The position numbers were made by a program, and so were the translations under genes. The notes below the pieces were generated by a model, which had not been told where the DNA came from, did no database searches, and saw only the letters and a list, made by a program, of their open reading frames with translations. A DNA stretch of 60,385 bases from Myxococcales bacterium (GTDB lineage: Bacteria > Myxococcota_A > Polyangia > Polyangiales > JAFGIB01), in contig JAPPOT010000210.1 of the NCBI GenBank assembly GCA_028817855.1, forward strand, positions 1 through 60,385. The letters run 5' to 3'. Positions 1 to 60,385 of the stretch are shown piece after piece (within the stretch, counting starts at the first letter, position 1; each line of letters opens with the position of its first letter).

Positions 1-12
1 GGGATGGAACGA

Positions 13-432
13 TCAGAAGCTCACGTACGGGTTGTCGACCCGTGCTTCCTCGTCGTCCTCGTCATCTCCGAGTCCCTCGATGTCCTCGTCGTCGATGTCG
101 GTGGCGGGCTCGCCCGTCGGGATCTCGATATCGGCGTAGCGGTCGTCGTGCCGCGAGCCGACCATCGCGCCGACGACGGCGCCGACCACCACACCGATCG
201 CGAGGCTCGCCGCCAGGCCGCCGCCGCGGGAAATCGAGGTGTCGCCCGTGTCGGGCGTGGCAGGCGAGCCGAGCAGATCCTCGTCCGTGATCAGGAAGCC
301 CACCGTACCGCCGGCCGCGGCACCGGCCAGCGCGCCGTAGGCCGCGCCGGTCTGGACGCGGGAGCTGACGCATCCACCGAGCACCAGGATGAGGAGCACG
401 AGAACGAGCGACCGGGCGAGCATGCCAGCCAT
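13..432 (-). CDS. small lipoprotein with glycine-zipper-like segments and acidic tail
   Basis: 139-aa ORF. N-terminus MAGMLARSLVLVLLILVLGGC is a signal peptide plus lipobox. Gly/Ala-rich stretches (GAAYGALAGAAAGG, IGVVVGAVVGAMVG). D/E-rich C-terminus. Confidence 0.6.
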   Translation of the reverse strand: MAGMLARSLVLVLLILVLGGCVSSRVQTGAAYGALAGAAAGGTVGFLITDEDLLGSPATPDTGDTSISRGGGLAASLAIGVVVGAVVGAMVGSRHDDRYADIEIPTGEPATDIDDEDIEGLGDDEDDEEARVDNPYVSF

Positions 433-465
433 CTATCACAGTCGAGGGCGCGTGGTCTAACCCGG

Positions 466-2049
466 CTAACCCGACTGCCCCTCGCCGAGGCCCGCAAGCG
501 CCGCCTCGAAGCTGTCCCCGGGAGTACGTCGAGTGTCCACGGGCACGTGCTCTCCCGGGCCCAGCTCCTCGACCGGCTCCAGGCTCGCGAGGAAGGATGT
601 CAGGATGTCGCTGCGTCCGTCGCTGATCGAGGTCCCCCGCGCACGTTGCTCGAGCCGCTCGCGCAGCACCGCCTCCGGTGCGCTGCACTCGACGAAGTGG
701 AACGGTACATTGACCCGAGCGGCCAGCGCCCTGGCCTGCAAGCGATGTTCACGTGCGCGGTAGGTGGCCTCCAGGATGACCGGCCGGCCGGAGTCGAGCA
801 CGACGGCCGCCCGCCGCAACACCTCGGCGTAGACGCGCGCGGTCATCTCCGGGCCGTAGTGCCCGCTGAAGGCGGCATCGTGCAGCGGCGTCTCCGGCGC
901 CACGCCCGCCAGCTGCTTGCGGGTGCGGTCCGCGTCCACGATGGGCGCGCCGAAGTGCGCGCCCAGGCGCCGGGCCATCTCGCTCTTGCCGGAGGCGATG
1001 GCGCCGCCGACCACGATCACGCGTGGTGGCGAAAGCGGTTCGCGCGTGCAGGCCTCGGCCAGCAGGTAGTACTTGCGTGCCAGCGCTGCAGCGCGGCTGC
1101 GCGCGGCCGACTCGGCGTGCTCGTCCTCGGCCACGAAGCTGCTGATCTTGGCGCGGACGTGGGCCCGGTAGCTCTCGTAGAAGTCGACCACGCCGTACAG
1201 ATCGTAGTCGCCGCTCTCGCGCGCGTAGGCGGCCACCAGCGCCTCCGCGAGGTCGGGCCGCTCGTGCCACGCCAGGTCCATCGCGAGAAATGCGATGTCG
1301 GCGCAAACGTCGCCGTAGCGGAAGCGCTCATTGAATTCGATGCAGTCGATCACGTCGACCCGCCCGTCGGCATCCAGGTAGCAGTGCTCGAGGCGCAGGT
1401 CGCCATGTCCGTCGCGCACGCGGCCGGCCCGTGCGCGCGCTTCGAAGCGTGTCCGGTGCTCGGACAGGAAGCCGAGTTGCCAGTCGCGCAGGGCCCCGAC
1501 CTCGCGTGCGCTCAGGTAGTGGGTGGCGCTGTCCGCGGTCTGCTCGAAGTTCTCGCGCACGTTGCCCTCGATGACCTCGGGGGCGCCGAAGCGTGCTGTC
1601 TCTTCGTCCGCTCGCGCCGAGGCGTGGAAGCGTGCCAGGTGGCTGGCCAGGGCCTCCACCTGCTCGCGCCCGAGGCTGCCGGTCGAGAGGCGCTGGTCGG
1701 CCGCGTCGGCGTCGGGCAGCCGCAGCATGTGCACCGCCCAGTCGACCGGGGGGCCGAGCGCGGGGTCGCCGCCGAGCACGTGGTGACCCGCCGGGTCGCG
1801 TCGGATCGGCAGCACGCCGTGGTAGACGCGCGGTGCCAGGCGCCGGTTGAGCTCCACCTCCCGGTGGCAGTAGTGCTCGCGCGCCTCGAGTGTCCGGAAG
1901 TCGAGAAAGCCGAAGTCGACGGGCTTCTTGATCTTGTAGACGTCGTGCGCTGCGAGGAAGACTTGGGAGATGTGAGTCTCGCGCAGCTCCATGCCGCGCG
2001 CTTGCAGGTCGTCCGCCAGGGTGGGCTGCTGCGGGTCGCCGCCGGGCAT
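466..2049 (-). CDS. bifunctional aminoglycoside-phosphotransferase-like / P-loop (AAA_33-type) kinase protein
   Basis: N-terminal half has APH/choline-kinase-like motifs (HGDLRLEHCYL, DCIEFNERFRYGDVCADIAFL). C-terminal half has P-loop VVGGAIASGKS. Start set at ATG 2049 (MPGGDPQQ). The longer listed ORF would run over the neighbouring stop at 2061. Confidence 0.8.
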   Translation of the reverse strand: MPGGDPQQPTLADDLQARGMELRETHISQVFLAAHDVYKIKKPVDFGFLDFRTLEAREHYCHREVELNRRLAPRVYHGVLPIRRDPAGHHVLGGDPALGPPVDWAVHMLRLPDADAADQRLSTGSLGREQVEALASHLARFHASARADEETARFGAPEVIEGNVRENFEQTADSATHYLSAREVGALRDWQLGFLSEHRTRFEARARAGRVRDGHGDLRLEHCYLDADGRVDVIDCIEFNERFRYGDVCADIAFLAMDLAWHERPDLAEALVAAYARESGDYDLYGVVDFYESYRAHVRAKISSFVAEDEHAESAARSRAAALARKYYLLAEACTREPLSPPRVIVVGGAIASGKSEMARRLGAHFGAPIVDADRTRKQLAGVAPETPLHDAAFSGHYGPEMTARVYAEVLRRAAVVLDSGRPVILEATYRAREHRLQARALAARVNVPFHFVECSAPEAVLRERLEQRARGTSISDGRSDILTSFLASLEPVEELGPGEHVPVDTRRTPGDSFEAALAGLGEGQSG

Positions 2050-2060
2050 CGCGCGCTCCC

Positions 2061-2783
2061 TCAGGTCGGGCTCAGGTGAGCCATGAGCGGCAGGTGGTCG
2101 GATAGCTCCGACCAGGGGCTGCCGTCGAGTCGCCCACCGCTCTCGGCCTGCAGGTGCTTGACGTAGATCCGGTCCAGGCTGAAGACCGGTCGCCGTGCGT
2201 GCCACGTACGGAGCCGCTCGGGCGCATGACCGGCGAAGGGGTCGTCGAAGCCGAGCTCGTGCAGCACGAGGCCCTCGAGGTCGCGTCGCCAGTCGTTGAA
2301 GTCGCCGGCCAGCAGCACCGGCTCACCCGACTGGCTGACGCGCTCCACCAGCTCGCCGATCTGCCGCATCTGGGTGCGGCGCTGCCACTGGTTGAGGCCC
2401 AGGTGCACGTTGAAGACGTGAAGCGATTGCTCGCCGAGGGTGAGGCGCACGTAGAGCGCGCCGCGGCGTTCGACCCGGTTGGTGGAGATGTCGTGGTTGT
2501 CGAAGTGCTCGACCGAGAGGCGCGTGAAGGTGGTGTTGCCGTGGTGGCCGACGCTGCGGAACTTGTTGGCCCCGTAGTAGCTGCTCAGGCCCATCTCCTG
2601 AGCCAGACCCCCGCTCTGGGAGTCTCCGGTGCGGGCGCAGTGGAAGACCTCCTGGCAGAGGATCAGATCCGCCTCGTGCTGGGCCAGGGCGGCCCCGATC
2701 CGGCGCATCTCCACGGCGGTCCGCCCGTTGGCGCCCTTGCCCTTGCGGATGTTGTAGGTGATGACGCGGAAGGGAAGGGGCAC
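2061..2783 (-). CDS. endonuclease/exonuclease/phosphatase (EEP) family protein
   Basis: EEP motifs FRVITYNIRKG, LILCQEV, LLAGDFND and C-terminal LSDHLPL. The 5' third of the listed 340-aa ORF overlaps the divergent PLD gene. Start placed at in-frame GTG 2783 (alternative GTG 2843). Confidence 0.75.
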   Translation of the reverse strand: MPLPFRVITYNIRKGKGANGRTAVEMRRIGAALAQHEADLILCQEVFHCARTGDSQSGGLAQEMGLSSYYGANKFRSVGHHGNTTFTRLSVEHFDNHDISTNRVERRGALYVRLTLGEQSLHVFNVHLGLNQWQRRTQMRQIGELVERVSQSGEPVLLAGDFNDWRRDLEGLVLHELGFDDPFAGHAPERLRTWHARRPVFSLDRIYVKHLQAESGGRLDGSPWSELSDHLPLMAHLSPT

Positions 2784-2892
2784 GGGGTTACTGCGGGGGG
2801 TGAGCAGAGGTGGGCAAGCAGGAGCCAGAGCGAATATAACCACATTCCAGGCGGGGGCGAGCCACCCCCGCGCATGCCACGTGCCCGACTCG

Positions 2893-4005
2893 ATGATCCC
2901 AGGCAATCGCGTCTCCTTGCTGCACGACGGCGGCGAGACCCTGCCGGCGATGCTGGACGCGATCGCCCAGGCGCGGCGCGAGATCCTGCTCGAGATGTAC
3001 TGGTTCGGCTCCGATCGCACGGGCCGTCGCTTCGCCGAGGCGCTCGAGGAAAAGGCGAGGCAGGGGGTCCGGGTGCTGGTCACGTACGACGCGGCCGGGA
3101 GCTTCGAGGCCGACCGCGGGATGTTCGAGCAGATGTGCGAGTCCGGCTGCGGCGTCTACGAGTTCAACCCGGTCCACTTCTGGCGCCCCCGCTTCCGCTT
3201 CAGCTTCGCCGGCCTCAACCAGCGCAACCACCGCAAAATGCTCATCGTGGATGGCGTCACCGGCTTCACCGGCGGCCTCAACCTGGCCGACCCCTGGGCG
3301 CCGGAGGAAGCGGGGGGCGACGGCTTTCGCGACGACATGATCCGCGTGGACGGTCCCGCCGTGGAGAGCATGCGCTCGATCTTCCTGGGCTGCTATCGCG
3401 GCGACGGGCTCGATGCGGCCCTGGCGGATGACCTGCCGGCGACAGGGGAGGGCGGCAACAGCCGCGTGCGGGTGCTGGCCAACGACCTGCGGCAGCATCG
3501 CAAGACGATCGAGCGGGCCTACCTCGCGCGCATCCGCATGGCGCGCGAGCGGCTGCTGATCACCAACAGCTACTTCATCCCGAGCTTCCGGGTGCGCCGA
3601 CATCTGGCGCGTGCGGTCGAGCGCGGCGTGCGCGTGAAGGTGCTGCTGCCCGTCGAGAGCGACGTGCCTGCCGTGACCTACGCCACGCGCCGGCTCTACA
3701 GCTGGATGATGCGCCGCGGTATCGAGCTCTACGAGTGGCCGCAGAGCATCCTCCACTCCAAGACTGCGGTGGTCGATGGGCGCTGGTGCACGGTGGGTAC
3801 GCACAACATCGACTACCGCTCCTGGGCTTACAACCTGGAGATCAACGTCGCGGTCGAGGACATCGAGGTGGCGGGGCGGCTCGAGGCCCGCATGGAGGAG
3901 GACATCGCCGGCTCGGTGCGGGTGGACCCGCACAACTGGCGCTTTCGTTCACTCGGGCAGCGGGTGCTCGAGCAGTTCTTCTATCGCTTTCGGCGATTGA
4001 TGTGA
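2893..4005 (+). CDS. clsB: phospholipase D family protein, cardiolipin synthase ClsB-like
   Basis: Two HKD motifs (HRKMLIVDG and HSKTAVVDG). About 370 aa with no N-terminal TM helices, as in ClsB. Start moved to ATG 2893 (MIPGNRVSLLHDG). Neighbour is an EEP gene, as in E. coli ybhP-clsB. Confidence 0.75.
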   Translation: MIPGNRVSLLHDGGETLPAMLDAIAQARREILLEMYWFGSDRTGRRFAEALEEKARQGVRVLVTYDAAGSFEADRGMFEQMCESGCGVYEFNPVHFWRPRFRFSFAGLNQRNHRKMLIVDGVTGFTGGLNLADPWAPEEAGGDGFRDDMIRVDGPAVESMRSIFLGCYRGDGLDAALADDLPATGEGGNSRVRVLANDLRQHRKTIERAYLARIRMARERLLITNSYFIPSFRVRRHLARAVERGVRVKVLLPVESDVPAVTYATRRLYSWMMRRGIELYEWPQSILHSKTAVVDGRWCTVGTHNIDYRSWAYNLEINVAVEDIEVAGRLEARMEEDIAGSVRVDPHNWRFRSLGQRVLEQFFYRFRRLM

Positions 4006-4027
4006 GGCCGACGACCCCGCCCAGTCC

Positions 4028-5890
<1,863 letters not shown>

Positions 5891-6046
5891 GTCGCTCTCC
5901 TCTCCCGTCGCCGGGTAGATCTCTCCCATCGCTTCCCGAGCGGCCGCCCGGTCGCGTTGCGGTGATTGCGTTGAAGCCCGCGCGTTTCGCGCGGGAGCTA
6001 TGAAAAAGCGGCCGCTATTGCTGTGCTCGCGGCCTGTACGACAAGC

Positions 6047-6074
6047 AACCTAACCAGTGATCGGGACCGGTCAA
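6047..6074 (-). promoter_or_regulatory. candidate sigma70-type promoter upstream of dnaK
   Basis: On the minus strand, TTGACC (6074-6069), a 16-nt spacer, then TAGGTT (6052-6047). This would give a roughly 150-nt leader containing the hairpin CCCGCGC-GTTTC-GCGCGGG (about 5976-5994). Pattern match only. Confidence 0.25.
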
Positions 6075-6122
6075 GGGGCCCCGTAGTTGGCGTGGGCGCC
6101 GTGGGCGCGTAGGTTTGGGACC

Positions 6123-6584
6123 ATGCCGACCGAGCCCGAGAGCAGCGCGATCCGCCACATCCTGTGCCCGGTGGACGCCTCCGACACCTCCGAGTTCGCG
6201 CTGACCTACGCGGCGCTGCTCGCGCGCAAGCTGGGCGCCCGCGTCACCGCCCTGCACGTCTTCGAGCTGCCGACCGACATCTTCCCCGACGACGTCTTGC
6301 CGATGCGCGAGGAGGTCGAGGCCAAGCTCAAGGAGGCGCGCGAGGCGGATCTGATCGCGATGGTGGAGCGCTGCAACCACGGCGCCCAGATGACCCACCA
6401 CGTCGACAGCGGGTTGCCCCACGTCGTGATCTGCGATCGCGCACGGGACCTGGAGGCGGATCTGATCGTCATGGGGACGCACGGCCGCAAGGCCCTCGGC
6501 CGCATGTTGCTCGGCAGCGTCGCCGAGCGCGTGCTGCGGACCTCGAGCGTCCCGGTGATGACGGTGCGCAAGCCGGGCAAGTAG
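6123..6584 (+). CDS. universal stress protein (UspA family), copy 1
   Basis: IRHILCPVDASDTSEFAL...LHVFE. C-terminal ATP-binding type motif [21 protein letters not shown]. Start at ATG 6123. Confidence 0.85.
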   Translation: MPTEPESSAIRHILCPVDASDTSEFALTYAALLARKLGARVTALHVFELPTDIFPDDVLPMREEVEAKLKEAREADLIAMVERCNHGAQMTHHVDSGLPHVVICDRARDLEADLIVMGTHGRKALGRMLLGSVAERVLRTSSVPVMTVRKPGK

Positions 6585-6650
6585 AACGTGCCCCTGCCCA
6601 CCCTGCAACTGCGCTGCCGGGCAACGGCAGTGCCAAGGGCCGTTTGAGGG
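6584..6650. repeat. G/C-tract palindromic intergenic element, short copy (P1)
   Basis: Fills the gap between two convergent TAG stops. It begins GAACGTGCCCCTGCCC (same 16-mer as at 25918) and contains the hairpin CTGCCG-GGCAA-CGGCAG. It ends CAAGGGCCGTTTGAGGGC, resembling the right end of the element at 31258-31357. Confidence 0.4.
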
Positions 6651-7100
6651 CTAGCTCGGCCGGATCGTGAGCACCGGGCAGGGGGCCGTGCGTACGACGC
6701 GCTCGGCGACGCTGCCGAGCAGCAGCCGGCCGACGCCGGTGCGGCCGTGGGTCGCGATCACCAGCAGATCCTGCGGGTTCTTCTCGGCGTAGTCGGTGAT
6801 GGCGGCCGCGGCGCCGCCGCCCTCCACGAGCGCGGTCTCGACGCGGACCTCGTCGTCGAAGTGGCTGCCCTTGAGCGCCTCCAGCTGCTCGCGCACCTTG
6901 CCCCGCAGCTCCTCGCGCAGGGCCTTGTCTTTCTCGGGGGAGAGGCTCAGCACGCCGGGCGGGAACTCCCCTTCGAAGTCGAGGGCGGTGAGCAGCGTCA
7001 CGGAGGCACCGAACTGCTTGGCCAGCGAGTTGGCCGCATCGAGCGCGCACTTGGACGCCTCGGAGAGATCGGTCGTCACGAGCAGCTTCTGTATGTTCAC
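6651..7100 (-). CDS. universal stress protein (UspA family), copy 2
   Basis: [43 protein letters not shown] start at 7100 preceded by GGAGG. Confidence 0.85.
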   Translation of the reverse strand: MNIQKLLVTTDLSEASKCALDAANSLAKQFGASVTLLTALDFEGEFPPGVLSLSPEKDKALREELRGKVREQLEALKGSHFDDEVRVETALVEGGGAAAAITDYAEKNPQDLLVIATHGRTGVGRLLLGSVAERVVRTAPCPVLTIRPS

Positions 7101-7235
7101 GGCGGCAGCCTCCGGTTTGCCAAAGCCGGCCCGAGCATACGGCGGCCAGCCCCATAGACCAAGATGCCCACCCCGGCTGCCCCCGCAAGCGTTTGCTTTT
7201 AGTCCGCGCGGTGGTGCACTTTAGGACCCAGCATC

Positions 7236-7688
7236 ATGGCCGACATCAAGACGATACTCTGCCCCACCGACTTCTCCCCGTCTTCCCAGGCGGCCCTCGA
7301 GCTCGCCAGGGGGCTGGCGAAGCAGCTGGGCGCGAAGCTGGAGCTCGTGCATGTCTTTCAGCTGCCGTTCTACGTCGGTTGGGAGGACGGTCCGGCTGCG
7401 ATGGCGGCGACCTCCGAGTTCATGAACGAGCTCAAGCAGCGCTCCGACGAGAAGCTGGGGGCGGCCGTGTCGGCCTGCGAGGCGGCGGGTATCGAGGCGT
7501 CCGGCAAGCAGTTGGAGGGCGCGCCGCATGCCCGCATCGTCGAGCTCTCGGAGGACGCGGACCTGATCGTGATGGGCACCCACGGGCGCACCGGCCTGCC
7601 GCGACTCGTGCTCGGCAGCGTCGCGGAGCGCGTCGTGCGCATGGCCGAGTGTCCTGTCATCACGGTGCCCGGCGGCGAGCCGGAGTGA
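7236..7688 (+). CDS. universal stress protein (UspA family), copy 3
   Basis: [42 protein letters not shown]. Confidence 0.85.
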
Positions 7689-7700
7689 GCCCCGCGCCGC

Positions 7701-8804
7701 TCAGGCCGCGCGTCGCCGACGCAGCATTGCTAGGGTGAGCAGCAGACCCGCGGCGGCGGCCGTGCCGCTGCCCGAGGGGACGCCCGGCACACCGGCGCAG
7801 GCGGTTACCCGTGCGATCGGACCGATCGCGTCGGCCGCGGCATGGGCCGCGCACAGCTCGCGTGCCGCGCCGTCGCCGTCGCACAGCGCGTCGATCGCCC
7901 GCGCCACGTAGGTCGCCTCCTCGCGCTGCTCGATCACGTCGTTTTCGTCGCTGCGCACGGAGGTGCAGTCGGCGTGCACCTGGATGTAGTCGTCGGCGCC
8001 GCGCGCGAGCACTCCCCGCAGCCGGCCCTCGCGGTCGAATACGCCCGAGCCGGAGCTGCCGTGGAAGGTGTCCGAGTCGGCACGGAAGAAGTCCAGCGTG
8101 GACCCGCGGGCGTCCACGACCTCGGCGCCGGAGTCGATCTTCAGCGGCAGCCCGGCGCTGAAGCCGATCACCGTCAGCGGCTCGCCGCGGGCGAGTGGCT
8201 CGTCGCCCACGTGAATCCGGGCAGGGCGGCGAGCGCCCGAGACCGGTCGGTCCAACCGGATCCAGGCGTGGTCCACCTCGCGCCCGCTGGGGTCGCGCCG
8301 CTGCTCAGCCTCCACGGTGCTGCAGCCGTAGACGTTGTCGCGCATCATCGGCGCCAGCTCGCCCTCCTCGCGGTAGAGGAAGCCGAACACCAGCTGCAGC
8401 TCCTCGCACGGCACCACGTCGAGGCAGTGGGCGGAGGTCAGCACGAGGTCGTCTTCGACGAGGGTGCCCGAGCAGTGGGCCAAGCTCGGTTGCTCGGTAA
8501 AGCGCTCGCCCTCGCACAGGTCGTAGAGCTCGCCGAAGGTCTCGGTCGGGTAGCGAACCTCGCCGTCCGGCATCGCCTCCAGCAGCCTGCGGTCGATCAG
8601 CGCCACGCCCGAGGAGGCGGCCAGCTCGCGCGTCGCGGCGTCCGGGTGGGCAAAGTAGTCCTGGCGGTCATCGCCCCCGTAGACGACCGCCTCGACGCGC
8701 AGGGCCACCTCCGGGCCCGCCGCCGCCGTCTCGGCCGCGCAGCCGCCAGCGCCCATGCCCAGGGCGCACATCACCAGCAGCGCCCCCCAGGCGCTCCCAC
8801 GCAT
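7701..8804 (-). CDS. secreted trypsin-like (V8/Trypsin_2-type) serine protease with MYXO-CTERM-like C-terminal sorting tail
   Basis: Catalytic His context LVLTSAHC and Ser context DTFHGSSGSGVF. Signal peptide MRGSAWGALLVMCALGMGAGGC. C-terminus ACAGVPGVPSGSGTAAAAGLLLTLAMLRRRRAA (Cys, G/S-rich spacer, hydrophobic helix, Arg cluster). Start ATG 8804 (alternative 8822). Confidence 0.8.
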   Translation of the reverse strand: MRGSAWGALLVMCALGMGAGGCAAETAAAGPEVALRVEAVVYGGDDRQDYFAHPDAATRELAASSGVALIDRRLLEAMPDGEVRYPTETFGELYDLCEGERFTEQPSLAHCSGTLVEDDLVLTSAHCLDVVPCEELQLVFGFLYREEGELAPMMRDNVYGCSTVEAEQRRDPSGREVDHAWIRLDRPVSGARRPARIHVGDEPLARGEPLTVIGFSAGLPLKIDSGAEVVDARGSTLDFFRADSDTFHGSSGSGVFDREGRLRGVLARGADDYIQVHADCTSVRSDENDVIEQREEATYVARAIDALCDGDGAARELCAAHAAADAIGPIARVTACAGVPGVPSGSGTAAAAGLLLTLAMLRRRRAA

Positions 8805-8933
8805 GTCCTCAAATGGTAGCATCTTTGCGCACATCTCGTGACGCCACCTACACCCGCGTACACTGATACGCGAAGGCACGGCGGATGTCGACATGCACCA
8901 GGAGACCGGCCGGCGTACGGCGGGTTGTGGGGC

Positions 8934-9368
8934 TCAGTGCGCTGCCGGGACTGTCATCACCGGCACGCGGCTGCTGCGCACGGTGCGCTCCGCCACCGAG
9001 CCCAGGGTGAAGCGCGCCATTCCGGTGCGACCGTGGGTGGCCATCACGACCAGGTCGCAGTCCTCTTCAGAGGCGACCTCAGCGACCTTGAGGCTCGGGT
9101 TCCCATCGACCAGGAGCGTGCGCACGCGGGCACCGGCCAGCTCCGCGGCCCGCGCTTGCAAGCGCTCGCCGAGGCGCTTCTTGAGCTCCTGCTCGAAGGC
9201 CGGGTCATCGGGCACCACGTCGGGCTCGAGCGCGTAGACCAGCAGGGGGCAGACGTGTAGCAGCACCACCTCCGCATCGAGCTGTTTCGCCAGGTCCACA
9301 GCCTCGTCCACCGCGTGGCGGGAGAGCTCGGAGAAGTCGGTCGGTGCCAGGATTCGCGTGATCTTCAT
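8934..9368 (-). CDS. universal stress protein (UspA family), copy 4
   Basis: MKITRILAPTDFSELSRHAV. ATHGRTGMARFTLGSVAERT. Confidence 0.85.
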   Translation of the reverse strand: MKITRILAPTDFSELSRHAVDEAVDLAKQLDAEVVLLHVCPLLVYALEPDVVPDDPAFEQELKKRLGERLQARAAELAGARVRTLLVDGNPSLKVAEVASEEDCDLVVMATHGRTGMARFTLGSVAERTVRSSRVPVMTVPAAH

Positions 9369-9446
9369 CGCCTGCTGGGTGCCTCCGGGACCGAAGTATG
9401 CACAGCTGCGGGCGTGTCGCGAGGGGTGCGCGGTGGCCCCTCGGGG

Positions 9447-10043
9447 TCAGTCCAGTCCCAGCCCGGCCGAGCGGATGTGGGCGAGCGCGCGCTGCTCTAC
9501 CTCGCGTGCGGAGGCCTGCAGCTCCCCCGGGTCGCCGCCGAGCCCGGCGCGACCGCAATCGTGGCCCGCCACCGCATCCATCGCCACGGCTGAGCGGATC
9601 ACCTCGATCGCGTCGCGCAAGGAGACCGGGTCCTCCACGCGGCTGGCCAGGCGCGCGGCCGACGAGACGCATTTCTCGCCGAAGAAGCGGTCGATGCGCT
9701 TGTCCTCGGACACGCGCGCGTAGGCCTCATCGAGCAGGTTGTGGGCCAGGCGCGAGCACAGATCCCGATCGAGCTGACCGTCGAGCGCGGCATCCGCCAG
9801 CTCGAGCACGCTGCGCGCCGCATCCACGCCCTCGAGGGGCGCGGTGCGCTCGCGCGCGAAGGCCAGCAGCGCGCGTGCCAGCCGCCTGTCATTGGAGCGC
9901 CGTGCGTACATTAGCGGCAGCCAGGTCTCGCTCTGGGCGCCTCCGGCCTGGGCACGGCTGACCAGTCGCCTGTAGGCCTCGTCGAAGGGCGTCACGCCCC
10001 GGCCTTCGTCGTCAACCGCCCACCGATCCTGTAGCGAGGTCAT
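9447..10043 (-). CDS. hypothetical protein (all-helical appearance, no signal peptide)
   Basis: 198-aa ORF with GC3-rich codon usage. Strong SD GGGAGGGG upstream of ATG 10043. No motif recognised. Confidence 0.6.
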   Translation of the reverse strand: MTSLQDRWAVDDEGRGVTPFDEAYRRLVSRAQAGGAQSETWLPLMYARRSNDRRLARALLAFARERTAPLEGVDAARSVLELADAALDGQLDRDLCSRLAHNLLDEAYARVSEDKRIDRFFGEKCVSSAARLASRVEDPVSLRDAIEVIRSAVAMDAVAGHDCGRAGLGGDPGELQASAREVEQRALAHIRSAGLGLD

Positions 10044-10156
10044 TCGCCCCTCCCTAGCTCAACAAGCTCCGATTGCCCTGCGCATGGGACGCTCCGGGCT
10101 AGCCGATGTAGGTGTCAAGGGGCGGCCACGGGGCGTGGCGCTCAGGACGATCTGTG

Positions 10157-10224
10157 GCGCCCTGCAGGGCGCAAATTGGCGCCCGTCGACGCGAGTCTTG
10201 CCCGGTCGCGGAAGATCTTCCGCG
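10157..10224 (-). terminator. two perfect palindromes downstream of the 10235 gene (terminator-like)
   Basis: GCGCCCTGCAGGGCGC (10157-10172, perfect 16-mer) and CGCGGAAGATCTTCCGCG (10207-10224, perfect 18-mer). Both lie just 3' of the minus-strand stop at 10235. No U-tract. Confidence 0.3.
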
Positions 10225-10234
10225 ACTGCGCCGC

Positions 10235-11662
10235 TCACTTCTTGCGCGAGTGCCGGCGGCGCCTGTCGGCCTTCTTCGGCTCCGGCTTGGTGCTCACCAG
10301 CGCGAAGTGCACCACCACATCGATCGGGGCCTGGTCCGCCCAGTCGCGCGCCCCCTTGTCGTCGCGGCGGTCTTCGCCCACCGACCAGATCGACAGCTCG
10401 TCGGCGTCTTGAGACAGCCGCCAGTGCAGTGCCTGTCCGTTGTACGGATCACGCAGGGCGCGGTCGCCCAGGCCCGCCGGCTCGCTCGGAAGGCGCCCGT
10501 AGCGCGCGCGCTCGCCCAGGGTCGCGAGCCCCACGGTCAGGATCCGCAGCAGGGCCTGGCCGCGCATGTCGTCGTAGAGCCAGCCCACCACGCCGCCGGT
10601 GGCGTCGCCGACCAGCATCAAGCCCGAGCGCGAGCGCCACTCGTGCTCGCGTCGCCAGGTCTCGAGCGAGTCGGGGTACTCGACCGCGCTCAGCTCGCGC
10701 CAGCGTGTGGGGCGATCGAAGTGCTGCCAGGCCGCGTAGATGGCGGGCCGGCGCCGCAGGCGCACCAGCAGGGTCTCGTCGCCCTCGTCGGAGAAGATGT
10801 CCGCGAGCTTGCGCAGCTGCACCATCGCCACGATGTCCGCCAGCTCGATGCCGCCGCCGACCGGGGGCGGGTTGGTCGCCATGCCGCGCAGCTCGCGCGC
10901 GGTGCGCAGCAGCGCGTCGGCGTCGGCCTGCTGGGCGCAGCGCGTGATCACCGGAGCGGCGATGCTGGTCGCGCGCATCGAGATGCTCGCCGCCTCAAGT
11001 GGTGCGCCGGGCACCAGATCCTGTCCAAGCCGCACCACGTCGGCCGCCACCGCCAGGCAGTCATCGGGGCCCCGCGCCACGCCGTCGGCGAGCAGCAACA
11101 GAACCGAGTCGATGAAGAGGGCGTAGTCGGGCACCTTGATGCCGTCGCCCTGCTCGGCGGGCAGCACGGTCATCGACCAGGCACTGCGGGTGGCCGCTCG
11201 CAGCTTGGCCAGGTGGGCGGCGCGCTCCTTGATCAGCGCGGCCTGCTCCTCTTTCAGCGGCTGTCCGTAGTGCAGCTGCGAGGCGAGCTGCTCGCGCTGC
11301 TCGGCGCTCAGCGGGGCCATGCCCGCGAGCGCCTCCCACGTGGCCTGGGCGGCGTTGTCGTCCTTGGCGGCGCCGCGGTGCACACGGCGATCCCAGCGCT
11401 GACGCTTGTAGGTCGCGATGTGAGCGTCCAGGGTCTCGCTCATGCTCCCGTATTTGTGCTGGGAGAAGCCGGCAAAACCGGCCACGCCGAGCACCAGTAG
11501 GAGCGCGAGGACAGCGAGCTTTGTCCCGATGGTGAGCCTCCGCAGGCGGCTGTCCGCGCAATCCTGCGGGCAGCCTGGAAATTGTCCCTCAAAACGGGGG
11601 CCCTCGGCAATCGATGACGCATTCCGCCAGCGTGGTGACGGGGCCCCCGGGAGAGTGCACAC
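10235..11662 (-). CDS. hypothetical membrane-anchored protein
   Basis: TM helix KLAVLALLLVLGVAGFAGF followed by about 400 aa of helical-looking sequence. C-terminal stretch DPYNGQALHWRL...LSIWSVGEDRRDDKG is reminiscent of pseudopilin-type tails. Start is uncertain: in-frame GTG 11662 chosen, alternatives CTG 11545 or ATG 11443. The listed ORF start at 11899 would overlap the ABM gene. Confidence 0.55.
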   Translation of the reverse strand: MCTLPGAPSPRWRNASSIAEGPRFEGQFPGCPQDCADSRLRRLTIGTKLAVLALLLVLGVAGFAGFSQHKYGSMSETLDAHIATYKRQRWDRRVHRGAAKDDNAAQATWEALAGMAPLSAEQREQLASQLHYGQPLKEEQAALIKERAAHLAKLRAATRSAWSMTVLPAEQGDGIKVPDYALFIDSVLLLLADGVARGPDDCLAVAADVVRLGQDLVPGAPLEAASISMRATSIAAPVITRCAQQADADALLRTARELRGMATNPPPVGGGIELADIVAMVQLRKLADIFSDEGDETLLVRLRRRPAIYAAWQHFDRPTRWRELSAVEYPDSLETWRREHEWRSRSGLMLVGDATGGVVGWLYDDMRGQALLRILTVGLATLGERARYGRLPSEPAGLGDRALRDPYNGQALHWRLSQDADELSIWSVGEDRRDDKGARDWADQAPIDVVVHFALVSTKPEPKKADRRRRHSRKK

Positions 11663-11689
11663 TGCCCGGCCCGAGAGGAGACCCTGATC

Positions 11690-11977
11690 ATGATCGCAGT
11701 AATCGCGAAGCTGAAGGTGGCCGACGGCAAGGAGGGTGATTTCGAGGCCCTGATCGCCGAGCTGGCCAAGACGGTGCTGGAGAAGGAGGAGGGCTGCGTG
11801 ATGTACCAGCTCTGCAAGTCCCAGCAGGCAGGGACCTACGTGATGATCGAGCGCTACAAAGACCAGGAGGCCTTCGGCGTCCACGCCCAGACCGAGCATT
11901 TCCGGGCCGCGGTGGCGAGGTTTGGCGAGGTTTTGGCCGGTGCGCCGGAGATCGAGATCCTGACCGAGGTCGGCTGA
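11690..11977 (+). CDS. antibiotic biosynthesis monooxygenase (ABM) domain protein
   Basis: 95 aa. MIAVIAKLKVADGKEGDFEALI...YVMIERYKDQEAFGVHAQTEHF is typical of the ABM/YgiN-like ferredoxin fold. SD GAGAGGAG upstream. Confidence 0.8.
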   Translation: MIAVIAKLKVADGKEGDFEALIAELAKTVLEKEEGCVMYQLCKSQQAGTYVMIERYKDQEAFGVHAQTEHFRAAVARFGEVLAGAPEIEILTEVG

Positions 11978-12004
11978 GGGGCGCCGATCCGGCCGGCGGT
12001 TGTG

Positions 12005-12036
12005 CGGCGGGCGGGGCCGTCGTATGACGCCCGCCG
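12005..12036 (+). terminator. stem-loop downstream of ABM gene
   Basis: CGGCGGGCG (12005-12013) pairs with CGCCCGCCG (12028-12036) across a 14-nt loop. No U-tract. Confidence 0.3.
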
Positions 12037-12186
12037 TGTGTAGGACGGGCAGGTCCCAGGTGGCACACGGCGAGCCGGCCCTCGGAGGCTACCTCCGGGT
12101 CCAAAAACCGTGTATGGAACCACCCCCGGCGGGCCAGCCCTGGGCGCAGTCCCGGTCCGCCTGACCCTTTCTTCGAGGTTTGAGCA

Positions 12187-13350
12187 ATGAGCATGACACG
12201 CGCGTACTGCATCACCGCCGAGGCCGTGGCCGCCGAAGCCGAGCGAGCTGGCGGGGACTACGACAAGGTCGACATTTCCAAGATCGTCCAGCTCGATGAC
12301 CTGGAGCTGCGCGACCTCGGGCCGCGCGACGTCGGAATGCGGATCCTGGCGGTGTCGGCCGAGCACAACATCGAGCACGCCGCCCTGGCCGACACGGTCA
12401 ACATCGCCGAGGGACGCGGCGGCAAGATCTTTCCCGGCAACAGCGCCGTGGGTGAGGTGACCGCGGTCGGCAACCAGGTCACGAAGTTCAAGCCGGGCGA
12501 CGTGGTCATCACCCACTGCAACGGCGAGCCCGACGACTACGGCTACCCACTGCGCATCTGGGCATACGACGCGCCCGACTCGATCGGCTGGTATGGCAAG
12601 GACGCGGTGGTCGAGGACTGGCAGCTGGTAAAGGCTCCGCTCGATTGCGGACTGAGCCTCTGGGAGATCGCGGCGCTGCCCCTGCGCGCGCCGACGGCGT
12701 ACCACATGTGGCGGCGCGCCCTGGGCATGTTCCGCGTGAAGGCCTCGACCGAGCATCGCTCGGTGCTCAACGTGATGAGCTTCGGCGGCGGCGTGGGCGA
12801 GCTCTTCCTGCAGCTGGCTGCGGCCGATGGGCACAACGCATTCTTCTGTGCCGGCAGCGCCGAGCGCCGGGAGGCCCTCGAGCAGTTTGGCATCAAGGGC
12901 ATCGACCAGAAGGAATTCAACCGCTTCAAGAGCCGCGACGACATCCGCGCCTTCAACAAGCGGGTCAAGCAGCTCACGGACGGCGAGGGCTTCCACATCG
13001 TCTGCGACATGCTGCGCGGCCCCTGCTTCGAGGCGGGCCTGACCGTCAGCGCGCGCTGCGGCGTGAACGTCAGCTCAGGCTGGCAGCTGTCGCAGGAGGT
13101 CTCCTACAACACCACGCTGATGAGCGTGAAGCAGGTGACCATCGATCACACTCACTACGAGACCGTGATCGGCTGCGGTGCCACCACCGAGCTCTACGGC
13201 CGCGTCTTCAAGCCCACGATCCACAAGGAGATCTACAGCTTCGAGGACTTGCCGCGCTGCTTCGAGGAGATGCACGAGAACACCCAGACCGGCATCCCGA
13301 TCATCCGCATCGCGGACGAGATGCCGGCCCCCGTCCAGGGACTGCTGTAG
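12187..13350 (+). CDS. medium-chain dehydrogenase/reductase (zinc-type alcohol dehydrogenase-like) family protein
   Basis: 387 aa. GroES-like N-domain pattern (PGNSAVGEVTAVGNQVTKFKPGDVV) and Rossmann segment VMSFGGGVGELFLQLAAADG. Confidence 0.7.
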   Translation: MSMTRAYCITAEAVAAEAERAGGDYDKVDISKIVQLDDLELRDLGPRDVGMRILAVSAEHNIEHAALADTVNIAEGRGGKIFPGNSAVGEVTAVGNQVTKFKPGDVVITHCNGEPDDYGYPLRIWAYDAPDSIGWYGKDAVVEDWQLVKAPLDCGLSLWEIAALPLRAPTAYHMWRRALGMFRVKASTEHRSVLNVMSFGGGVGELFLQLAAADGHNAFFCAGSAERREALEQFGIKGIDQKEFNRFKSRDDIRAFNKRVKQLTDGEGFHIVCDMLRGPCFEAGLTVSARCGVNVSSGWQLSQEVSYNTTLMSVKQVTIDHTHYETVIGCGATTELYGRVFKPTIHKEIYSFEDLPRCFEEMHENTQTGIPIIRIADEMPAPVQGLL

Positions 13351-13380
13351 CCGGCGCCGAAGTTCGCTAGAATTGCGGCC

Positions 13381-14406
13381 ATGCACACGGCGGTCGCAAT
13401 TCCTGGAGATGGCATCGGGCCCGAGGTGATCGAGGCGGTCTACCGCGTCTTCGAGGCGGTAGGGGCGCCGGTGCGCTTCGTCGAGCGCCACGCGGGCGAG
13501 GCCGCGCTTTCGGCCGGGGAGTCGGAGCTGCTGCCGGAGTCGACGCTGGCGGCGATCCAGGAGTACGGGGTCGCGCTCAAGGGGCCGTGCACGACACCGA
13601 TCGGCAGCGGCTTCCGCTCTGTCAACGTGCAGCTGCGGCAGACGCTCAAGCTGTTCGCGGCGGTGCGGCCCGTACGGACGATGCCGGGCGTGGAGACGCG
13701 CTTCGGCGACGTGGACCTGGTGATCGTGCGCGAGAACACCGAGGGGCTGTACAGCGGGATCGAGAACACGGTCGCCGAGGACGTGGTGATCTCGATGAAG
13801 GTGGCCACGCGCAAGGCCTGCCGCCGCATCGCCCTGTGGGCCTTCCGCTATGCGACCCACAAGCGGCGCGAGAAGATCACGGTCTTTCACAAGGCGAACA
13901 TCATGAAGATGACGGACGGGATGTTCCTGGAGGAAGCCCGGCGGGTGCACGAGGTGGAGTATCCGAACATCGCCTACGAGGAGATGATCATCGACGCGGC
14001 CGCGATGCGGCTCGTGCAGGACCCGTCGCCCTTCGACATCCTGCTGTGTGAGAACCTCTACGGCGACATCGTCTCCGACCTGTGCGCCGGCATGGTGGGC
14101 GGCCTGGGCGTGACGCCGGGCGCGAACTTCGGCGAGGAGCACGCCGTCTTCGAGGCCGTGCACGGCTCGGCGCCCGACATCGCTGGGCAGGGGCTGGCCA
14201 ACCCCCTGGCGTTGTTGATGAGCGGGACGATGATGCTCAATCACCTGTCCGACACGCGTGGCGACGAGGCCTGCCGCCAGGCGGCCCAGCGCATCAAGCG
14301 CGCCTATGACGGCGCCCTCGGCGCCGGCGAGCGCACGCGGGACCTGGGGGGCGCCCTCGGCACGCGCGAGTTTGCCGACGCCGTGATTGCGCGCGCCCAA
14401 GACTAG
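13381..14406 (+). CDS. isocitrate/isopropylmalate dehydrogenase family protein (NAD-IDH-like)
   Basis: IPGDGIGPEV, VIVRENTEGLYSG, NLYGDIVSDLCAGMVGGLG, HGSAPDIAG. 341 aa. Confidence 0.85.
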   Translation: MHTAVAIPGDGIGPEVIEAVYRVFEAVGAPVRFVERHAGEAALSAGESELLPESTLAAIQEYGVALKGPCTTPIGSGFRSVNVQLRQTLKLFAAVRPVRTMPGVETRFGDVDLVIVRENTEGLYSGIENTVAEDVVISMKVATRKACRRIALWAFRYATHKRREKITVFHKANIMKMTDGMFLEEARRVHEVEYPNIAYEEMIIDAAAMRLVQDPSPFDILLCENLYGDIVSDLCAGMVGGLGVTPGANFGEEHAVFEAVHGSAPDIAGQGLANPLALLMSGTMMLNHLSDTRGDEACRQAAQRIKRAYDGALGAGERTRDLGGALGTREFADAVIARAQD

Positions 14407-14615
14407 CGAGCGTTTGCGCGTTCAGGCGCCGCGGCGTCGCCTTCGCCAGCCGCGTTCGGCGATGCGGTGCGCCGATGTAGCCGCGTGCGCCACGCGCCCT
14501 TCCCAAAGATTCATCCGATTCCGTTTCTCCGTTGACGTCCCCGTATGGGTGCGTACGTCGCTGCGCGGTTGGATGTCCTTTCTTTCCTGCCGAGCCGCAG
14601 GGAACGCCCGCGCTC

Positions 14616-15260
14616 ATGCATCGACGCGCCGTACACCGTAGGTCCGCGACCTACCCACCCGTGCAGCTCACCCTGGTGGTGCTCGCAGCGTCTGCGAGCG
14701 CGTGCCAGGCGGCATCCGCCGAGTACTTCGCCGATACCGACCAACCGCGCGCGGATGATGCGTCGGGCGCGGCCCTGCACGACACCACCATCGAGTTGCC
14801 GGCCTCGCTGCGCGGCGTGCCCACGGGCGAGCGCGCGCCCACCGGTGCGCCGGTAGTGGTCGCCTGCGGTACCTGTCACAACGGCGAGCCCGGTGCGCTG
14901 CCCGCGCAGGCCAGCGAGGTCGCAGGGCCACACACCGGCCTGGTCGTGCAGCACGGCGGCAACACCTGCGGCTCCTGCCACGACCCGAACCGGCGCGACC
15001 GACTCAGGCTCGCCGACGGCCAGCAGCTCGAGCTGACCGAGGCCATGCAGCTCTGCAGCCAGTGTCACGGGACCCAGCGTCGCGACTACGACCACGGTGC
15101 CCACGGCGGCATGGCGGGCCACTGGGACCTCGCCCGCGGGCCGCGCACACGCAACCACTGCATCCATTGCCACGACCCGCATGTGCCGGCCTATCCGCGC
15201 GTGCTGCCCGCGGCGCCGCCGCGCGATCGCTTCTTCGGAGCCGGAGCGGGCCATGAGTAG
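14616..15260 (+). CDS. tetraheme c-type cytochrome (first gene of nap-associated module)
   Basis: Four CXXCH motifs (CGTCH, CGSCH, CSQCH, CIHCH). Signal peptide ending ASASAC. Start at ATG 14616. Confidence 0.8.
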   Translation: MHRRAVHRRSATYPPVQLTLVVLAASASACQAASAEYFADTDQPRADDASGAALHDTTIELPASLRGVPTGERAPTGAPVVVACGTCHNGEPGALPAQASEVAGPHTGLVVQHGGNTCGSCHDPNRRDRLRLADGQQLELTEAMQLCSQCHGTQRRDYDHGAHGGMAGHWDLARGPRTRNHCIHCHDPHVPAYPRVLPAAPPRDRFFGAGAGHE

Positions 15261-15425
15261 AACCCATCTCACAGCCTCCCGTGGGTGGATTCTGGAGCGC
15301 GACGGTGCCGAGCGGCGCATCGGCGAACGGAGGCAATGCGCGGGCATTGTTGAGCGTGAGGTGAGGCGGTGCGCGGTAGTGTCCCGCCCGGAAGGCGCCG
15401 CGAGGAGGCTTTGCGATGGGTTCTA
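15258..15425. mobile_element. MITE-like element, family A copy 1 (TA-flanked, IS630/mariner-type features)
   Basis: The 164-bp body (15260-15423) has TIRs GAACCCATCTCACAGCCTCC and GAACCCATCGCAAAGCCTCC (18 of 20 match). TA lies on both flanks. A copy about 85 percent identical lies inverted at 29167-29332. It sits between the cytochrome and FeS genes. Confidence 0.7.
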
Positions 15426-16321
15426 GGGTCACGCGCCGCCGCGCCCTGCGCGTCCTCGGGGCCAGCCTGGGGGGCAGCGCCTTCGCCTACGCCGTCGCGC
15501 CGGTGGCCGCTTTCGTGCAGGCCACGAACAAGGAGGAGTTCCTCCAGCAACACTATCGCGAGCTCACCGAGGCGGGGCTGGCCGACGTGCTGCGGCGGCT
15601 CGAGGCCGAGACCGCCCGCGACTACGGCGCCGACGTCAGCATCCGCGACCCGCGCCCGCTGCCCGACGTCCAGTTCGGCTATGCGCTCAACCTGAGCGTC
15701 TGCATCGGCTGCCGCAAGTGCGCCGAGGCCTGCCACCACGAGAACAACCACGACCGCCGCACGAACAACTCCTACATCCGCGTGCTCGAGATGACCCAGG
15801 GCACGATGGACATGGAGCAGGGGAGGGCCGACTACGACCACGCAGTGCCAGCGCCCGGCAAGTACTACATGCCGGTCCAGTGCCAGCAGTGCGAGAACCC
15901 GCCCTGCGTCGATGTCTGCCCCGTGCAGGCCACCTGGAAGGAGGACGATGGCGTCGTCGTGGTCGACTACAACTGGTGCATCGGCTGCCGCTACTGCGAG
16001 GCGGCCTGCCCCTACCACGCGCGCCGCTTCAACTGGCACAAGCCCGAGATCCCGGCCGACGAGATCAACCCCGACCAGGCGTACCTGAGCAATCGCGTCC
16101 GGCCCCAGGGCGTCGTCGAGAAGTGCCACTTCTGCCTGCACCGCACGCGCGAGGGGCGGCTGCCCGCCTGCCTCGAGGCTTGCCCCACGGGCGCGCGCGT
16201 CTTCGGCAACCTGCTCGATCCAGAGTCCGAGATCCGCTGGGTGCTCGCGAACAAGCGCGTCTTCGTTCTCAAGGAAGAGCTCGGGACCAATCCGCGCTTC
16301 TTCTACTTCTTCGACACCTGA
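15416..16321 (+). CDS. Tat-exported 4Fe-4S cluster protein (NrfC/PsrB/HybA-like)
   Basis: Twin-arginine signal MGSRVTRRRALRVLGASLG. Four Cys clusters (CIGCRKCAEAC, CQQCENPPCVDVCP, CIGCRYCEAACP, CHFC...CLEACP). SD GAGGAGG 7 nt upstream. Confidence 0.85.
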   Translation: MGSRVTRRRALRVLGASLGGSAFAYAVAPVAAFVQATNKEEFLQQHYRELTEAGLADVLRRLEAETARDYGADVSIRDPRPLPDVQFGYALNLSVCIGCRKCAEACHHENNHDRRTNNSYIRVLEMTQGTMDMEQGRADYDHAVPAPGKYYMPVQCQQCENPPCVDVCPVQATWKEDDGVVVVDYNWCIGCRYCEAACPYHARRFNWHKPEIPADEINPDQAYLSNRVRPQGVVEKCHFCLHRTREGRLPACLEACPTGARVFGNLLDPESEIRWVLANKRVFVLKEELGTNPRFFYFFDT

Positions 16322-16329
16322 TCCTCGCC

Positions 16330-17598
16330 ATGGCGACACCCTCCCACCGCATCAGCACGATCGACCACAGGGTCAACTACGCCAAGTTCCTGTGGCGGGC
16401 GCTGTCCGCGTCCACCGACGGCAGCTGGGGCTTCTACGCCGTGATGACTGCGCTGTCGGTGGTAGCGCTGGTCGGCGCCAATGCCTGGGCGCAGCAGCTG
16501 GTCCACGGGTTGGCGACCACCAACATGAGCGACCACGTCTCGTGGGGACTCTACATCGCCAACTTCACTTTCCTGGTCGGCCTCGCCGCGGGCGGCGTGA
16601 TGATGGTCATTCCGGCCTACGTCTACCGCGACCAGAAGATGCACGACGTGACGATCATCGGCGAGCTGCTGGCGATCGCCGCGATCGCGATGGCGCTGCT
16701 CTTCGTGGTCGTCGACATGGGCCGGCCGGACCGGCTCTGGCACATGATCCCGGGGCTCGGCCGCTTCAACTGGCCGATCTCGATGCTCACCTGGGACGTC
16801 ATCGTGCTCAACGGCTACCTGCTGCTGAACCTGCACGTAGTCGGCTATATCGTCTACCAGCGCTATCTGATGCGCCGGCCGAATCCGCGCTGGTACGTGC
16901 CCTTCGTGTTGCTGTCGATCGCCTGGGCGATCTCGATCCACACCGTGACGGCCTTCCTGTACTCGGGCCTGGGTGGGCGTCCCTTCTGGAACTCGGCGCT
17001 GCTCGCTCCGCGCTTCCTGGCCAGCGCCTTCATCGCCGGCCCCGCGGCGATCATCATCACCCTGCAGTTGGTGCAGCGCCTCACGAGCTACATGGTGCCG
17101 GACGGCCCCATCCGCACGCTGCTCCAGGTCGTGCGTGTCACCACCATCATCAACCTCTTCATGCTGCTGAGCGAGCTCTTCACCGAGTTCTACTCGGGCG
17201 GAGCCCACACCGCCTCGGCGCGCTACCTCTTCGTCGGTCTGCACGGGCACGCCGAGCTGGTGCCGTGGATCTGGTCGGCGGTGGCCCTGAACGGATTCGC
17301 CATCCTGCTGCTGGTCCAGCACAACGTGCAGTCGCGGCCCCTGTTGATGAACGTCGGGCTGGTGATGACGTTCGTGGGCGTGTGGATCGAGAAGGGCATG
17401 GGCCTGATCATCCCCGGCTTCATTCCCAGCACCCTGCATGAGGTCGTGACCTACATGCCGAGCGCGAACGAGTGGAAGGTCACGCTCGGCATCTGGGCCT
17501 TCGGCGGGATGCTCTACATCGTCGCGATCAAGGTGGCGCTGCAGGCCTTCGCCGGCGAGCTGCATCGCTCCATCCCGCCACCCCGGAGGAAGAGCTGA
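16330..17598 (+). CDS. NrfD/PsrC-family integral membrane quinol-interacting subunit
   Basis: 422 aa with multiple TM helices. WGLYIANFTFLVGLAAGG is typical of NrfD-like proteins. Start at ATG 16330 inside the longer listed ORF. Confidence 0.85.
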   Translation: MATPSHRISTIDHRVNYAKFLWRALSASTDGSWGFYAVMTALSVVALVGANAWAQQLVHGLATTNMSDHVSWGLYIANFTFLVGLAAGGVMMVIPAYVYRDQKMHDVTIIGELLAIAAIAMALLFVVVDMGRPDRLWHMIPGLGRFNWPISMLTWDVIVLNGYLLLNLHVVGYIVYQRYLMRRPNPRWYVPFVLLSIAWAISIHTVTAFLYSGLGGRPFWNSALLAPRFLASAFIAGPAAIIITLQLVQRLTSYMVPDGPIRTLLQVVRVTTIINLFMLLSELFTEFYSGGAHTASARYLFVGLHGHAELVPWIWSAVALNGFAILLLVQHNVQSRPLLMNVGLVMTFVGVWIEKGMGLIIPGFIPSTLHEVVTYMPSANEWKVTLGIWAFGGMLYIVAIKVALQAFAGELHRSIPPPRRKS

Positions 17599-17900
17599 TG
17601 CCGATCAGTGGCCTGATGGTGACCCTGCCTGCCGACGGTGCGGTGCGCGAGCGCGTCCTTGCGCACGTCGAAGCCGACCCGTGCCTGACGAGGGGCGTCC
17701 TGTCCGGGTTGCGCGTCGCGCTGGTCTCCGAGACGGGCTCGCCCGCCGAGGACGAGGCCGTCGTGGAGGGGCTGCAGCGCTTCGACGGCGTCTTCGTCGA
17801 CGTCATCTTCTACGACTTCTCCGACGTCGAGTCGGTCGATTCGCTGCCGCGCCGCCGTCGCCGCAGGCCCGAGCAGCACCACGCGGGTGAGGGAGGCTGA
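17598..17900 (+). CDS. napD: NapD-like chaperone
   Basis: 100 aa. [10 protein letters not shown]...[36 protein letters not shown] follows the NapD pattern (ISSLVV...VVVEA...IE.....GVL.V.LVYH). ATGA overlap with the preceding stop. Sits directly upstream of napA. Confidence 0.7.
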
Positions 17901-17901
17901 C

Positions 17902-20283
17902 ATGGAGCGTCGGGAGTTCATCAAGATGTCGGCCATGGCGGCCGCCGCGGCCGCGGTCGAGGCGGGGCCCGCGCGCTCGCAGCTCAAGGTCCTGCAGAAC
18001 GCGGGCGTGAAGTGGAACAAGGCGCCGTGTCGCTTCTGTGGCACCGGCTGCCACGTGCAGGTGGGCGTCGACGGCGGGCGCGTGGTCGCAGTCGCCGGCG
18101 ACCGCGACGCGCCCGTCAACAAGGGCCTGCTCTGCGTCAAGGGCTACCACGTGGGGCTGGCGCTCTACGGCAAGGACCGGCTCACGCGCCCGCTGCTCAA
18201 GCAGGACGGCAAGCAGGTGCCGATCTCCTGGGATCGGGCGCTCGACATCGTGGCGGAGCGGATCGCCGCCGCGCCCGATCGCTTCGGCATCTACGGCAGC
18301 GGGCAGTGGACCATCCCCGAGGGCTACGCCAATCAGAAGCTGATCAAGGGCGGCCTCGGCAACAACCACATCGATCCCAACGCGCGGCTGTGCATGGCCT
18401 CGGCGGTGACCGGCTTCCTGAGCACCTACGGCGTCGACGAGCCGGCCAGCTGCTACGACGACCTGGACGCGGCCGACGTGATCATCGCCTGGGGCAACAA
18501 CCCGGCCGAAATGCATCCCATCCTGTTCTCGCGCTTCATCGACCGCCGCGCGCGTGGCGAGCGCGTCGTGTTGATCGACATCGGGACGCGCCGTACGCGT
18601 ACCACCTCCTTCGCCCAGCACTACCTGGAGTTCAAGCCCCACAGCGACCTGGCCATCGCCAACGGCATCGCCCACATCCTGTTGCGGGAGGGGAAGTACG
18701 ATCGAGAGTTCGTCGAGAAGCACTGCGGCTTCCGCACCGAGGGTGAGAAGCCTTCGCTCTTCGGTGAGGCGATGGACTTCGAGAGCTACGAGCGCCAGCT
18801 GGCCGAATACACGCCCGAGCGGGTGCAGGAGCTCTCGGGCGTGCCGGTGGAGCAGCTGCGCATGCTGGCCGGCCTCTTCGCCGACCGAAAGAGGCGCATC
18901 ACCAGCCTCTGGTGCATGGGCGCCAATCAGCATACGCGCGGCACCGCCATGAATCGCCTGATCCACGGCGTGCACCTACTCAGCGGGCACTTCGGCAAAC
19001 CCGGCGACGGTCCCCAGAGCCTGACCGGCCAGCCCTCCGCCTGCGGCACCGCGCGCGAGGTCGGCACCCTCGCCCATGCCCTTCCCGGGGGCCGCATCGT
19101 CAAGAACGCGGAGCACCGCAAGCAGTGCGAGGCGCTGTGGAACGTGCCCGAGGGGCGCATCGCGGCCAAGCCGGGCTTCCACACGGTCAAGATGTGGGAG
19201 GCCTTCAGCACCGAGGGCGGCGGCATCGACACCCTGTGGGTCCAGGTCACCAACCCCGCGCAGAGCCTTCCGAACGTGCGCAAGCTCTTCCAGCCCAGCC
19301 GCAAGCTGGCCGACAAGTTCCTGATCGTCAGCGACGTCTATCCGACCGAGACCACTCGCCATGCCGACCTGGTGCTGCCGTCGGCCATGTGGGTCGAGAA
19401 GAACGGCATCTTCGGAAACTCCGAGCGCCGCACCCAACAGTGGTTCAAGATGGTGGAGCCGCCCGGCGAGGCGCGCGACGACTGCTGGCAGGTGATCGCG
19501 GTCGCGAAGCGCCTCCACGACCTCGGCGTGCCGGGCATGCTCGATCGGGACGGCCGCTTCCTCTTCCACATGGAGGACGCGGCCGGCAAGGAGGTCCCGG
19601 TCTGGGACTGGAGGCGCTACTACGACATCAACGTCGACGAGCGCCTCTTCAGCGAGTACCGCGGCTTCAGCCGCCTCAAGCACAAGGACCTGGCGCCCTA
19701 CGACGAGTACGTCAAGTCGCGCGGGCTGCGCTGGCCGGTGGTGAAGGGCGATGACGGCATCTGGCACGAGACCCGCTACCGCTTCGTCGAGGGTGAGGAC
19801 CCGTACGTGGAGAAGGGAGAGGGCTTCTCCTTCTACCACTCGACGAGCAAGAACGGCCGCGCCCAGATCTGGTACCACCCCCACGCGACGCCCCCCGAGG
19901 TGCCCGATGCCGAGTACCCCTTCTGGCTGTGTACCGGGCGCGTGCTCGAGCACTGGCACACGGGCAGCATGACGATGCGCGTGGCCGCGTTGCGCCGGGC
20001 CATGCCGAACGCCTACGTCGAGATGCACCGGGAGGACGCCCGCGCGCTGGGCCTGCGCAACGGTGAGATGGTCCGCCTCGAGACGCGCCGTGGCGCGCTC
20101 GACCTGCCCCTGTGGCTCGACGGCCGGGGTGCGCCGCCGCGCGGCTCCGTCTTCGTGCCATTCTTCGACGAGCAGCTGCTGATCAACGAGCTCACCCTCG
20201 ACGCTCACGACCCGGTGTCGAAGCAGCCTGACTACAAGAAGTGCGCCGCGCGCGTGCGCAAGCCGGGAGCGAAGGCCACGTGA
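17902..20283 (+). CDS. napA: periplasmic nitrate reductase catalytic subunit NapA
   Basis: Tat signal [35 protein letters not shown] 4Fe-4S motif. 793-aa molybdopterin oxidoreductase. SD GGGAGG upstream. Confidence 0.95.
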
Positions 20284-21059
20284 ACCTCCCCGGTGTGAAG
20301 ACCGGCCCGCGCGCCACCCTGATCGGAGTCGCGCTCAGCCTCGGCGCCGCGGCCGTCGTCCTGGTCTACTGGACCCGAGGCGTCCCGGAGCCCGCCGGCT
20401 ACCACGCCGCAGCGCCGCGCGACGGGGCCGGCTTCGAGGTGCAGCCCGCGCCCACCTATGGACAGCTGCGCGACCGCGCCTATGGGGCCGACCTCGATCG
20501 GCATGCGACTGCCTTCGCCGCGATGGGCCACCAGCGTCCCGAGCTCACCGCGGAGGTCGTGCGCAGCGCCGAGGCGCTCGCCGCCGCGCGCACGGCCCGC
20601 GCCGAGCACCGCGCGTTCGCCGGTGCGCCCCCGGTGATCCCCCACGCCATCGATCAGCGCGACTACCCCAACTGCATGAGCTGCCACGCGGACGGCCTCG
20701 TGGTGGGTGAGCGTGTGGCGCCCGCCATGAGTCACGCGCCCTACGCGAGCTGCGTCCAGTGTCACGCGCCAGCGGGCGCGCCGCCTCCGGTCGCAGCAAC
20801 CGCGCCCGCCGTCGCGGGCAACACGTTCGAGGGACTGGCCGAGCCGTCGGGGGAGCGCGCCGCGCCGGGCGCGCCGCCGACGGTGCCCCACAGCACGCTC
20901 ATGCGTGAGCGCTGCAACAGCTGTCACGGCGTGCTCGGTCAGGGCATCGTCACCACCCATCCGTGGCGCACGAGCTGTCTGCAATGTCACGGCCCGTCGG
21001 CCGCGCTCGATCAGCGGGACTCCTTCTCGCAGCTCTCGCCGCCGCCGGTGGCGCCATGA
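20280..21059 (+). CDS. napB: membrane-anchored tetraheme cytochrome built from two NapB-like modules
   Basis: GTG start overlaps the napA stop (GTGA). N-terminal TM helix [18 protein letters not shown]. Module 1 is [20 protein letters not shown]...[12 protein letters not shown] and module 2 is [18 protein letters not shown]...[12 protein letters not shown]. Confidence 0.75.
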
Positions 21060-21364
21060 GCGACGCGCCAGAGCTGCGCCCGCTGCAGCAGGCCGAGCTC
21101 GACGCGAAAGGCGTGCGCGAGCTGGCCGCCGACCTCGAGGCCCTGGCCGTCGTCCACGAGGTCCGCGTCAAGCAGCGTGCACGGGCCATGTCGGACGAGG
21201 GGCAGCTCGCGCTGCGCAGCGCGCTGGCGGCGCTGGAGGACGGCGAACTCACGGGCGTCCAGATCCTCTACACCTTCGACGGCCGCCGCTGGCTCGACAC
21301 CCTGATCGCGACCGCCGCGGGCACCCGGCTGGTCCGCAATCCGGTCCCCGGAGCGCCTGCCTGA
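21056..21364 (+). CDS. hypothetical cytoplasmic protein, last gene of nap operon
   Basis: 102 aa. ATGA overlap with the napB-like stop. No Cys, no signal peptide, no motif recognised. Confidence 0.5.
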   Translation: MSDAPELRPLQQAELDAKGVRELAADLEALAVVHEVRVKQRARAMSDEGQLALRSALAALEDGELTGVQILYTFDGRRWLDTLIATAAGTRLVRNPVPGAPA

Positions 21365-21538
21365 GCGCGGTCTGCTTCGGATTGCAGTGCCGGCGGACAG
21401 ACGTCGGCCTTGTCCGTACCTGTCGTGCGGGCGCCCCACCGTAGACATTTGGGGAGTCTTCGCAGGGAGTTCCTACGACGCTGTGACTGTGCGGCGGCGC
21501 ACGCTCCACCGCGGCGAGATGCTGCTACCCTGGGCGGC

Positions 21539-23197
21539 ATGGGACACGTGCTGAGAAGCTACTGGCTCGCGAGCGGTCTCACGCTGGCGGTCGCCGCGTG
21601 TGGTGGAGAGATGGACGGCGAGCCGACCGAGGACGGCAGCGGCGCGCCGGGCGCCGACGACGGCGGTGACGGCCCGTCGACCGACGATGGCTCCAACGGC
21701 GGGCCCCGCCCGGGCGGGTCGAGCGAGCCCGGCGGCGATGACTCGCCTGGGAGCAGCAACGTCGCCGGCAGCGGCAGCTCGCCCGGCGGTGATGGCTCGA
21801 ACGCCGGCACCCCGCCGAGCGCCGGTCCCACCCTGCCGCTGCCCGACGCGGTGATGACCTTCTACGTGTCCTCCTCGATGGGTGACGACGCGTGGAGCGG
21901 GAGCCTGCCCGAGCCCAGCGGCGATGGCAGCGACGGCCCCAAGGCCAGCCTCGAGGCGGCGCTCGAGCTCATCAACGGCGCGTCGCCGGGCACCCACGTG
22001 CTCTTGCGCAAGGGCGACAGCTGGGACGCGAACGCGACGCTGGAGGTCCGCACGGCCGTTGGCACCGAAGAGGATCCGATCGTGCTCGGCGCCTATGGCG
22101 AGGGCGAGCAGCCCACCATCGTCTCCCAGCACATGGGAAACACCTTCACGCTCCGCAGCAGCCGCACGGGGCCGTCGCACCACTTCCGTCTGGACGACCT
22201 GCACCTGACCTCCGCGAGCATCACGCGCGGCCAGACCGCGATCTACATCAACGAGTCCCTGCATCCAGAGCTGCCCCACCACCTGGTCTTCTCCAAGCTC
22301 ACGATCGAGGGCAACGCCACCGGCATCACGATGTACGGCAACGACCACCTGGTGCACGGCTCGCGCATCGCCAACAACACGATGGGTATGGGCATCTACG
22401 TGATGGGCAACAACGTGAGCTTTCAGTACAACGAGTTCGAGAACAACGGCCTACCCCCGCCCGACAACCTGGTGCACACGCTCTACATCTCGGCCTGCGA
22501 CGGCGTGCTCTTCGAGCACAACGTGGTGCACAGCGCGACCGACGGGTTGAAAGTGCGGCGGAGCCACAACGGCGTCTACCGATACAACACCTTCTACGGC
22601 ATCCAGGCGATCGGCATCCACCTCGGCGGCGACTCGATGGGCGGGGCCATCAACAACCGCATCGAGAGCAACCTTTTCTACGAGAACTCGGTCGGCATCG
22701 TCATCAAGGTCGAGCAGGGCATGCAGACCGAGTTGGTGGACGGGCTCGTGATCGCCAACAACATCCTGCACACCTCGGCTTCGGGCTTCATCGAGTTCGG
22801 AGCCCACCTGGTGATGACCGACGTGCCGGCCCAGAACGTCTCGATCGTCAACAACCTGCTCTACGACATGATCGACGACCACGGCATCTCCGTGCAGAAC
22901 AGCGGGCCGAACATCACCGTGGCCAACAACGTGGTCGGCAAGTTTACCCAGGGCTTCGCCTACAACCTCGACGGCGCCGTGGGCGCCAGCAACAACCTGG
23001 AGTTCTCCAGCGCGGCCGAGTTCGAGGCGCTGAACCTGGTCGACCCGGCCGGCTTCGACTTCACGCCCACCGCCGACAGCACCCAGCTGATCGACCAGGG
23101 CACCGACGTGAGCGACGTGATGACCACCGACTACGCCGGCGACCCGCGGCCCGCAGGCGCCGGCTTCGACATCGGCCCCTACGAGTACCCCGAATAG
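21539..23197 (+). CDS. right-handed parallel beta-helix repeat lipoprotein (pectate-lyase-fold, likely glycan-active)
   Basis: Lipobox LTLAVAACGG. G/S/D/P-rich linker. Repeated NN-containing beta-helix turns (IANNTMGMGIYVMGNNVSFQYNEFENNG, VIANNILH, IVNNLLY). C-terminal DYAGDPRPAGAGFDIGPYEY. Confidence 0.7.
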   Translation: MGHVLRSYWLASGLTLAVAACGGEMDGEPTEDGSGAPGADDGGDGPSTDDGSNGGPRPGGSSEPGGDDSPGSSNVAGSGSSPGGDGSNAGTPPSAGPTLPLPDAVMTFYVSSSMGDDAWSGSLPEPSGDGSDGPKASLEAALELINGASPGTHVLLRKGDSWDANATLEVRTAVGTEEDPIVLGAYGEGEQPTIVSQHMGNTFTLRSSRTGPSHHFRLDDLHLTSASITRGQTAIYINESLHPELPHHLVFSKLTIEGNATGITMYGNDHLVHGSRIANNTMGMGIYVMGNNVSFQYNEFENNGLPPPDNLVHTLYISACDGVLFEHNVVHSATDGLKVRRSHNGVYRYNTFYGIQAIGIHLGGDSMGGAINNRIESNLFYENSVGIVIKVEQGMQTELVDGLVIANNILHTSASGFIEFGAHLVMTDVPAQNVSIVNNLLYDMIDDHGISVQNSGPNITVANNVVGKFTQGFAYNLDGAVGASNNLEFSSAAEFEALNLVDPAGFDFTPTADSTQLIDQGTDVSDVMTTDYAGDPRPAGAGFDIGPYEYPE

Positions 23198-23335
23198 GCG
23201 CGCCTGACTCCGTTTGTACCCAATTCAAAACGTCCGGGTTCGCCGAGACATCTGTTTCGGCCCTCGTGCATCAGATTGAGTAGCGCCAGCCAGTGATGGT
23301 CCGTTATAAGGGGCCCCGCGGGTAAGAGAGGCGCA

Positions 23336-24781
23336 GTGGCAGGCAAGCTAGGGATCGGAACCAAGGCGGGCTACGGCGTGGGCGCCGCAGCTGAGGCGGG
23401 CGTGTTGATCGCGTTCAACGCCTTCAACATGATCTTCTACCAGAACGTGCTGGGTCTATCCGGCGCGTTGGCTGGCATGGCGGTCAGCATCTCCCTGATG
23501 TTCGACGCCGTCTCCGATCCGCTGGTGGGCGCAATCTCCGACCGCTGGCGCTCGCGCATGGGACGACGCCATCCGTTCCTCTATGTCGCCTCGATCCCGT
23601 TTGGCGCCTGCTTCTATCTGATCTACGCGCCGCCAGCGTTCATTCTGGGCTCGCAGGCCCTGCTCTTCTCATGGCTGATGGTGCTCACCATCATGCTGAG
23701 AACGTTCCAGACCTTCTACCACGTACCGCATCTGGCCCTCGGAGCCGAGCTCGCGACCGAGTACAAGGAGCGCTCGGTACTGATGAGCTACAACTCCATC
23801 TTCGGCATGGTCGGTGGTGTGGCTGTTTCGGTCGCGGGTTTCCAGTACCTGGGCGCTGCAAGCGGTCGCATCGACGATGTGGGGGCGTACGCAAACATGG
23901 GCGCGGTGGTTGGCCTGCTCGGTGCAGCGATCATCGTGCTCACGGCCGTAGCTACCGCGAAGCGCGGCGCCCAACTCAGCAAGGTCCCGGACCTCCCCCC
24001 GTTCAGCACCAAGCAGTTCATCGCGGAGATCCGCTCGTGCCTGCAGAACGAGAACTACCGCTACCTGCTGATCGGCCTCGTGTGTCTGGGCCCGTTCCTC
24101 GGCGTCCGGGAGACGCTCGCAACCCATCTAACGCGGTTCTTTTGGGAGGTCCCGGTCGCAGATATCGGCAAGCTCGCGCTCGCGGTGCCACCCGCCTTCG
24201 TGCTGATGTTCCTCTTCGTGCCGCGCATGCACCAGCGCTACTCCAAACGCGCGTTGATGCTGGGCGGTCTCACCGTGGCGGCCATATCCGCAGGTGCTCC
24301 CATCACGCTGCGGCTGCTCGGGCTGCTGCCCGACAACTCGGACCCGTTCATCTATCGAATGCTGCTCGTGGAGCGTTTCGTCTTCTACCTCGGCATCTCC
24401 ACGCTGACCATGAGTGTGATGTCGGCGCTGGGTGACGTGGCCGACGAGCATGATCTGGCCACGGGCCGGCGGCAGGAGGGCGTCTTCTATTCCGCTCGCT
24501 CCTTCTTCGGGAAGGTCACGCAGGCGGCAGGCCACCTCGTCGCGGGCATCGCCCTGGACCTGATCGGGTTCGAGTCGGGCTCGAAGGTCGGCGAGGTGCC
24601 GGAGGACGTGCTCGTCATGCTCGGTCTGGTGGACGGGCCGGTAGCGGCAGCATTCGGTCTGGGAGCCGCGTACTTCTACGCGCGGTACAAGATCGATCCC
24701 GCGCGTCACGCGGAGATTCGAGAGTCTCTCGCCAAGCGCCACTCCGCGAGACCGCCGGAAGGCGCGGCCGCCGAGTCGTAG
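23336..24781 (+). CDS. MFS transporter, glycoside-pentoside-hexuronide (GPH/MelB-like) family
   Basis: GTG start. DAVSDPLVGAISDRWRSRMGRRHPFLY signature loop. About 12 TM helices. Confidence 0.8.
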   Translation: MAGKLGIGTKAGYGVGAAAEAGVLIAFNAFNMIFYQNVLGLSGALAGMAVSISLMFDAVSDPLVGAISDRWRSRMGRRHPFLYVASIPFGACFYLIYAPPAFILGSQALLFSWLMVLTIMLRTFQTFYHVPHLALGAELATEYKERSVLMSYNSIFGMVGGVAVSVAGFQYLGAASGRIDDVGAYANMGAVVGLLGAAIIVLTAVATAKRGAQLSKVPDLPPFSTKQFIAEIRSCLQNENYRYLLIGLVCLGPFLGVRETLATHLTRFFWEVPVADIGKLALAVPPAFVLMFLFVPRMHQRYSKRALMLGGLTVAAISAGAPITLRLLGLLPDNSDPFIYRMLLVERFVFYLGISTLTMSVMSALGDVADEHDLATGRRQEGVFYSARSFFGKVTQAAGHLVAGIALDLIGFESGSKVGEVPEDVLVMLGLVDGPVAAAFGLGAAYFYARYKIDPARHAEIRESLAKRHSARPPEGAAAES

Positions 24782-24802
24782 GCGCAGGCCTTTGACACGA
24801 AG

Positions 24803-25906
24803 CTAGCCGCGCCGCGAGCGGCGGAGCTCGACGTTTCCCAGCTGTCCGCAGGCGGCCATGACACTGCGACCCTTGGTGATACGGCGCCGGACGGGCAGGC
24901 CCTCGTCGCGGAGCCAGCCGATGAAGCGGTCGACCTCGTCGTCGCCGGGCGCGCGGGTGAGCGGGGCGGTCCCGGGGTTGTACGGGATCACGTTGACCAT
25001 CACGCGGCCGAGCGGGGCGCAGAAGCGGGCGACACCGGTCGCGTGCTCGCGGGCGTCGTTGATGCCCGGCAGCAGGCAGTAGTTCACGCCGAGGGCGAAG
25101 TTCGCGCGCGGGCGGTAGCCCCGCAGGGCCTCCTGCAGCTTCGACAGCGGGGTCTTGCGGTTGACCGGCATGAGCTCGTCGCGCAAGGGATCGTCCGGGG
25201 CGTTCAGGCTGACGCTGAGGTTGAGGCGCTTGAATCCGGCATCGGCCAGATGGCGGATGCCGTCCACGCGCCCCACCGTGCAGACCGTGAGCCGCTCCTG
25301 GGCGATCGCCAGGCCGCCCGGGTCGGTCAGCACGCGCAGGGATTGCAGGACGTTGTGGAAGTTGTCGAGCGCCTCGCCCATGCCCATGAAGACCAGATTG
25401 CGCACCGGCCAGCCGTGCACGTGCCGCGCGACCAGGAGCTGGCCCACGATCTCGGAGGCGTCCAGGTCCCGAAGCTTGCCCATGCGTCCCGTCTCGCAGA
25501 AGGTGCAGCCCATCTTGCAGCCGACCTGGCTGGAGACGCACAGGGTGTGGCGCCCGTGGCCCATCGGCAGCAGCACGCTCTCCACCTCGAGGCCGTCGGC
25601 CAGACGCAGCACCTGCTTGGCCGTGATTGCGCCTTCGCCTTCCTCCACCGTGCGCAGCACCTCCGGCAGCGCGAAGGCGAAGCTCGCACGGTAGCTCGCA
25701 GCCGGCGCGGCGCTGAGCCCGTGGGCCTCGGGCTCGAAGCGCCCGGCCCCGACCGCATCCCGGTAGAAGGCGCGCGCCACCCCGTGGCCACGGCCCACGC
25801 GCGCGCGGGCGGCCTCGGCGAACTGCGCGCTGGTCAGACCGGCGATCGGATGGGGCTCGGACACCGGGCGGCATCCTGAACGATCCGCTACCCGTACGCC
25901 AGTCAC
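24803..25906 (-). CDS. RlmN/Cfr-family radical SAM rRNA/tRNA methyltransferase
   Basis: LCVSSQVGCKMGCTFCETG (CX3CX2C). C-terminal MAACGQLG. Start is uncertain: GTG 25906 chosen so the CDS does not run through the palindromic element at 25918. Alternatives are GTG 25864 or ATG 25957. Confidence 0.8.
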   Translation of the reverse strand: MTGVRVADRSGCRPVSEPHPIAGLTSAQFAEAARARVGRGHGVARAFYRDAVGAGRFEPEAHGLSAAPAASYRASFAFALPEVLRTVEEGEGAITAKQVLRLADGLEVESVLLPMGHGRHTLCVSSQVGCKMGCTFCETGRMGKLRDLDASEIVGQLLVARHVHGWPVRNLVFMGMGEALDNFHNVLQSLRVLTDPGGLAIAQERLTVCTVGRVDGIRHLADAGFKRLNLSVSLNAPDDPLRDELMPVNRKTPLSKLQEALRGYRPRANFALGVNYCLLPGINDAREHATGVARFCAPLGRVMVNVIPYNPGTAPLTRAPGDDEVDRFIGWLRDEGLPVRRRITKGRSVMAACGQLGNVELRRSRRG

Positions 25907-25917
25907 AGCGTGTCCCG

Positions 25918-26034
25918 AACGTGCCCCTGCCCTTGCGCTTGCCCTGCCCGAGCTCATTCGACGCGGTTGGCCACCTCGATCAAGGCTGCTGTGGCAACCC
26001 GGGCAGGGGCAAGCGCAAGGGCAGGGGCACGTTC
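25918..26034. repeat. G/C-tract palindromic element (P2), 34-bp inverted arms
   Basis: Left arm GAACGTGCCCCTGCCCTTGCGCTTGCCCTGCCCG. The right arm is its reverse complement with one extra base. A 49-nt centre separates them. The right arm carries GGG-CA-GGGG-N9-GGG-CA-GGGG. Confidence 0.6.
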
Positions 26035-26058
26035 AACTCCTGCAAGGCCGCTCGCGCG

Positions 26059-27804
26059 TTAGTCGCGCCGGTGGCGGCGGATCAGCGCCAGCAGCTCGTC
26101 GCGTGAGACGCCGAGCCGCGCGGCAGTCTGCTGGGCCAGCGAGGTCTCGGCCACGCCTGGAAGAAACTGGTAGGTCGGCACCCGCTCGGCGTCGAGCTCG
26201 ACCTGCACGAAGCACAGCGCCAGACGGTCCGCATCCTCCGCCAGCTGCTGGGCGAATTGCAGGAAGTGGGTGGTGATGAAGACCTCGGGCTCGAGCTCGC
26301 GCAGCAGCCCCACCACGAGCTGGAAGATCTCCTCGCCCTCGGAGGGGTTGGTACCCGAGCACAGCTCGTCGAGTACGATCATCGAGCCCGGACGCGCGTG
26401 CTCGAAGAGGTGGCGGATGCGCAGCAGCTCCGTGCCGAGCCGGCCCTCCTGCTGATCGGCGCTGGTCTCGTTGCCGAGTGAGACGTAGAGCCCCGACGCC
26501 GGGCGCAGCTGGGCGCTCTGCGCGGGCACGAAGAAGCCGGACTGGCCCAGCATCTGGGTCAGGGCGATGGCCTGCAGTAGCCGTGTCTTGCCGCCCGAGT
26601 TGGGCCCGGTGACGATGCAGCTGCGCCGCAGGCTGTCGACCTCGAGCGTGCACGGCACCGGGAGGCGCTCCTGCAGCATCAGCAGCGGATTGAAGAGTGC
26701 CTCGAGCTTGCGCGGGGCGCTCGCGTCGTCGCCGAGCAGCTCGGGAATGCACACCGACAGGCCCTTCTCGCCGGCGCTCTTCGCGAAGTGGCAGGCCGAC
26801 AGGTAGAACTCGAAGTCCCCGCGCAGCTGCAGCACCGGGGGCAGGTACTCGAGCAGCCCCAGGTAGACGTGCTCGAACCAGCGTTCGACCAGCTCCACGT
26901 TGCCGAAGCGGTAGCCGCGCAGGAACGTCACGATGCGCGATACCAGCCGCACGATCGGCCCACGGTAGAAGGGTTCGGTGCGGTGCTCCTCGAGCTTCAG
27001 GATGTCGAGCTTGCGCACGCGGCCGTCGACGCCCACCTGCAGGTGCAGGTCCACGCGCGCCATGTCGCCCTCGAAGTCGAGCAGGCCGCGCAGCTCGGCG
27101 AAGCCCTTCGACTCGAGCACCAGCGCCGAGAAGGCGTGCAGCCGCGCGAGCCCCGAGCGCGCGTGCTCGAACGGGCCGTGCATGCTCTCGAAGAGCTCGC
27201 GCAGGGCGGACAGCAGGTCCAGGCGCCAGCGCGGCAGGTCGTAGCGGCTCTGTCCGCTGCTCTCGTCGAACAGCTGCAGGAGCTTGACGAGCTTGCCGTA
27301 GACCGTTTCCAGGGCCTGCAGTAGCGGGGCGCTGCCGTGCAGCTCGCGCAGGACCTCGTGGCGGAAGCGAACCACCTCCCGCGACGCCGGCGGCTGGCAC
27401 AAGAGCCGCCGCAGGTGGTCCTTGGCGAGCGGTGCCTTGCGCCCCTCCAGCTCGAAGCGCAGCACGCCCTCGATCAGCTCGTCGAGGAAGAGCTCGCCAG
27501 CGAAGGCGTCCGGCTGAAAGCGCGACTCGCAGCCCGCCGCGGTCGTCAGCGCGCCGCTCGCGACCCCAGCCGAGTCACCCGCCGTGAAGGCGAACTCGAG
27601 CGCCTTGCGCGCGGCGCGATGATCGATGCTCTGGCACGGCTCGGGGTGCAGCAGGTCGGGCGTGGCCTGCTGCTGCTCGGGGGCGGCGGGCGAGAGCGTC
27701 GTCAGGGTCGGCAGGCCGTAGACCGGCTCCACCTCGTCGCTCGATACGGGGATCGCCTGACGCTGCTGCATGTAGCGGTCGACCGCGCTCATGCGACGTG
27801 CCAT
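26059..27804 (-). CDS. MutS-related ATPase (domain V only, no mismatch-binding or Smr domain recognised)
   Basis: IVTGPNSGGKTRLLQAIAL (Walker A). MIVLDELCSGTNPSEGEE (Walker B region). The N-terminal roughly 330 aa match nothing I recognise. Confidence 0.75.
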   Translation of the reverse strand: MARRMSAVDRYMQQRQAIPVSSDEVEPVYGLPTLTTLSPAAPEQQQATPDLLHPEPCQSIDHRAARKALEFAFTAGDSAGVASGALTTAAGCESRFQPDAFAGELFLDELIEGVLRFELEGRKAPLAKDHLRRLLCQPPASREVVRFRHEVLRELHGSAPLLQALETVYGKLVKLLQLFDESSGQSRYDLPRWRLDLLSALRELFESMHGPFEHARSGLARLHAFSALVLESKGFAELRGLLDFEGDMARVDLHLQVGVDGRVRKLDILKLEEHRTEPFYRGPIVRLVSRIVTFLRGYRFGNVELVERWFEHVYLGLLEYLPPVLQLRGDFEFYLSACHFAKSAGEKGLSVCIPELLGDDASAPRKLEALFNPLLMLQERLPVPCTLEVDSLRRSCIVTGPNSGGKTRLLQAIALTQMLGQSGFFVPAQSAQLRPASGLYVSLGNETSADQQEGRLGTELLRIRHLFEHARPGSMIVLDELCSGTNPSEGEEIFQLVVGLLRELEPEVFITTHFLQFAQQLAEDADRLALCFVQVELDAERVPTYQFLPGVAETSLAQQTAARLGVSRDELLALIRRHRRD

Positions 27805-27816
27805 CGCTCTTGAGTA

Positions 27817-28734
27817 TCACGGATCCGGCTTCGCGCCCTCCTCGGCCTGCCGCGCCTGCAGGAAGCGCTGCCAGTGGGGGCGGCGGCCGTCCCCATCGGT
27901 GAACCCGTACTCCTCGGCCAGGTGCCAGGTCGCAAGGGCCTGCCCGGCCTTGCTCGCCACCTCCGGGTCGCCCGCCAGCGAGCAGACCGCGCGCCCGATG
28001 AAGGTAGGGGTCTCGGAGCTCTCGAAGTAGCGATCCTGCGCGATCGCTTCGCGCCAGGTCTCCTCCGTCACGCCGAAGTGGTCGAGCATCGCCTCGGAGC
28101 GCAGGAAGCCGGGCGTCAGCGACAGGGCCGTGACGCCGCGTGGTGTCAGTTCCTGGGCCATCGCCCAACCCAGCCGGCGTGCGTTGTTCTTGGCCAGGTC
28201 GTAGTAGAGGTTCTGGCGGTAGTCGTCCTCCCGGTCTCCGTCAGTCACCTCGATGATCAGCCCGCTGCCGCGTCCCACCATGAGCGGCGCGCCGTAGCGC
28301 GCGGTGAGGATGTGGGCGGTGACGGCGCGCTCGAGCAGGCGCTGGCCGCGCGCCGGGTCGAGCTCCCAGAAGGGCTTGCCCCACTCGGTCAGTGGGTCGC
28401 CGCCCCAGATGTCGATCACCAGCACGTCGAGCGCTCCGTCGCCGGCGGCCCGCACCCGGGCGAAGAGGGCCTCGACCTCGTCCGCGCGGGTGTGGTCGAC
28501 GCGCTCGGGGATGCCGCGCCCGCCCGCCGCCGTGACCCGCTCGGCGGTCTCGTCGATCGTCTCTGCGCGCGCCATGTCGGAGGGTGCTCCGCGCGTGCTG
28601 CGCCCGGTGCAGTAGACGGTCGCACCGCAGGCGCCGAGCTCGACTGCGATGCCGCGCCCGGCCCCGCGCGTGGCGCCGGCCACCAGCGCCACCCGCCCCG
28701 ACAGGTCGGGTTTGTCCCAGATCTCCCTCGCCAT
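27817..28734 (-). CDS. short-chain dehydrogenase/reductase (SDR) family protein
   Basis: VALVAGATRGAGRGIAVELGACGATVYCTGRS cofactor-binding motif. 305 aa. Confidence 0.8.
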   Translation of the reverse strand: MAREIWDKPDLSGRVALVAGATRGAGRGIAVELGACGATVYCTGRSTRGAPSDMARAETIDETAERVTAAGGRGIPERVDHTRADEVEALFARVRAAGDGALDVLVIDIWGGDPLTEWGKPFWELDPARGQRLLERAVTAHILTARYGAPLMVGRGSGLIIEVTDGDREDDYRQNLYYDLAKNNARRLGWAMAQELTPRGVTALSLTPGFLRSEAMLDHFGVTEETWREAIAQDRYFESSETPTFIGRAVCSLAGDPEVASKAGQALATWHLAEEYGFTDGDGRRPHWQRFLQARQAEEGAKPDP

Positions 28735-28891
28735 GCCGCGACGCTAGCACGCCGGAAGATCGCGTGGAGCGCGGACGGCGTGTCCCCAGTGCTCCCATGA
28801 GCCGGTCGAATTGGGCCAGGCGCGCCACATCAATGTCCTCGTGCGCGTCCGCGTCCTTTACAGGCCCGCCCTCCGTTCGCATGTTGCTGCG

Positions 28892-29167
28892 GTGCAGGAG
28901 GTCGAGGTCGGCTCGGAGGTGATCGCGGGCATCGCGTACGACGATGCGTCGCGCGCGTGCGAGGTGCGCTTTGCCAACGGTCGCGTCTACCGCTACGACG
29001 GTGTGCCGCGCAGCGTCTTCGACTGGTGGATGCGCGCGCCCTCGAAGGGCGCCTTCTTCAACCGCAAGGTGCGCGACGTGTACCCCTATCGCGAGCTGGA
29101 GGGAGACCTCCCACCCGAGCCCGACCTGGAGGCGCTGCTCGAGGCCTCCCTGCGGTCCGACGACTAG
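28892..29167 (+). CDS. KTSC domain protein
   Basis: IAGIAYDDASRACEVRFANGRVYRYDGVPRSVFDWWMRAPSKGAFFNRKVRDVYPY matches the KTSC pattern. Start placed at GTG 28892 (uncertain). Confidence 0.65.
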   Translation: MQEVEVGSEVIAGIAYDDASRACEVRFANGRVYRYDGVPRSVFDWWMRAPSKGAFFNRKVRDVYPYRELEGDLPPEPDLEALLEASLRSDD

Positions 29168-29334
29168 AACCCATCTCAAAGAACGTCCTCGCGGCGCCTT
29201 CCGGGCGGGACGCCACCGCCCACCGCGTCGCCTCACGCTCAACAATCCCGGCGCATTGCCTCGGTTCGCCGACGCGCCGCTCGACACCGCCGCGCTCCAG
29301 AGTGCATCGACGGGAGGTTCTGGGACGGGCTCTG
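29165..29334. mobile_element. MITE-like element, family A copy 2 (inverted relative to copy 1)
   Basis: The body (29167-29332) aligns at roughly 85 percent identity to the reverse complement of 15260-15423. The left end GAACCCATCTCAAAG is preceded by TA, which forms the KTSC stop TAG. The right TIR is degenerate and followed by TG. Confidence 0.65.
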
Positions 29335-29466
29335 GCGATCCCAGAGGCCTCCTTGCGGGCAGGACTGTTCGGGGGAGATGTAGGTCGGCCTCTGGAGGGT
29401 CCCCACCGCCCGGAAGGGTGATGGCCGTGCGCGCGGCTTTCGCGTATTTTGAAGGGTTGGTGGTGC

Positions 29467-31242
29467 ATGACTGAGCAAGGCATCCGGGTCTCCGATGTGG
29501 CTGCCGCCCAGGGCGTGCTGCTGGTGGGCGCGGATCCGCTGCAGGACTCCCTCACCGCGGAGCTGCGCTCTGCGGGCATCTCGGTGCGGGCCTCGAGCGC
29601 CGCGGAGGCCGCCGACGCGGCGCGCAAGCATCCGCCCGCGCTGCTGGTACTCATCGGCAACGCCGCACGCTTTGGGGTGGTGGAGCTGTGCGACCAGCTG
29701 ATGGAGCTGCCCGGCCCGCCGGTCGAGGTGCTCGCCATCACGCGCCGGTCGCTGCCGCCCGAGGTCCGGCTCAGCCAGCGCACTGCCACGGTCGACCCGG
29801 AGCTGGGCGCGGCCCGCATCGCGCCGCTGGTGGCCGGGGTGCTGCAGTGGACGGATCCGCAGACCGGCGGCGGCAGGCCCCTGACCCTGGCGCGGCGCGT
29901 GGATGCGCTCAGCCACATTCTCGAGCACGAGCTAGAGGCGCAGCAGAGCGCGCCGCCCAAAACGCACAGGCTGGACAGCGGAACGGTCTCGAAGAATGAC
30001 GACGAGGTGACCGCCATCAGCGATGCGCCCACCGTGACCATGCCGAGGGTGGTCGAGCAGCCCGTGGTTGCATCGTCCTTCGATGGGCCGGGGGGCATCC
30101 TTGGCGTGGCCCCGCCCCAGGAGGAGGTGGTCGACTGGCAGCAGGATGGCGAGAGCACGCCCCCGCTGGGCTCGAGCTTCGACGAGGATGAGTCCACCCC
30201 CGCGGTCGGGCTGGCGGAGCTGTTGGAGGGGGCGGTGAAGGCGGCGGATGCGTCCGCGGAGCAGGAGAGCGATAGCGAGGACGCGTACGAGGACGAGGCC
30301 GAGGCCGAGGACGCGTACGAGGCCGAGGACGCGTACGAGGACGCGGGCGCCCACGAGGATGAGGACGAGGCTGCGCACGCGTACGCGCACGAGGCCGAGG
30401 CCGCGCACGAAGACGAGGCCGCGCACGAAGACGACAACGAGAATGAGGATGCACCGGAGAGGGCGGAGGAAGCCGTGGCGGCGTTGCCCCGCGACGAAAG
30501 CGTGCCCCCGCAGCGCAGCTCGCGCCGACCCTCGCTGCGACCCGCGCGGCCGGACTGGTGGGCGCGGGCGCTGGGTCTGGCGGCGCTGGTGGCCTGTGTC
30601 TTCCTGATCTGGCAGCAGCGCGCTCCCGACACACGGCAGCGGGTCGAGGACCACGCCGAGATGGTGCAGCTGGCGGAGCCGGCGGAGTCGGGGGAGACCG
30701 GTGCGGCGGCCGAGACCGGGGCCGAGACCGAGGCCCGCGCCGAGACCGAGGCCGAAGTCGAAGCCGAAGCCGAGACCGGCGGGGCCGAATCCGAGACCGG
30801 AGCCGAGCCCGAGGCCGAGGCCGACAACGACATGGAGATCGCGCTCGACGAGGAGCCCGCGGCGGCCGGCGGTGACGCGCGACCCGCCATGACCAGTCGG
30901 CATGCCCAGGCGGCGGCGCTGGTCGACCAGGGGCACTACTACCAGCGTCAGGGCAACTTCCGTATGGCCGCAAACCGCTACCGCGCGGCGCTCGAGCAGC
31001 TGCCCAACTACCGGCGTGCGCTGGTCGGGCTGGTTCGCTCGGGGTTGCACATGACGGACCGGGGCGAAGCCGTGAAATGGGCGGAGCGCCTAGTCCAGGC
31101 ATATCCGGTGGAGTCGCGTCACCACCTGCTGCTCGGCGATGCGCTCGCGCGCGCTGGCAATCGCGAGCGGGCCCAGGCCGCGTGGAAGGCCGCGGCCGAC
31201 TCCGGCAACGTGATCGCCAAGGCGCGGCTCCAAAAACCGTAG
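29467..31242 (+). CDS. membrane protein with receiver-like N-domain, acidic repeats, one TM helix and C-terminal TPR repeats
   Basis: N-terminus VLLVGADP...ALLVLIGN...VEVLAITRR resembles a CheY fold without the phospho-Asp. TM helix WWARALGLAALVACVFLIW. C-terminal TPR-like sequence (QGHYYQRQGNFRMAANRYRAALEQLPNY...). Confidence 0.65.
   Translation: MTEQGIRVSDVAAAQGVLLVGADPLQDSLTAELRSAGISVRASSAAEAADAARKHPPALLVLIGNAARFGVVELCDQLMELPGPPVEVLAITRRSLPPEVRLSQRTATVDPELGAARIAPLVAGVLQWTDPQTGGGRPLTLARRVDALSHILEHELEAQQSAPPKTHRLDSGTVSKNDDEVTAISDAPTVTMPRVVEQPVVASSFDGPGGILGVAPPQEEVVDWQQDGESTPPLGSSFDEDESTPAVGLAELLEGAVKAADASAEQESDSEDAYEDEAEAEDAYEAEDAYEDAGAHEDEDEAAHAYAHEAEAAHEDEAAHEDDNENEDAPERAEEAVAALPRDESVPPQRSSRRPSLRPARPDWWARALGLAALVACVFLIWQQRAPDTRQRVEDHAEMVQLAEPAESGETGAAAETGAETEARAETEAEVEAEAETGGAESETGAEPEAEADNDMEIALDEEPAAAGGDARPAMTSRHAQAAALVDQGHYYQRQGNFRMAANRYRAALEQLPNYRRALVGLVRSGLHMTDRGEAVKWAERLVQAYPVESRHHLLLGDALARAGNRERAQAAWKAAADSGNVIAKARLQKP
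30271..30450 (+). repeat. coding low-complexity tandem repeat (EDAYE / EAAHED units)
   Basis: Reiterated GAGGACGCGTACGAG and GAGGCCGCGCACGAAGAC units encoding SEDAYEDEAEAEDAYEAEDAYED...EAAHEDEAAHED. Confidence 0.5.
30686..30826 (+). repeat. coding low-complexity tandem repeat (ETGAE / AEAE units)
   Basis: Reiterated GCCGAGACC-type 9-mers encoding GETGAAAETGAETEARAETEAEVEAEAETGGAESETGAEPEAEA. Confidence 0.5.
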
Positions 31243-31257
31243 CCCCGAGCTCGGCCG

Positions 31258-31357
31258 GAACTTGCCCCTACCCCTACTCTGCCCTTGCCCTTGCCCGTGC
31301 GGGCGGGCAGGCCACGGTCAGTGAGGCGGGCAGGGGCAAGGGCAGGTTGAGGGGGAG
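31258..31357. repeat. G/C-tract palindromic element (P3), probable bidirectional terminator
   Basis: Begins GAACTTGCCCCTACCC. Arms CTGCCCTTGCCCTTGCCCG (31279-31297) and CGGGCAGGGGCAAGGGCAG (31327-31345) match 18 of 19. Lies between convergent stops at 31242 and 31358. Confidence 0.5.
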
Positions 31358-34300
31358 CTATACGGCGAGCAGGATGCCGGTGGCGGGCTGGCCGGTGGCT
31401 CGCTCGATCGCCTGCACGTAGAGCGCAACCTGGGCGGCGTAGCGTAGCTCGCTGCCCGGATCGGCGTCGGTCTTGAAGTCGATCACGATCCAGCGCGGTC
31501 CGTCCGCGCTCTGCTCCACGAAGGTGAGGTCGACCGTGCCCTCGATCACCTCGCCCCCTCGCTTGAGCATGAGCGCGGTTTCCACCCGGCAGTCCTTGCT
31601 CGCCCGCGCGCGAACCAGCAGCGCGTGCTCAAGGGCCGAGGCTGCTGCCTTCGCTGCGGCGGCGACCTCGGCGTCGGTGGCGCCGAGCAGCCGGCCATGC
31701 AGGGTGGCCAGCGCAGGCAGCTCCGCGTCCGGTGTCTCGAGCGCGTCGGCCAGCACGGCGTGGGTTAGCGTGCCGAAGCGCGCGCCGCCGGGGCGGCCGG
31801 ACGCCTCCATGGCATGCTCCGTCCGCTCGACCTCGACCGGCTCGATCGCGCTCTCCGCGCCCTCCGCGTCCGCCAGCTCGTCCGCCAGCGCCGTAACCGG
31901 GCGCGCCTGCAGCGTGGGCGCGCGGCCGCGAGCCAGCGCCTCGGTGCGAAAGCGCTGCCAGCGCGCGTGGCTCTCGTGCCCCGCCCGCTCCGCCTCGCCA
32001 TCCTCCGCCTCGGTCAGGAGCTCGTGCTGCCGCAGACCCCCCGCCGGAAGTCGGTCCAGGTCGAGATCGGCGGGATCCCACCAGGCAACCCGGTGGGTGC
32101 CCTCGCGCGGTGCGTGCACGCCGGGCTTCACCGACTCCTGGGGGTGGCGCTGCGCGCGAACCGGCGCCTCGAGCACGCTGTCGCCGCCGAAGCCCTCGTG
32201 TCCGGCCAGCGGCGTCGCGTCTCGCTCCCGTCCGGGGGTCGGATAGAGCGCCGGGTGCAACACGTCCACCCAGCCCGGGCGCGGCTGGTCGCCCACGCAC
32301 GGCACCACCAGGAGATCGCGCGCGCGCGTCGCCGCCACGTAGGCCACCCGCACCTCCTCGGCCTCCTCGCGCGCGAGCAGGCTCTCACGCTGCTGCGTGA
32401 GCTCCAGCGGCGCCGCACCGGCGAGCCGGCAGACGGACAGCCCGCGCGCCGGGTCGGTGTAGCGCGACGGCAGGCTGCGGGCGCGCGGCGTGGTGGGGTC
32501 GCACAGGATCACGACCGGAAACTCCAGGCCTTTGGCGCGGTGGACGGTCATGATGCGCACGCCCTCGGTGCCCTCCTCGATCACGGGCGCCTCGCCCGTC
32601 TCCCCGCGATCGGCCTCCTTCTCCAGCTGCTCCAGAAACGCGCGGAAGGAGGTCGCGCCGCGCGCCTCGAAGCGCCGCGCCTGGTCGGCCACGCGCAGCA
32701 CGTTGGCCAGCGCCTGCTCGCCGGTGGGCCAGATGGCGATCCCGGCGTGGGCGCGCGTCTCGGTCAGCAGTGCGTGGATCGTCTCGGCGATCGGCCGGCG
32801 GTTGCGCGCGAGGTGCAGCTGTCGCAGCAACGAAAGGGCGGTCGCCACTTCCCGGGTCGCCTCGTCGAGCTGCGCCTCGTCCAGCGGTCGCAGCGGGTGC
32901 AGGCGGCCGTGGTCGTGGCGCATCTGCAAGAGCGCATCGTCCGAGAGCGAGAGCAGCGGGCCGCGCAGGGCTGCGAAGACCGACAGCTCGTCGTCCGGCC
33001 GTTCGATCGCGACCAGTGCCGTGCGCAAGGCCTGGACCTCCTCGCGGGCGTGAAAGGAGCGCCCGCCCACGAGCACGTGGGGGATGCGCCGCGCCTCGAG
33101 CGCGCGCACGTAGCCGCGTGGGGTCTCCTCGCCGAAGTTTCGCAGCTGGCGGAAGAGCAGGCAGATGTGACGGGCCGCGATCGGGACCTCGGCACCGCCC
33201 TCCTCCACGGTGAAGCCGCTGCGATGGATCAGCGTGTCGACGAAGGCGCCGACCGCGTCCGCGCTGCTGTTCTGGATGGCCGCGTTCTGGAGGTTGCCCC
33301 ACTGGCTGTAGGGGCGCGGCACCGGCAGGGCGATCACGGCCGGCCGCGCGGTGGGCGCCTCGCGCACCGGCTCGAGCGGCTGGTAGTCGGCCTGGCTGCC
33401 GTCCTCGCTGCCCTGCATGAGCGGTGCGAAGGAGGCGTTGACCGCGCTCTGCAGCGCGGCGTTGGCGCGGTAGCTGCGCGTGAGCTCGACGACGCCCGCG
33501 CCGCCGGCCTGCAGCGCGTCCTTGATCCGCGCGTAGAGCGTCACGTCGGCGCGCCGGAACGCGTAGATCGACTGCTTCGGGTCCCCCACCAGGAAGAGCT
33601 TGCCGGGCGCCACGCGCGCCTGCTCCAGGTGATTCCAGATCGACTCGCCGGCGCCGAGCCCGACCTCGCCCTCGGTCGCGAGGGTGAGCAGGATCTCGGC
33701 CTGGAGCGGATCGGTGTCCTGGAACTCGTCCACGAAGATGTGGGCGAAGCGCGCGCGCAGCTCGTCGCGCACCTGCGGTTGCGCGCGCAGCAGGTCCCGC
33801 GCGCACAGCAGCAGGTCGAGGAAGTCGAGCACTCCGGCTTCGGCCTTGAGCTCGCCATAGGCGTGCACCACCGGTTGCAGCTCCTGCTGCAGCAGCGCGG
33901 CCAGGTCCCCTTCCAGGCGGAAGACCAGGTCCTCGAGCTGCGACCGTGCGCCCGCCCGCTCCTCCAGCACCTGTTCGCGCGGCAGGTCGGGTGCGAAGTT
34001 CTTGCCGCGTCCGCTGCGCGTCCAGATGCGCTTGCGCAGCACCGCCGACAGCTCGTGCTCCAGGCGGTCGTGGTCGCGCTCGGCGAAGGCCTCGGCGCCG
34101 CTCAGCTCCGCGAGCCAGCCGGCCAGCTCGCCGAGATCGCGCGCGAGGGGATCGCTGCGCGAGCTGGCGCGCGGCGCGTGGGCCGCGAGCCGCGCGAGGC
34201 GCTCGATCACCTCGTCGATCTCGGTCCGGCGGTCGAGGCCCGGGCGTGTCCAGGCGGCGGGAAAGTCGCGCTGTCCGCTCAGCGTGTGGGCGGCCGCGCG

Positions 34301-34837
34301 CAGCTGTTCGGTGGGGGAGCTGGTGCGCCCGGCCCGCCGCAACAGCCGTCGGACGCCCTCCGGCGGGTCCTCCAGGGCGGCTGAGAGGAAACGACCGAAG
34401 GCGCGCTCGAGCAGGGCGCGCTCCTGGTCCTCGGCGATCACCTCGAAGGCCGGATCGACCCGGGCCTGCAGCGGCCGCTCCCGCAGCAGGTCGGCGCAGA
34501 AACCGTGAATGGTGCCGATGCGCGCGGTCTCGAGCTCCGAAAGGGCGGTCTCGAAACGCGACCGGGCGTCCCCGTCGACGCTCTCGCGGTGGGCGCGCTC
34601 GAGCTCGCCGCGCAGCCGCAGCTTCATCTCGCCGGCGGCCTTCTCGGTGAAGGTGACCGCGACCATCTGCTCGAGGCGCGCGCGCCCGGCGCCGATGATC
34701 GCGAGCATGCGTCCGATCAGCGCCGTGGTCTTGCCGGTGCCCGCTGCCGCCTCCACCACCAGTGTCGCGTCCAGGTCCTCCGCGATCCGGGCCCGGGCCT
34801 CGGCGTCGCTGTTTGGCTCCCTCGCGCGGGCGCTCAT
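31358..34837 (-). CDS. addA: UvrD/Rep-type helicase with C-terminal PD-(D/E)XK nuclease (AddA-like)
   Basis: Walker A VVEAAAGTGKTT. Helicase motifs FVDEFQDTD and TVHRAKGLEF. C-terminal nuclease GTVDLTFVE...WIVIDFKTD. ATG 34837 overlaps the upstream stop (ATGA). Confidence 0.8.
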   Translation of the reverse strand: MSARAREPNSDAEARARIAEDLDATLVVEAAAGTGKTTALIGRMLAIIGAGRARLEQMVAVTFTEKAAGEMKLRLRGELERAHRESVDGDARSRFETALSELETARIGTIHGFCADLLRERPLQARVDPAFEVIAEDQERALLERAFGRFLSAALEDPPEGVRRLLRRAGRTSSPTEQLRAAAHTLSGQRDFPAAWTRPGLDRRTEIDEVIERLARLAAHAPRASSRSDPLARDLGELAGWLAELSGAEAFAERDHDRLEHELSAVLRKRIWTRSGRGKNFAPDLPREQVLEERAGARSQLEDLVFRLEGDLAALLQQELQPVVHAYGELKAEAGVLDFLDLLLCARDLLRAQPQVRDELRARFAHIFVDEFQDTDPLQAEILLTLATEGEVGLGAGESIWNHLEQARVAPGKLFLVGDPKQSIYAFRRADVTLYARIKDALQAGGAGVVELTRSYRANAALQSAVNASFAPLMQGSEDGSQADYQPLEPVREAPTARPAVIALPVPRPYSQWGNLQNAAIQNSSADAVGAFVDTLIHRSGFTVEEGGAEVPIAARHICLLFRQLRNFGEETPRGYVRALEARRIPHVLVGGRSFHAREEVQALRTALVAIERPDDELSVFAALRGPLLSLSDDALLQMRHDHGRLHPLRPLDEAQLDEATREVATALSLLRQLHLARNRRPIAETIHALLTETRAHAGIAIWPTGEQALANVLRVADQARRFEARGATSFRAFLEQLEKEADRGETGEAPVIEEGTEGVRIMTVHRAKGLEFPVVILCDPTTPRARSLPSRYTDPARGLSVCRLAGAAPLELTQQRESLLAREEAEEVRVAYVAATRARDLLVVPCVGDQPRPGWVDVLHPALYPTPGRERDATPLAGHEGFGGDSVLEAPVRAQRHPQESVKPGVHAPREGTHRVAWWDPADLDLDRLPAGGLRQHELLTEAEDGEAERAGHESHARWQRFRTEALARGRAPTLQARPVTALADELADAEGAESAIEPVEVERTEHAMEASGRPGGARFGTLTHAVLADALETPDAELPALATLHGRLLGATDAEVAAAAKAAASALEHALLVRARASKDCRVETALMLKRGGEVIEGTVDLTFVEQSADGPRWIVIDFKTDADPGSELRYAAQVALYVQAIERATGQPATGILLAV

Positions 34838-37800
34838 GGTTCCTCCCGGAGCCGGTGGAGGGTGTGGAGGCTGTCGCGGTCCTTGCGCTTGACGCGCAGC
34901 TCCTCGTAGGGACCGCACACGACGCGGTAGTCGCAGTGCTCGCAGGCGCCCTCGTCGGGCGCGGCGGGCAGGAAGCCGCGCTCGATCGCGGCGTCGATCA
35001 CTGCCAGGGCGCGGCCGGCCGCTGCGCGTGTGCGTTCATCGAGGACCACCGCGCGCTGCTCGAAGCCGCCGTCGGCGGTGCAATAGTAGAGCCGTCCGCC
35101 GTCGACCGTCTGTTCCTGTGGCATCAGCCGCTCGAGGGCGAGCGCGTAGAGCAGCGGCTGCAGCGTGCGCCCACCGTCGATCACGAGCCCGTCGGGGCCG
35201 ACCGCCTTGCCGGTCTTGTGATCGGTGGCACGCAGGTGCCCGTCCGCGCGCTCGACCACGTCGATGCTTCCGGACAGGCGCGTGCCGTCGGTCAGCACGG
35301 CCGGCTCCTTGGTGCTGTGCGGATCGCGGTCCTGTAGGCGCGTGTAGCCAAAGGCGAGCTCGAAGTGCACGGGCTGCATCGGGTCGCTCGCCATGCGCGA
35401 CAGCCAGCGCGAGAGGTCGCGCTGGATCGCGCTCACCGAGTCGTTCCAGACGCGCTGGATCGCCGGCGCCAGCTCGCGCTCGTAGCGGGCCGCGATGCGC
35501 TGGGCGCACTCCGACATGATGGCCAGCGCCTCCGCCAGCCCGAGCTCCGACAGCGGCAGCAACCCCCGGTCGCGCAGGGCGCTGAGCGTCTCGAACTGGA
35601 TGTCGTGGATCAGGGCACCGCGCTGGCGCGGATCGATCACCTCGATCGGTGCAGGCGCGCTACGCGGGCGCAGGCCGTGCAACCCGCGCAGCGCGAAGCG
35701 ATAGGGGCAGCTGGCGTAGGTCTCCAGCACCGTCGGCGAGTAGGCGCGCGCGCCCAGTCGTCGCTCCTCCAGGATGGCGCGGGCGCGCTCGCTCGGCTCA
35801 ACCAGCCCGTCGGCGGCGGTGAAGCGCTTGACGCTCCAGCGCCGCGCGCGGAAGCGCAGGGCGCGGGCCAGGTGCGGGTTGACCTCGAGCAGGTAGCGGG
35901 CCGCGCCGCGGGTCTCGCGGTCCTCACGACGCAGCATGTCGTGCAACAGCGAGAGGTCGTGCTCGGCCTCATCGATCGCCAGCTCGGGTTGGGACGGCGC
36001 CGGCCATCCGATGCGAGCTGATGCGGCGGCCTCGGCGCGCCGCATCAGCTCACCGTAGCCGGGCAGCTCGCCCTCCGCCGCCCGCAGCACCTCCAGGCCG
36101 TAGAACGAGGGCACGCGCGGTCGCCCGCGCTCCAGGTCGACGCGCGGGTAGCTCAGGATCACGCGCCGGTCGGCGGCGCCGACCGCGACGCGCAGCGCGA
36201 GGCGCTCCTGGGCGATACGCTCGGGATTCTGCTCGAGGTCGTCCGGCAGCGCGCCGCGGGCGGTGTCGAGCAGGACCGGGTCTTCCGAGACCTTCTGCGG
36301 AAAGATCTTCTCGGCAAGGCCGAGCACGCAGACGAGCGCAAAGCCCATGCCGCGCACGCGGTCGATCGAGCCGCACAGCACCTTGCCCGCGGCGTCGCCG
36401 CGCGGGGGCTCGCGCAGCTCTGACAACAGCGGCGTGAGCACGCGCAGCACCTCGTCGATGCCGACCGGCCCGAGCGCTCCCAGGGGCAGCAGCTGGGCGA
36501 GTGCCGCGCGCGCGCCCTCGGGCTGGGTGAGCGCGCGCGTGGCCAGCCCGTCGAGCGCCTGCAGCCACTCGCTCCAGGCCCCGCGCTCGGGCAGTGCGTC
36601 GACCGCGTGCAGCAGGGGCAGCGCCAAGCCGCGCAGCTGCTCGAGCGAGATCGGGCCGAGCTCGAGCGTGCGGGTGTCGCCCCCGTCGCGCTCCAGCTCC
36701 TCGACCTCGTGCGCCAGGCGGTGCTCGAGCGCCTCGAGCTGCCGCTGCCAGCGCGGCAGGCCACCGATCACGGCCGCGTCCTCGATCAGCCGCTCCCAGC
36801 GTCGCGCCGAGGCCCAAGCGAGCTTCTCGCGCTCGCCCGCAGGAGCCCGCGTTTCGCCCGCGTCCTCATCCATCGGCGCCGGGGTGACCGACAGCGAGAG
36901 GTACTCAGCGAAGGCCCGCGCGCTCAGGCCCTCGCGCTTGCAGTGCAGCAGTGAGAGCAACGCGCGGCCGGCAGCGTGCGGTCGCGTGCTGCCCTCGGTG
37001 AAGTGGGCAGGGATGCCCGCGCGGGCCAGCGCCTCGGCCAGCAGGTGGTGGTAGCCGCCCGATCCGCGCATCACCACCGCCATGCGATCGAAGGGCGTGC
37101 CGGACTGGGCCTCGAGCAGCAGTCGCCGCGCCACCTCGACGCACTCGCGCCCCTCCCCCGGAGCTGATAGCACGGTGACGGCGCCGCCCAGGGAACCGCG
37201 GGGCGCCGATGCCTCGAAGAGATTGGCCTGCAGCCGGCGCAGGGCGTCGTCCCACAGCGTGGGGCTGATCGGATCGCGCGCCAGCGGCAGGCTGTCTTCG
37301 AGCAACGCGAGCGTGCGGCTGTCCCCTGTGGGTGCGGTGAAGAGCGCGGAGCGCGCCTGGCCGAGCAAAGCGCGGGCGAGCGTGGCCTCGCGCGCCTGTC
37401 GCAGGGGGACGTCGAGCCAGAGGCACGGACGCCGCGCCTGGGGTCCTCGATCGACCACGGCTTCGGCGGCCAGCGCGAAGACGCCGCCGCGGTCGATCAA
37501 CCCGGCCGCCTCGAGCTCCTCCGCGTAGGCGCGCCGCACCGTCGCCAGGTCCGGGTCGTGTTGTGCCAGCGTCTCGGTCGAGGTTCCCGCCATGGAGAGC
37601 TCGTGCAGCGTGCGGCCGAGTGCGCGCGGCAGTCCCGGTCGATCGTGTACGGCTGCGAAGCGCCCGAGCGCGCGGCGGTGCTCGAGCTTCGCGAGCGCGC
37701 GCGCGATCAGCGCCTGCTCCGCGGTGACGTCTGCGGGCGCGTGTCCGTGCTCCGCCAGGGCAGGGATCGCCAGCTGCAGCGCCAGCTCCGGCAAGGTGGT

Positions 37801-37998
37801 GCGCTGCAGCCCGAAGCGGGCCTCGTCGTTGGCGACCAGTGGCTGACACAGGCGCGCGCCCGCCATCGCGCTGGGCACGACGACGAGGGCGCGCTCCCCC
37901 GGGCTGAGTGTCGCAAGCCACTCACGCGCGACGGCGAGGCGAGCGCTGGCGGCTGGCGAGCACAGCAGCGCATTCCCTGTCTTGCCCTTGCGCGCCAT
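34834..37998 (-). CDS. addB: PD-(D/E)XK nuclease family protein, AddB-like
   Basis: C-terminal nuclease GSIDVVERADGHLRATDHKTGK. Four-Cys iron-staple pattern (YASCPYRF ... CEHCDYRVVCGP). No intact Walker A. 1054 aa. Confidence 0.75.
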   Translation of the reverse strand: MARKGKTGNALLCSPAASARLAVAREWLATLSPGERALVVVPSAMAGARLCQPLVANDEARFGLQRTTLPELALQLAIPALAEHGHAPADVTAEQALIARALAKLEHRRALGRFAAVHDRPGLPRALGRTLHELSMAGTSTETLAQHDPDLATVRRAYAEELEAAGLIDRGGVFALAAEAVVDRGPQARRPCLWLDVPLRQAREATLARALLGQARSALFTAPTGDSRTLALLEDSLPLARDPISPTLWDDALRRLQANLFEASAPRGSLGGAVTVLSAPGEGRECVEVARRLLLEAQSGTPFDRMAVVMRGSGGYHHLLAEALARAGIPAHFTEGSTRPHAAGRALLSLLHCKREGLSARAFAEYLSLSVTPAPMDEDAGETRAPAGEREKLAWASARRWERLIEDAAVIGGLPRWQRQLEALEHRLAHEVEELERDGGDTRTLELGPISLEQLRGLALPLLHAVDALPERGAWSEWLQALDGLATRALTQPEGARAALAQLLPLGALGPVGIDEVLRVLTPLLSELREPPRGDAAGKVLCGSIDRVRGMGFALVCVLGLAEKIFPQKVSEDPVLLDTARGALPDDLEQNPERIAQERLALRVAVGAADRRVILSYPRVDLERGRPRVPSFYGLEVLRAAEGELPGYGELMRRAEAAASARIGWPAPSQPELAIDEAEHDLSLLHDMLRREDRETRGAARYLLEVNPHLARALRFRARRWSVKRFTAADGLVEPSERARAILEERRLGARAYSPTVLETYASCPYRFALRGLHGLRPRSAPAPIEVIDPRQRGALIHDIQFETLSALRDRGLLPLSELGLAEALAIMSECAQRIAARYERELAPAIQRVWNDSVSAIQRDLSRWLSRMASDPMQPVHFELAFGYTRLQDRDPHSTKEPAVLTDGTRLSGSIDVVERADGHLRATDHKTGKAVGPDGLVIDGGRTLQPLLYALALERLMPQEQTVDGGRLYYCTADGGFEQRAVVLDERTRAAAGRALAVIDAAIERGFLPAAPDEGACEHCDYRVVCGPYEELRVKRKDRDSLHTLHRLREEP

Positions 37999-38131
37999 GG
38001 CTGCGGGAGCCTACCCCGGTCGGGCGCGCGCGTCTGCCATCGGGTGTGTGCCTGTAGGTTCCACGCTCAAGTGACACTCCCGCGGCCAGCGCGTACGCTA
38101 GTGGACACGCAACTCGAGACAGGGGCGTGCG

Positions 38132-39604
38132 GTGACAGAGCGCACGATGCCGAAGCCCGGCGAGGTCGTCGGCGGCAAGTACGAGATCGAGGAGATGGTC
38201 GGCGAAGGCGGCATGGGTGCCGTCTTCGCGGCGCGTCACCGCGTGACCGAGAAGCGGGTGGCGCTCAAGTGGATGCACCCCGATCTGGCGGCCGACGAGG
38301 ACGCGGTCGAGCGCTTCGTGAGGGAGGCGCGGGCCGCCGGGCGCATCGACCACCCGAACGTCGTCGACATCTACGACGTGGGTGAGCACGGCGGCTCCAC
38401 CTTCCTGGTGATGGAGCTGCTGCGAGGTGAGAACCTGGCCGAGCGCATCGAGGGGCGGGAGCTCAAGGCCGATCAGGTCATCCAGATCCTGCTTCCGGCG
38501 ATGCGCGGTGTGGCCGCGGCCCATCGCACGGGTGTGATTCACCGCGACCTCAAGCCCGAGAACATCTTCCTGTGCCGCGATCCGGACGGGGCCTACCGCG
38601 GACCCAAGGTGTTGGACTTCGGCATCTCCAAGGTCAGCTCCCGCGATGGCAGCAGCAACCACCGCCTAACCAAGAGTGGCATGCTGATCGGGACGCCCTA
38701 CTACATGGCGCCGGAGCAGATCCGCGGTCGCGGCGTCGACCAGCGCGCCGACGTCTACGCCTTCGGCGTGATCCTCTACGAGGCCCTGACCGGGCGGGTG
38801 CCCTTCAACGCTGACAACTACGGGGCACTCGTGTTGGAGATTGCCAATGCGACGCCCGCGCGGCCAAGCGCGCTCAACGCGCGCGTGCCGCACACGCTCG
38901 AACGCGTGGTCCTGAAGGCGATGGCACGGGAGCCGGGGCAGCGCTACGCGGACATCGAGAGCCTGGCCCGTGCGCTCGAGCCCTTTGCCCGCGGCGAGAG
39001 CTTCGCGGTGACGCGGCCGGACCCGACCGAGCGGCGCAGCAGCGCCGAGATGGGGACCACGCCGCTGGTGTCGGAGGGGCCGGTGCGCGTGCCGATCAAG
39101 CGCACCGGGCAGAGCGTCGCCGTGCTGGTGGTGTTGCTCGGCATCCTCGGTGGGCTCTCCGCATTCAACGTGCTGCCGCTCTTCGGTACGGGCCTGTTCG
39201 GCGATGACCGGGCCGGCGGCGGGGGGGTGCAGCCCGCGGAGGTCTCGGCGGTCGGGACGCTCGAGCCGCCGCCGGGCGAGGCGCTGGCGGCGCCCGACGC
39301 GGGGCCGGCCGTGGCGGACCACCCACCCGCCCCGGCACCGGTCGTCGAGCCCGCTCCCGACAGGGCGGTCGAGAAGGAGCGCCCGCGCCGTGGCGCGGCA
39401 CGCGGCGAGGCCCGTCGCCGGGCCGCGGCCACCAAGGCGAAGGCCTCGCGAGCCCCGCCTCCTGCACCACCACCTCCGCCGTCGCCCGCTCCGGTGCGGC
39501 CGCCGGTGCCGAAGCCGCCGGTCGCAGCGCCAGCCGCGGCCCCCAGGGCGGCTCCGCCGAAGCCCGCGGGGCGGACCGGCGCGATGGACGCCAACCAGTT
39601 CTAG
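38132..39604 (+). CDS. Ser/Thr protein kinase with TM helix and Pro/Ala-rich tail
   Basis: GEGGMGAVFAA...VALK, HRDLKPENIF, DFGISK, GTPYYMAPE. TM helix VAVLVVLLGILGGLSAF. GTG 38132 or ATG 38147 start. Confidence 0.9.
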   Translation: MTERTMPKPGEVVGGKYEIEEMVGEGGMGAVFAARHRVTEKRVALKWMHPDLAADEDAVERFVREARAAGRIDHPNVVDIYDVGEHGGSTFLVMELLRGENLAERIEGRELKADQVIQILLPAMRGVAAAHRTGVIHRDLKPENIFLCRDPDGAYRGPKVLDFGISKVSSRDGSSNHRLTKSGMLIGTPYYMAPEQIRGRGVDQRADVYAFGVILYEALTGRVPFNADNYGALVLEIANATPARPSALNARVPHTLERVVLKAMAREPGQRYADIESLARALEPFARGESFAVTRPDPTERRSSAEMGTTPLVSEGPVRVPIKRTGQSVAVLVVLLGILGGLSAFNVLPLFGTGLFGDDRAGGGGVQPAEVSAVGTLEPPPGEALAAPDAGPAVADHPPAPAPVVEPAPDRAVEKERPRRGAARGEARRRAAATKAKASRAPPPAPPPPPSPAPVRPPVPKPPVAAPAAAPRAAPPKPAGRTGAMDANQF

Positions 39605-39664
39605 GTCGGCTGAGGGCGCCCTCGGCCCCGGGGCTGAAGCGCCGGGCCCGGGCGCCTGCGGCCC

Positions 39665-39853
39665 TCAGCAGGCCGCGACGGCGCCTTCCAGCATACTCAT
39701 CGAGATGAAGGGCACGGCCAGGGCGAGGGGGGCCAGGAATGCGGCCTGGGCCGGGAATGCGATGGCCGCCAATACCGGTACTGCCACCGACGCGCCGACC
39801 GCGATCGCGGCCCAGGTTCCAGTCGAAGTCTTTTGATTCTGCGTAGTTGACAT
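39665..39853 (-). CDS. small hydrophobic protein (62 aa, two predicted TM segments)
   Basis: MSTTQNQKTSTGTWAAIAVGASVAVPVLAAIAFPAQAAFLAPLALAVPFISMSMLEGAVAAC. Strong SD GGGAGGAAG 4-5 nt upstream of ATG 39853. It lies inside a longer listed ORF whose upstream part overlaps the thioesterase gene. Confidence 0.55.
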   Translation of the reverse strand: MSTTQNQKTSTGTWAAIAVGASVAVPVLAAIAFPAQAAFLAPLALAVPFISMSMLEGAVAAC

Positions 39854-39908
39854 GGTCTTCCTCCCGTCTGTGGGCGACTCACCAGTCGCTGAACCATCAA
39901 CTACTGTT

Positions 39909-39936
39909 ACACTAATCACTGTCGTAATTGAGTCAA
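39909..39936 (-). promoter_or_regulatory. candidate sigma70-type promoter in AT-rich island upstream of the small gene
   Basis: On the minus strand, TTGACT (39936-39931), a 16-nt spacer, then TAGTGT (39914-39909). The surrounding roughly 120 bp is conspicuously AT-rich for this genome. Confidence 0.3.
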
Positions 39937-39975
39937 GAAGAAAGTGACAGCAAACGGTGTAATCGTGGGCCGAGC

Positions 39976-40458
39976 CTAGCGCGGCAGCAGCGAGCGTCGG
40001 GAGGCGAGCCTCTCCTCGCGCCGGCGCAGGGCGTCCGCGTAGCGGCGCTTCTCGGTCTCCGTCTCGGGGGACAGTGGCGCGATCTCCCGTGGGCGGCTGG
40101 CATCGTCGAGCGCGACGAAGGTCAGGTAGGCCTTGGTGCAATAGCGCCGCATGCCCGTCGCCGGATCCTCGCTCTCCACCCGACACCCGATCTCCATGCT
40201 CGTGCGTCCCGCGTAGTTCACCTGGGACTGGAGGATCACCACGTCGCCCAAATGGATCGGCGAGAGGAAGTCGAGTCGGTCGATCGACGCGGTCACGGTG
40301 TTGCCGCCACCGGCGTGGCGCATGGCGGACACCGCAGCACAGACGTCGATCCACTGCACGACGATCCCGCCGAAGAGCGAGCCCCGGTAGTTCATGTGCG
40401 ACGGCATCACGATCTGCGTCATCTCGACGCGCGACTGGGCCGGAGTCCGGTCATCCAT
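39976..40458 (-). CDS. acyl-CoA thioesterase (hotdog fold, YciA/Acot-like)
   Basis: [33 protein letters not shown]...[18 protein letters not shown]. Confidence 0.8.
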
Positions 40459-40688
40459 GCCCGGAGCCTACCAGGAGTGAAGAGACGCAGCGTACCCGAG
40501 CTCGAGTCCGCGCCCGAACGCCGAGCAGCACCACCCGCCCCCGCCACTCGAAATCGTCGAGCTTCGTTCAGGAGCGAGCGCGGCCGCTAGGGACAACCGG
40601 AGGCGTGGCGGCGCCACGTCGAGGATTGCCCGAGGACGAAGCCGCTCCTGGGCGAGCCTCGGCGATTGCTCCTCAGTTCAAATCCGAC

Positions 40689-41327
40689 CTAAGCGGACTT
40701 GCGGCGTCGGGTTCGTGTGGGCTGCAACCCCGCCAGTCTGAAGAGCGTGTTGCGGAACAGGCGGTTGGTCTCCGCCGGCGTCAGCTGGCTGTCGTAGAAC
40801 GAGTTGGCTCGCAGGCCCAGTAGCATCGCGTAGGCCGACTGCGCCGCCTCCTCGGCGGTCGTGTCCGGCGCGAGAGGTGTCTGCTCGAAGAGCTCCACGA
40901 ACATGTCCTTGATGCGTCGGTCGTGCATGACCTTCACACGGCGCATGGTGCGGTTCTGCACGGCCTGTCCGTAGAGGTCGAGCATCACGCCCTGGTCGAC
41001 CTTGCGCAGGCCCTTTCCGCTCAGGAAGAGATCCGCGATGGCCTCGATCTTCTCCGCTGGGCCGCGGTCCTCGAGCTCGGCGACCTGCTTGTCGATGCGA
41101 TTGGTGACGGCCTTGAAGAAGGCCTCGAGGATCGCCTCCTTGCCGGGGAAGTAGTAGAGCAGGTGGCTCGACGACATCTCCGCCTCTTCGGCGATGTCGC
41201 ACAAGGTCGTCGCGGCGTACCCCTTCTTCGCCATGCAGCGATAGAGTGCGAGCACGATCTTACCGCGCCGATCGCGCGCATTCATGGCGTCAGCCAGGTT
41301 GATGGTGTTGGGTGACTTCGAGCCCAC
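40689..41327 (-). CDS. TetR/AcrR family transcriptional regulator
   Basis: HTH region KKGYAATTLCDIAEEAEMSSSHLLYYFPGKEAIL. Confidence 0.9.
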   Translation of the reverse strand: MGSKSPNTINLADAMNARDRRGKIVLALYRCMAKKGYAATTLCDIAEEAEMSSSHLLYYFPGKEAILEAFFKAVTNRIDKQVAELEDRGPAEKIEAIADLFLSGKGLRKVDQGVMLDLYGQAVQNRTMRRVKVMHDRRIKDMFVELFEQTPLAPDTTAEEAAQSAYAMLLGLRANSFYDSQLTPAETNRLFRNTLFRLAGLQPTRTRRRKSA

Positions 41328-41421
41328 GGATGCTTCCCCTCTGCTAAGTTGCGCGCTTGAGACACCGCGCGTGTCGAACTTCTTCCCTGCACGCGGCGCG
41401 CTTTCGTGTAGCTAGATCTGC

Positions 41422-41513
41422 CACCTTCGGGTGTCAATTGCTCCCGCAGCCATTCATGGTCGAGGACCCACTTTTGTCGTTCTGAATCTCATTCAAATCA
41501 CCTTCGGGTGTCA
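41422..41513. promoter_or_regulatory. two identical 15-bp direct repeats CACCTTCGGGTGTCA in the TetR / ECF-sigma divergent region
   Basis: Copies at 41422-41436 and 41499-41513 (77 bp apart). Each contains the hairpin/palindrome CACC-TTCG-GGTG. The region is AT-rich. Confidence 0.35.
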
Positions 41514-41670
41514 TCCGAATGCAGACGCTTTACCAATTTGGGATCGTCGGCCACAACGGTCTGCCCGAGGTGTCCTCGGAAAGCGATTGCTTTAGCTTGT
41601 AACGCGCGACGATTGATGTCGGACTACGGTCCTGACGGGTTGGGCCGTCATGGGGATCGGGCCCTACTGA

Positions 41671-42243
41671 ATGCCGGGCGACTCGGAGCAACCGAAGGAC
41701 GAGCGCAGCGACGAGCAGCTGATGGCTGCCTACGTCGCGGGTGACGAGCGCGCCTTCCGCGTGCTGTTCGACCGGTACGGTCCGGTGCTCTTCAGGCTCG
41801 TGCGGCGGCGACTGCGGACCGACGACGAGGCACGCGACATCGTGCAGACCACGCTGCTGCACATGCATCGTGCAAGACACGACTTTCGCCACGACTCGCG
41901 GCTGCGCCCGTGGCTCTTCACCATCGCCCTGAACCTGGTGCGCGAGCACTACCGGCGGCGTGGTCGACGAAAGGAGCAGCCGCTCGAAATCGACGGCTAC
42001 AGCCCGGCGGAGCCGACGGTCCAGCCCGGCACGCCGATCGAGGATCGCCAGCGTGCCGAGCGGCTGCACGCGGCCCTGGCCAGCCTGCCCGAGAACCAGC
42101 GCACGGTGATCGAGTTGCACTGGTTTGGCGACAGCCCCTACGAGGAGATCGCGCGGATCGTGGGTGCGAGCGTCGCCGCGGTGCGTGTTCGCGCACACCG
42201 TGGCTACGAACGATTGAGGAAAATTCTGCCCGAAAATGAGTAA
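41671..42243 (+). CDS. ECF-type RNA polymerase sigma factor
   Basis: Region 2 (FRVLFDRYGPVLFRLVRRRL, DIVQTTLLHMHRARHDF, PWLFTIALNLVREHYRR) and region 4 (LPENQRTVIELHWFGDSPYEEIARIVGASVAAVRVRAHRG). Confidence 0.9.
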   Translation: MPGDSEQPKDERSDEQLMAAYVAGDERAFRVLFDRYGPVLFRLVRRRLRTDDEARDIVQTTLLHMHRARHDFRHDSRLRPWLFTIALNLVREHYRRRGRRKEQPLEIDGYSPAEPTVQPGTPIEDRQRAERLHAALASLPENQRTVIELHWFGDSPYEEIARIVGASVAAVRVRAHRGYERLRKILPENE

Positions 42244-42321
42244 CGTCACCCCCCACTTGAGGCGTACGTCCGGTGTCGGTAAGCCCGACGTCCGAGGCCT
42301 ACAAAACCCGACGAATTCGCT

Positions 42322-43089
42322 GTGAGCAGTCGACCCCCGGAATTTGACGAGAACCTCTCGGCCCTGGCGGCCGATCTCCCCCCAATGGGGGATCTGGACG
42401 GCCTCTACCGGGAGCTCGAGGGTCAGGTTCGGCGGGAGCAGGGGCCGCGGGCCTGGCTGCGGGAACGCTCCACTCCGGTGCGCGGCACGATCGCCCTCGG
42501 GACCATCACGGCCCTGACCGTGGCGGTCTGGCTGTCCTGGGCGCGCCCGGATCTCGGGAGCTACCCGGGCTGGCACATGGCGCTCACGCTGGGCGCCATT
42601 GGGGCGGTCCTGGTCTGCGCACTCGCCATCGGCCTGCGCCCGCTGCACATGCCGGAGGCGCCCGCCTGGTTGAGTCGGCTGGTGCTCGGTGGCGGCCTGG
42701 TGTTGCTCTTCGCAGTCTACATGCTGCCCGCCGGGGCGCATGCGGCCACGCACGGCGACGGCTTGCCCGGCGTCCTGCATGGCGCCTGGAAGTGCTTCGG
42801 GACCGGAGCCGTGCTCGGCCTGCCGGTCTACGTGCTGTTGCGACTGCTCGATCGTGGCAGCTCGCCCTATGGCGTCGCCACTGCGCTCGCAGCGGGCCTG
42901 TCTGCCAACTTGCTGCTGCAGCTCCACTGCCCCAACAGCGCCCCGCAGCACATGGTGCTCGGGCACCTGACGGTCGCGTTCGTGTTCGGGTTGGTCTACG
43001 TCGCGTACCGTCGTGTCGCGTCGATCTATCGCGTGCCCAGCTGCCGGCTATTGACAGGGCTGTTGGACGGCAGGACAAGGCTGCCATGA
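42322..43089 (+). CDS. multi-pass membrane anti-sigma factor candidate (NrsF/DUF1109-like)
   Basis: Immediately downstream of the ECF sigma. Cytoplasmic N-terminus followed by about 6 TM helices. Cys/His in predicted loops (AWKCFG, LHCPNS). GTG start. Confidence 0.55.
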   Translation: MSSRPPEFDENLSALAADLPPMGDLDGLYRELEGQVRREQGPRAWLRERSTPVRGTIALGTITALTVAVWLSWARPDLGSYPGWHMALTLGAIGAVLVCALAIGLRPLHMPEAPAWLSRLVLGGGLVLLFAVYMLPAGAHAATHGDGLPGVLHGAWKCFGTGAVLGLPVYVLLRLLDRGSSPYGVATALAAGLSANLLLQLHCPNSAPQHMVLGHLTVAFVFGLVYVAYRRVASIYRVPSCRLLTGLLDGRTRLP

Positions 43090-43388
43090 CACGGCCTCGC
43101 AAGTTGGAGGCGCAGCAGGTCGAGACGCGCCTCTCGGAGCTCTCCGCGTGGGCGCTGGTGGACGGCAAGCTGCACCGCGAGCTGCTCTTCGAGGACTTCG
43201 CCGCAGCTTTCGCCTTCATGACGGCGATGGCGCTGGTGTCGGAGTCGCTCGCGCACCACCCGGAGTGGTTCAACGTCTACAACCGCGTCACCATCGACCT
43301 GACGACCCACGACGCCGGCGGCATCACGGAGCTCGACTTCGAGTGGGCGCGTGCCGCCGAGCGCCACCTCGCCGAGCGAACGGCCTAG
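43086..43388 (+). CDS. phhB: 4a-hydroxytetrahydrobiopterin (pterin-4a-carbinolamine) dehydratase
   Basis: 100 aa. LVDGKLHRELLFEDFAAAFAFMTAMALVSESLAHHPEWFNVYNRVTIDLTTHDAGG is the PCD/DCoH signature. ATGA overlap with the anti-sigma stop. Confidence 0.85.
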   Translation: MTRPRKLEAQQVETRLSELSAWALVDGKLHRELLFEDFAAAFAFMTAMALVSESLAHHPEWFNVYNRVTIDLTTHDAGGITELDFEWARAAERHLAERTA

Positions 43389-44596
43389 GCTGTCAACGCG
43401 GGCGCGGCGCCCACGGGACCGTCCGGGGCGGAGGCCGCTGCGGGTGGCGCCTGGCCGTCGCGGAAGGGGCCCAGACGCCGGCGCTTGAGCTCGGCGGTGG
43501 CGGCCTTGATGTATTGCTCGTTGCGCATCAGCGCGAGCACCACCGTGCCGTAGTAGCCCGATGGCATCTTCGGGCTCTCGTCGAAGCGACGCAGCAGGTG
43601 GTAGTGGCGCGAGGCGCGCGCGTGGTGATCCGAGTGGCGCGACAGGCCCACCAGGGTGTGGAGCGTGAACCAGCTGTCCGTGTCCCAGGAGTCGAAGTTG
43701 GTCACGGTCTTGCCCTCGCGCAGCAGGCCCCAGTGCTCGATGTAGTTGACCACCTCGAGCAGCATGATGGCCATGCGCGCCTGCATGATGAAGAAGAAGG
43801 CCGCAAGCCAGCCGAAGAAGTAGACGTAGGCCGCCACGATCAGCACTTGCGCGACCACGCCCTGCAGTACGCGGTGGCGCAGCATGCGCACGTCGTGCCA
43901 CTTCATGTGCGCGTCGCCGTTGCGCACCTTCTCGAGGCGCCAAGCGCTCTTGAACTGGGCCGGCACCGTGCGCCAGAGGAACTGGCGGAAGGTCTCGCCG
44001 AAGCGCGCGGTGGCGGGGTCCTCACGTGTGCCCACGCGCGGGTGGTGGCCGCGCACGTGCTCGGTCGTGAAGTGCTCGTAGCAGACGAACATCAACAGCA
44101 GGCGGCCGAGGAAGAACTGGAAGCGGTTGCGGCGGTGCACCAGCTCGTGCGCGACGACGATCCCGGAGTAGCCGGCGTTGACGCCGCAGACGGCGTGCAT
44201 GGCGATGAAGTTGGCGAAGGTCTTGCCGAGCTCCTCGCCGGGCCAGACCGCGAGCTTGCTCGCCATCACGCCGAGCATGATGTGGTTGGCGAGCTGGAGC
44301 GCCACCAGGCCGTAGACCTGCAGGTCGAAGGGCCAGGCGGGCGCCCCCTCCTCCGGTTGGCGCAGGTCCGGGCCGGAGCGCACGTCCACGTAGACCAGCA
44401 TCCAGATCGGCGCCACCCACAGCAGGGCCACCCACCACTCGTGGGGACCGGTGAGCAGGAAGGTCAGCGTCAGCAGCGGCAGCACGAAGGCCCACAGGTG
44501 CAGCGTGAAGGCGCGCAGGGACGAGAGGGTGCCTGCGCTGCTCTTGGGGACCGTGACGGACTCGGACACGAAGGGACCTCCAGCTACCGGTGACAT
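43385..44596 (-). CDS. alkB: alkane 1-monooxygenase (AlkB-type membrane di-iron hydroxylase)
   Basis: All four AlkB signature boxes are present: HELVHRR, EHVRGHH, NYIEHWGL, LSRHSDHH. Multiple TM helices. Confidence 0.85.
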   Translation of the reverse strand: MSPVAGGPFVSESVTVPKSSAGTLSSLRAFTLHLWAFVLPLLTLTFLLTGPHEWWVALLWVAPIWMLVYVDVRSGPDLRQPEEGAPAWPFDLQVYGLVALQLANHIMLGVMASKLAVWPGEELGKTFANFIAMHAVCGVNAGYSGIVVAHELVHRRNRFQFFLGRLLLMFVCYEHFTTEHVRGHHPRVGTREDPATARFGETFRQFLWRTVPAQFKSAWRLEKVRNGDAHMKWHDVRMLRHRVLQGVVAQVLIVAAYVYFFGWLAAFFFIMQARMAIMLLEVVNYIEHWGLLREGKTVTNFDSWDTDSWFTLHTLVGLSRHSDHHARASRHYHLLRRFDESPKMPSGYYGTVVLALMRNEQYIKAATAELKRRRLGPFRDGQAPPAAASAPDGPVGAAPALTA

Positions 44597-44633
44597 ACGC
44601 CTCCGTATGTGTGCTACATACGACGCCGTATGT
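44593..44633. promoter_or_regulatory. tandem palindromic operator (ACATACG-N4-CGTATGT, two copies)
   Basis: ACATACGCCTCCGTATGT (44593-44610) and ACATACGACGCCGTATGT (44616-44633), 23 bp centre to centre. The first overlaps the alkB start codon. Located in the alkB / ferredoxin divergent region. Confidence 0.45.
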
Positions 44634-44692
44634 CAATTGCCTGTAGGGTACCGCCCCACATTGCGACCCGCACCCCCCGGAGAAGAAAGCCC

Positions 44693-44884
44693 ATGAAAAT
44701 CGTCGTCGATTTCGATCTTTGTCAGAGCCACGGTCTGTGCACTCAGGCGGCACCCGAGGTCTTCGAGATCCGCGACGACGGCTTCCTCTATATCCTCAAA
44801 GAGGAACCCGGCGAGGATCTGCGTGGCAAGCTCGAGACCGCCGTGCGCGAGTGCCCGACCGGCGCCATCAAAGTCGAGGGCTGA
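44693..44884 (+). CDS. small single-cluster ferredoxin
   Basis: 63 aa. MKIVVDFDLCQSHGLCTQAAPEVFEI...CPTGAIKVEG. Confidence 0.8.
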   Translation: MKIVVDFDLCQSHGLCTQAAPEVFEIRDDGFLYILKEEPGEDLRGKLETAVRECPTGAIKVEG

Positions 44885-46084
44885 GTGCGGCGCATCGTCG
44901 TCGTCGGCGCCTCCCTGGCCGGCTTGCGCGCGGTGGAGGCGCTGCGACGCGAAGGTTACGAGGGCGCCCTGACTCTGGTCGGCGAGGAGCCCCGCGCCCC
45001 CTACGACCGGCCACCGCTGTCCAAGCAGGTGCTGCGCGGCGAGTGGGGAGAGGACCGCCTGGACCTGCGGCGCGGCGCCGGCCTCGAGGAGCTCGAGCTC
45101 GACGCGCGCCTGGGCGTGCTCGCCACCGGCCTCGATGGGCGCGCGCGCGAAGTGCAGCTCGCGGACGGCAGTCGCCTGCCCTACGACGGTCTGCTGATCG
45201 CCACCGGCGCGCGTGCGCGGCGCTTGCCGCTCGGCGAGGGCCTGTCGGGCGTGCACCTCGTGCGCACCCTGGAGGACGCGACCGCGCTGCGCGACGCGCT
45301 CGTGGCTGGACCGCGCGTATGCGTGATCGGCGCCGGCTTCATCGGCCTGGAGGTGGCGGCCTCGTGTCGCGCGCTGGGGCTGTCCGTCACGGCGATCGAG
45401 GGCTTACCGTTGCCGTTGGTCAACAAGCTCGGTGTGCCGATGGCCGCCGCGGTCGCGGATCTGCACCGCGCGGAAGGGGTCGACCTGCGCTGCGGCGTCA
45501 CGGTCGCGGCGATCGAGGGCGACGGCCGCGTCGAGCGCGTGCGTCTGTCCGATGGGACCGCCATCGATGCGGACCTGGTCGTGATGGGCGTCGGCGTCGC
45601 GCCCAACGTGGAGTGGCTGCGGGGCTCGGGGATCGAGCTCGACGATGGCGTGCTGTGTGACGCGCGCTGCGCCACGGCGCTGCCCGACGTGGTCGCCGCC
45701 GGGGACGTCGCGCGCTGGCCCAACGCCCTGTTCGACGAGACGATGCGCGTCGAGCACTGGACCCACGCCGTCGAGCAGGCCAATGCGGCCGTGCAGCGTC
45801 TGCTGCGCGGCGCCGAGGCGACGGAGCCCTTCGCGCCGGCGCCCTACTTCTGGTCGGATCAATACGACGTCAAGATCCAGTTCGCCGGGCGCGCGCGCGA
45901 AGGCGACGAGCTGCAAGTGATCGAGGGTTCGGTCGAGGCTCGCAAGCTGGTGGCCCTCTACGGCCGCGAGGGCCGCGTCACGGGTGTGCTGACCTGGAAT
46001 CGCCCACCGAAGCTGATCGCCTACCGCAGGCAGATCGCTCAGGGGCTGAGCTGGGCTGATGCGGTGAGCTCCGCGTCGTCCTGA
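44885..46084 (+). CDS. FAD-dependent ferredoxin-NAD(P) reductase (pyridine nucleotide-disulfide oxidoreductase)
   Basis: IVVVGASLAGLRAVEALR (FAD), VCVIGAGFIGLEVAAS (NAD), AAGDVARW. The GTG start abuts the ferredoxin stop. Confidence 0.85.
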   Translation: MRRIVVVGASLAGLRAVEALRREGYEGALTLVGEEPRAPYDRPPLSKQVLRGEWGEDRLDLRRGAGLEELELDARLGVLATGLDGRAREVQLADGSRLPYDGLLIATGARARRLPLGEGLSGVHLVRTLEDATALRDALVAGPRVCVIGAGFIGLEVAASCRALGLSVTAIEGLPLPLVNKLGVPMAAAVADLHRAEGVDLRCGVTVAAIEGDGRVERVRLSDGTAIDADLVVMGVGVAPNVEWLRGSGIELDDGVLCDARCATALPDVVAAGDVARWPNALFDETMRVEHWTHAVEQANAAVQRLLRGAEATEPFAPAPYFWSDQYDVKIQFAGRAREGDELQVIEGSVEARKLVALYGREGRVTGVLTWNRPPKLIAYRRQIAQGLSWADAVSSASS

Positions 46085-47331
46085 GGCTGATCGGCGCGCG
46101 GCAGGATGACCACCGACAACAGGGCCCACAGCAGAGCCCCGGCCCCACCTGCCCAGTAGAGGGCGTCGACCCCGGCCACGTCGAGGAGCGTGCCGCCCAG
46201 GGTGCTCGAGAGGATGCCCCCCAGCGCCGAGGTCATGGTCAGCCCGGACTGGGCGGTGGAGCGCAGGTGCTCCGGGATCAGCCGATCCACATAGAGCGCG
46301 GCGCCCACAATCAGGCCGCTGATCACGATCGCGTGGAGCATCTGGGCGGGGTAGGTAGTGCTGAGCGAGGGGCTGGCCGCGCAGATCACCCAGCGCAGAC
46401 CGCCGGCTGCGATCGCGAGCGCGATCATGCGCTTCGGCCCGAAGCGCTCGAAGATGCTGCCCGAATAGAAGACCAGCGGGATTTCCAGCGCGACCATCCA
46501 GATCCACAGCTGACTCAGCTCACCCATGTCGCCGCCGCGCGCGCGCACGTAGACGGGGAAGAGCACCATCGGGCCGTGCAGGAAGAAGTAGCCGCCGAAG
46601 TTGAAGACGAGCAGGCGCAGGTAGTCTCGGCGCGACAGCAGGGTGCGGTAGTCGCTGGCCGCCGCGCGTGCCGAGAGCTGGGAAGTGGCGGGCAAGCCGC
46701 GCGCGCACAGCGCTGCGATCCAGATCAGCACGGCCGCACCGGCGAAGGCGTACTGCAGGCCCGGCTCGGACGGCCCTCCGGGCACGGCCGGCGCGCCGGC
46801 GCGCTCCTGGTAGGCGTCGAGCGCGATCGGCGCACTCACCACCATGATCAGGTAGCCGATCGTTCCCCACACCCGCACGCGTCCGAAGGCGCTGGTGCCC
46901 TCCCGCGCGAGGGCTGCCATGCTCACCGAGTTCGCCATCGGGATCACCGACGAGATGAAGAGGGCGAAGCCGAAGATCGCGAGCGCCATCGACGCGAAGC
47001 CGCTCGGCAGCATGAGGCCGCAGTAGCCGAAGCCACTGGCGAGGCAGAGCAGCGACAGGATGCGCGTGCGCGAGCCGGTGCGGTCGGCGAGCTGGCCCCA
47101 CATCGGCTGGGCGACGATGCCGATCAGCGGCGGGATCGCGAGGATCGTGCCGGCCTCGGCGCCGGTCAAACCGACGTTTTCCTTCAAGTAGAGCGCGATG
47201 TAGGGAAAGTACAGCCCCAGGGCACCGGTCGCGAAGAACCAGTAGCATGACAATCTCAGCCAGGGCGCCACCCCGCAGTGATAGCCCCTCGAGCCCTGTG
47301 TGCCAGCGCCAATACGCAGCTTTCCTCCCAT
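46039..47331 (-). CDS. MFS transporter (MFS_1_like / HcaT-like)
   Basis: LSCYWFFATGALGLYFPYIALYLKENVGLTGAEAGTILAIPPLIG. About 12 TM helices. Start uncertain (ATG 47331 or GTG 47274). Confidence 0.75.
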   Translation of the reverse strand: MGGKLRIGAGTQGSRGYHCGVAPWLRLSCYWFFATGALGLYFPYIALYLKENVGLTGAEAGTILAIPPLIGIVAQPMWGQLADRTGSRTRILSLLCLASGFGYCGLMLPSGFASMALAIFGFALFISSVIPMANSVSMAALAREGTSAFGRVRVWGTIGYLIMVVSAPIALDAYQERAGAPAVPGGPSEPGLQYAFAGAAVLIWIAALCARGLPATSQLSARAAASDYRTLLSRRDYLRLLVFNFGGYFFLHGPMVLFPVYVRARGGDMGELSQLWIWMVALEIPLVFYSGSIFERFGPKRMIALAIAAGGLRWVICAASPSLSTTYPAQMLHAIVISGLIVGAALYVDRLIPEHLRSTAQSGLTMTSALGGILSSTLGGTLLDVAGVDALYWAGGAGALLWALLSVVILPRADQPQDDAELTASAQLSP

Positions 47332-47356
47332 CCATCGCGTGCTATGAACGGCACCG

Positions 47357-48247
47357 ATGTCCCCAGAGTCGTCCCGGATCAAGAACCTGCTCGAGCTAAT
47401 GAACGTCGAGCAGATCGACGCCAACATCTATCGAGGCAGCAATCCAGAGCAGACCCGCCGCCGAGTCTTTGGCGGACAGGTGCTCGGCCAGGCACTGATG
47501 GCGGCGGGGCGAACCGTCGAGGGGCGGCTGCCCCACTCGCTGCACGCGTACTTTCTGCGCCCGGGTCGGCCCGCCATTCCGATCGTCTACACCGTCGACC
47601 GCATCCGCGACGGCGGTTCCTTCAACACGCGCCGCGTGGTGGCGATTCAGGATGGGGAGGCGATCTTCAACATGTCCGCCTCCTTCCACAAGCTCGAGGA
47701 GGGCTTCAGTCATCAGGAGGCGATGCCGGGCGTGCCTCCGCCCAGCGAATGCCCCGGCTGGGAAGAGCTGATCAAGGCGCGCTCGGGTAGGAACGGTCCT
47801 GCGCCGCCCTGGGCCCGCAATCGACCGGTCGAGATGCGGCCCGCGATCGCGCGCGACGGGTTCAAAGAGGAGATCGCGCAGGGTGAGGGCGGGGCGTTGC
47901 AGCGCTTCTGGATCAAGGCCGACCCGATGCCCGACGACCCGCTCCTGCATCTGTGCGTCGCGGCCCACACTTCGGATCACTCCCTGCTCGGCGCCATGCG
48001 GCGCCCCCACGGCGGGGCGGCGGGCTGGTCGCGCAAGATGATGTCGGCCAGCCTCGACCACGTGCTGTGGTTCCACAAGCAGTTCCGCATGGACAGCTGG
48101 TTGCTCTACCACCAGGAGAGCCCGGTGACCGCCCACGCGCGCGGGCTAGCCCTGGGGCGCTACTTCACCGAGGGAGGTGAGCTCGTGGCCTCCGTGTGTC
48201 AGGAGGGGCTCATTCGTCCGGTGGAACCCCAAAAGGGTCGGGATTGA
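47357..48247 (+). CDS. tesB: acyl-CoA thioesterase II
   Basis: LLELMNVEQIDANIYRG...VFGGQVLGQALMAA...HSLHAYFLRPG...DRIRDGGSFNTRRV...FHKLEEG. Confidence 0.85.
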   Translation: MSPESSRIKNLLELMNVEQIDANIYRGSNPEQTRRRVFGGQVLGQALMAAGRTVEGRLPHSLHAYFLRPGRPAIPIVYTVDRIRDGGSFNTRRVVAIQDGEAIFNMSASFHKLEEGFSHQEAMPGVPPPSECPGWEELIKARSGRNGPAPPWARNRPVEMRPAIARDGFKEEIAQGEGGALQRFWIKADPMPDDPLLHLCVAAHTSDHSLLGAMRRPHGGAAGWSRKMMSASLDHVLWFHKQFRMDSWLLYHQESPVTAHARGLALGRYFTEGGELVASVCQEGLIRPVEPQKGRD

Positions 48248-48351
48248 CGCATCCGGGCGGGGCCCGTGCGGGCGCGTCGGCAACTCGACAAGGCGGGGTC
48301 GATGGTCTAACTAAGGCCGGGACTTTTTGCCGCTTCGAAGGGACGCGACAC

Positions 48352-49632
48352 ATGCTACCGAGTCGGACATTCTGGGCAGTGACCGCAGCGCTCGCGCTGG
48401 CGCTTGCCGGGTGCAACAAGAAGGCCGAGAAGAAGGACGACAAGCCCCCCGCAGCGGAGGCCCCCGCGGAAGGCGCGGCGGAGGGGGCGATGATGTCCTC
48501 GCCCGACGCCGACATCCCCGCACCCAAGGACGTGGCCGCGCCACCGGCCGATGCGGAGAAGACCGCGTCGGGGCTCGCAAGCAAGGTCCTGACCAAGGGC
48601 ACCGGCGACAAGAAGCCCGCTCCCCACGACAAGGTGAAGGTCGACTACACGGGCTGGACCACCGACGGGAAGATGTTCGACAGCTCGATCAAGCGCGGCC
48701 GCCCCGCGACGTTCGGCGTCAAGGGCGTGATCCCGGGCTGGACCGAGGCGCTCCAGCTGATGGTGGTGGGCGAGAAGCGACGGCTGTGGATCCCCGAGAT
48801 CCTGGCCTACAAGGGTCGCCCCGGCTCCCCCCAGGGAATGCTCGTCTTCGAGGTGGAGCTGCTGGAGATCATCCCCGGCGTCGCGCCAATCCCCGCGCCC
48901 GACGATGTGGCCGCGGCGCCCGCGGACGCCAAGAAGACCAAGTCCGGCATCGCCTACAAGGAGATCGAGCCGGCGGCGGCGGACGGCAAGGCGCCGAACG
49001 AGTGGGATCAGGTCGAGGTCGAGTACACAGGCTGGACCACCGACGGCAACATGTTCGACAGCTCGACCAAGCGCGGCAAGTCGGCGAAGTTCCCGCTCAA
49101 CAAGGTGATCCCCGGCTGGACCGAGGGCGTGCAGCTGATGAAGACCGGCCAGAAGATGCGCTTCTGGATTCCGGAAGAGCTCGCCTACAAGGGTCGCCCG
49201 GGCGCGCCCAAGGGCATGCTGGTCTTCGACATCAAGCTGCTGAACGTGGAGGAGAAGCCGGCGCCGCCCGAGACGCCGAAGGACGTGGCCAAGCCGCCCC
49301 GGAACGCGAAGAAGACCGACACGGGGTTGGCCTACAAGGTGCTGAAGAAGGGCACGGGCGAGGCCAAGCCGACCGAGACCGACAAGGTCGAGGTGCACTA
49401 CACGGGCTGGACCACCGACGGCCGCATGTTCGACAGCTCGGTCACGCGCGGGAGCACCACCACCTTCGCGGTCAACCGGGTCATCCCCGGCTGGACCGAG
49501 GGTGTGCAGCTGATGCGCGAGGGCGACAAGATGCGCTTCTGGATCCCGGAGGAGCTCGCCTACAAGGGCAAGCCGGGCGCGCCCCAGGGCATGCTGGTCT
49601 TCGACGTGGAGCTGATCAAGATCGTGAAGTAG
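48352..49632 (+). CDS. lipoprotein with three tandem FKBP-type peptidyl-prolyl isomerase domains
   Basis: Lipobox LALALAGC. The unit V.YTGWTTDG.MFDSS..RG....F....VIPGWTEG.QLM..G.K.R.WIP.ELAYKG.PG.P.GMLVF...L occurs three times. Confidence 0.85.
   Translation: MLPSRTFWAVTAALALALAGCNKKAEKKDDKPPAAEAPAEGAAEGAMMSSPDADIPAPKDVAAPPADAEKTASGLASKVLTKGTGDKKPAPHDKVKVDYTGWTTDGKMFDSSIKRGRPATFGVKGVIPGWTEALQLMVVGEKRRLWIPEILAYKGRPGSPQGMLVFEVELLEIIPGVAPIPAPDDVAAAPADAKKTKSGIAYKEIEPAAADGKAPNEWDQVEVEYTGWTTDGNMFDSSTKRGKSAKFPLNKVIPGWTEGVQLMKTGQKMRFWIPEELAYKGRPGAPKGMLVFDIKLLNVEEKPAPPETPKDVAKPPRNAKKTDTGLAYKVLKKGTGEAKPTETDKVEVHYTGWTTDGRMFDSSVTRGSTTTFAVNRVIPGWTEGVQLMREGDKMRFWIPEELAYKGKPGAPQGMLVFDVELIKIVK
48516..49629 (+). 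repeat. internal triplication (about 370 bp per unit) encoding the three FKBP modules
   Basis: Units are approximately 48516-48885, 48886-49260 and 49261-49629. They were recognised at protein level, and the DNA units are visibly related. Confidence 0.6.
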
Positions 49633-51346
49633 CGAGCTCCGGCGGCGGGCTCGCTTCTTCGGGCTCGTCGAGCCGCGCCTTCGCATCCGCCGCTTCCTGC
49701 ATCGGCTCCGAGGGAGGAGAGAGCTGGCTCTCGCGAGCCGCGAGGTCGGCGAAGTACTCGTCGAACCTGGCCTGGGCCTGATCGCCAAAGAGGATGTGGC
49801 AGGCCTCCATCAGGCCGGGCGCCTGCTGGATGTCCCGCTTGCGCGCGATCTGGGCGATCTTGCTCCGGCGCCGCAGGAAGTCCTCGAGCTTGGTGATCAT
49901 CTCGCGCCGCGCGGCGTGGTGGATCTCGCAGCGGATGTACTCGGCGCCGTGGATCAGCACCTCGGCCATCGCCGGGTCCTGGCGGATCGTCTCGAGCAGC
50001 GATAGCGCGCTGGCTGCGTAGCGCCTCCACAGGCGCGTGCTCAGGGGCTCCGACGACTCCTTGGCGGTGAGGTCGTCCAGGCCCATCAGGGTCGCCTGGT
50101 GGAAGTACTCGTCGCGGATCTCGTCGGGCGGCTCGCCGTACCAGCGCATCTCGCTGTAGGGCAGCTCGACGCCGAGCTCGCGCACCAGCGCGCTGACCTC
50201 CTCGCCGATGTTGAGGCAGTCCGTCAGCTTGCCGCCGAAGATGCTGATGTGACGGCGCTCGGCATCGGACTCGATGGCGTGCTTGCGCGACAGCGAGGTC
50301 CAGTCACCCTCGTCGCGCTTGCCGTCGGGCTCCACCACCAGTGGGCGCACGCCGCAGCGCTCGGCGATGATGTCGTCCTCCGTCAGTGGCGAGGGCAGAC
50401 GCAGGCGGCGGTTGACGTTCTCCAGGATGAAGCGCCGGTCCTCGGGAGTGACCACCGCGGGCAGCTCGCTCACGCGCGTGTCGGTTGTGCCGATGCAGGA
50501 CTTGGGGCCCATCGGGATGACGAAGAAGAGGCGCCCGTCGTCCGCGAAGAAGGTCAGCACGCGCCGCGACTCCGTCACACGGTCGACGATCAGGTGCACG
50601 CCCTTCGACCACAGGTGGCGGTGCTCGGTTTCGACGCCGTTGAGGGAGTTGTTCGCGTCGACCGTGGGGCCACAGGCGTTGATCAGCACGCGCGCCCGGA
50701 TCGTGAGCTCCTCGCCGCTCAACAGGTCGCGCGCGCCAGCGTGCCACAGGTCGTCGTCACCGCGCTTGGCGCCGAGGGACTCGACGTAGTTTGCGATGAT
50801 GCCGCCGTGGTCGAGTGCTGCGCGCACGAAGTTGAAGACGAACCGGGCGTCGTTGTCGATCAAGTACGCGTCGGAGTATTCGAAGCCGCCGGATCCGAGC
50901 AGCTTCACGACCGGTTCCTCGGCCTCCACGTCGGCGCGCGACAGCAGCCGGGGCGAGGCCGTGAAGAGGTCGCCCATCGCCCAGTAGAGCAGGGTGCCGG
51001 CGTAGAGGGTGTAGCGGCTGTGGCGGAAGCCCTCCTCGACCGATGTGAAAAAGCGGATCTCCTTGACCGACGAGGGGTAGGTCTCCATCAGCCGGTTGCG
51101 GGACATACAGAGCTTGCGAACCAGGCCGAACTCGGCGCCTTCCAGGTACTTGATGCCGCCCCACACCAGATTCGAGGAGTGCTGGCTGGTCTCGCTGGCG
51201 AAGTCGCCGCGGTCGATCAGGGCCACACGCGCGCCCTGGGTGGTCAGGGCCGAGGCGCACACGGCGCCGTTGATGCCCCCGCCGACGATCAGGACGTCGA
51301 AGGGCGCGTCGTCGAGCTTCTCGATGTTGTTCTGGCGCAGCTTCAT
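49616..51346 (-). CDS. glpD: FAD-dependent glycerol-3-phosphate dehydrogenase
   Basis: FDVLIVGGGINGAVCASAL...RGDFASETSQHSSNLVWGGIKYLE. Start ATG 51346. The 3' end overlaps the FKBP gene by 17 bp (convergent). Confidence 0.8.
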   Translation of the reverse strand: MKLRQNNIEKLDDAPFDVLIVGGGINGAVCASALTTQGARVALIDRGDFASETSQHSSNLVWGGIKYLEGAEFGLVRKLCMSRNRLMETYPSSVKEIRFFTSVEEGFRHSRYTLYAGTLLYWAMGDLFTASPRLLSRADVEAEEPVVKLLGSGGFEYSDAYLIDNDARFVFNFVRAALDHGGIIANYVESLGAKRGDDDLWHAGARDLLSGEELTIRARVLINACGPTVDANNSLNGVETEHRHLWSKGVHLIVDRVTESRRVLTFFADDGRLFFVIPMGPKSCIGTTDTRVSELPAVVTPEDRRFILENVNRRLRLPSPLTEDDIIAERCGVRPLVVEPDGKRDEGDWTSLSRKHAIESDAERRHISIFGGKLTDCLNIGEEVSALVRELGVELPYSEMRWYGEPPDEIRDEYFHQATLMGLDDLTAKESSEPLSTRLWRRYAASALSLLETIRQDPAMAEVLIHGAEYIRCEIHHAARREMITKLEDFLRRRSKIAQIARKRDIQQAPGLMEACHILFGDQAQARFDEYFADLAARESQLSPPSEPMQEAADAKARLDEPEEASPPPELATSRS

Positions 51347-51454
51347 GGCCGTACGGGGCGACCCGCGCCAGATTCTGCGCGCCGCTCCGCCGCCCCGCAA
51401 CGCAAATGACGCAAGTCTTGCGTCGTTGGCCGGCCCAGTCTAGGTCTGGCGCCG

Positions 51455-52213
51455 ATGGAGACCCACGAGCCATGGCAGCTGGCCGCGCTGCTGATCGCCG
51501 GTGTTGCGGCGGGCTTCATCAACGTGGTGGCGGGCGGCGGTTCCCTGCTGACCATGCCGCTGTTGATCTTCCTGGGCTTGCCAGAGAGCACTGCCAACGG
51601 CACCGCGCGCGTCGCGATCCTGATCCAGAACGCCTCTGCCGCCGTGGCCTACCGGCGCGCCGGCAGGCTCGACTGGGGGCTGCTCAGGCCTATGCTGGCG
51701 CCCGTCTTGCTGGGTGCGTGCGTGGGGGCGATAGTCGCCTCGCGTTTGCCGGACACGGGCTTCCGCATCGTGCTCGGGTGGGTGATGCTCGCTTGCGCGG
51801 CGATTGTCGCGTTGGACCCGAGCAAGCTCTACGCCCGCGGTCAGCGCCCCGAGCCCCGGCTCTCGGCAGGGCGTCTGTGGCCCACGCTCTTCGTGATCGG
51901 GCTCTACGGCGGGATGATCCAGGCGGGCGTGGGCTACTTGATTCTGGGCGGGCTCACGCTCGTGCTGGGGTTGCCGCTGCTGGAGGCCAACATCCTGAAG
52001 GTCGTCCTGGTGTTCGTGTACACGCCGCTCGCCATCGCGGCCTTTCTCTTCGAAGGGCGGCTCGACTTCGGGCTCGGGCTGGTGCTGGCCGCGGGGCAAG
52101 CCGTGGGCGGATACCTGGGCGCCCACGCGGCGCTCGCGCGCGGGGAGGGCTTCATCCGCTTGATCCTGCTCCTGGTCGTGATCGCCAGTGGGCTGAAACT
52201 ACTACTCGACTAG
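51455..52213 (+). CDS. TauE/SafE (DUF81) family anion exporter
   Basis: AGVAAGFINVVAGGGSLLTMPLLIFLGLP. About 8 TM helices with an internal duplication typical of TauE. Confidence 0.8.
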   Translation: METHEPWQLAALLIAGVAAGFINVVAGGGSLLTMPLLIFLGLPESTANGTARVAILIQNASAAVAYRRAGRLDWGLLRPMLAPVLLGACVGAIVASRLPDTGFRIVLGWVMLACAAIVALDPSKLYARGQRPEPRLSAGRLWPTLFVIGLYGGMIQAGVGYLILGGLTLVLGLPLLEANILKVVLVFVYTPLAIAAFLFEGRLDFGLGLVLAAGQAVGGYLGAHAALARGEGFIRLILLLVVIASGLKLLLD

Positions 52214-52291
52214 CCCGATCGGGGAAGTGGGTGCGAATTCTTCGAAAGGCAAATTTTCCGCTTCTCCCGCATCTCGTGAGAAGATCGCGTC

Positions 52292-52996
52292 ATGCACGGC
52301 CGAACATCGGTCGCGGCGCTCGTAGCCGCCCTCTCGCTCGGTCTGGGGGCCTGCGTCTACGACCGTGGTGAGCGCTGCGGACCCGGCCAGACCTATGACG
52401 GCTCCGAGGCTGTCTGTGTCTGCGACGAGGGCACGGTGATCGCGGCCGACGGCGACGGCTGTGAGCCCTGCGGGGACAACGAGGTCGTGGAAGGTGGCGC
52501 CTGCGTGTGCGAGGAGGGCCATGCGCGGAGCAGCGACAGCGCGCCCTGCGAGATGATCGCCGCCGGTCTGGGCGACGCCTGTGACCCGGACGCGACGACG
52601 CCGTGCACGGACGACGACTTCAGCTTCTGCGCCGAGGGCGATGGAGGTGACGCCTACTGCACCCGTCCCGACTGTGGGGACGACGGCGACTGCCCCGCCG
52701 ACCACGTCTGCGATGACCGCGGGGACACGCCCTTCTGCAAGGCACCTCCCTGGGGCCGCGGCAACAGCTGCGAGGCGGAGGATGACTGCGTGGACTTCAC
52801 CGCCAGCTACTGCGAGCCGCTCTTCATCCGGATGTGCCTGGTCGAGGGCTGCGCGGACGGCGGTGAGGCCTGCCATGGCGACTGGGCCTGCTGCGACTTC
52901 CGCGACCTGGCCGGTGTCTCGCTGTGCGTGCCGCCGGAGCAACTGGATGGCGACGCGTGCCCGCTGGGTGTGCCACGCCTGGAGGCGGAGCCATGA
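52292..52996 (+). CDS. Cys-rich acidic lipoprotein (EGF-like CxC motifs)
   Basis: Lipobox LSLGLGAC. About 27 Cys in 234 aa. CVCDEG and CVCEEG motifs. D-rich (YCTRPDCGDDGDCPADHVCDD). Confidence 0.65.
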   Translation: MHGRTSVAALVAALSLGLGACVYDRGERCGPGQTYDGSEAVCVCDEGTVIAADGDGCEPCGDNEVVEGGACVCEEGHARSSDSAPCEMIAAGLGDACDPDATTPCTDDDFSFCAEGDGGDAYCTRPDCGDDGDCPADHVCDDRGDTPFCKAPPWGRGNSCEAEDDCVDFTASYCEPLFIRMCLVEGCADGGEACHGDWACCDFRDLAGVSLCVPPEQLDGDACPLGVPRLEAEP

Positions 52997-54528
52997 TGCG
53001 GTGGTCGATCTTCGCGCTGGTCTGGTGCGCGGCGGGGAGCGCGAGGGCGCAGCCGCCGCCGGCGGTCGAGCCCGGGACCGCGCCGGTGGCCGAGCCCGGG
53101 ACCGGGCCAGTGGCCGAGCCGGCGCCGGCGGCCGAGCCCGTGGCGCCACCCGTGACCGCATCCGAGGCCGAGGCCGCGCCTGTGACGGAGGCTGCGCCCG
53201 CTCCCGACGCCGCGTCCGCTGCCGAGGCGGCGCCCGCACCCGAGGCCACCGCAAGCGCTGTGGAGGTCGGCGCGCAGCCAGAGCACGCGTTCTCATCCGA
53301 GGATTCCGCGCTCGACCTCGAGGCCGAGGCCGAGATCGCGCGTCTGCTCGGCGAGGAGGGCGGCGCGAGCGGGCCCGCACTGCGCCTCTACGGGTTCACC
53401 GACTTCACCTTCTCGAAGCTCTTGATGCCGAAGGACAACCCCTTCTACGTCTTCTTCGAGGAGAGCAGCACCTTCTACGTCGGCAACTTCAACCTCTACT
53501 TGGATGCCGACCTCGACGAGGACTTCCGCGCCCTGTCCGAGGTGCGCTTCCTCTACCTGCCGCACGGGCAGGAGACCGAGGTGACGCCGGAGGGCGAGCC
53601 CTACACCCGCACCTTTGCCGGTGACTACGCGGACGTGAACCGCGACCTGCGCTGGGGCAGCATCGAGATCGAGCGCGCCTGGCTCGACTACACCGTTCAC
53701 CGCTATGTCACCCTGCGCTTCGGCCAGTACCTCACCCCCTATGGCATCTGGAACGTCGACCACGGCTCGCCCGTCGTGGTCGCCACGCGGCGGCCCTACA
53801 TCGTGGGCGAGCAGCTCTTTCCCGAGCGCCAGACGGGTTTGCAGGCCTACGGTTCCCTGGCAGTCAGTGACGACGCCACCCTCGGCTACCACCTGACGCT
53901 GTCCAACGGTCGCGGACCGATCGATTCCTATGCCGATCTGGACGAGAACAAGTCCGTCGGCGGGCGCGCCTACATCGACATCGCTGGCCACGTGCGTTTG
54001 CGCTTTGGTGGTTCCATCTACCACGGTCGCTACACGGACAAGGCGGTGGAGACCGAGATCGTCTCGCCGTCCGAGATCCGCAAGGGCGAGGACATCCTGA
54101 CGCAGTACGACGAGACCGCCCTGGCTCTCGACGCCAAGCTCGAGTACGAGGGGCTGCTGCTGCAGTCCGAGCTCGTGCACAACCAGCGGGCCTACACGGA
54201 GCCCGGACGGCCGACCACGAGTGGCTCCTTCGGCGTCGGCAGCCCGATCGGCTTCGCGTCCGACGACCAGCGCTGGGGCGCCTACGGGCTGCTCGGTTAT
54301 CGCATCGCGGCGATCGCTCTGATGCCGTACGCGTATCTGGAGGTCTACGCTCGCGCGGGGGTATTGGTTCCGGATCTGCTGACCACGCAGCTCGGCCTGA
54401 ACTACCGTCCGAGCTCCGCGGTCGTCGCCAAGATCCAGTACACCTATGCGGGTCTGCCGTCGGCCGAGGGGCTGCTGGGTGACGCCAACATCTCGGCGAT
54501 CGAGACCCAGATCGCCTGGGCGTTCTAG
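52993..54528 (+). CDS. outer-membrane beta-barrel protein candidate with Pro/Ala-rich N-terminal linker
   Basis: Signal peptide MMRWSIFALVWCAAGSARA. PA-rich repeats. Alternating amphipathic strands. C-terminal ...IETQIAWAF (terminal Phe beta-signal). ATGA overlap with the preceding gene. Confidence 0.6.
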   Translation: MMRWSIFALVWCAAGSARAQPPPAVEPGTAPVAEPGTGPVAEPAPAAEPVAPPVTASEAEAAPVTEAAPAPDAASAAEAAPAPEATASAVEVGAQPEHAFSSEDSALDLEAEAEIARLLGEEGGASGPALRLYGFTDFTFSKLLMPKDNPFYVFFEESSTFYVGNFNLYLDADLDEDFRALSEVRFLYLPHGQETEVTPEGEPYTRTFAGDYADVNRDLRWGSIEIERAWLDYTVHRYVTLRFGQYLTPYGIWNVDHGSPVVVATRRPYIVGEQLFPERQTGLQAYGSLAVSDDATLGYHLTLSNGRGPIDSYADLDENKSVGGRAYIDIAGHVRLRFGGSIYHGRYTDKAVETEIVSPSEIRKGEDILTQYDETALALDAKLEYEGLLLQSELVHNQRAYTEPGRPTTSGSFGVGSPIGFASDDQRWGAYGLLGYRIAAIALMPYAYLEVYARAGVLVPDLLTTQLGLNYRPSSAVVAKIQYTYAGLPSAEGLLGDANISAIETQIAWAF

Positions 54529-54706
54529 GGGGTATCCCTAGTTTCTGCGCCGTTGCGAGCCCGGAAGGCTCGAGTGAAGTCGGGCCGAACGGAGTGCGAG
54601 CAGCACAGGCGTACTCGATGTACGTCGCGCGGCGCCGCGCCAGTACGGGTCGAATTCGCTGACAATTTGCGGGCGCAGTAGGCGCAGAAGTTAGGGACAC
54701 CCCCTA
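54526..54706. mobile_element. MITE-like element, family B (TA-flanked)
   Basis: The 177-bp body (54528-54704) has 24-bp TIRs GGGGGTATCCCTAGTTTCTGCGCC and GGGGGTGTCCCTAACTTCTGCGCC (21 of 24 match). TA lies on both flanks. It fills the whole gap between two convergent genes, and both TAG stops use the flanking TA. Confidence 0.6.
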
Positions 54707-56338
54707 GAGGCCCGGCAGCGGTGACGCGAGGGCGTGGCTCGGCGGCTTCATGCCCATCAGCCGCGCGATGGTCGCCGCCACCCGTGCCTGCTCGAGGGGC
54801 TCGCGGTGGCGGGCAGGCTCGACGCCTGGAGCCAGGATCCAGACCGGGACGTGCAGGTCGTAGTCCCACGGGGAGCCGTGGGTGGTGCCCTTGCCGGGCG
54901 TGATGCCGACGTCCGGGAAGACGTGCGGGCGCGTGACCAGGAAGACCTCGCCGCTGCTCTCCGGGTGCACGCTCTGGAGCACTCGCTGCTCGATCGGATC
55001 GCTGGTGCCGTGCAGGCTCCCCAGCGCGGAGGTGTCGTAGGCCGCGAAGATTGCCGGGTGCTTGGCGAGCGCCGTGGTCACGGCGGACCGAATCTTGGGT
55101 GCGCGCGGATGCTTCAGGGCATCGGGCGCCAGGAAGACGAAGGGCGCGGTGAAGCCCGCGACCCAATCGCCCTCACCAGCCACCGCGGCGACTGCACTGC
55201 GCGCGGTGGCGAGGATCTCCTTGCGCGTGACACGATGTCCAGCGCCGTTGCCCTTGCGCTGCTCGGGCAAGGGAGCGACGCCGTGGTCCGAGGTGATCAG
55301 CACCGACAGCCGCGTGCGGGAAGAGAGCGTGTCGATCAGATGCGCGATCGCGAGGTCGGCGCGCCGCAGGTGATCGGCGTACTCCCACGAGTCGGGGCCA
55401 AAGACGTGTCCAGCGTAGTCGGTGCCGGACAGGGAGACGGCGAGCAGGTCTGTGGCGTCGTCCTCACCGAGCCCGAGATTGCGGGTCGCGGCGAGTGCGA
55501 GCTCGACCAGGTACTCGCTCGAATCGGGGAACATGCGCCAAGCGGAGTGCGCGTCCTCGGCTTCGTTCAGCCGGTGCGGGAAGGCAATGCCCAGGCCCTT
55601 GTAGTCGCCCTCGCCCGGGCCCTCGTCGGGGCCGAGCACCTGCGCGAGGCGCTCCGGCTCGGCGGCCTCCCAGACGGTGCCGGGGGCTGCCGTTGGATGC
55701 CGCCGCTGAAAGCGGCCCACCCACTCGGGCAAGGTCTCGGCGTAGTAGGTCGAGGTGGTGAAGCCGCGCGCGGTGGCGTCGTACCAGAGCGCCAGGTCGG
55801 CGCGCTTGCCGCCCGGGATCACGGCGGCGCGGTCCTTGAGCGACAGCGACACCACCTTGCCGCGCCCGCCGGTCTCCGCCTTGAGCGCGTCTGCGATGGT
55901 GGGTACGCGTAGCGCGTCGGGGCCCGCGTGGGCGCCCTTCTTGCCGTGCACCGTATGCTGCCCGTCGTCCACCACCGAGCGCGAGCGTCCGCTGCGGCGA
56001 TCGATCCAGTAGTTCGAGGTGACGCCACTCTCACGCGGCGCGGCGCCCGTGTAGATCGAAGCGTGCCCCGGTGCGGTATAGGTGGCGGCGTAGGCATAGG
56101 TCACGCGTTCGTAGACCAGCCCGCGGCTGGACGCCCGACGAAGCGCGCCCTCGGGCGACAGCAGCGGCTCCAGCTTGGCGAAGGCCTCGCTGCCGAGCTG
56201 ATCGATCACGATCACGAGCATCAGCTGCGGCCGCGCGCCGCGCGCCTCGAGCGCCTCGGCCGTGCGCTGCGCGCTGCCGCACGCGACCAGCAGCGGGATG
56301 AGGAGCGGAGCCCATCGGACGTGGCGGGGAAGGCGCAT
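54704..56338 (-). CDS. alkaline phosphatase / nucleotide pyrophosphatase superfamily lipoprotein (PafA-like)
   Basis: Lipobox LIPLLVAC. LMLVIVIDQLGSE, TAPGHASIYTGA, GTDYAGHVFGP, ITSDHG, GTTHGSPWDYD. Confidence 0.8.
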   Translation of the reverse strand: MRLPRHVRWAPLLIPLLVACGSAQRTAEALEARGARPQLMLVIVIDQLGSEAFAKLEPLLSPEGALRRASSRGLVYERVTYAYAATYTAPGHASIYTGAAPRESGVTSNYWIDRRSGRSRSVVDDGQHTVHGKKGAHAGPDALRVPTIADALKAETGGRGKVVSLSLKDRAAVIPGGKRADLALWYDATARGFTTSTYYAETLPEWVGRFQRRHPTAAPGTVWEAAEPERLAQVLGPDEGPGEGDYKGLGIAFPHRLNEAEDAHSAWRMFPDSSEYLVELALAATRNLGLGEDDATDLLAVSLSGTDYAGHVFGPDSWEYADHLRRADLAIAHLIDTLSSRTRLSVLITSDHGVAPLPEQRKGNGAGHRVTRKEILATARSAVAAVAGEGDWVAGFTAPFVFLAPDALKHPRAPKIRSAVTTALAKHPAIFAAYDTSALGSLHGTSDPIEQRVLQSVHPESSGEVFLVTRPHVFPDVGITPGKGTTHGSPWDYDLHVPVWILAPGVEPARHREPLEQARVAATIARLMGMKPPSHALASPLPGL

Positions 56339-56395
56339 GGCGACACCGGTGCAGCAGCCCGAGCATGGAGCCAGATGCGTCCGGTCTGCGCAAGC

Positions 56396-57772
56396 TCACA
56401 GTCCGGTGCGCAGGATCGTCACGCCCGCTGCCTGCGGTCGCTGCACCGGCGTCTCGGTGGTCGGCGCGGCCACCGCCGGCGTTTGCGGCTGCTGGGCCAG
56501 CGGCTCCGGGGCGTCGCGGTGTGCGATGCCCCACGCGCAGCTCACCACCATCAGCCCCAGGGCGGTCAGCGCGGTCAGGCGCGCGTTCGCGAACGGCTTG
56601 CCGTGGGTGCGGTCGAGTCGCCGCCACAGCACCAGCAGCAGCACCATCGCGGCGCAGATCAGCACGACGAGCAGCGAGCCGACCGCCACGCTCAGCGAGT
56701 GCGAGGCGTAGCTGCGCACGCCGCGCGTGAATGGCGAGCCGTACAGCACCAGCAGGTGCGCGACGTAGACGATCAACGAGTTCTGGCCGATTAGCTGGAT
56801 CCAGTCGCGCGCGGGTCGGGGTCGCTCGGCGGCATCGGTCGAGCGCCGGCGCAGGATCCAGTCGAGCAGCGCGAAGCCGCCCATCAGCGCGAGGATCCAG
56901 CCCAGCCGCCGCAGGAAGAAGTACGGACTGGTCTTCCAGTAGTTGTGCTCGCCGAAGGCGCCGGGCACCGTAACGTCGAGCCACAGCGCCGCCAGCACCA
57001 GCGCGAGACCCCCGCCGAGCAGCGCGCCCGACAGGCGCAGGGAGGGCATGCCCACGCTGCGGTCCGGGATCAGTCCGGCGATGCCGATACCCCAGAGCAC
57101 GAAGCCCGCCCACGGCATCAGGGGAAAGGGGGATCCCGTGTTGGACGTCAGGTAGCCGGCGATCCCGAGCGGTACCATCTCCTCGAGCGGCAGGCGTGAC
57201 ATGGCGGGGCCCGCCAGCACGATCACGCCGCCGAGGGCAAAGGCCGCGGTCGTGATCACCCCGCGCCGGCGCAGCGCGAAGACCAGTAGCTGGCAGCACA
57301 GCAGTACCACGCCGATGTGTTGCAGCGCGTCGACGCGGAAGAACAGGCGCATGCGCGCCTCGCTCAGCGCGCTGTAGTCCAGGTGCGGCGCGGGCAGCTG
57401 CAGGGCGTAGCCGATGATGATGATCGAGAGGTAGCGCCACAGCCGCTTGTAGAGCGCCTTGCCCCAGACCAGGTGCGAGGGGAGGGTGCGGAAGGTGACG
57501 ACGCCGAAGGCCAGGCCGGCGCCGAGCAGAAATGCGGGCGCGGTGTAACCGTGGAGGTAGTTGTGCCAGCGGTACCAGAGCTCGCTGCGCACCCCGTCCT
57601 CGATGACGATGTAGAAGGTGTGGCCCTGGACCATGAAGAGCACGGCCAGGCAGCGCAAGGTGTCGAGGGCGTCGAAGCGGCCGGGGCGCGTGTCGGCACG
57701 AGGCGGTGGCGGCGCGGTCGAGCGCGCACGCGCTCCCAGCGACCAGTCCACCGCCTGGGCACCAGCTCCCAT
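56396..57772 (-). CDS. DUF1624 / heparan-alpha-glucosaminide N-acetyltransferase-like membrane acyltransferase
   Basis: RFDALDTLRCLAVLFMVQGHTFY. About 10 TM helices. Start ATG 57772 inside the longer listed ORF. Confidence 0.7.
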   Translation of the reverse strand: MGAGAQAVDWSLGARARSTAPPPPRADTRPGRFDALDTLRCLAVLFMVQGHTFYIVIEDGVRSELWYRWHNYLHGYTAPAFLLGAGLAFGVVTFRTLPSHLVWGKALYKRLWRYLSIIIIGYALQLPAPHLDYSALSEARMRLFFRVDALQHIGVVLLCCQLLVFALRRRGVITTAAFALGGVIVLAGPAMSRLPLEEMVPLGIAGYLTSNTGSPFPLMPWAGFVLWGIGIAGLIPDRSVGMPSLRLSGALLGGGLALVLAALWLDVTVPGAFGEHNYWKTSPYFFLRRLGWILALMGGFALLDWILRRRSTDAAERPRPARDWIQLIGQNSLIVYVAHLLVLYGSPFTRGVRSYASHSLSVAVGSLLVVLICAAMVLLLVLWRRLDRTHGKPFANARLTALTALGLMVVSCAWGIAHRDAPEPLAQQPQTPAVAAPTTETPVQRPQAAGVTILRTGL

Positions 57773-57965
57773 ATGGGGGCTGTTTTCCGTCGAAAGCGCC
57801 CGACTTTCAACCAGATGAGAGGTGTCCCTGATTGGGAATGGCTGTCTAGGGGCCCGCAATTGTGGGCTTTCCCGCTGCGCAGGCCGGATCACCCCTCGGA
57901 ACAGGGGATACAGTGTGCTACATCTGCCCGCGGTGCTTGGGGGTCCGGCTGTACGAGGTGCTGTG

Positions 57966-60385
57966 GTGTCTTTGGATTCGCGCTTCGAGCGCCCCGGGTC
58001 GATTCCCGCGGGCACAATTCAACTGTTCTTAATTGCTGCGTTGATCGCCGGCTGCGGGGACGACGCCAACGAGACGGGCGAGGCTGATCAGCCGACCACC
58101 GCGCAGCGTGATGGGGGCTCGGACGAGCAGCCCGCCGACGAGCCCGACGCGGGCGATCAGGACGGCGGTGGCGGTCCCGAAGACCCGCCCAGCGGCGACG
58201 ACCCCGAGCCGGCGGAGGATGCGGATGAGGACCCCGCGCCCGGTGACGACCCGATCTCGGAGGAGGACGAGGACGCCGGCGTCGGCGAGGAGGTGGTCCC
58301 CGGCGACTGCAACGACGGGGCGCTCAACGGCCTCGAGACGGGCCTCGACTGCGGCGGCCCCACCTGCGACCCCTGCGCCGACGACGAGGTCTGCGCCCTC
58401 GATCGCGACTGCGAGTCGGGGGTGTGCGCCGAGGACGGCCTCTGCGGCGAGGACACGTGCCCGGACGACGAGGGCAAGCGCGCGCCCGGCGTGTGCGGCT
58501 GCGGCGTGAGCGACGACGACAGCGATGGCGACGGCCGGCCCGACTGTCTGGACGGCTGCCCCGAGGATGCCGCCAAGTCCGCGCCTGGCCGCTGTGGATG
58601 CGGCGAGGTCGAGGACCCGACCGACAGCGACGGCGACAGCTTCCTCGACTGCGAGGAGAGCTGCGACCGGGATGGCGACAAGACCGAGCCTGGCGTGTGC
58701 GGCTGCGGCGTGAGCGACGGTGACACCGACAGCGATGGCACGGCGGACTGCATGGATGGCTGCCCGGACGACGGCGGCAAGGTCGAGCCGCTGAGCTGCG
58801 GCTGCGGCGTGGCCGAGACCGACGGCGACAGCGACGGCACCCCGGACTGCGACGATGGGTGTCCGGAAGATGCCGCCAAGACCGACGCGGGCGTCTGCGG
58901 CTGCGGCGAGAGCGATGCGGACAGCGACGCCGATGGCACCGCCGACTGCGATGACGAGTGCCCGAGTGACGTCGACAAGACCGTGCCCGGCCAGTGCGGA
59001 TGCGGCGTCACGGAGGATGCCGGGGACCGCGATGGCGACGGCACGATCGACTGCTTCGATGGCTGCCCCGATGACCCGGAGCAGACCCGGCCCGGACCTT
59101 GCGGCTGCGGCGAGCCCACCGATGCAGGGGATCAGGACGGCGACGGCGTGATCGATTGCGCCGACGAGTGCGACGAGGATCCCAACAAGTCGGAGCCGGG
59201 CGTGTGCGGCTGCGGTGTGGTGGAGGACGTGGCCAACGACGATGGCGACGCCCTGGTCAACTGCCTGGATGGCTGCCCGGCGGACGCTGCCAAGACCGAG
59301 GCCGGCGTGTGCGGCTGCGGTGTGGTGGAGGACGTGGCCAACGACGACGGCGACGGCGCCGTCAACTGCCTGGACGGCTGCCCGGCGGACCCGGTCAAGA
59401 CCGCGCCGGGCGAGTGCGGCTGCGGGATCGTGGAGGACGCCGGCGATCCGGATGGCGACGGCGTGCTCAATTGCTTCGACGAGTGCCCGGACGACCCCGA
59501 CAAGGTCGCGCCGGGCCAGTGCGGCTGCGGCGTGGTGGACGTGCTCGACGACAGCGACGGTGACGGGACCCTCGACTGCAACGACGGCTGCCCGGACGAT
59601 GGCGAGAAGACCGAGCCTGGCGCTTGCGGCTGCGGCGTGACCGAGGATGCCGCCGATGACGACGGCGACGGCACGCTCAACTGCTTCGACGCGTGTGTGG
59701 ATGACCCGGACAAGACCGAGCCGGGTGTGTGTGGCTGCGGCGAGCCCGAGCTCTCGGACGACAGCGACGGCGACGGCACCGCCGACTGCATCGATGGCTG
59801 CGTCGACGACCCGGACAAGACCGAGGCCGGTCTGTGCGGCTGCGGCGTGCCCGAGCAGAGCGACGACAGCGATGGCGACGGCACGATCGACTGCTTCGAC
59901 GGCTGCCCCGACGACGGCGACAAGACCGAGGCGGGCCTGTGTGGCTGCGGCATCGCCGACACAGACACCGACAACGACGGCACCCCGGACTGCACCGACG
60001 GGTGTGACGACGACCCCAACACGACTGCCGTCTGCTTCCCGTACATGCCGTCGAACGTGGACGAGACCAGTCTCGACTTCAGCGCAGCACCGGTCGCCGT
60101 GCTCGACTGTGGCCTGACGACGATCCGCAGCGACGACCCGGCCAGCGTCGAGGGCTGGTGCGGTGACGCGCCCCCGCTGGTGCCCGTCACGCAGCGGGAC
60201 GGTGGCCACGCGCTGGTGGTCGTGCTGCGCGGCTTGACCGTGGCCGACGGCAGCACCCTGCGGGTGGTCGGCGAGCGGCCGGTGATCCTTGCGGGCGACG
60301 GAGACGTGAGCATTGAGGGCGTGGTCGACGCTGCGGCCAGCGGCAGCACGCCGGGCGCCGGAGGCGACGCGCCGGGCACCGATAC
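57966..60385 (+). CDS. large secreted lipoprotein with acidic linker, Cys-rich module and 15 tandem CGCG/DxDxDG repeats (3' partial, runs off window)
   Basis: Not in the supplied ORF track because it has no stop in the window. I hand-translated the frame (positions divisible by 3), which is open from 57819 to the end. Lipobox LFLIAALIAGC at about 58023-58055. Repeat consensus is C-P-x-D-x-x-K-T-E-P-G-x-C-G-C-G-V-x-D-x-D-x-D-G-D-G-T-x-D-C-x-D-G. Start is uncertain (GTG 57966 after GAGGTG; alternatives GTG 57963 or TTG 57972). Confidence 0.8.
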   Translation, partial: MSLDSRFERPGSIPAGTIQLFLIAALIAGCGDDANETGEADQPTTAQRDGGSDEQPADEPDAGDQDGGGGPEDPPSGDDPEPAEDADEDPAPGDDPISEEDEDAGVGEEVVPGDCNDGALNGLETGLDCGGPTCDPCADDEVCALDRDCESGVCAEDGLCGEDTCPDDEGKRAPGVCGCGVSDDDSDGDGRPDCLDGCPEDAAKSAPGRCGCGEVEDPTDSDGDSFLDCEESCDRDGDKTEPGVCGCGVSDGDTDSDGTADCMDGCPDDGGKVEPLSCGCGVAETDGDSDGTPDCDDGCPEDAAKTDAGVCGCGESDADSDADGTADCDDECPSDVDKTVPGQCGCGVTEDAGDRDGDGTIDCFDGCPDDPEQTRPGPCGCGEPTDAGDQDGDGVIDCADECDEDPNKSEPGVCGCGVVEDVANDDGDALVNCLDGCPADAAKTEAGVCGCGVVEDVANDDGDGAVNCLDGCPADPVKTAPGECGCGIVEDAGDPDGDGVLNCFDECPDDPDKVAPGQCGCGVVDVLDDSDGDGTLDCNDGCPDDGEKTEPGACGCGVTEDAADDDGDGTLNCFDACVDDPDKTEPGVCGCGEPELSDDSDGDGTADCIDGCVDDPDKTEAGLCGCGVPEQSDDSDGDGTIDCFDGCPDDGDKTEAGLCGCGIADTDTDNDGTPDCTDGCDDDPNTTAVCFPYMPSNVDETSLDFSAAPVAVLDCGLTTIRSDDPASVEGWCGDAPPLVPVTQRDGGHALVVVLRGLTVADGSTLRVVGERPVILAGDGDVSIEGVVDAAASGSTPGAGGDAPGTD
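58458..60026 (+). repeat. 15 tandem coding repeats of 96-105 bp (thrombospondin-type-3-like Ca-binding motif plus CGCG)
   Basis: Each unit has 4 Cys and a DxDxDGDGxxDC motif. Units 8 and 9 (59193-59297 and 59298-59402) are nearly identical at DNA level. Confidence 0.8.

Follow-up and report, generated by a model that had tools for sequence, protein, structure and literature searches.

A nap cluster of Myxococcota with a tetraheme cytochrome c/FeS/NrfD-type trio as its probable quinol dehydrogenase

Analysis of a 60,385-nt stretch of DNA from a Myxococcales bacterium (contig JAPPOT010000210.1; hereafter the window) points to a self-contained, seven-gene periplasmic nitrate-respiration system in which a trio—that is, a tetraheme cytochrome c (cytc4), a four-cluster FeS subunit, and an NrfD-family membrane subunit—would take the place of NapC or NapGH, with the electron path proposed below; the probability of this reading is put at roughly 70%. 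The trio is most likely the quinol dehydrogenase of the Nap of this clade, because it lies beside napDAB in 71 of 71 testable related loci and NapH is absent from all 80 loci. The arrangement is apparently widespread, and is not described as such in the literature searched.

The seven genes and their products

The initial annotation had read seven co-directional, tightly packed genes in this region, and all seven were recovered on the + strand between positions 14616 and 21364, with the boundaries it had assigned; their identities were tested with Pfam and NCBIfam HMMs and with PDB profiles. Most junctions are indeed overlapping or near-overlapping. The stop codon of the NrfD-family gene and the start codon of napD share 1 nt in the sequence TGATG (17596–17600), not ATGA as originally given, whereas the GTGA overlap of napA with the napB-like gene (20280–20283) and the ATGA overlap of the latter with the 102-aa ORF (21056–21059) stand as first described. 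The spacing is 8 nt between the FeS and NrfD-family genes and 1 nt between napD and napA. The cytc4/FeS junction, however, is not tight, since a gap of 155 nt separates the two genes. A scan of positions 14000–22000 showed no promoter-like site and only chance-level terminator-like matches, such a scan being uninformative in a 70% GC genome.

The first gene of the trio, cytc4 (14616–15260, + strand; 214 aa), encodes four CXXCH motifs that are invariant in all 73 complete homologues. Cys30 follows a hydrophobic stretch in a lipobox-like context and is kept in at least 70% of the homologues, and the protein is probably a lipoprotein or signal-anchored. Its Pfam matches are Paired_CXXCH_1 and Cytochrome_C7; the NapC/NirT profile PF03264 scored 21.6 bits, below its cutoff of 24.1, and over part of the profile only. 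A PDB sequence-profile search found no close solved structure, with generic multiheme matches only (NrfA, reaction-center cytochromes, and NrfB), and a Foldseek search of the PDB with the AF2 model (pLDDT 82) returned only noise (best E = 1.5). A longer cytochrome call in a metagenome scaffold carrying this locus was rejected as a read-through, with unknown bases (XXXX) at the fourth heme motif; this scaffold, L081, lacks 64 nt relative to the window over this span.

The FeS subunit (15416–16321, + strand; 301 aa) carries a twin-arginine motif (RRRALRVL) and 16 Cys residues in four cluster motifs, consistent with a Tat-exported, DsrO/NrfC-like protein with four [4Fe-4S] clusters, and matches Fer4_11 (E = 3e-22). 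Among NCBIfam models, DsrO ranks first (194.8/200, score/cutoff in bits), followed by QrcC (166/400), ArrB (141/450), TtrB (138/416), and NrfC (122/378), all far under their cutoffs. The membrane subunit (16330–17598, + strand; 422 aa) matches PF03916 at 135.8 bits and shows 9–10 hydrophobic segments by hydropathy. It passes the NCBIfam DsrP model (418.2 bits, cutoff 350) and falls far below the cutoffs for NrfD (26/348), QrcD (47/570), and HybB. The hallmarks of the NrfD/PsrC family—an NrfD domain, 8–10 helices, and an adjoining NrfC-type four-cluster FeS protein—are all present, and the subunit is proposed to be the quinol-oxidizing one. The closest PDB chains are those of ActC from alternative complex III (6F0K_C, 8K9E_C, and 6BTM_C; E = 1e-7 to 3e-6). 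By these profile scores, the FeS/membrane pair is DsrOP/ActC-like rather than Nrf- or Psr-like.

Downstream of the trio, NapA, a NapB-type protein, and NapD encoded beside napA are all found in the window. The divergent NapD (17598–17900, + strand; 100 aa), the predicted chaperone binding the NapA Tat signal peptide, has no Pfam match on its own, but a profile built from 34 syntenic homologues covers the E. coli NapD structures 2JSX (E = 1.8e-5) and 2PQ4 from end to end, and 25 of the 34 match PF03927. NapA (17902–20283, + strand; 793 aa) scored 905.2 bits with NF010055 (cutoff 904) and 872.9 with TIGR01706 (cutoff 930.55), as the Mo-bisPGD/[4Fe-4S] catalytic subunit of the heterodimeric NapAB type. 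In the PDB, it is closest to NapA of E. coli (2NYA, E = 3e-223), and this chain, 3ML1_A, and 1OGY_A, in that order, rank ahead of the monomeric Desulfovibrio NapA. The protein has an RREFIK Tat motif, and the CRFCGTGC cluster motif and the ARLCMASAV motif, in which we take the Mo-ligand Cys to lie, are conserved in the alignment. Assignment to another molybdoenzyme was ruled out by the NapA equivalog score and the alignment with 2NYA.

The NapB-like protein (20280–21059, + strand; 259 aa) belongs to the NapB family, as first annotated, and it is not a plain NapB, being duplicated, anchored, and equipped with four hemes. PF03892 is matched at 31.4 bits (cutoff 25.1), and a profile of 46 homologues matches the NapB structures 3ML1_B (E = 1e-6), 1JNI, and 1OGY_B. 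The internal repeat score is 113, compared with 28.4 ± 5.6 in shuffled sequences; four CXXCH motifs occur in 73 of 74 homologues, and a hydrophobic segment spans residues 10–35, a predicted N-terminal membrane helix. As judged from sequence, two copies of the NapB diheme module follow one another in the protein, which is thus an anchored tetraheme cytochrome of the NapB type, not NapC. That it might be a disguised NapC or NrfH, as an anchored tetraheme protein with a weak TIGR03153 match (19.9 bits vs. 134), was ruled out by the profile matches to NapB structures and by the internal repeat being one of NapB.

The nature of NapA and of this cytochrome bears on how the catalytic subunit is reached. 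An FeS/NrfD pair is the standard membrane module of three-subunit molybdoenzymes (PMC8076601), and NapA retains its N-terminal [4Fe-4S] motif, so that NapA could be imagined to dock directly on the FeS subunit, in a PsrABC-like catalytic/FeS/NrfD arrangement with the two cytochromes as side branches. Such docking is very improbable, however: NapA is most similar to NapB-binding enzymes (2NYA, 3ML1, and 1OGY), and both the tandem NapB and the tetraheme cytochrome are conserved in essentially all loci.

The last gene (21056–21364, + strand) encodes a conserved 102-aa protein with no signal peptide, a candidate cytoplasmic Nap accessory factor. Its gene follows napB in 57 of the 80 loci; the protein has invariant Q69, Y72, D81, and R94, no Pfam family, and no sequence relative in the PDB. 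The AF2 model (pLDDT 85) shows a beta-alpha-beta-alpha-beta3 topology, for which even the top Foldseek hit is not significant (E = 0.018, TM 0.37). A word-indexed homologue search with this protein returned only 11 'hypothetical' proteins.

Conservation of the cluster and the case for a dedicated electron donor

A survey of napA neighborhoods, suggested for Myxococcota as a check in the initial annotation, was made with the 80 species-level genomes containing the closest NapA proteins (67–74% identity), of which 71 loci had enough flanking DNA to be testable. The cytc4–FeS–NrfD trio adjoins napDAB in all 71, across two phyla, indicating that the gene set is more than a chance grouping. The trio and nap point the same way in 18 loci; in the other 53 they diverge head-to-head, with a common promoter region (a median of 434 nt from the cytochrome start to the napA start). 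Its carriers are Planctomycetota and Myxococcota, the latter including the cultured Sorangium cellulosum So ce56, Pyxidicoccus fallax DSM 14698, and an isolate of Myxococcus sp. The same layout was seen in independent gene-called contigs, one of them from a Verrucomicrobia-labelled MAG. Recurrent neighbors belong to nitrogen-oxide metabolism—namely Rrf2, NnrS, qNor, CRP/FNR, ScdA, and a copper oxidase with a cytochrome c domain, presumably NirK-like.

Searches for the usual Nap electron donors gave a consistent picture. The 60-kb window contains no other ORF with at least two CXXCH motifs or with a CxxCxxCxxxCP motif, and tblastn with NapG, NapH, NapF-like, and NrfH/NapC-like queries found nothing further in it. 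The earlier statement that the window lacks a NapC/NirT-type gene, napG/napH, and napF is therefore upheld, no NapC/NirT or NapGH quinol dehydrogenase having been found across the 60 kb. Neither cytc4 nor the tandem NapB combines PF03264 with an N-terminal anchor as proteins of the NapC/NirT/NrfH class do. NapH gave no match in the window or in the 80 related loci (each with ±10 kb flanks), in which the NapG-query matches correspond only to a NapF-like gene, present in about 33 relatives. NapC/NrfH-like genes were found in just 2 of the 80 loci, in one case adjoining an nrfA-like pentaheme gene.

These searches covered the window and the 80 loci, and a donor encoded elsewhere in the genomes (NapC/CymA, NapGH, or a bc-type complex) could in principle feed NapAB, with the trio serving another periplasmic reaction, such as nitrite or hydroxylamine reduction, or reverse flow into quinones as in Qrc. 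In Thermosulfurimonas and at a distant-lineage metagenome locus (L111), a trio coexists with NapGH and with an octaheme Hao-like cytochrome, and has been proposed for nitrite reduction (PMC5276818); furthermore, Campylobacter Nap is known to receive its electrons via Qcr (PMC6195509). At L111, the homologous trio sits beside napMADGH, as in Thermosulfurimonas, so adjacency to nap alone is not proof that NapGH has been replaced. Nevertheless, supply from elsewhere is quite unlikely in the present clade, in which genes for an alternative reductase or an octaheme protein are not conserved next to the trio across the 80 loci, the window cluster consists of Nap components only, and NapH is missing throughout.

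Somewhat less unlikely, but still improbable, is that the trio acts as a 'mini alternative complex III', a quinol:cytochrome c oxidoreductase of general use that would supply the periplasmic cytochrome pool as a whole, with its oxidases and its nitrite, NO, and N2O reductases, Nap being only one client, co-located for co-regulation. In its favor, sister-clade trios (42–52% identity) retain the three-gene order but mostly have no neighboring napA, being flanked by diverse multiheme cytochromes instead; ActC is the solved structure nearest to the membrane subunit; and cable bacteria and proteobacteria carry a homologous 'DsrOhPh-tetrahaem' locus that has been put forward as a candidate alternative complex III (PMC13047784). 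Against this, the napDAB linkage is absolute within the NapA clade and survives rearrangement, and the window genes are translationally coupled, a pattern typical of a dedicated partner. Since the sister-clade trios are mostly not Nap-linked, the module is best seen as a general quinol:cytochrome c unit that was recruited here. Thus, the original proposal of a Nap fed by an NrfD-type quinol dehydrogenase gains support from synteny that holds across two phyla and both orientations and from the lack of NapH.

Proposed electron route and its implications

In the proposed route, quinol, probably menaquinol, would be oxidized at the NrfD-family membrane subunit, which would hand the electrons to the Tat-exported FeS subunit; by way of its four [4Fe-4S] clusters, they would move on to the tetraheme cytochrome c tethered to the membrane. 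From there, they would reach the membrane-anchored tandem NapB, with its four hemes, and then the [4Fe-4S] cluster and Mo-bisPGD of NapA, where nitrate would be reduced to nitrite. NapD would chaperone NapA export, and the 102-aa protein may be a clade-specific accessory factor. The trio would represent one branch of a wider 'tetraheme/DsrO-like/DsrP-like' quinol:cytochrome c family, recruited to Nap. The analysis shows the gene identities, cofactor motifs, export signals, strictly conserved synteny, and local absence of NapC, NapG, and NapH; from there we infer the direction and order of electron transfer, the quinol specificity, and any proton coupling. The predicted topology is coherent, with redox partners that are all periplasmic or periplasm-facing, as judged by the Tat motifs, lipobox-like Cys, and anchor helix.

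In reviews and primary papers, electrons enter Nap via NapC or NapGH; some organisms use CymA or a bc-type complex for this purpose, and Nap is commonly regarded as non-electrogenic. Subunits of the NrfD family are the basis of the energy-conserving Qrc complex and possibly of alternative complex III. A bolder, and rather doubtful, proposal is that the components form a third class of Nap quinol dehydrogenase, namely a membrane-bound NrfD/FeS/tetraheme/tandem NapB/NapA supercomplex whose DsrP/ActC-like subunit would couple menaquinol oxidation to proton translocation; if so, periplasmic nitrate reduction would conserve energy directly in Myxococcota and Planctomycetota. The question of energy conservation by Nap respiration is thereby reopened. 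A widespread, dedicated third route built on an NrfD-family subunit would also, if confirmed, alter the scoring of nap genes in genomes and metagenomes, and napAB-bearing Myxococcota and Planctomycetota that have neither napC nor napGH would cease to seem incomplete.

The initial annotation matched this architecture to no described nap cluster, and the open literature searched agrees, containing no description of a Nap with the trio as its quinol module. Indeed, a review of the NrfD family never mentions Nap (PMC8076601), and a Nap paper of January 2026 gives NapC or NapGH as the only points of electron entry (PMC12780646).

Comparison with known systems

Canonical Nap systems (napEDABC, napFDAGHBC, napAGHBFLD, and napCMADGH) contain NapA, NapD, and a NapB-type cytochrome, as the window cluster does, and are likewise periplasmic, exported by Tat, and dependent on electrons from quinol. 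The window cluster differs in having the tetraheme/four-cluster FeS/NrfD trio instead of NapC or NapGH, a duplicated, anchored NapB with four hemes, and an additional 102-aa protein, and in the absence of NapF. With respect to NrfABCD, QrcABCD, Psr, Ttr, and Arr, no equivalog-level FeS or membrane match was obtained among the models scored.

The DsrJOP part of DsrMKJOP resembles the trio in that the membrane subunit passes the DsrP cutoff and the FeS subunit is closest to DsrO. The latter falls just short of its cutoff, however, the seven genes include nothing resembling DsrM or DsrK, the cytochrome carries four CXXCH motifs and does not match DsrJ, a triheme protein (PMC8076601), and the partner is Nap, not sulfite reduction. 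Some Myxococcota orthologues of the membrane subunit have already been named 'DsrP' by NCBI, probably a functional misannotation given the missing DsrM and DsrK, the tetraheme cytochrome without a DsrJ match, and the Nap partner. The analysis thus flags a systematic annotation error, the trio genes being named DsrP, HybB-like, or 'nitrite reductase c552 subunit'. Alternative complex III (ActABCDEF) shares the kinship with ActC and the logic of quinol → FeS → multiheme cytochrome c → periplasmic acceptor. The window cluster, however, has one NrfD-type subunit, no further membrane genes, no molybdopterin-like domain as in ActB (its 301-aa FeS protein contains Fer4 only), no ActD, ActE, or ActF, and four hemes rather than five.

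Among nap-linked modules, the 11-gene nap clusters of Thermosulfurimonas dismutans and Dissulfuribacter thermophilus, as well as locus L111, also place a cytochrome c/FeS/NrfD module next to napA (PMC5276818), but NapM and NapGH are retained there, NapB is missing, and the octaheme Hao-like cytochrome is present; the authors assigned the Thermosulfurimonas/Dissulfuribacter module to the metabolism of nitrite or sulfur and did not connect it with Nap (PMC5276818). In Planctomycetota, Suarez et al. (2023) noted an MHC/4Fe-4S/NrfD cluster 'downstream of Nap' in two MAGs (PMC10732223), in passing, together with actD, and without reading it as a Nap quinol dehydrogenase or noting the Myxococcota distribution or the tandem NapB. 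Two of the surveyed loci (L025 and L060) are from MAGs with isolate names, OFTM229 and OFTM36, in the scheme of that study. Finally, the 'DsrOhPh-tetrahaem' locus of cable bacteria, Desulfobulbales, and Gamma- and Betaproteobacteria, compared here by description and not by sequence, combines a tetraheme cytochrome c with DsrO and DsrP homologues apart from dsrMK; it differs in showing no Nap linkage and in a cable-bacteria-specific small TMH1 protein, and has been proposed to pass electrons from quinol to periplasmic acceptors, its function being unknown (PMC13047784, 2026). If the reading favored here is correct, this orphan family would gain a testable physiological function.

Gene content and layout of the nap cluster

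The seven plus-strand genes at 14616-21364, in a window of 70% GC, were confirmed with small corrections by means of translations, Pfam and NCBIfam matches, and homologue profiles. Of the overlaps listed in the initial annotation, GTGA at 20280-20283 (between napA and the NapB gene) and ATGA at 21056-21059 (between the NapB gene and the gene for a 102-aa protein) stand, but the junction of the NrfD and NapD genes at 17596-17600, also on the plus strand, reads TGATG rather than ATGA. Furthermore, the packing is less tight than described: 8 nt separate genes 2 and 3 and 1 nt separates genes 4 and 5, but 155 nt (15261-15415) lie between the cytochrome and FeS genes. This gap is non-coding, and no element was identified in it other than a GAGGAGG ribosome-binding site preceding the ATG at 15416; the spacing between the corresponding tblastn matches is only ~10-100 nt in several of the related loci.

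The first three genes, here called the trio, encode a tetraheme cytochrome c, an FeS subunit, and an NrfD-family membrane protein. The cytochrome (14616-15260, plus strand; 214 aa, four CXXCH motifs) matches only generic multiheme families in Pfam, with the NapC/NirT model scoring under its cutoff at 21.6 bits. Its hydrophobic N-terminus ends in a Cys residue (LAASASAC) that is kept in at least 70% of homologues, suggesting a lipoprotein or signal-anchored cytochrome. The FeS subunit (15416-16321, plus strand; 301 aa) carries a twin-arginine signal and 16 Cys residues in four ferredoxin-type motifs, and within NCBIfam it is closest to DsrO, falling just short of that model's cutoff (194.8 vs 200 bits). 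The membrane protein (16330-17598, plus strand; 422 aa; PF03916, 135.8 bits) lies above the NCBIfam cutoff for DsrP (418 vs 350) and far under those of the QrcD, HybB, and NrfD models; among solved structures, it is most closely related to ActC subunits of alternative complex III.

The product of gene 4 (17598-17900, plus strand), a divergent NapD, has no Pfam match on its own; a profile of 34 syntenic homologues aligns end to end with E. coli NapD structures, and 25 of the 34 match PF03927. NapA (gene 5; 17902-20283, plus strand) narrowly passes model NF010055 (905 vs a cutoff of 904) and matches E. coli NapA (2NYA) with E=3e-223, with heterodimeric NapAB-type structures outscoring the monomeric Desulfovibrio enzyme. 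Its [4Fe-4S] motif aligns, as does the ARxCMASAV motif, which we take to hold the Mo-ligand Cys. Gene 6 (20280-21059, plus strand; 259 aa), initially described as NapB-like, does belong to the NapB family, its family profile matching three NapB structures, but it is not a plain NapB: the protein has a hydrophobic N-terminal helix (residues 10-35) and two NapB diheme modules. The repeated module reads RA.GAPP..PH...C..CH......H.....C.QCH, and the internal alignment scores 113, compared with 28.4 ± 5.6 in shuffles.

That the window holds no NapC/NirT, napG, napH, or napF gene, as previously noted, was borne out by a motif scan and tblastn of the 60 kb. No further ORF has at least two CXXCH motifs or a ferredoxin motif, and queries with NapG and NapH (both from L111, a metagenome locus of a distant lineage), NapF-like, and NrfH/NapC-family proteins matched genes 2 and 6 in a trivial way and nothing else. 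Neither flank has genes related to the nap cluster. Those upstream encode an isocitrate/isopropylmalate-type dehydrogenase, a zinc alcohol dehydrogenase, an ABM-domain protein, a Usp protein, and a trypsin-like protease; those downstream encode a beta-helix protein, an MFS transporter, a radical SAM protein, a MutS-like protein, and an SDR. The beta-helix protein, directly after the cluster (21410-23197; ~595 aa), is secreted and lipoprotein-like and combines a Gly/Ser/Asp-rich linker with a right-handed beta-helix (Pfam Beta_helix and NosD); any link to nitrogen metabolism is doubtful, because the NosD match is to a generic beta-helix and no nos genes lie nearby.

Conservation across 80 related loci

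NapA was scanned in one genome per species, and the closest 80 loci (67-74% identity) were kept. About 50 are labelled Myxococcota and 13 Planctomycetota, the remainder being vaguely labelled MAGs; named carriers are Sorangium cellulosum So ce56 (NC_010162), Sorangium sp. So ce1014 (CP150356), Pyxidicoccus fallax DSM 14698, and Myxococcus sp. RHSTA-1-4. The trio directly adjoins napD-napA-napB in 71/71 loci with enough upstream DNA, the contigs of the other nine ending too early to be counted. This synteny supports the proposal of the initial annotation that this Nap would be fed by an NrfD-type quinol dehydrogenase. Its orientation is that of the window, co-directional with nap, in 18 loci; the other 53 have the two groups head-to-head. 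The persistence of the linkage through inversion and across two phyla is strong evidence that the trio and napDAB constitute a functional unit. The cofactor content is likewise conserved, with four hemes in the cytochrome of 73/73 homologues and in the tandem NapB of 73/74.

NapH was not found in any of the 80 loci, and NrfH-like genes occur in only two (L016:10263-10757 and L055:3533-5463), as NrfH-type tetraheme genes with a CANCHVM motif. In L055, this gene adjoins one for an NrfA-like pentaheme protein close to the nap cluster, an arrangement suggesting nitrate reduction to ammonium in some members. Neighbours recurring in the related loci—an Rrf2 regulator, NnrS, qNor, a CRP/FNR regulator, and ScdA—fit a nitrogen-oxide context.

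The product of gene 7 (21056-21364, plus strand; 102 aa) has no detected signal peptide, Pfam family, or PDB relative, and its AF2 model, although confident (pLDDT 85), has no significant fold neighbour. Homologues lie downstream of napB in 57 of the 80 loci; the family (~100 aa) has invariant Q, Y, D, and R residues and the motif GVQ.RY..G..W.DTL....G.RLVR (loci L003-L079). Its genes always come last in the nap cluster, often directly after a NapF-like ferredoxin gene, and the family is a candidate for a new Nap maturation factor. In ~33/80 loci (L010, L011, L021, L043, L060, L063, L066, L070, and L074 among them), napB and the 102-aa gene are separated by a gene for a NapF-like or small ferredoxin, which is either ~230-270 aa long and carries an RR motif or, in its short form, ~110-130 aa long. 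Since these two genes overlap by 4 nt in the window, the NapF-like gene was either lost from it or never present there.

The locus of the window is also present in a public metagenome (L081; ENA scaffold ROBB21-1_SAMN13943228_METAG-scaffold_341), where it is 64 nt shorter over the span. The public gene call for its cytochrome is wrong, because the translation has XXXX (unknown bases) at the expected fourth heme motif and the call runs into the FeS gene.

The trio beyond Nap

An exhaustive search, with representatives at 50% identity, yielded 287 NrfD clusters at E<=1e-30. The order cytochrome/FeS/NrfD is kept in sister-clade metagenome loci (42-52% identity), where the trios are mostly not beside napA and neighbour diverse multiheme cytochromes. 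In such Nap-unlinked sister clades, a second tetraheme cytochrome (~186 aa), bearing a membrane helix at its N-terminus, often comes after the trio (L086:5528-6085 and 11 other loci); it may correspond in function to the anchored tandem NapB. L111:2872-13582 (Ga0172371_10005031) has the order octaheme cytochrome, trio, NapM-like tetraheme, NapA, NapD, NapG, and NapH, a layout matching the published 11-gene cluster of Thermosulfurimonas dismutans (PMC5276818). Because sister-clade trios are mostly unlinked to Nap and the L111 trio stands beside NapGH, the trio is best read from these arrangements as a modular quinol:cytochrome c unit that would be a dedicated Nap partner in the clade of the window and elsewhere can coexist with NapGH.

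Several NrfD proteins are extended. That of L111 (667 aa) has a C-terminal extension of ~250 aa resembling HEAT or armadillo repeats, and two representatives of the family (P0122, 566 aa, and P0125, 859 aa; 48-51% identity) have C-terminal fusions, one resembling a tandem CBS pair and the other, of ~450 aa, an outer-membrane beta-barrel; the latter may be a fusion made by gene calling.

Myxococcota orthologues of gene 3 (P0073, P0074) are named 'sulfate reduction electron transfer complex DsrMKJOP subunit DsrP' by NCBI, because they pass the NF045798 cutoff, and JGI names the membrane subunit 'HybB-like' and the cytochrome that accompanies it 'formate-dependent nitrite reductase cytochrome c552 subunit'. 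Where the genes adjoin nap, such labels probably misstate their function, and they could inflate sulfur-cycle gene counts.

Proposed electron route and relation to known systems

Quinol would be oxidized at the NrfD subunit, with electrons passing through the four [4Fe-4S] clusters to the tetraheme cytochrome, then to the anchored tandem NapB, and finally to NapA, where nitrate would be reduced to nitrite. At each step, the order is an inference from the cofactors present, the topology signals, and the analogous modules of Nrf, Psr, Qrc, and ACIII (PMC8076601).

A Nap operon with an NrfD-type trio was not found described in the open-access texts searched. A review of the NrfD family distinguishes 14 types of complex without a word on Nap (PMC8076601), and a primary Nap paper from 2026 names NapC and NapGH as the sole quinol dehydrogenases (PMC12780646). 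An MHC / 4Fe-4S / NrfD cluster 'downstream of Nap' was mentioned in passing for two Planctomycetota MAGs (Suarez et al., 2023; PMC10732223), and a 'DsrOhPh-tetrahaem' locus of cable bacteria, of unknown function, was described in 2026 as a candidate ACIII without a link to Nap (PMC13047784). Overall, this variant of Nap, which joins a probable donor module of the NrfD type to an anchored NapB in tandem form and to a new small putative accessory protein, is common in Myxococcota and Planctomycetota.

Follow-up and report, generated by a model that had tools for sequence, protein, structure and literature searches.

Anatomy of a TA-flanked MITE that appears to have supplied a stop codon and a start codon at a gene junction of a nap operon

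RUP of pneumococcus, a MITE attributed to IS630-Spn1, resembles the element described here in that it is about 100–170 bp long, non-coding and dispersed, with TIRs and with TA as target and flanks (PMC2229807). The Correia/NEMIS elements of Neisseria and the ERIC/YPAL elements of enterobacteria share with it TA flanks, TIRs and RNA hairpins over the whole length; they are transcribed together with their neighbours and are often open-reading and fused to host ORFs (PMC2229807). A further likeness is to the Chunjie MITE of Geobacter uraniireducens, whose stable hairpins have about −98 to −130 kcal/mol and some of whose copies overlap genes (PMC3184786). It measures 178–235 bp, is A+T-rich and has 9-bp direct repeats, which places it in a transposition family other than that of the present MITE. 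A literature search on MITEs together with translational coupling, or with myxobacteria, returned nothing relevant.

The window, by which we mean the whole stretch of 60,385 nt that was analysed (contig JAPPOT010000210.1 of assembly GCA_028817855.1, a Myxococcales bacterium of an uncultured Myxococcota lineage), carries on its plus strand a nap (periplasmic nitrate reductase) respiratory operon. It encodes a multihaem cytochrome c of 214 aa (14616–15260; Pfam Paired_CXXCH_1 / Cytochrome_C7), a Tat-signal 4Fe-4S protein of the DsrO/NrfC type (FeS; 301 aa, 15416–16321), a DsrP/NrfD-type membrane subunit (16330–17598), a 100-aa ORF (17598–17900) and napA (17902–20283; NF010055, 905 bits against a cut-off of 904). 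At the cytochrome/FeS junction lies copy 1 of the MITE (15260–15423, plus strand), a 164-bp imperfect palindrome over its whole length. The two TA of its target-site duplication stand at 15258–15259 and 15424–15425, such that 15258–15425 reads as TA, element, TA. Its left TIR, GAACCCATCTCACAGCCTCC (15260–15279, plus strand), matches the right TIR, GAACCCATCGCAAAGCCTCC (15404–15423, minus strand), at 18 of 20 positions, or at 91% of 22 nt once the TA flanks are counted; TIRs and flanks are thus as the first-pass annotation had read them. With up to three mismatches allowed, the TIR pattern has only two sites in the 60 kb, namely copy 1 and a copy 2 described below, against a chance expectation of 0.00 from dinucleotide shuffles. 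Copy 1 is predicted to fold end to end as a single hairpin (−106 kcal/mol, z = −7.9). Its GC content is 67%, two of its six frames are open, and its six-frame translation yields only peptides of at most 55 aa, with no transposase-sized ORF. Neither a sigma-70-like promoter nor an intrinsic terminator was found in copy 1, and the Rfam 15 covariance models gave 0 matches at gathering score across the whole window.

Orthologous operons provide the empty site. The MITE is absent from the corresponding junctions of L008, L011, L012 and L013, which make up three independent operons (L008, L011 and L012/L013) at about 80–83% protein identity, and in them an 8-nt overlap joins the cytochrome gene to the FeS gene (ATGACTGA, ATGGCTAA and ATGGCTGA). 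Deletion of 15260–15425 from the window, that is, of the MITE and one TA, gives ...GGCCATGAGTAGGGTCACGCGC... with the overlap reading MSRVTRRRALRV, and so restores an 8-nt overlap, ATGAGTAG, with the geometry of the orthologues. The first-pass annotation had claimed such an overlap upon removal of the element, together with an ancestral ATG at 15253 in the Tat-signal frame, and had proposed a search for empty nap junctions in relatives; the reconstruction bears out the first two, and the three operons supply the third. We propose that the MITE entered the sole TA of the ancestral stop/start overlap, where its first base, G, keeps the cytochrome TAG stop. Many samples, assembled independently, show the filled site, as does a second MAG, which excludes an assembly artefact, and the insertion is older than the divergence of at least two strains, 98.4% identical. 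No empty site was found in a close relative, the nearest being at ~83% protein identity, and the time of insertion is therefore poorly bounded. Taken together, a TA-duplicating MITE inserted into the nap cytochrome/FeS overlap is the best explanation of the junction, one that we hold with good confidence even with the relay set out below included as an inferred step.

At the filled junction, the cytochrome stop TAG (15258–15260) consists of the target TA and G 15260, the first base of the MITE, and the C-terminus of the cytochrome is collinear with its orthologues. At the other end, the right TIR reads outward as GAGGAGG-N7-ATG-GGTTC. The Shine-Dalgarno-like (SD) GAGGAGG (15402–15408, plus strand) lies 7 nt 5′ of the ATG, where the right TIR has its inner edge, with 15404–15408 falling inside the TIR as delimited, and it is conserved in the sister strain (L006). 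The new FeS start, ATG 15416–15418, is within the right TIR, and this ATG plus the first two and two-thirds codons are located in the MITE. Thus, the G of the stop, the SD and the ATG all belong to the element, just as the annotation had said. Three codons arise from eight MITE bases together with the T of the duplicated TA, which restores the FeS frame, and the N-terminus changes from MSR... to MGSR..., a gain of one residue.

Since there is no alternative ATG, GTG or TTG from the in-frame stop at 15377–15379 to the twin-arginine motif, ATG 15416 is the only start that preserves the Tat signal. Public annotation likewise begins the FeS protein with MGSRV, as do all members of its 90% protein cluster; the start that the first-pass annotation had assigned is thereby upheld. 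In FeS homologues, 4–7 residues precede the RR motif, such that the old and the new start both fit and starts further downstream are excluded. We conclude that the insertion very probably donated both the stop of the cytochrome gene and the start of the FeS gene.

How the FeS gene is now translated is a separate matter. The ancestral start, ATG 15253, and its SD (GGAG at 15243–15246) are untouched, and from this ATG a bridge ORF of 57 codons (15253–15426, plus strand) runs through the whole MITE and overlaps the FeS gene by 11 nt at the new ATG. Its stop, TAG 15424–15426, is made of the right TA and G 15426 and lies 8 nt past the first base of the new ATG. The ORF is open in both strains, and the gene calls of the sister MAG include it (L006 9821–9994, P0123); those of public MAGs also include a 277-aa ORF that starts from the outward ATG of another copy. 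For the free mRNA, the predicted unpaired probability is 0.00 for the new AUG and 0.14 for the new SD. Together with the bridge ORF, a new start that is wholly base-paired by prediction suggests a coupling relay in two steps. FeS expression would still depend on translational coupling, now relayed: ribosomes leaving the cytochrome gene would restart at ATG 15253 and translate the bridge ORF, which would melt the hairpin that buries the new SD and ATG, and would then terminate over the new ATG and reinitiate at that codon. Probably, the mechanism includes both the old ATG and the bridge ORF. That the relay is the main route of FeS initiation is reasoning throughout, and to us an evenly balanced proposition. 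At 67% GC, with two of six frames open, it is not improbable that a frame should run open across the element, which counts against the relay; and equilibrium folding leaves co-transcriptional translation out of account, a caveat on the predicted pairing.

The same insertion is compatible with a simpler route, the one that the first-pass annotation had in mind, whereby the FeS gene is initiated independently on the TIR-borne SD and ATG and the bridge ORF is irrelevant. GAGGAGG at 7 nt before an ATG is a strong canonical site, it is retained in the sister strain, the outward SD–ATG is a family feature, and ribosomes loading during transcription could outpace hairpin formation. However, a hairpin of −106 kcal/mol pairs SD and ATG with the left TIR, and both have the low unpaired probabilities given above; transcription makes the left arm before the right, whose emergence allows the hairpin to close at once; and the ancestral arrangement relied on the overlap, with its old start site intact. 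We therefore regard independent initiation as possible but rather unlikely. The annotation was right that the TIR carries an outward SD with an in-frame ATG, a feature seen at most family ends; its view that these work alone stands less well, given that the hairpin is predicted to bury both. A third route would have a double-strand-specific RNase cut the hairpin and uncouple the cytochrome and FeS–napA messages, with FeS translated from a processed 5′ end. RNase cleavage has been reported for Correia/NEMIS elements of Neisseria, as have effects of MITE hairpins on the mRNA of adjacent genes (PMC2229807), and every copy has a long, nearly perfect hairpin; yet a cut in the stem would not alone undo the pairing of SD and ATG with the complementary arm, and nothing in the sequence requires cleavage. 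RNase processing would seem improbable as the explanation.

Whatever the route, the FeS, DsrP-like and NapA genes are still under strong purifying selection. Between two strains, both MITE-bearing, the FeS gene shows 12 synonymous changes and 1 non-synonymous change (pN/pS 0.025), with pN/pS of 0.038 for the DsrP-like gene, 0.095 for NapA and 0.038–0.18 over the downstream genes at 16330–20283. A large hairpin within an operon could be polar, and one might suppose that the insertion disrupted expression and left the genes from FeS to napA to decay; but with all reading frames intact and pN/pS of 0.025–0.095 for FeS, DsrP-like and NapA, this is hardly credible. The earlier description of the operon as essential, on the other hand, is not justified: it is a nap respiratory operon for which only continued purifying selection is demonstrable. 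The MITE itself differs between the two strains at 8 of 168 positions (0.048), equal to synonymous sites, and so evolves at the neutral rate.

Further copies bear on what the element is. Copy 2 (29165–29334, minus strand) is older, 85–89% identical, and flanked by TA/TG, its far duplicate having decayed by one transition; its TA plus G form the stop TAG of a KTSC-domain gene (28811–29167). Two more copies, L014 1586–1749 and L014 2333–2499, are in the sister MAG (98.4% identical) and, like copy 1, have TA on both sides. They were traced by a search with the minus-frame peptide against 1.84 billion representatives, which gave one real match (P0125); the plus-frame peptide found the sister-MAG ORF only, and a profile of the minus-frame peptides had no match. 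These three copies answer the annotation's proposal to look for others with TA flanks. There are thus four distinct loci in one species-level lineage, 78–89% identical among themselves and with no sign of recent activity. The same termini are present in all other copies, and all copies fold end to end as hairpins (−87 to −106 kcal/mol, z from −2.4 to −8.2), with a consensus structure of 67 pairs, six of them with double-sided changes. The outward GGAGG-N7-ATG occurs at most family ends, at the left as well as the right end of the element.

Beyond these, no TIR-like sites with up to five mismatches were found in ~205 kb, no copies in the 9 kb beyond the right end of the window, no blastn match in the plasmid collection, and 0 matches to the TIR patterns (the first of them too narrow) in viral contigs. 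Three sets of candidates were discarded: one chance match of the internal 23-mer CCCGCCCGGAAGGCGCCGCGAGG among genome contigs, where this lineage did not turn up, in a Planctomycetota MAG and without TIRs; three chance matches of a 20-mer common to all copies in metagenome contigs; and L016, a half-element remnant in metagenome contigs with neither TIR nor TA. Contigs of L004, L005 and L007 (Logan) that break inside the MITE were considered as near-identical extra copies and set aside as ambiguous, as strain SNPs could also break contigs.

The element has the size, TIRs, target duplication, dispersed copies, empty as well as filled sites and hairpin of a MITE. A strong hairpin and the lack of a known transposase might suggest, instead of mobile DNA, a structured intercistronic regulator specific to the lineage or a palindrome of the REP/BIME type. 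We consider this very improbable, however, in view of four unrelated loci each bounded by TA with the same TIRs, a clean empty site in orthologues that equals the filled site minus the MITE and one TA, the neutral evolution of the element, the absence of an Rfam family, and a length of 164 bp with target-site duplication, unlike ~35-nt REPs. REP/BIME proper, which are RAYT-mobilised with units of about 20–40 nt and no TIR or TSD, are ruled out by the length, TIRs and TA duplication, and a Neisseria REP2-type start-site repeat, having promoter, RBS and ATG and no TIRs, by the TIRs and the want of a promoter-like site here.

The parent of the MITE is less clear. No transposase or longer element with its ends (TAGAACCCATCTCACAGCCTCC) occurs in ~205 kb, and collection scans of genome, metagenome and viral contigs gave no relatives; with no transposase of matching ends, mobility is deduced from anatomy and distribution only. 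We lean slightly towards an IS630-family parent, with no transposase link in ~205 kb. TIRs of at least 20 nt with a 2-bp TA duplication are found most typically in MITEs derived from IS630, RUP among them (PMC2229807). The four targets here are GTAG, CTAG, CTAG and ATAA, i.e. CTAG in two of four, where CTAG makes up 26 of the 657 TA sites in the window. IS630 proper prefers CTAG-type targets, and TA duplication is not exclusive to it. A parent outside IS630/Tc1-mariner, be it another TA-duplicating group (e.g. the IS427 group of the IS5 family) or unknown as for Correia and ERIC, therefore has a serious claim, though we would not call it the likelier one: it fits the missing TIR–transposase link within ~205 kb and the mere two CTAG targets, and TA-flanked bacterial MITEs with no identified parent are common (PMC2229807, Table 1).

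All four known copies are placed on a gene's stop codon (P about 0.005 against tolerated TA sites), which hints that the family prefers stop codons. A bolder reading is that the family is adapted to colonise stop codons and overlapping operon junctions without polarity, with four of four reflecting targeting or strong filtering and not chance; we find it doubtful. If it were true, symmetric termini starting with G would rebuild any split TAA or TAG as TAG, the outward SD-N7-ATG, 8 nt from the tip, would restore the frame of any ATGNNTAR overlap, and the end-to-end open frame of the body would relay ribosomes through the hairpin.

Having raised that possibility, we would note what the junction offers as it stands. 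First, it documents base by base a selfish hairpin inside a translationally coupled junction, a place it can occupy since it remakes stop, ribosome-binding site and start from its own ends. Second, it is an unusually clean natural experiment, empty in three lineages and filled in two strains, with the downstream genes under selection. Third, it yields a testable model, coupling relayed via a bridge ORF that melts the hairpin, and flags as annotation artefacts the bridge ORF and the 277-aa ORF, both of which public MAGs list as genes.

Set beside the described systems, RUP has TIRs matching a known IS630-family element, has stops in all six frames and is AT-rich in a Gram-positive host, whereas the present MITE has no known parent, two open frames and 67% GC. 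The Correia/NEMIS and ERIC/YPAL elements are unrelated to it in sequence and host, and they have been described as acting through promoters, IHF sites, RNase processing and mRNA stability; replacement of a stop/start overlap is not among their described effects. The Neisseria REP2 and Borrelia IR repeats also rank with the closest systems; REP2 lacks TIRs and carries a promoter, whereas the MITE has TIRs and target-site duplication and no promoter-like site; the two have only the donation of an RBS and ATG in common. Pneumococcal BOX is modular (boxA/B/C), does not duplicate TA and is unrelated in sequence, yet in 36 of 58 CDS overlaps the upstream gene takes its stop codon from BOX (PMC3049150), to be compared with four of four in the present family. 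The junction is a tidy new example of an already known kind of event, to which it adds the outward GGAGG-N7-ATG, the G that rebuilds TAG, the siting on stop codons and the bridge ORF.

The 164-bp element at 15260–15423 has the anatomy that the first-pass annotation had claimed for it. With its flanks (15258–15425) it reads TA-GAACCCATCTCACAGCCTCC...GGAGGCTTTGCGATGGGTTC-TA, and the repeat finder returned terminal inverted repeat (TIR) arms of 22 nt that are 91% complementary and spaced by 124 nt. A degenerate TIR pattern (≤3 mismatches) matched twice in the window (the whole contig of 60,385 bp, 70% G+C), both times at the element's own ends, while shuffles expect 0.00 matches. The whole element folds as one imperfect hairpin (−106 kcal/mol, z = −7.9). 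Also inside it, as had been proposed, are the G of the cytochrome stop codon (15260), the Shine-Dalgarno (SD) sequence GAGGAGG (15402–15408) and the ATG (15416–15418) of the FeS gene. No promoter-like or terminator-like site was found in the element, and no Rfam family matched anywhere in the window.

The gene upstream (14616–15260) encodes a multihaem cytochrome c (Paired_CXXCH and cytochrome c7 matches). The product of the gene downstream (15416–16321) is a 4Fe-4S protein of 301 aa that bears a twin-arginine (Tat) signal and whose top matches are DsrO/NrfC-type subunits; after this gene come those for a DsrP/NrfD-type membrane protein, a 100-aa ORF, NapA (NF010055, 905 bits against a cut-off of 904) and a NapB-like cytochrome. 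Given this gene content, NapA included, the name nap junction is fair; the description of the operon as essential is unsupported. The electron-input module of the cluster (14616–21059) is unusual; the order runs multihaem cytochrome c, DsrO-like FeS protein (194.8 bits, slightly below the cut-off of 200), DsrP-like membrane subunit (418 bits, over its cut-off of 350), 100-aa ORF, NapA and a NapB-like dihaem/multihaem protein. No NapC/NapGH-type gene was noted there or in the equivalent region of L006, a contig of the sister MAG GCA_041940225.1.

The junction without the element was found in the closest orthologous operons outside the species, located through the orthologues P0002 (83% identity), P0006 and P0013 (both 80%) and read from their contigs. 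Every orthologous operon fetched has an overlap of exactly 8 nt between its cytochrome and FeS genes (ATGACTGA in L008/L009, ATGGCTAA in L011 and ATGGCTGA in L012/L013), and the element is absent from all of them; the empty-site check that the first-pass annotation had proposed thus supports its reading. Deleting 15260–15425 from the window leaves ATGAGTAG, which has the geometry of the orthologues and encodes MSRVTRRRALRV. The filled junction occurs in contigs of at least seven samples, and also in L006, whose identity to the window is 98.37% across 20.9 kb. The 90% protein cluster has three members, all starting with MGSRV, and therefore no empty allele is recorded within the species.

When the two strains (the window and L006) are compared, 8 of 168 positions in the element have changed (0.048). 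The flanking genes show a matching synonymous divergence (pS 0.042–0.057), so the element, taken whole, is drifting neutrally. During that time the FeS gene acquired 12 synonymous changes and one non-synonymous change (pN/pS 0.025), with pN/pS of 0.038 for the DsrP-like gene and 0.095 for NapA. These low ratios argue that the downstream genes have stayed functional, and hence expressed, since the insertion.

The claim that the FeS protein starts inside the element is borne out by its reading frame. The preceding stop is at 15377–15379, and the ATG at 15416 is the only ATG, GTG or TTG before the RRR motif; the next in-frame start, a GTG at residue 28, would cost the protein its Tat motif. Since this motif lies 4–7 residues from the N-terminus in 120 of the 120 closest homologs, and no alternative start precedes RRR, the start codon must be the ATG within the right TIR. 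Public annotations likewise start the protein at 15416.

How could an insertion at such a junction be tolerated? Three features of the element, namely its G ends, its outward SD-ATG and a bridging ORF, would explain it. First, both termini begin with G, so that in either orientation TA+G re-creates TAG where a gene's stop gave TA. Second, both termini of copy 1 (this element) and of copy 4 carry an outward GGAGG-N7-ATG-GGTTC-TA, which is weaker in copies 2 and 3. Because ATGGGTTC and the T from the duplicated TA together make nine bases, the new ATG falls automatically in frame for any ATGNNTAR-type overlap, and the gene is one codon longer in net terms (MSR to MGSR). Third, the element and one TA together span 166 nt, or 1 modulo 3, which places the second TA+G in frame with the old FeS ATG at 15253. 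As that frame is open across the element, the old ATG, with its upstream GGAG intact, now heads a 57-codon ORF that runs to TAG 15424–15426, with 11 nt of overlap at the new ATG. Two of the six frames are open in the element, and an open frame across a sequence of 67% G+C is not significant by itself.

Folding of the free transcript predicts that the new AUG and SD pair with the left TIR (unpaired probabilities 0.00 and 0.14, respectively). The most economical model is a relay. Ribosomes ending the cytochrome gene would restart at the old ATG in the ancestral fashion; translation of the bridging ORF would unwind the hairpin; and the ribosomes, terminating across the new SD and ATG, would then reinitiate at the new ATG. 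It is possible, alternatively, that FeS initiation occurs independently on the SD and ATG borne by the TIR, or that the hairpin is cut by an RNase.

The element belongs to a repeat family. The search for further copies yielded three more, all full-length. BLAST of the element against the window gave copy 2 (29165–29334, minus strand, 85–89% identical), which is older than copy 1. A search with the minus-frame peptide against 1.84 billion representative proteins led, through the spurious ORF P0125, to L014, another contig of the sister MAG (= L015 in GCA_041941105.1), with copies 3 and 4 at 1586–1749 (78%) and 2333–2499 (87%). The expected TA flanks are perfect at three of the four loci, both L014 copies among them, and read TA/TG at copy 2. 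Each of the four copies folds over its whole length (z from −2.4 to −8.2), and the consensus structure has 67 pairs, six with two-sided changes that preserve pairing. The copies are 78–89% alike, and therefore give no sign of current activity. P0125 (L014 1740–2573) is 277 aa with no Pfam match; it starts at the outward ATG of copy 3 (MGSS...) and crosses copy 4. The bridging ORF is likewise listed as a gene (P0123, L006 9821–9994) in the sister MAG. Both gene calls are probably artefacts to which the MITE gave rise.

At one end, each of the four copies adjoins a Pfam-supported gene whose stop TAG is TA plus the element's first G: the cytochrome c gene (15258–15260), a KTSC-domain gene (28811–29167; stop at 29165–29167), an Alpha-E gene (L014 608–1588; stop at 1586–1588) and an esterase gene (L014 2497–3444; stop at 2497–2499, originally TAA). 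The window has 657 TA dinucleotides, about half the 1372 that its base composition predicts, with some 60 outside ORF spans; TAG or TAA ends 22 of 44 genes. Four of four at stops has P ~1e-6 with all TA sites equal, and P ~0.005 if tolerance is restricted to TA sites in stop codons and in non-coding sequence. The insertion flanks (GTAG, CTAG, CTAG and ATAA) show no simple sequence target. The association is far above random TA choice; at n = 4, it is a lead, not a result. Stop usage in the 44 GC3-supported window genes is TGA 22, TAG 20 and TAA 2, a high TAG share (20/44) for a genome of 70% G+C.

No transposase or longer element with the family's ends was found in the ~205 kb of sequence examined, and collection scans of genome contigs, JGI metagenomes, IMG/VR and plasmids returned no relatives; the sole feature pointing to a putative IS630 parentage is thus the TA duplication. 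In one JGI contig (Ga0224501_10003521, 8571–8667), ~80 nt resemble the left-central portion of the element profile (E = 2e-10) but lack TIRs and a TA at the ends; this stretch may be half of a decayed element, or it may come from a distantly related family carried by some other environmental genome. Three Logan contigs, from different runs, are interrupted within the element (L004 and L005 start at element position 42; the break in L007 is at 58–59), perhaps because the genome has additional, nearly identical copies at other sites, or because strain SNPs split the assembly graph. Elsewhere in the window, a large plus-strand ORF contains a tandem array (58458–59981; ~14.7 copies of a 105-nt unit, ~69% matches) encoding 35-aa Cys/Asp-rich repeats (CPDDPDKTEPGLCGCGV..DSDGDGT.DC.DG). 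The metagenome scaffold_627 of ERZ23496742 (L020) is 99.97% identical to window 60385–54525; past the breakpoint (window ~54525, L020 5860/5861) it carries unrelated prenyltransferase, purD, purU and DEAD helicase genes in place of the sequence from window 54524 downwards. Either the strain is rearranged here or the join is chimeric; the breakpoint itself has no copy of the element.

The element represents a new family, from an uncultured Myxococcota lineage, whose behaviours have precedents. Like Correia, ERIC and RUP, MITEs of which RUP is linked to IS630-Spn1 (PMC2229807), it is TA-flanked, TIR-bearing, hairpin-forming and ORF-containing. Like the REP2 repeats of Neisseria and the IR repeats of Borrelia (PMC3184786), it supplies an RBS and ATG to the neighbouring gene, and like BOX repeats, which do so in 36 of 58 overlaps (PMC3049150), it encodes the stop codon of the upstream gene. 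Similar to Chunjie of Geobacter, described in the account cited in PMC3184786 as inserted in an operon without disturbing it, it is a MITE in an operon whose downstream genes are still functional. In the present case these known behaviours are joined at one overlapping junction, backed by empty-site and selection evidence.

Follow-up and report, generated by a model that had tools for sequence, protein, structure and literature searches.

A MITE with IS5/IS427-type termini between the stop codons of convergent genes in an uncultured myxobacterium

Introduction

The RUP element of pneumococcus is a bacterial MITE of the IS630/Tc1-mariner type. Duplication of TA together with a preference for CTAG is the textbook signature of IS630 (Tenzen and Ohtsubo 1991, as tabulated in PMC2577343), and ISY100 serves as an IS630/Tc1-mariner comparison for the TA duplication (PMC2170065). 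MITEPsy1 of Pseudomonas syringae is derived from the IS5 family and duplicates all four nucleotides of CTAG or YTAA (PMC3189936). Reference elements of the IS427 group measure 832-865 bp, have inverted repeats of 13-21 bp and direct repeats of 2 bp, and contain two ORFs with a frameshift (PMC3281130).

Here we analyse a short element from a Myxococcales bacterium. The window, i.e. the whole stretch of DNA that was analysed, comprises 60,385 nucleotides, and the element lies between the stop codons of two convergent genes (Table 1).

Results

Table 1. Features of the element and its surroundings in the window.
Feature	Position	Strand	Remarks
MITE copy of family B	54528..54704	+	177 bp, non-coding; the full length forms one imperfect hairpin
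Left terminal inverted repeat, GGGGGTATCCCTAGTTTCTGCGCC	54528..54551	+	position 7 is G in the family consensus
Right terminal inverted repeat, reverse complement GGGGGTGTCCCTAACTTCTGCGCC	54681..54704	-	
Left copy of the duplicated target TA	54526..54527	.	nearly all copies are flanked by cTA
Right copy of the duplicated target TA	54705..54706	.	
TAG stop of the upstream plus-strand gene	54526..54528	+	flanking TA plus the first base G of the MITE
TAG stop of the phosphatase-family gene	54704..54706	-	last MITE base C (complement G) plus flanking TA
Gene for a 511-aa secreted protein, C-terminus ...AWAF	52993..54528	+	possibly an outer-membrane porin-like barrel, unproven
Gene for a 544-aa phosphodiesterase/pyrophosphatase of the alkaline phosphatase superfamily	54704..56338	-	PF01663, 8.2e-33

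The earlier note, made from the letters of the window, had described 24-bp terminal inverted repeats (TIRs) with TA on both flanks. These coordinates are correct, and the match of 21 of the 24 positions between the left TIR and the reverse complement of the right one survives exact alignment; in the family consensus the repeats are near-perfect. The right TIR of the window copy reads TTAG in place of the TIR-internal CTAG, which is thus lost. A repeat search of the window, which counted the flanks in, reported the pair as arms of 28 nt with 89% complementarity. Two occurrences of the 13-nt end motif were found in the window (0.05 expected), and because of this excess and of the many copies in the genome the pairing of the two ends goes beyond chance. 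The junctions read ...GCGTTCTA / element / TAGAGGCC..., and in silico excision of the element together with one TA yields CTGGGCGTTCTAGAGGCCCGG.

The element folds with -106.7 kcal/mol (z -9.07). No match was found in Rfam at E values up to 1, and a scan for terminators and promoters revealed no U-tract, no terminator-like site and no promoter match within it. With its 177 bp between two stop codons it is shorter than ~300 bp and non-coding, as expected of a MITE, and no reading frame is conserved across the copies of the family. Since it is present in many copies, has TIRs, lacks coding capacity and belongs to a family with exact empty sites in the sister strain, the stretch 54528-54704 is a MITE. 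It is very probably one copy of a non-autonomous transposable element of ~176 bp, here named family B, with a parent of the IS5/IS427 type.

The plus-strand gene (553 open codons, GC3 0.87) and the minus-strand gene (563 open codons, GC3 0.88) end as the earlier note had read them, i.e. both TAG stops are rebuilt at the ends of the element. Concerning the gene names, the designation as a phosphatase is well founded in the PF01663 match, and an identical 544-aa protein is encoded on four other metagenome contigs; the ROBB21-1 samples and the run SRR10996914 are sources of this identical gene. The name "barrel" is unproven: against Pfam the 511-aa protein gave only a sub-threshold match to Porin_O_P (E 0.078; 12.6 bits, cut-off 20.9), and a sequence search of the PDB gave no match. 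Its length of 511 aa was also called in the contig L044 of an independent assembly.

A genome-wide search, which the earlier note had proposed, found 13 full-length copies of family B (90-95% identity) and ~6 partial ones in the 8.57-Mb genome, nearly all of them flanked by cTA...TAg. In the sister strain, whose assemblies are 96-98% identical, an empty CTAG is present at four other copies of the family: exact empty sites were found for C939 (GAGGGGCTAGCCGCC) and C198, and an empty CTAG occurs at the same position for C775 and C292. One copy, C152, is shared by both strains. Presence/absence polymorphism with precise empty sites was thus observed for copies other than the one in the window, for which the sister strain has no empty site. 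Family B is recently mobile.

The earlier claim that TA is duplicated within CTAG was borne out for the preferred target. When the search fixed only TA and left the preceding base free, this base was C at 96 of 114 sites (84%), followed by T (8), G (7) and A (3). The duplication comprises 2 bp, because some copies have unequal outer bases. In other genomes, elements that have family-B termini are flanked by TTAG/CTAG, CTAG/CTAC or CTAG/CTAA, and copies of a second MITE family of the window's genome, family A, show gTA/G..C/TAg, tTA/G..C/TAg and cTA/G..C/TAa. These flanks exclude a MITE that duplicates equal 4-mers in the manner of MITEPsy1, for family A as well as for family B.

The element inserts at TA with a strong preference for CTAG and duplicates the TA. 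Its first base is G and its last base C, so that CTAG is present at both junctions whenever it enters a CTAG, and a gene on either strand that stops at this TAG therefore keeps its exact stop. That the terminal G and C rebuild TAG on both strands, as had been proposed for the window copy, is directly demonstrated by the paralogous copy C939, where two convergent gene calls overlap by exactly the CTAG of the empty site. Rebuilding of stops by insertion into a CTAG shared by convergent genes is an observation at that locus.

In the genome with its G+C content of 69.7%, CTAG occurs only 3,680 times. ORF stops account for 22-26% of these sites and for ~30% of the non-genic ones. In ten of the 13 full copies, one or both ends coincide exactly with the TAG of a long ORF with high GC3, an enrichment which rests on a crude ORF/GC3 gene map and not on proper annotation. 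Overlapping convergent stops in one shared CTAG, as postulated earlier, do exist in this genome: crude counts give 17-43 such gene pairs, one of them in the window at 43385-43388. Since CTAG is rare and about one quarter of its sites are gene stops, the insertions that are tolerated accumulate at stop codons.

The termini of family B (GGGGGTGTCCCTAG) are shared by 24 elements of 859-878 bp (~862 bp), which are distributed Polyangia-wide; the common end reads GGGGGTGTCCCTAG(T/A)T. The first 14-17 nt of the MITE TIR are identical to the ends of these IS5/IS427-type elements, and one IS end (L088) agrees with it through ~24 nt. The ~862-bp elements have inverted ends of ~16-17 nt starting with GG and contain two overlapping ORFs. 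OrfA matches PF13340 (DUF4096; 4.9e-26) and OrfB PF01609 (DDE_Tnp_1; 4.7e-22). The joined OrfAB, obtained by joining the frames at a predicted frameshift, matches the IS5 family transposase model NF033580 over its full length (270.6 bits, cut-off 110; E 1.4e-80). The length falls within the 800-1000 bp of the IS427 group, and the 2-bp direct repeat typical of that group is found as the TA duplication deduced from unequal outer bases. Judged by these sequences, the parent IS family of the MITE is IS5, IS427 group, of the two-ORF type.

The similarity between MITE and IS is confined to the termini: the two share their ends, and descent of the MITE by internal deletion is hypothetical. The overlapping OrfA (DUF4096) and OrfB (DDE) of the ~862-bp IS would be joined by frameshifting to a transposase, and this IS427-type enzyme would act on the MITE in trans and move it.

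Exact scans with TIRs of 24-26 nt through genome and metagenome collections found nothing; the parent elements surfaced only with a shorter 16/17-mer of the terminus as query. Solitary termini across the public collections (596 Gb) were discarded as uninterpretable, a 16-mer being expected there a few hundred times by chance. The search for a cognate transposase was thus successful in so far as IS5/IS427-type elements with the same ends occur in Polyangia. In the assembly of the window itself no intact IS427-type transposase was found, only decayed fragments of 70-80% identity (C321, C20, C396, C812). As this assembly is without contigs below 2,002 bp, a repeat of 862 bp would have been filtered out and may nevertheless be present in the genome.

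A distant kinship of families A and B, at which the earlier note had hinted, did not hold: global alignments in both orientations are no better than those of shuffled sequences (z ~0 and -1.2), and no relationship is detectable. The search for a parent of family A in 121 genomes of the order yielded only MITE-sized and mini pairs. A supposed degraded remnant of family B at 57819-57912 was dismissed, as it gave only matches of 9-13 nt (E of at least 0.2). Stubs of 13 nt with the structure CTA-GGGGGTGTCC-CTAG are scattered in the genome of the window and in another Polyangia genome. One of them, at C107, is absent in the sister strain, which is too diverged there to show its origin.

An empty TTCTAGAGG had been expected at the window locus in relatives. 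Instead, in the nearest strain, the sister strain, each stop lies in a CTAG of its own, and between the two is a spacer of 1,077 bp, at positions 4636-5712 of L047. The decayed genes in it are a carboxylesterase, of which an N-terminal piece of 81 aa is present together with a promoter-like and RBS region of its own, and a small VOC/glyoxalase ORF. CTAG forms both ends of this spacer, and blastn of the spacer against the window's own genome gave no DNA match. The last phosphatase codon, beside the junction, is CTC here and AGC in the sister strain. In same-genus genomes the proteins are only ~55% identical and their genes lie apart from each other, which precludes an empty-site comparison; the polarity is therefore not fixed by an outgroup. 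Because the sister stops lie 1,077 bp apart, the present allele combines the loss of the spacer with a MITE, whichever came first.

Discussion

Order and mechanism of the spacer loss have to be inferred, and three accounts of the locus were weighed. The origin favoured by the earlier note, a MITE of the IS630 family that entered the TA of a CTAG shared by both genes (TTCTAGAGG) in a single simple insertion, is doubtful. Its two hallmarks, TA duplication and CTAG preference, are the IS630 signature (PMC2577343, PMC2170065), and IS630 elements in related genomes do show the same CTA/G...C/TAG junctions as family B. Family B has both hallmarks, yet they are not specific to IS630. The genome of the window gave no match to PF13358 or NF033545 above noise, none of the IS630 loci of the relatives has family-B ends, and the very same termini bound IS5-family elements of the IS427 type, so that IS630 as the parent is already contradicted. 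The shared-CTAG half of the account fares better, given the insertion at C939 and the other shared-CTAG stops in the genome, but the nearest strain has no shared stop at this locus. An earlier deletion of the spacer from CTAG to CTAG could have made the shared site before the insertion. A deletion associated with the MITE itself is quite possible, and we hold this reading tentatively. Starting from an ancestor like the sister strain, MITEs at both CTAGs would have recombined, or one copy would have transposed intramolecularly and replicatively into the second CTAG, so that the spacer was lost and one MITE remained. The spacer of the sister strain, with its decayed but native-looking genes, its lack of a match in the window's genome and its CTAG on both sides, is consistent with such a loss. 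The window copy differs from the consensus at 8 positions, 1 in the left and 7 in the right part, which resembles a recombinant (p ~0.016, calculated post hoc). A member of the IS427 group forms cointegrates, implying replicative transposition (PMC3281130). The copy C735 also lacks 15 nt beside the element relative to the sister strain, but TA is missing from the far end of this gap, which does not fit intramolecular transposition. Likewise, the metagenome contig L043 joins the window MITE to the flank of C939, but may be a chimera of the assembler. Against a MITE-associated deletion it also counts that no intermediate allele was seen and that polarity lacks an outgroup, the two genes not being adjacent in a same-genus genome. 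In the third account, the true order is phosphatase-MITE-spacer-MITE-barrel, two MITEs were collapsed by the assembler and the spacer, left as a short contig, did not enter the bin. Mis-joins and breaks do occur at the repeat (L043 crosses into the flank of the other copy; L045, L046 and L049 end inside the MITE), the bin is without contigs below 2,002 bp, and the lopsided spread of variants in the window copy would also be understandable. This is nevertheless very unlikely, as the window contig and L044, which were assembled independently and come from different samples, show the same phosphatase-MITE-barrel join, two extra insertions would be required and the spacer is without a blastn match in the window's own genome.

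A different question is that of co-option, in which the long G+C-rich hairpin would be transcribed from one gene or the other and serve as a bidirectional stabiliser or terminator of 3' ends; this would explain the copies at gene ends. The stability of the full-length hairpin, five stem pairs preserved by double changes in the diverged copy G007, a central stretch of 35 nt which is the best-conserved part across genera, and the enrichment of copies at gene stops are all in line with a function. The hairpin, however, has no U-tract or terminator-like site and no Rfam family, and its covariation term is ~0 (0.07). There is no bias of orientation toward the adjoining gene, gene stops being touched by 9 of 17 R ends and by 5 of 15 L ends. 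The location is accounted for by the CTAG target and by selection against intragenic insertions, and the sites are polymorphic between strains. Co-option is hence improbable.

Returning to the MITE-associated deletion, one may go further and suppose that an IS427-type transposase acting on MITE ends generally makes adjacent deletions from CTAG to CTAG. We consider this generalisation unlikely. If true, it would account for the precision with which the 1,077-bp spacer was lost, for the 13-nt stubs and for the collapsed mini-forms of family A. A stop-targeting element would then trim intergenic DNA in genomes of high G+C content while leaving reading frames intact, and would also shape gene content.

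Family B neatly exemplifies an element of a known kind, the IS5-type MITE, in an uncultured myxobacterium. For annotation it gives reason for caution: a TA duplication in CTAG is not diagnostic of IS630, because elements of the IS5/IS427 type produce the same junctions, and the two are distinguished only by the termini of an autonomous copy. In a G+C-rich genome, where CTAG is rare, an element that targets it, starting with G and ending with C, mostly hits TAG stops without destroying them; for that reason it is near-harmless and persists between tightly packed convergent genes. The copies provide strain-level presence/absence markers for this uncultured Polyangia lineage, and they explain why its metagenome assemblies contain broken contigs and chimeric joins.

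With IS630/Tc1-mariner elements and their bacterial MITEs family B has the TA duplication in common, and IS630 itself prefers CTAG. The parent-type elements, in contrast, encode an IS5-type protein with DUF4096 and DDE_Tnp_1 and not the DDE_3 of IS630. MITEPsy1 (PMC3189936) is likewise a small non-coding element with IS5-family-like ends and CTAG as target, whereas here only TA is duplicated, the outer C coming from the target and the outer G from the element. Also close is the IS427 group (e.g. IS1248, ISPaes1 and ISPam4 of Paracoccus; PMC3281130), which the ~862-bp autonomous elements bearing the MITE termini resemble in their 2-bp duplication and two ORFs. The window element differs from that group in its length of 177 bp and in being devoid of ORFs, so that only its ends match the IS, and the preference for CTAG (84% C before TA) was measured here and does not stem from the literature on the IS427 group.

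The family B element and its insertions

Family B, represented by the 177-bp MITE at window 54528-54704, is an IS427-group-associated MITE of an uncultured Polyangia lineage. What the earlier note observed at this locus was confirmed, while its interpretation is supported in part only. The terminal inverted repeats (TIRs; 54528-54551 and, reverse-complemented, 54681-54704) agree at 21 of 24 positions, TA is present on either side, and the window has two occurrences of the TIR end motif versus 0.05 expected. The plus-strand ORF ends with TAG (54526-54528) and the minus-strand ORF (54704-56338) on the complement of CTA (54704-54706), as described, and excision of the element plus one TA was computed to give ...GCGTTCTAGAGGCCC.... 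The minus-strand product is indeed an alkaline-phosphatase-superfamily enzyme (PF01663). For the plus-strand product the label barrel is plausible but unproven; the C-terminus ...AWAF agrees with it, the porin match is sub-threshold only.

The window's genome (G000; 8.57 Mb, 941 contigs, 69.7% G+C) contains, as the proposed genome-wide search revealed, 13 full-length copies (90-95% identity) and about six partial ones, several of the latter at contig ends. Nearly all junctions read cTA-GGGGGT...ACCCCC-TAg. Relatives of family B were found in metagenome locus L298 (full length, 83% identity), locus L168 (71%) and the related genome G007 (72%). The centre of the element (GTGCGAGCAGCACAGGCGTACTCG..GTACGTCG; columns 66-100 of alignment A1, window 54593-54627) is conserved above the subterminal arms and is the best-conserved part across G000, G007, G004 and L298.

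No empty sites were obtainable in same-genus relatives, where proteins are ~55% identical and the phosphatase and barrel genes are not neighbours. Because these relatives are too distant, sister assemblies (GCA_041940225.1 and GCA_041941105.1, 96-98% nucleotide identity to the window's strain) were reached by exact-protein look-ups. The comparison indicates that at least five family B insertions are younger than the strain split. At C735 the missing nucleotides lie by the right MITE end; the Na+/H+ exchanger/cNMP-binding protein encoded there has 918 aa versus 923 aa in the sister, its stop now being the TA-G of the MITE junction.

Family B copies, solitary termini and other repeats (C-numbers are contigs of the window's genome)
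Feature	Position	Sister strain	Window's strain
Family B copy	C939	exact empty site GAGGGGCTAGCCGCC	GAGGGGCTA-MITE-TAGCCGCC
Family B copy	C198	exact empty site	MITE
Family B copy	C775	CTAG empty, same position	MITE
Family B copy	C292	CTAG empty, same position; flanks diverged	MITE
Family B copy	C152	MITE	MITE
Family B copy	C735:1997-2000 (sister L062 5254-5269)	empty	MITE; 15 nt (5 codons) directly beside it missing
Family B 28-nt end fragment	C89:1297-1324		
Stub	C107:7687-7702	not present	
Stub	C419:5194-5209		
Stub	C482:10409-10424		
Stub	C573:8103-8118		
Stub	C768:7838-7853		
Stub	C137:~2366		
Stub	C572:~13516		
Stub	C274:~5773		
Family A copy	window 15260-15423		
Family A copy	window 29167-29332		
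Short repeat	window 40512-40690		~183 genome hits, without TA flanks
Short repeat	window 30669-30836		~113 genome hits; resembles G+C-rich acidic coding repeat

Rebuilding of stop codons

Stop rebuilding by family B insertion is real. Such rebuilding at a shared CTAG, as claimed earlier, is seen at C939, where the sister CTAG is common to two convergent gene calls overlapping by exactly 4 nt (UppS and a 301-aa ORF with the best coding statistics of its interval), and both genes still end with TAG after insertion. In 10 of the 13 full copies, one end or both coincide exactly with the TAG stop of a long ORF of high GC3. The genome has 3,680 CTAG versus 64,623 GATC sites; ORF stops make up 22-26% of all CTAG sites and ~30% of those outside genes, and 17-43 sites are common to convergent ORFs. 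A shared CTAG of this kind at window 43385-43388 is unoccupied by a MITE. At least 10 of 13 against the 30% background is an enrichment (binomial ~1e-3 or less, on a crude gene map), which could be due to selection as much as to targeting.

Folded over its whole length, the element forms a hairpin (z -9.07), and in the diverged copy of G007 double changes preserve five of the stem pairs. The nil covariation term of this hairpin, the lack of a U-tract in the element and of a matching Rfam family, the absence of orientation bias among the copies and the sites polymorphic between strains count against a function, and family B is read as a near-neutral passenger and not as a domesticated part.

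History of the window locus

The empty shared CTAG expected for the window locus was not recovered; there the sister strain lacks the MITE, and the two genes share no CTAG. Its phosphatase ends with ...GGC AGC TAG and its barrel gene with ...TTC TAG, 1,077 bp apart, and the spacer holds an 81-aa N-terminal piece of a carboxylesterase, preceded by an upstream region of its own, as well as a small VOC/glyoxalase ORF. As this spacer has CTAG at both ends and no blastn match in the window's genome, the window allele is of the type 'spacer lost, MITE present'. A CTAG-to-CTAG deletion followed by insertion fits, and ends in the shared-CTAG scenario of the earlier note; two MITE copies that inserted separately and then recombined with each other fit as well, and so does a single copy that, once inserted, transposed within the molecule into the second CTAG, for which cointegrate formation reported for an IS427-group member speaks (PMC3281130). 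Departures of the window copy from the family B consensus are lopsided (eight, one left and seven right), which weakly favours a two-copy origin, be it biological or computational. It is quite improbable that the window join is an assembly collapse. All four metagenome contigs with an identical phosphatase carry the MITE at its stop; L044 runs on into the barrel gene, L043 into the C939 flank, and two stop inside the repeat. At 4636-4810, L043 (ENA scaffold_627) passes through the window MITE, entering from the phosphatase side and leaving into the C939 flank (UppS, purD); it is either a chimera that the assembler made across the repeat or a true recombinant.

Family A, solitary termini and other repeats

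Family A (164-166 bp, ends GAACCCATCTCA) has 20 full copies, 49 hits and 69 termini (<=1 mismatch) in the window's genome and is abundant in G006, G018 and G044 too. TA is duplicated and CTAG preferred. A search of 121 genomes of the order revealed no two family A termini spaced as in an IS. In the sister locus L047, CTAGAACCCGTCTAGGTGGGTCCTAG at 5693-5716, between the TAG of the glyoxalase-like ORF and the barrel gene stop, looks like a collapsed family A element (ends GAACCC.../...GGGTTC) between two convergent stops. Similar mini-forms occur in G000 (C482, CTAGAACCCACTTGGATGGGTTCTAG; C784:8044-8087) and G044.

Eight solitary 13-nt stubs (CTA-GGGGGTGTCC-CTAG; ~0.001 expected by chance) are present in G000, each consisting of the first 10 nt of the TIR as far as its internal CTAG and directly followed by unrelated sequence. 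Several adjoin gene stops, and one Nannocystaceae MAG has at least five similar ones. Deletion or excision may have left them behind. A degraded family B remnant at window 57819-57912 is unsupported (matches of just 9-13 nt, E >=0.2). Window 58334-60028 and 48514-49623 are long, coding and internally repetitive, with self-matches at ~100-bp/~375-bp offsets (70-75% identity).

Parent insertion sequence and target-site duplication

The parent of family B is not IS630, contrary to the earlier claim: no IS630-type transposase is encoded in the window's genome, and the IS630 ends of relatives differ. Exact scans with 24-26-nt TIRs gave no match; the 16/17-nt terminus was found at >105 genome and >120 metagenome loci, mainly of Polyangia. 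Inverted copies of GGGGGTGTCCCTAG(T/A)T bound 24 elements of 859-878 bp flanked by cTA...TAg, one of them on the complete Labilithrix luteola DSM 27648 chromosome. Their two overlapping frames encode OrfA (DUF4096, 4.9e-26) and OrfB (DDE_Tnp_1, 4.7e-22), and the protein made by joining them covers the full NCBIfam model NF033580 'IS5 family transposase' (270.6 bits, cut-off 110). The same ends are found on several MITE families that are unrelated. The search for a cognate transposase in the window's genome revealed decayed fragments of the parent IS and no intact copy; an 862-bp parent repeat would be missing from the bin because the smallest contig is 2,002 bp. IS630-family elements of ~1.16-1.19 kb in G011 (L050 106-1272) and G006 (L055 980-2177) are flanked by CTA-G...C-TAG, and therefore ends that 'rebuild CTAG' recur in two unrelated transposase families of the lineage.

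A CTA-G...C-TAG junction is equally compatible with a 2-bp TA duplication and G/C element ends or with a 4-bp CTAG duplication, as described for the IS5-derived MITEPsy1 (PMC3189936). Copies in non-palindromic targets discriminate between these models. Family A flanks in the window's genome include gTA-G..C-TAg, tTA-G..C-TAg and two copies of cTA-G..C-TAa, and elements with family B ends in other genomes have TTAG/CTAG (twice), CTAG/CTAC and CTAG/CTAA. The unequal outer bases rule out the 4-bp duplication, and in searches fixing TA alone the base before TA is C in 96 of 114 ends; therefore the duplication comprises TA, the preferred target is CTAG and G/C is part of the element.

This analysis adds empty sites, a test for the 2-bp duplication, an IS5/IS427 parent and a sister allele that is not empty. 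In their size, the length of their ends, their 2-bp repeat and their two frames, the 859-878-bp elements agree with what is listed for the IS427 group of IS5 (PMC3281130). Family B, with its 2-bp TA, differs from MITEPsy1 in the duplicated target.
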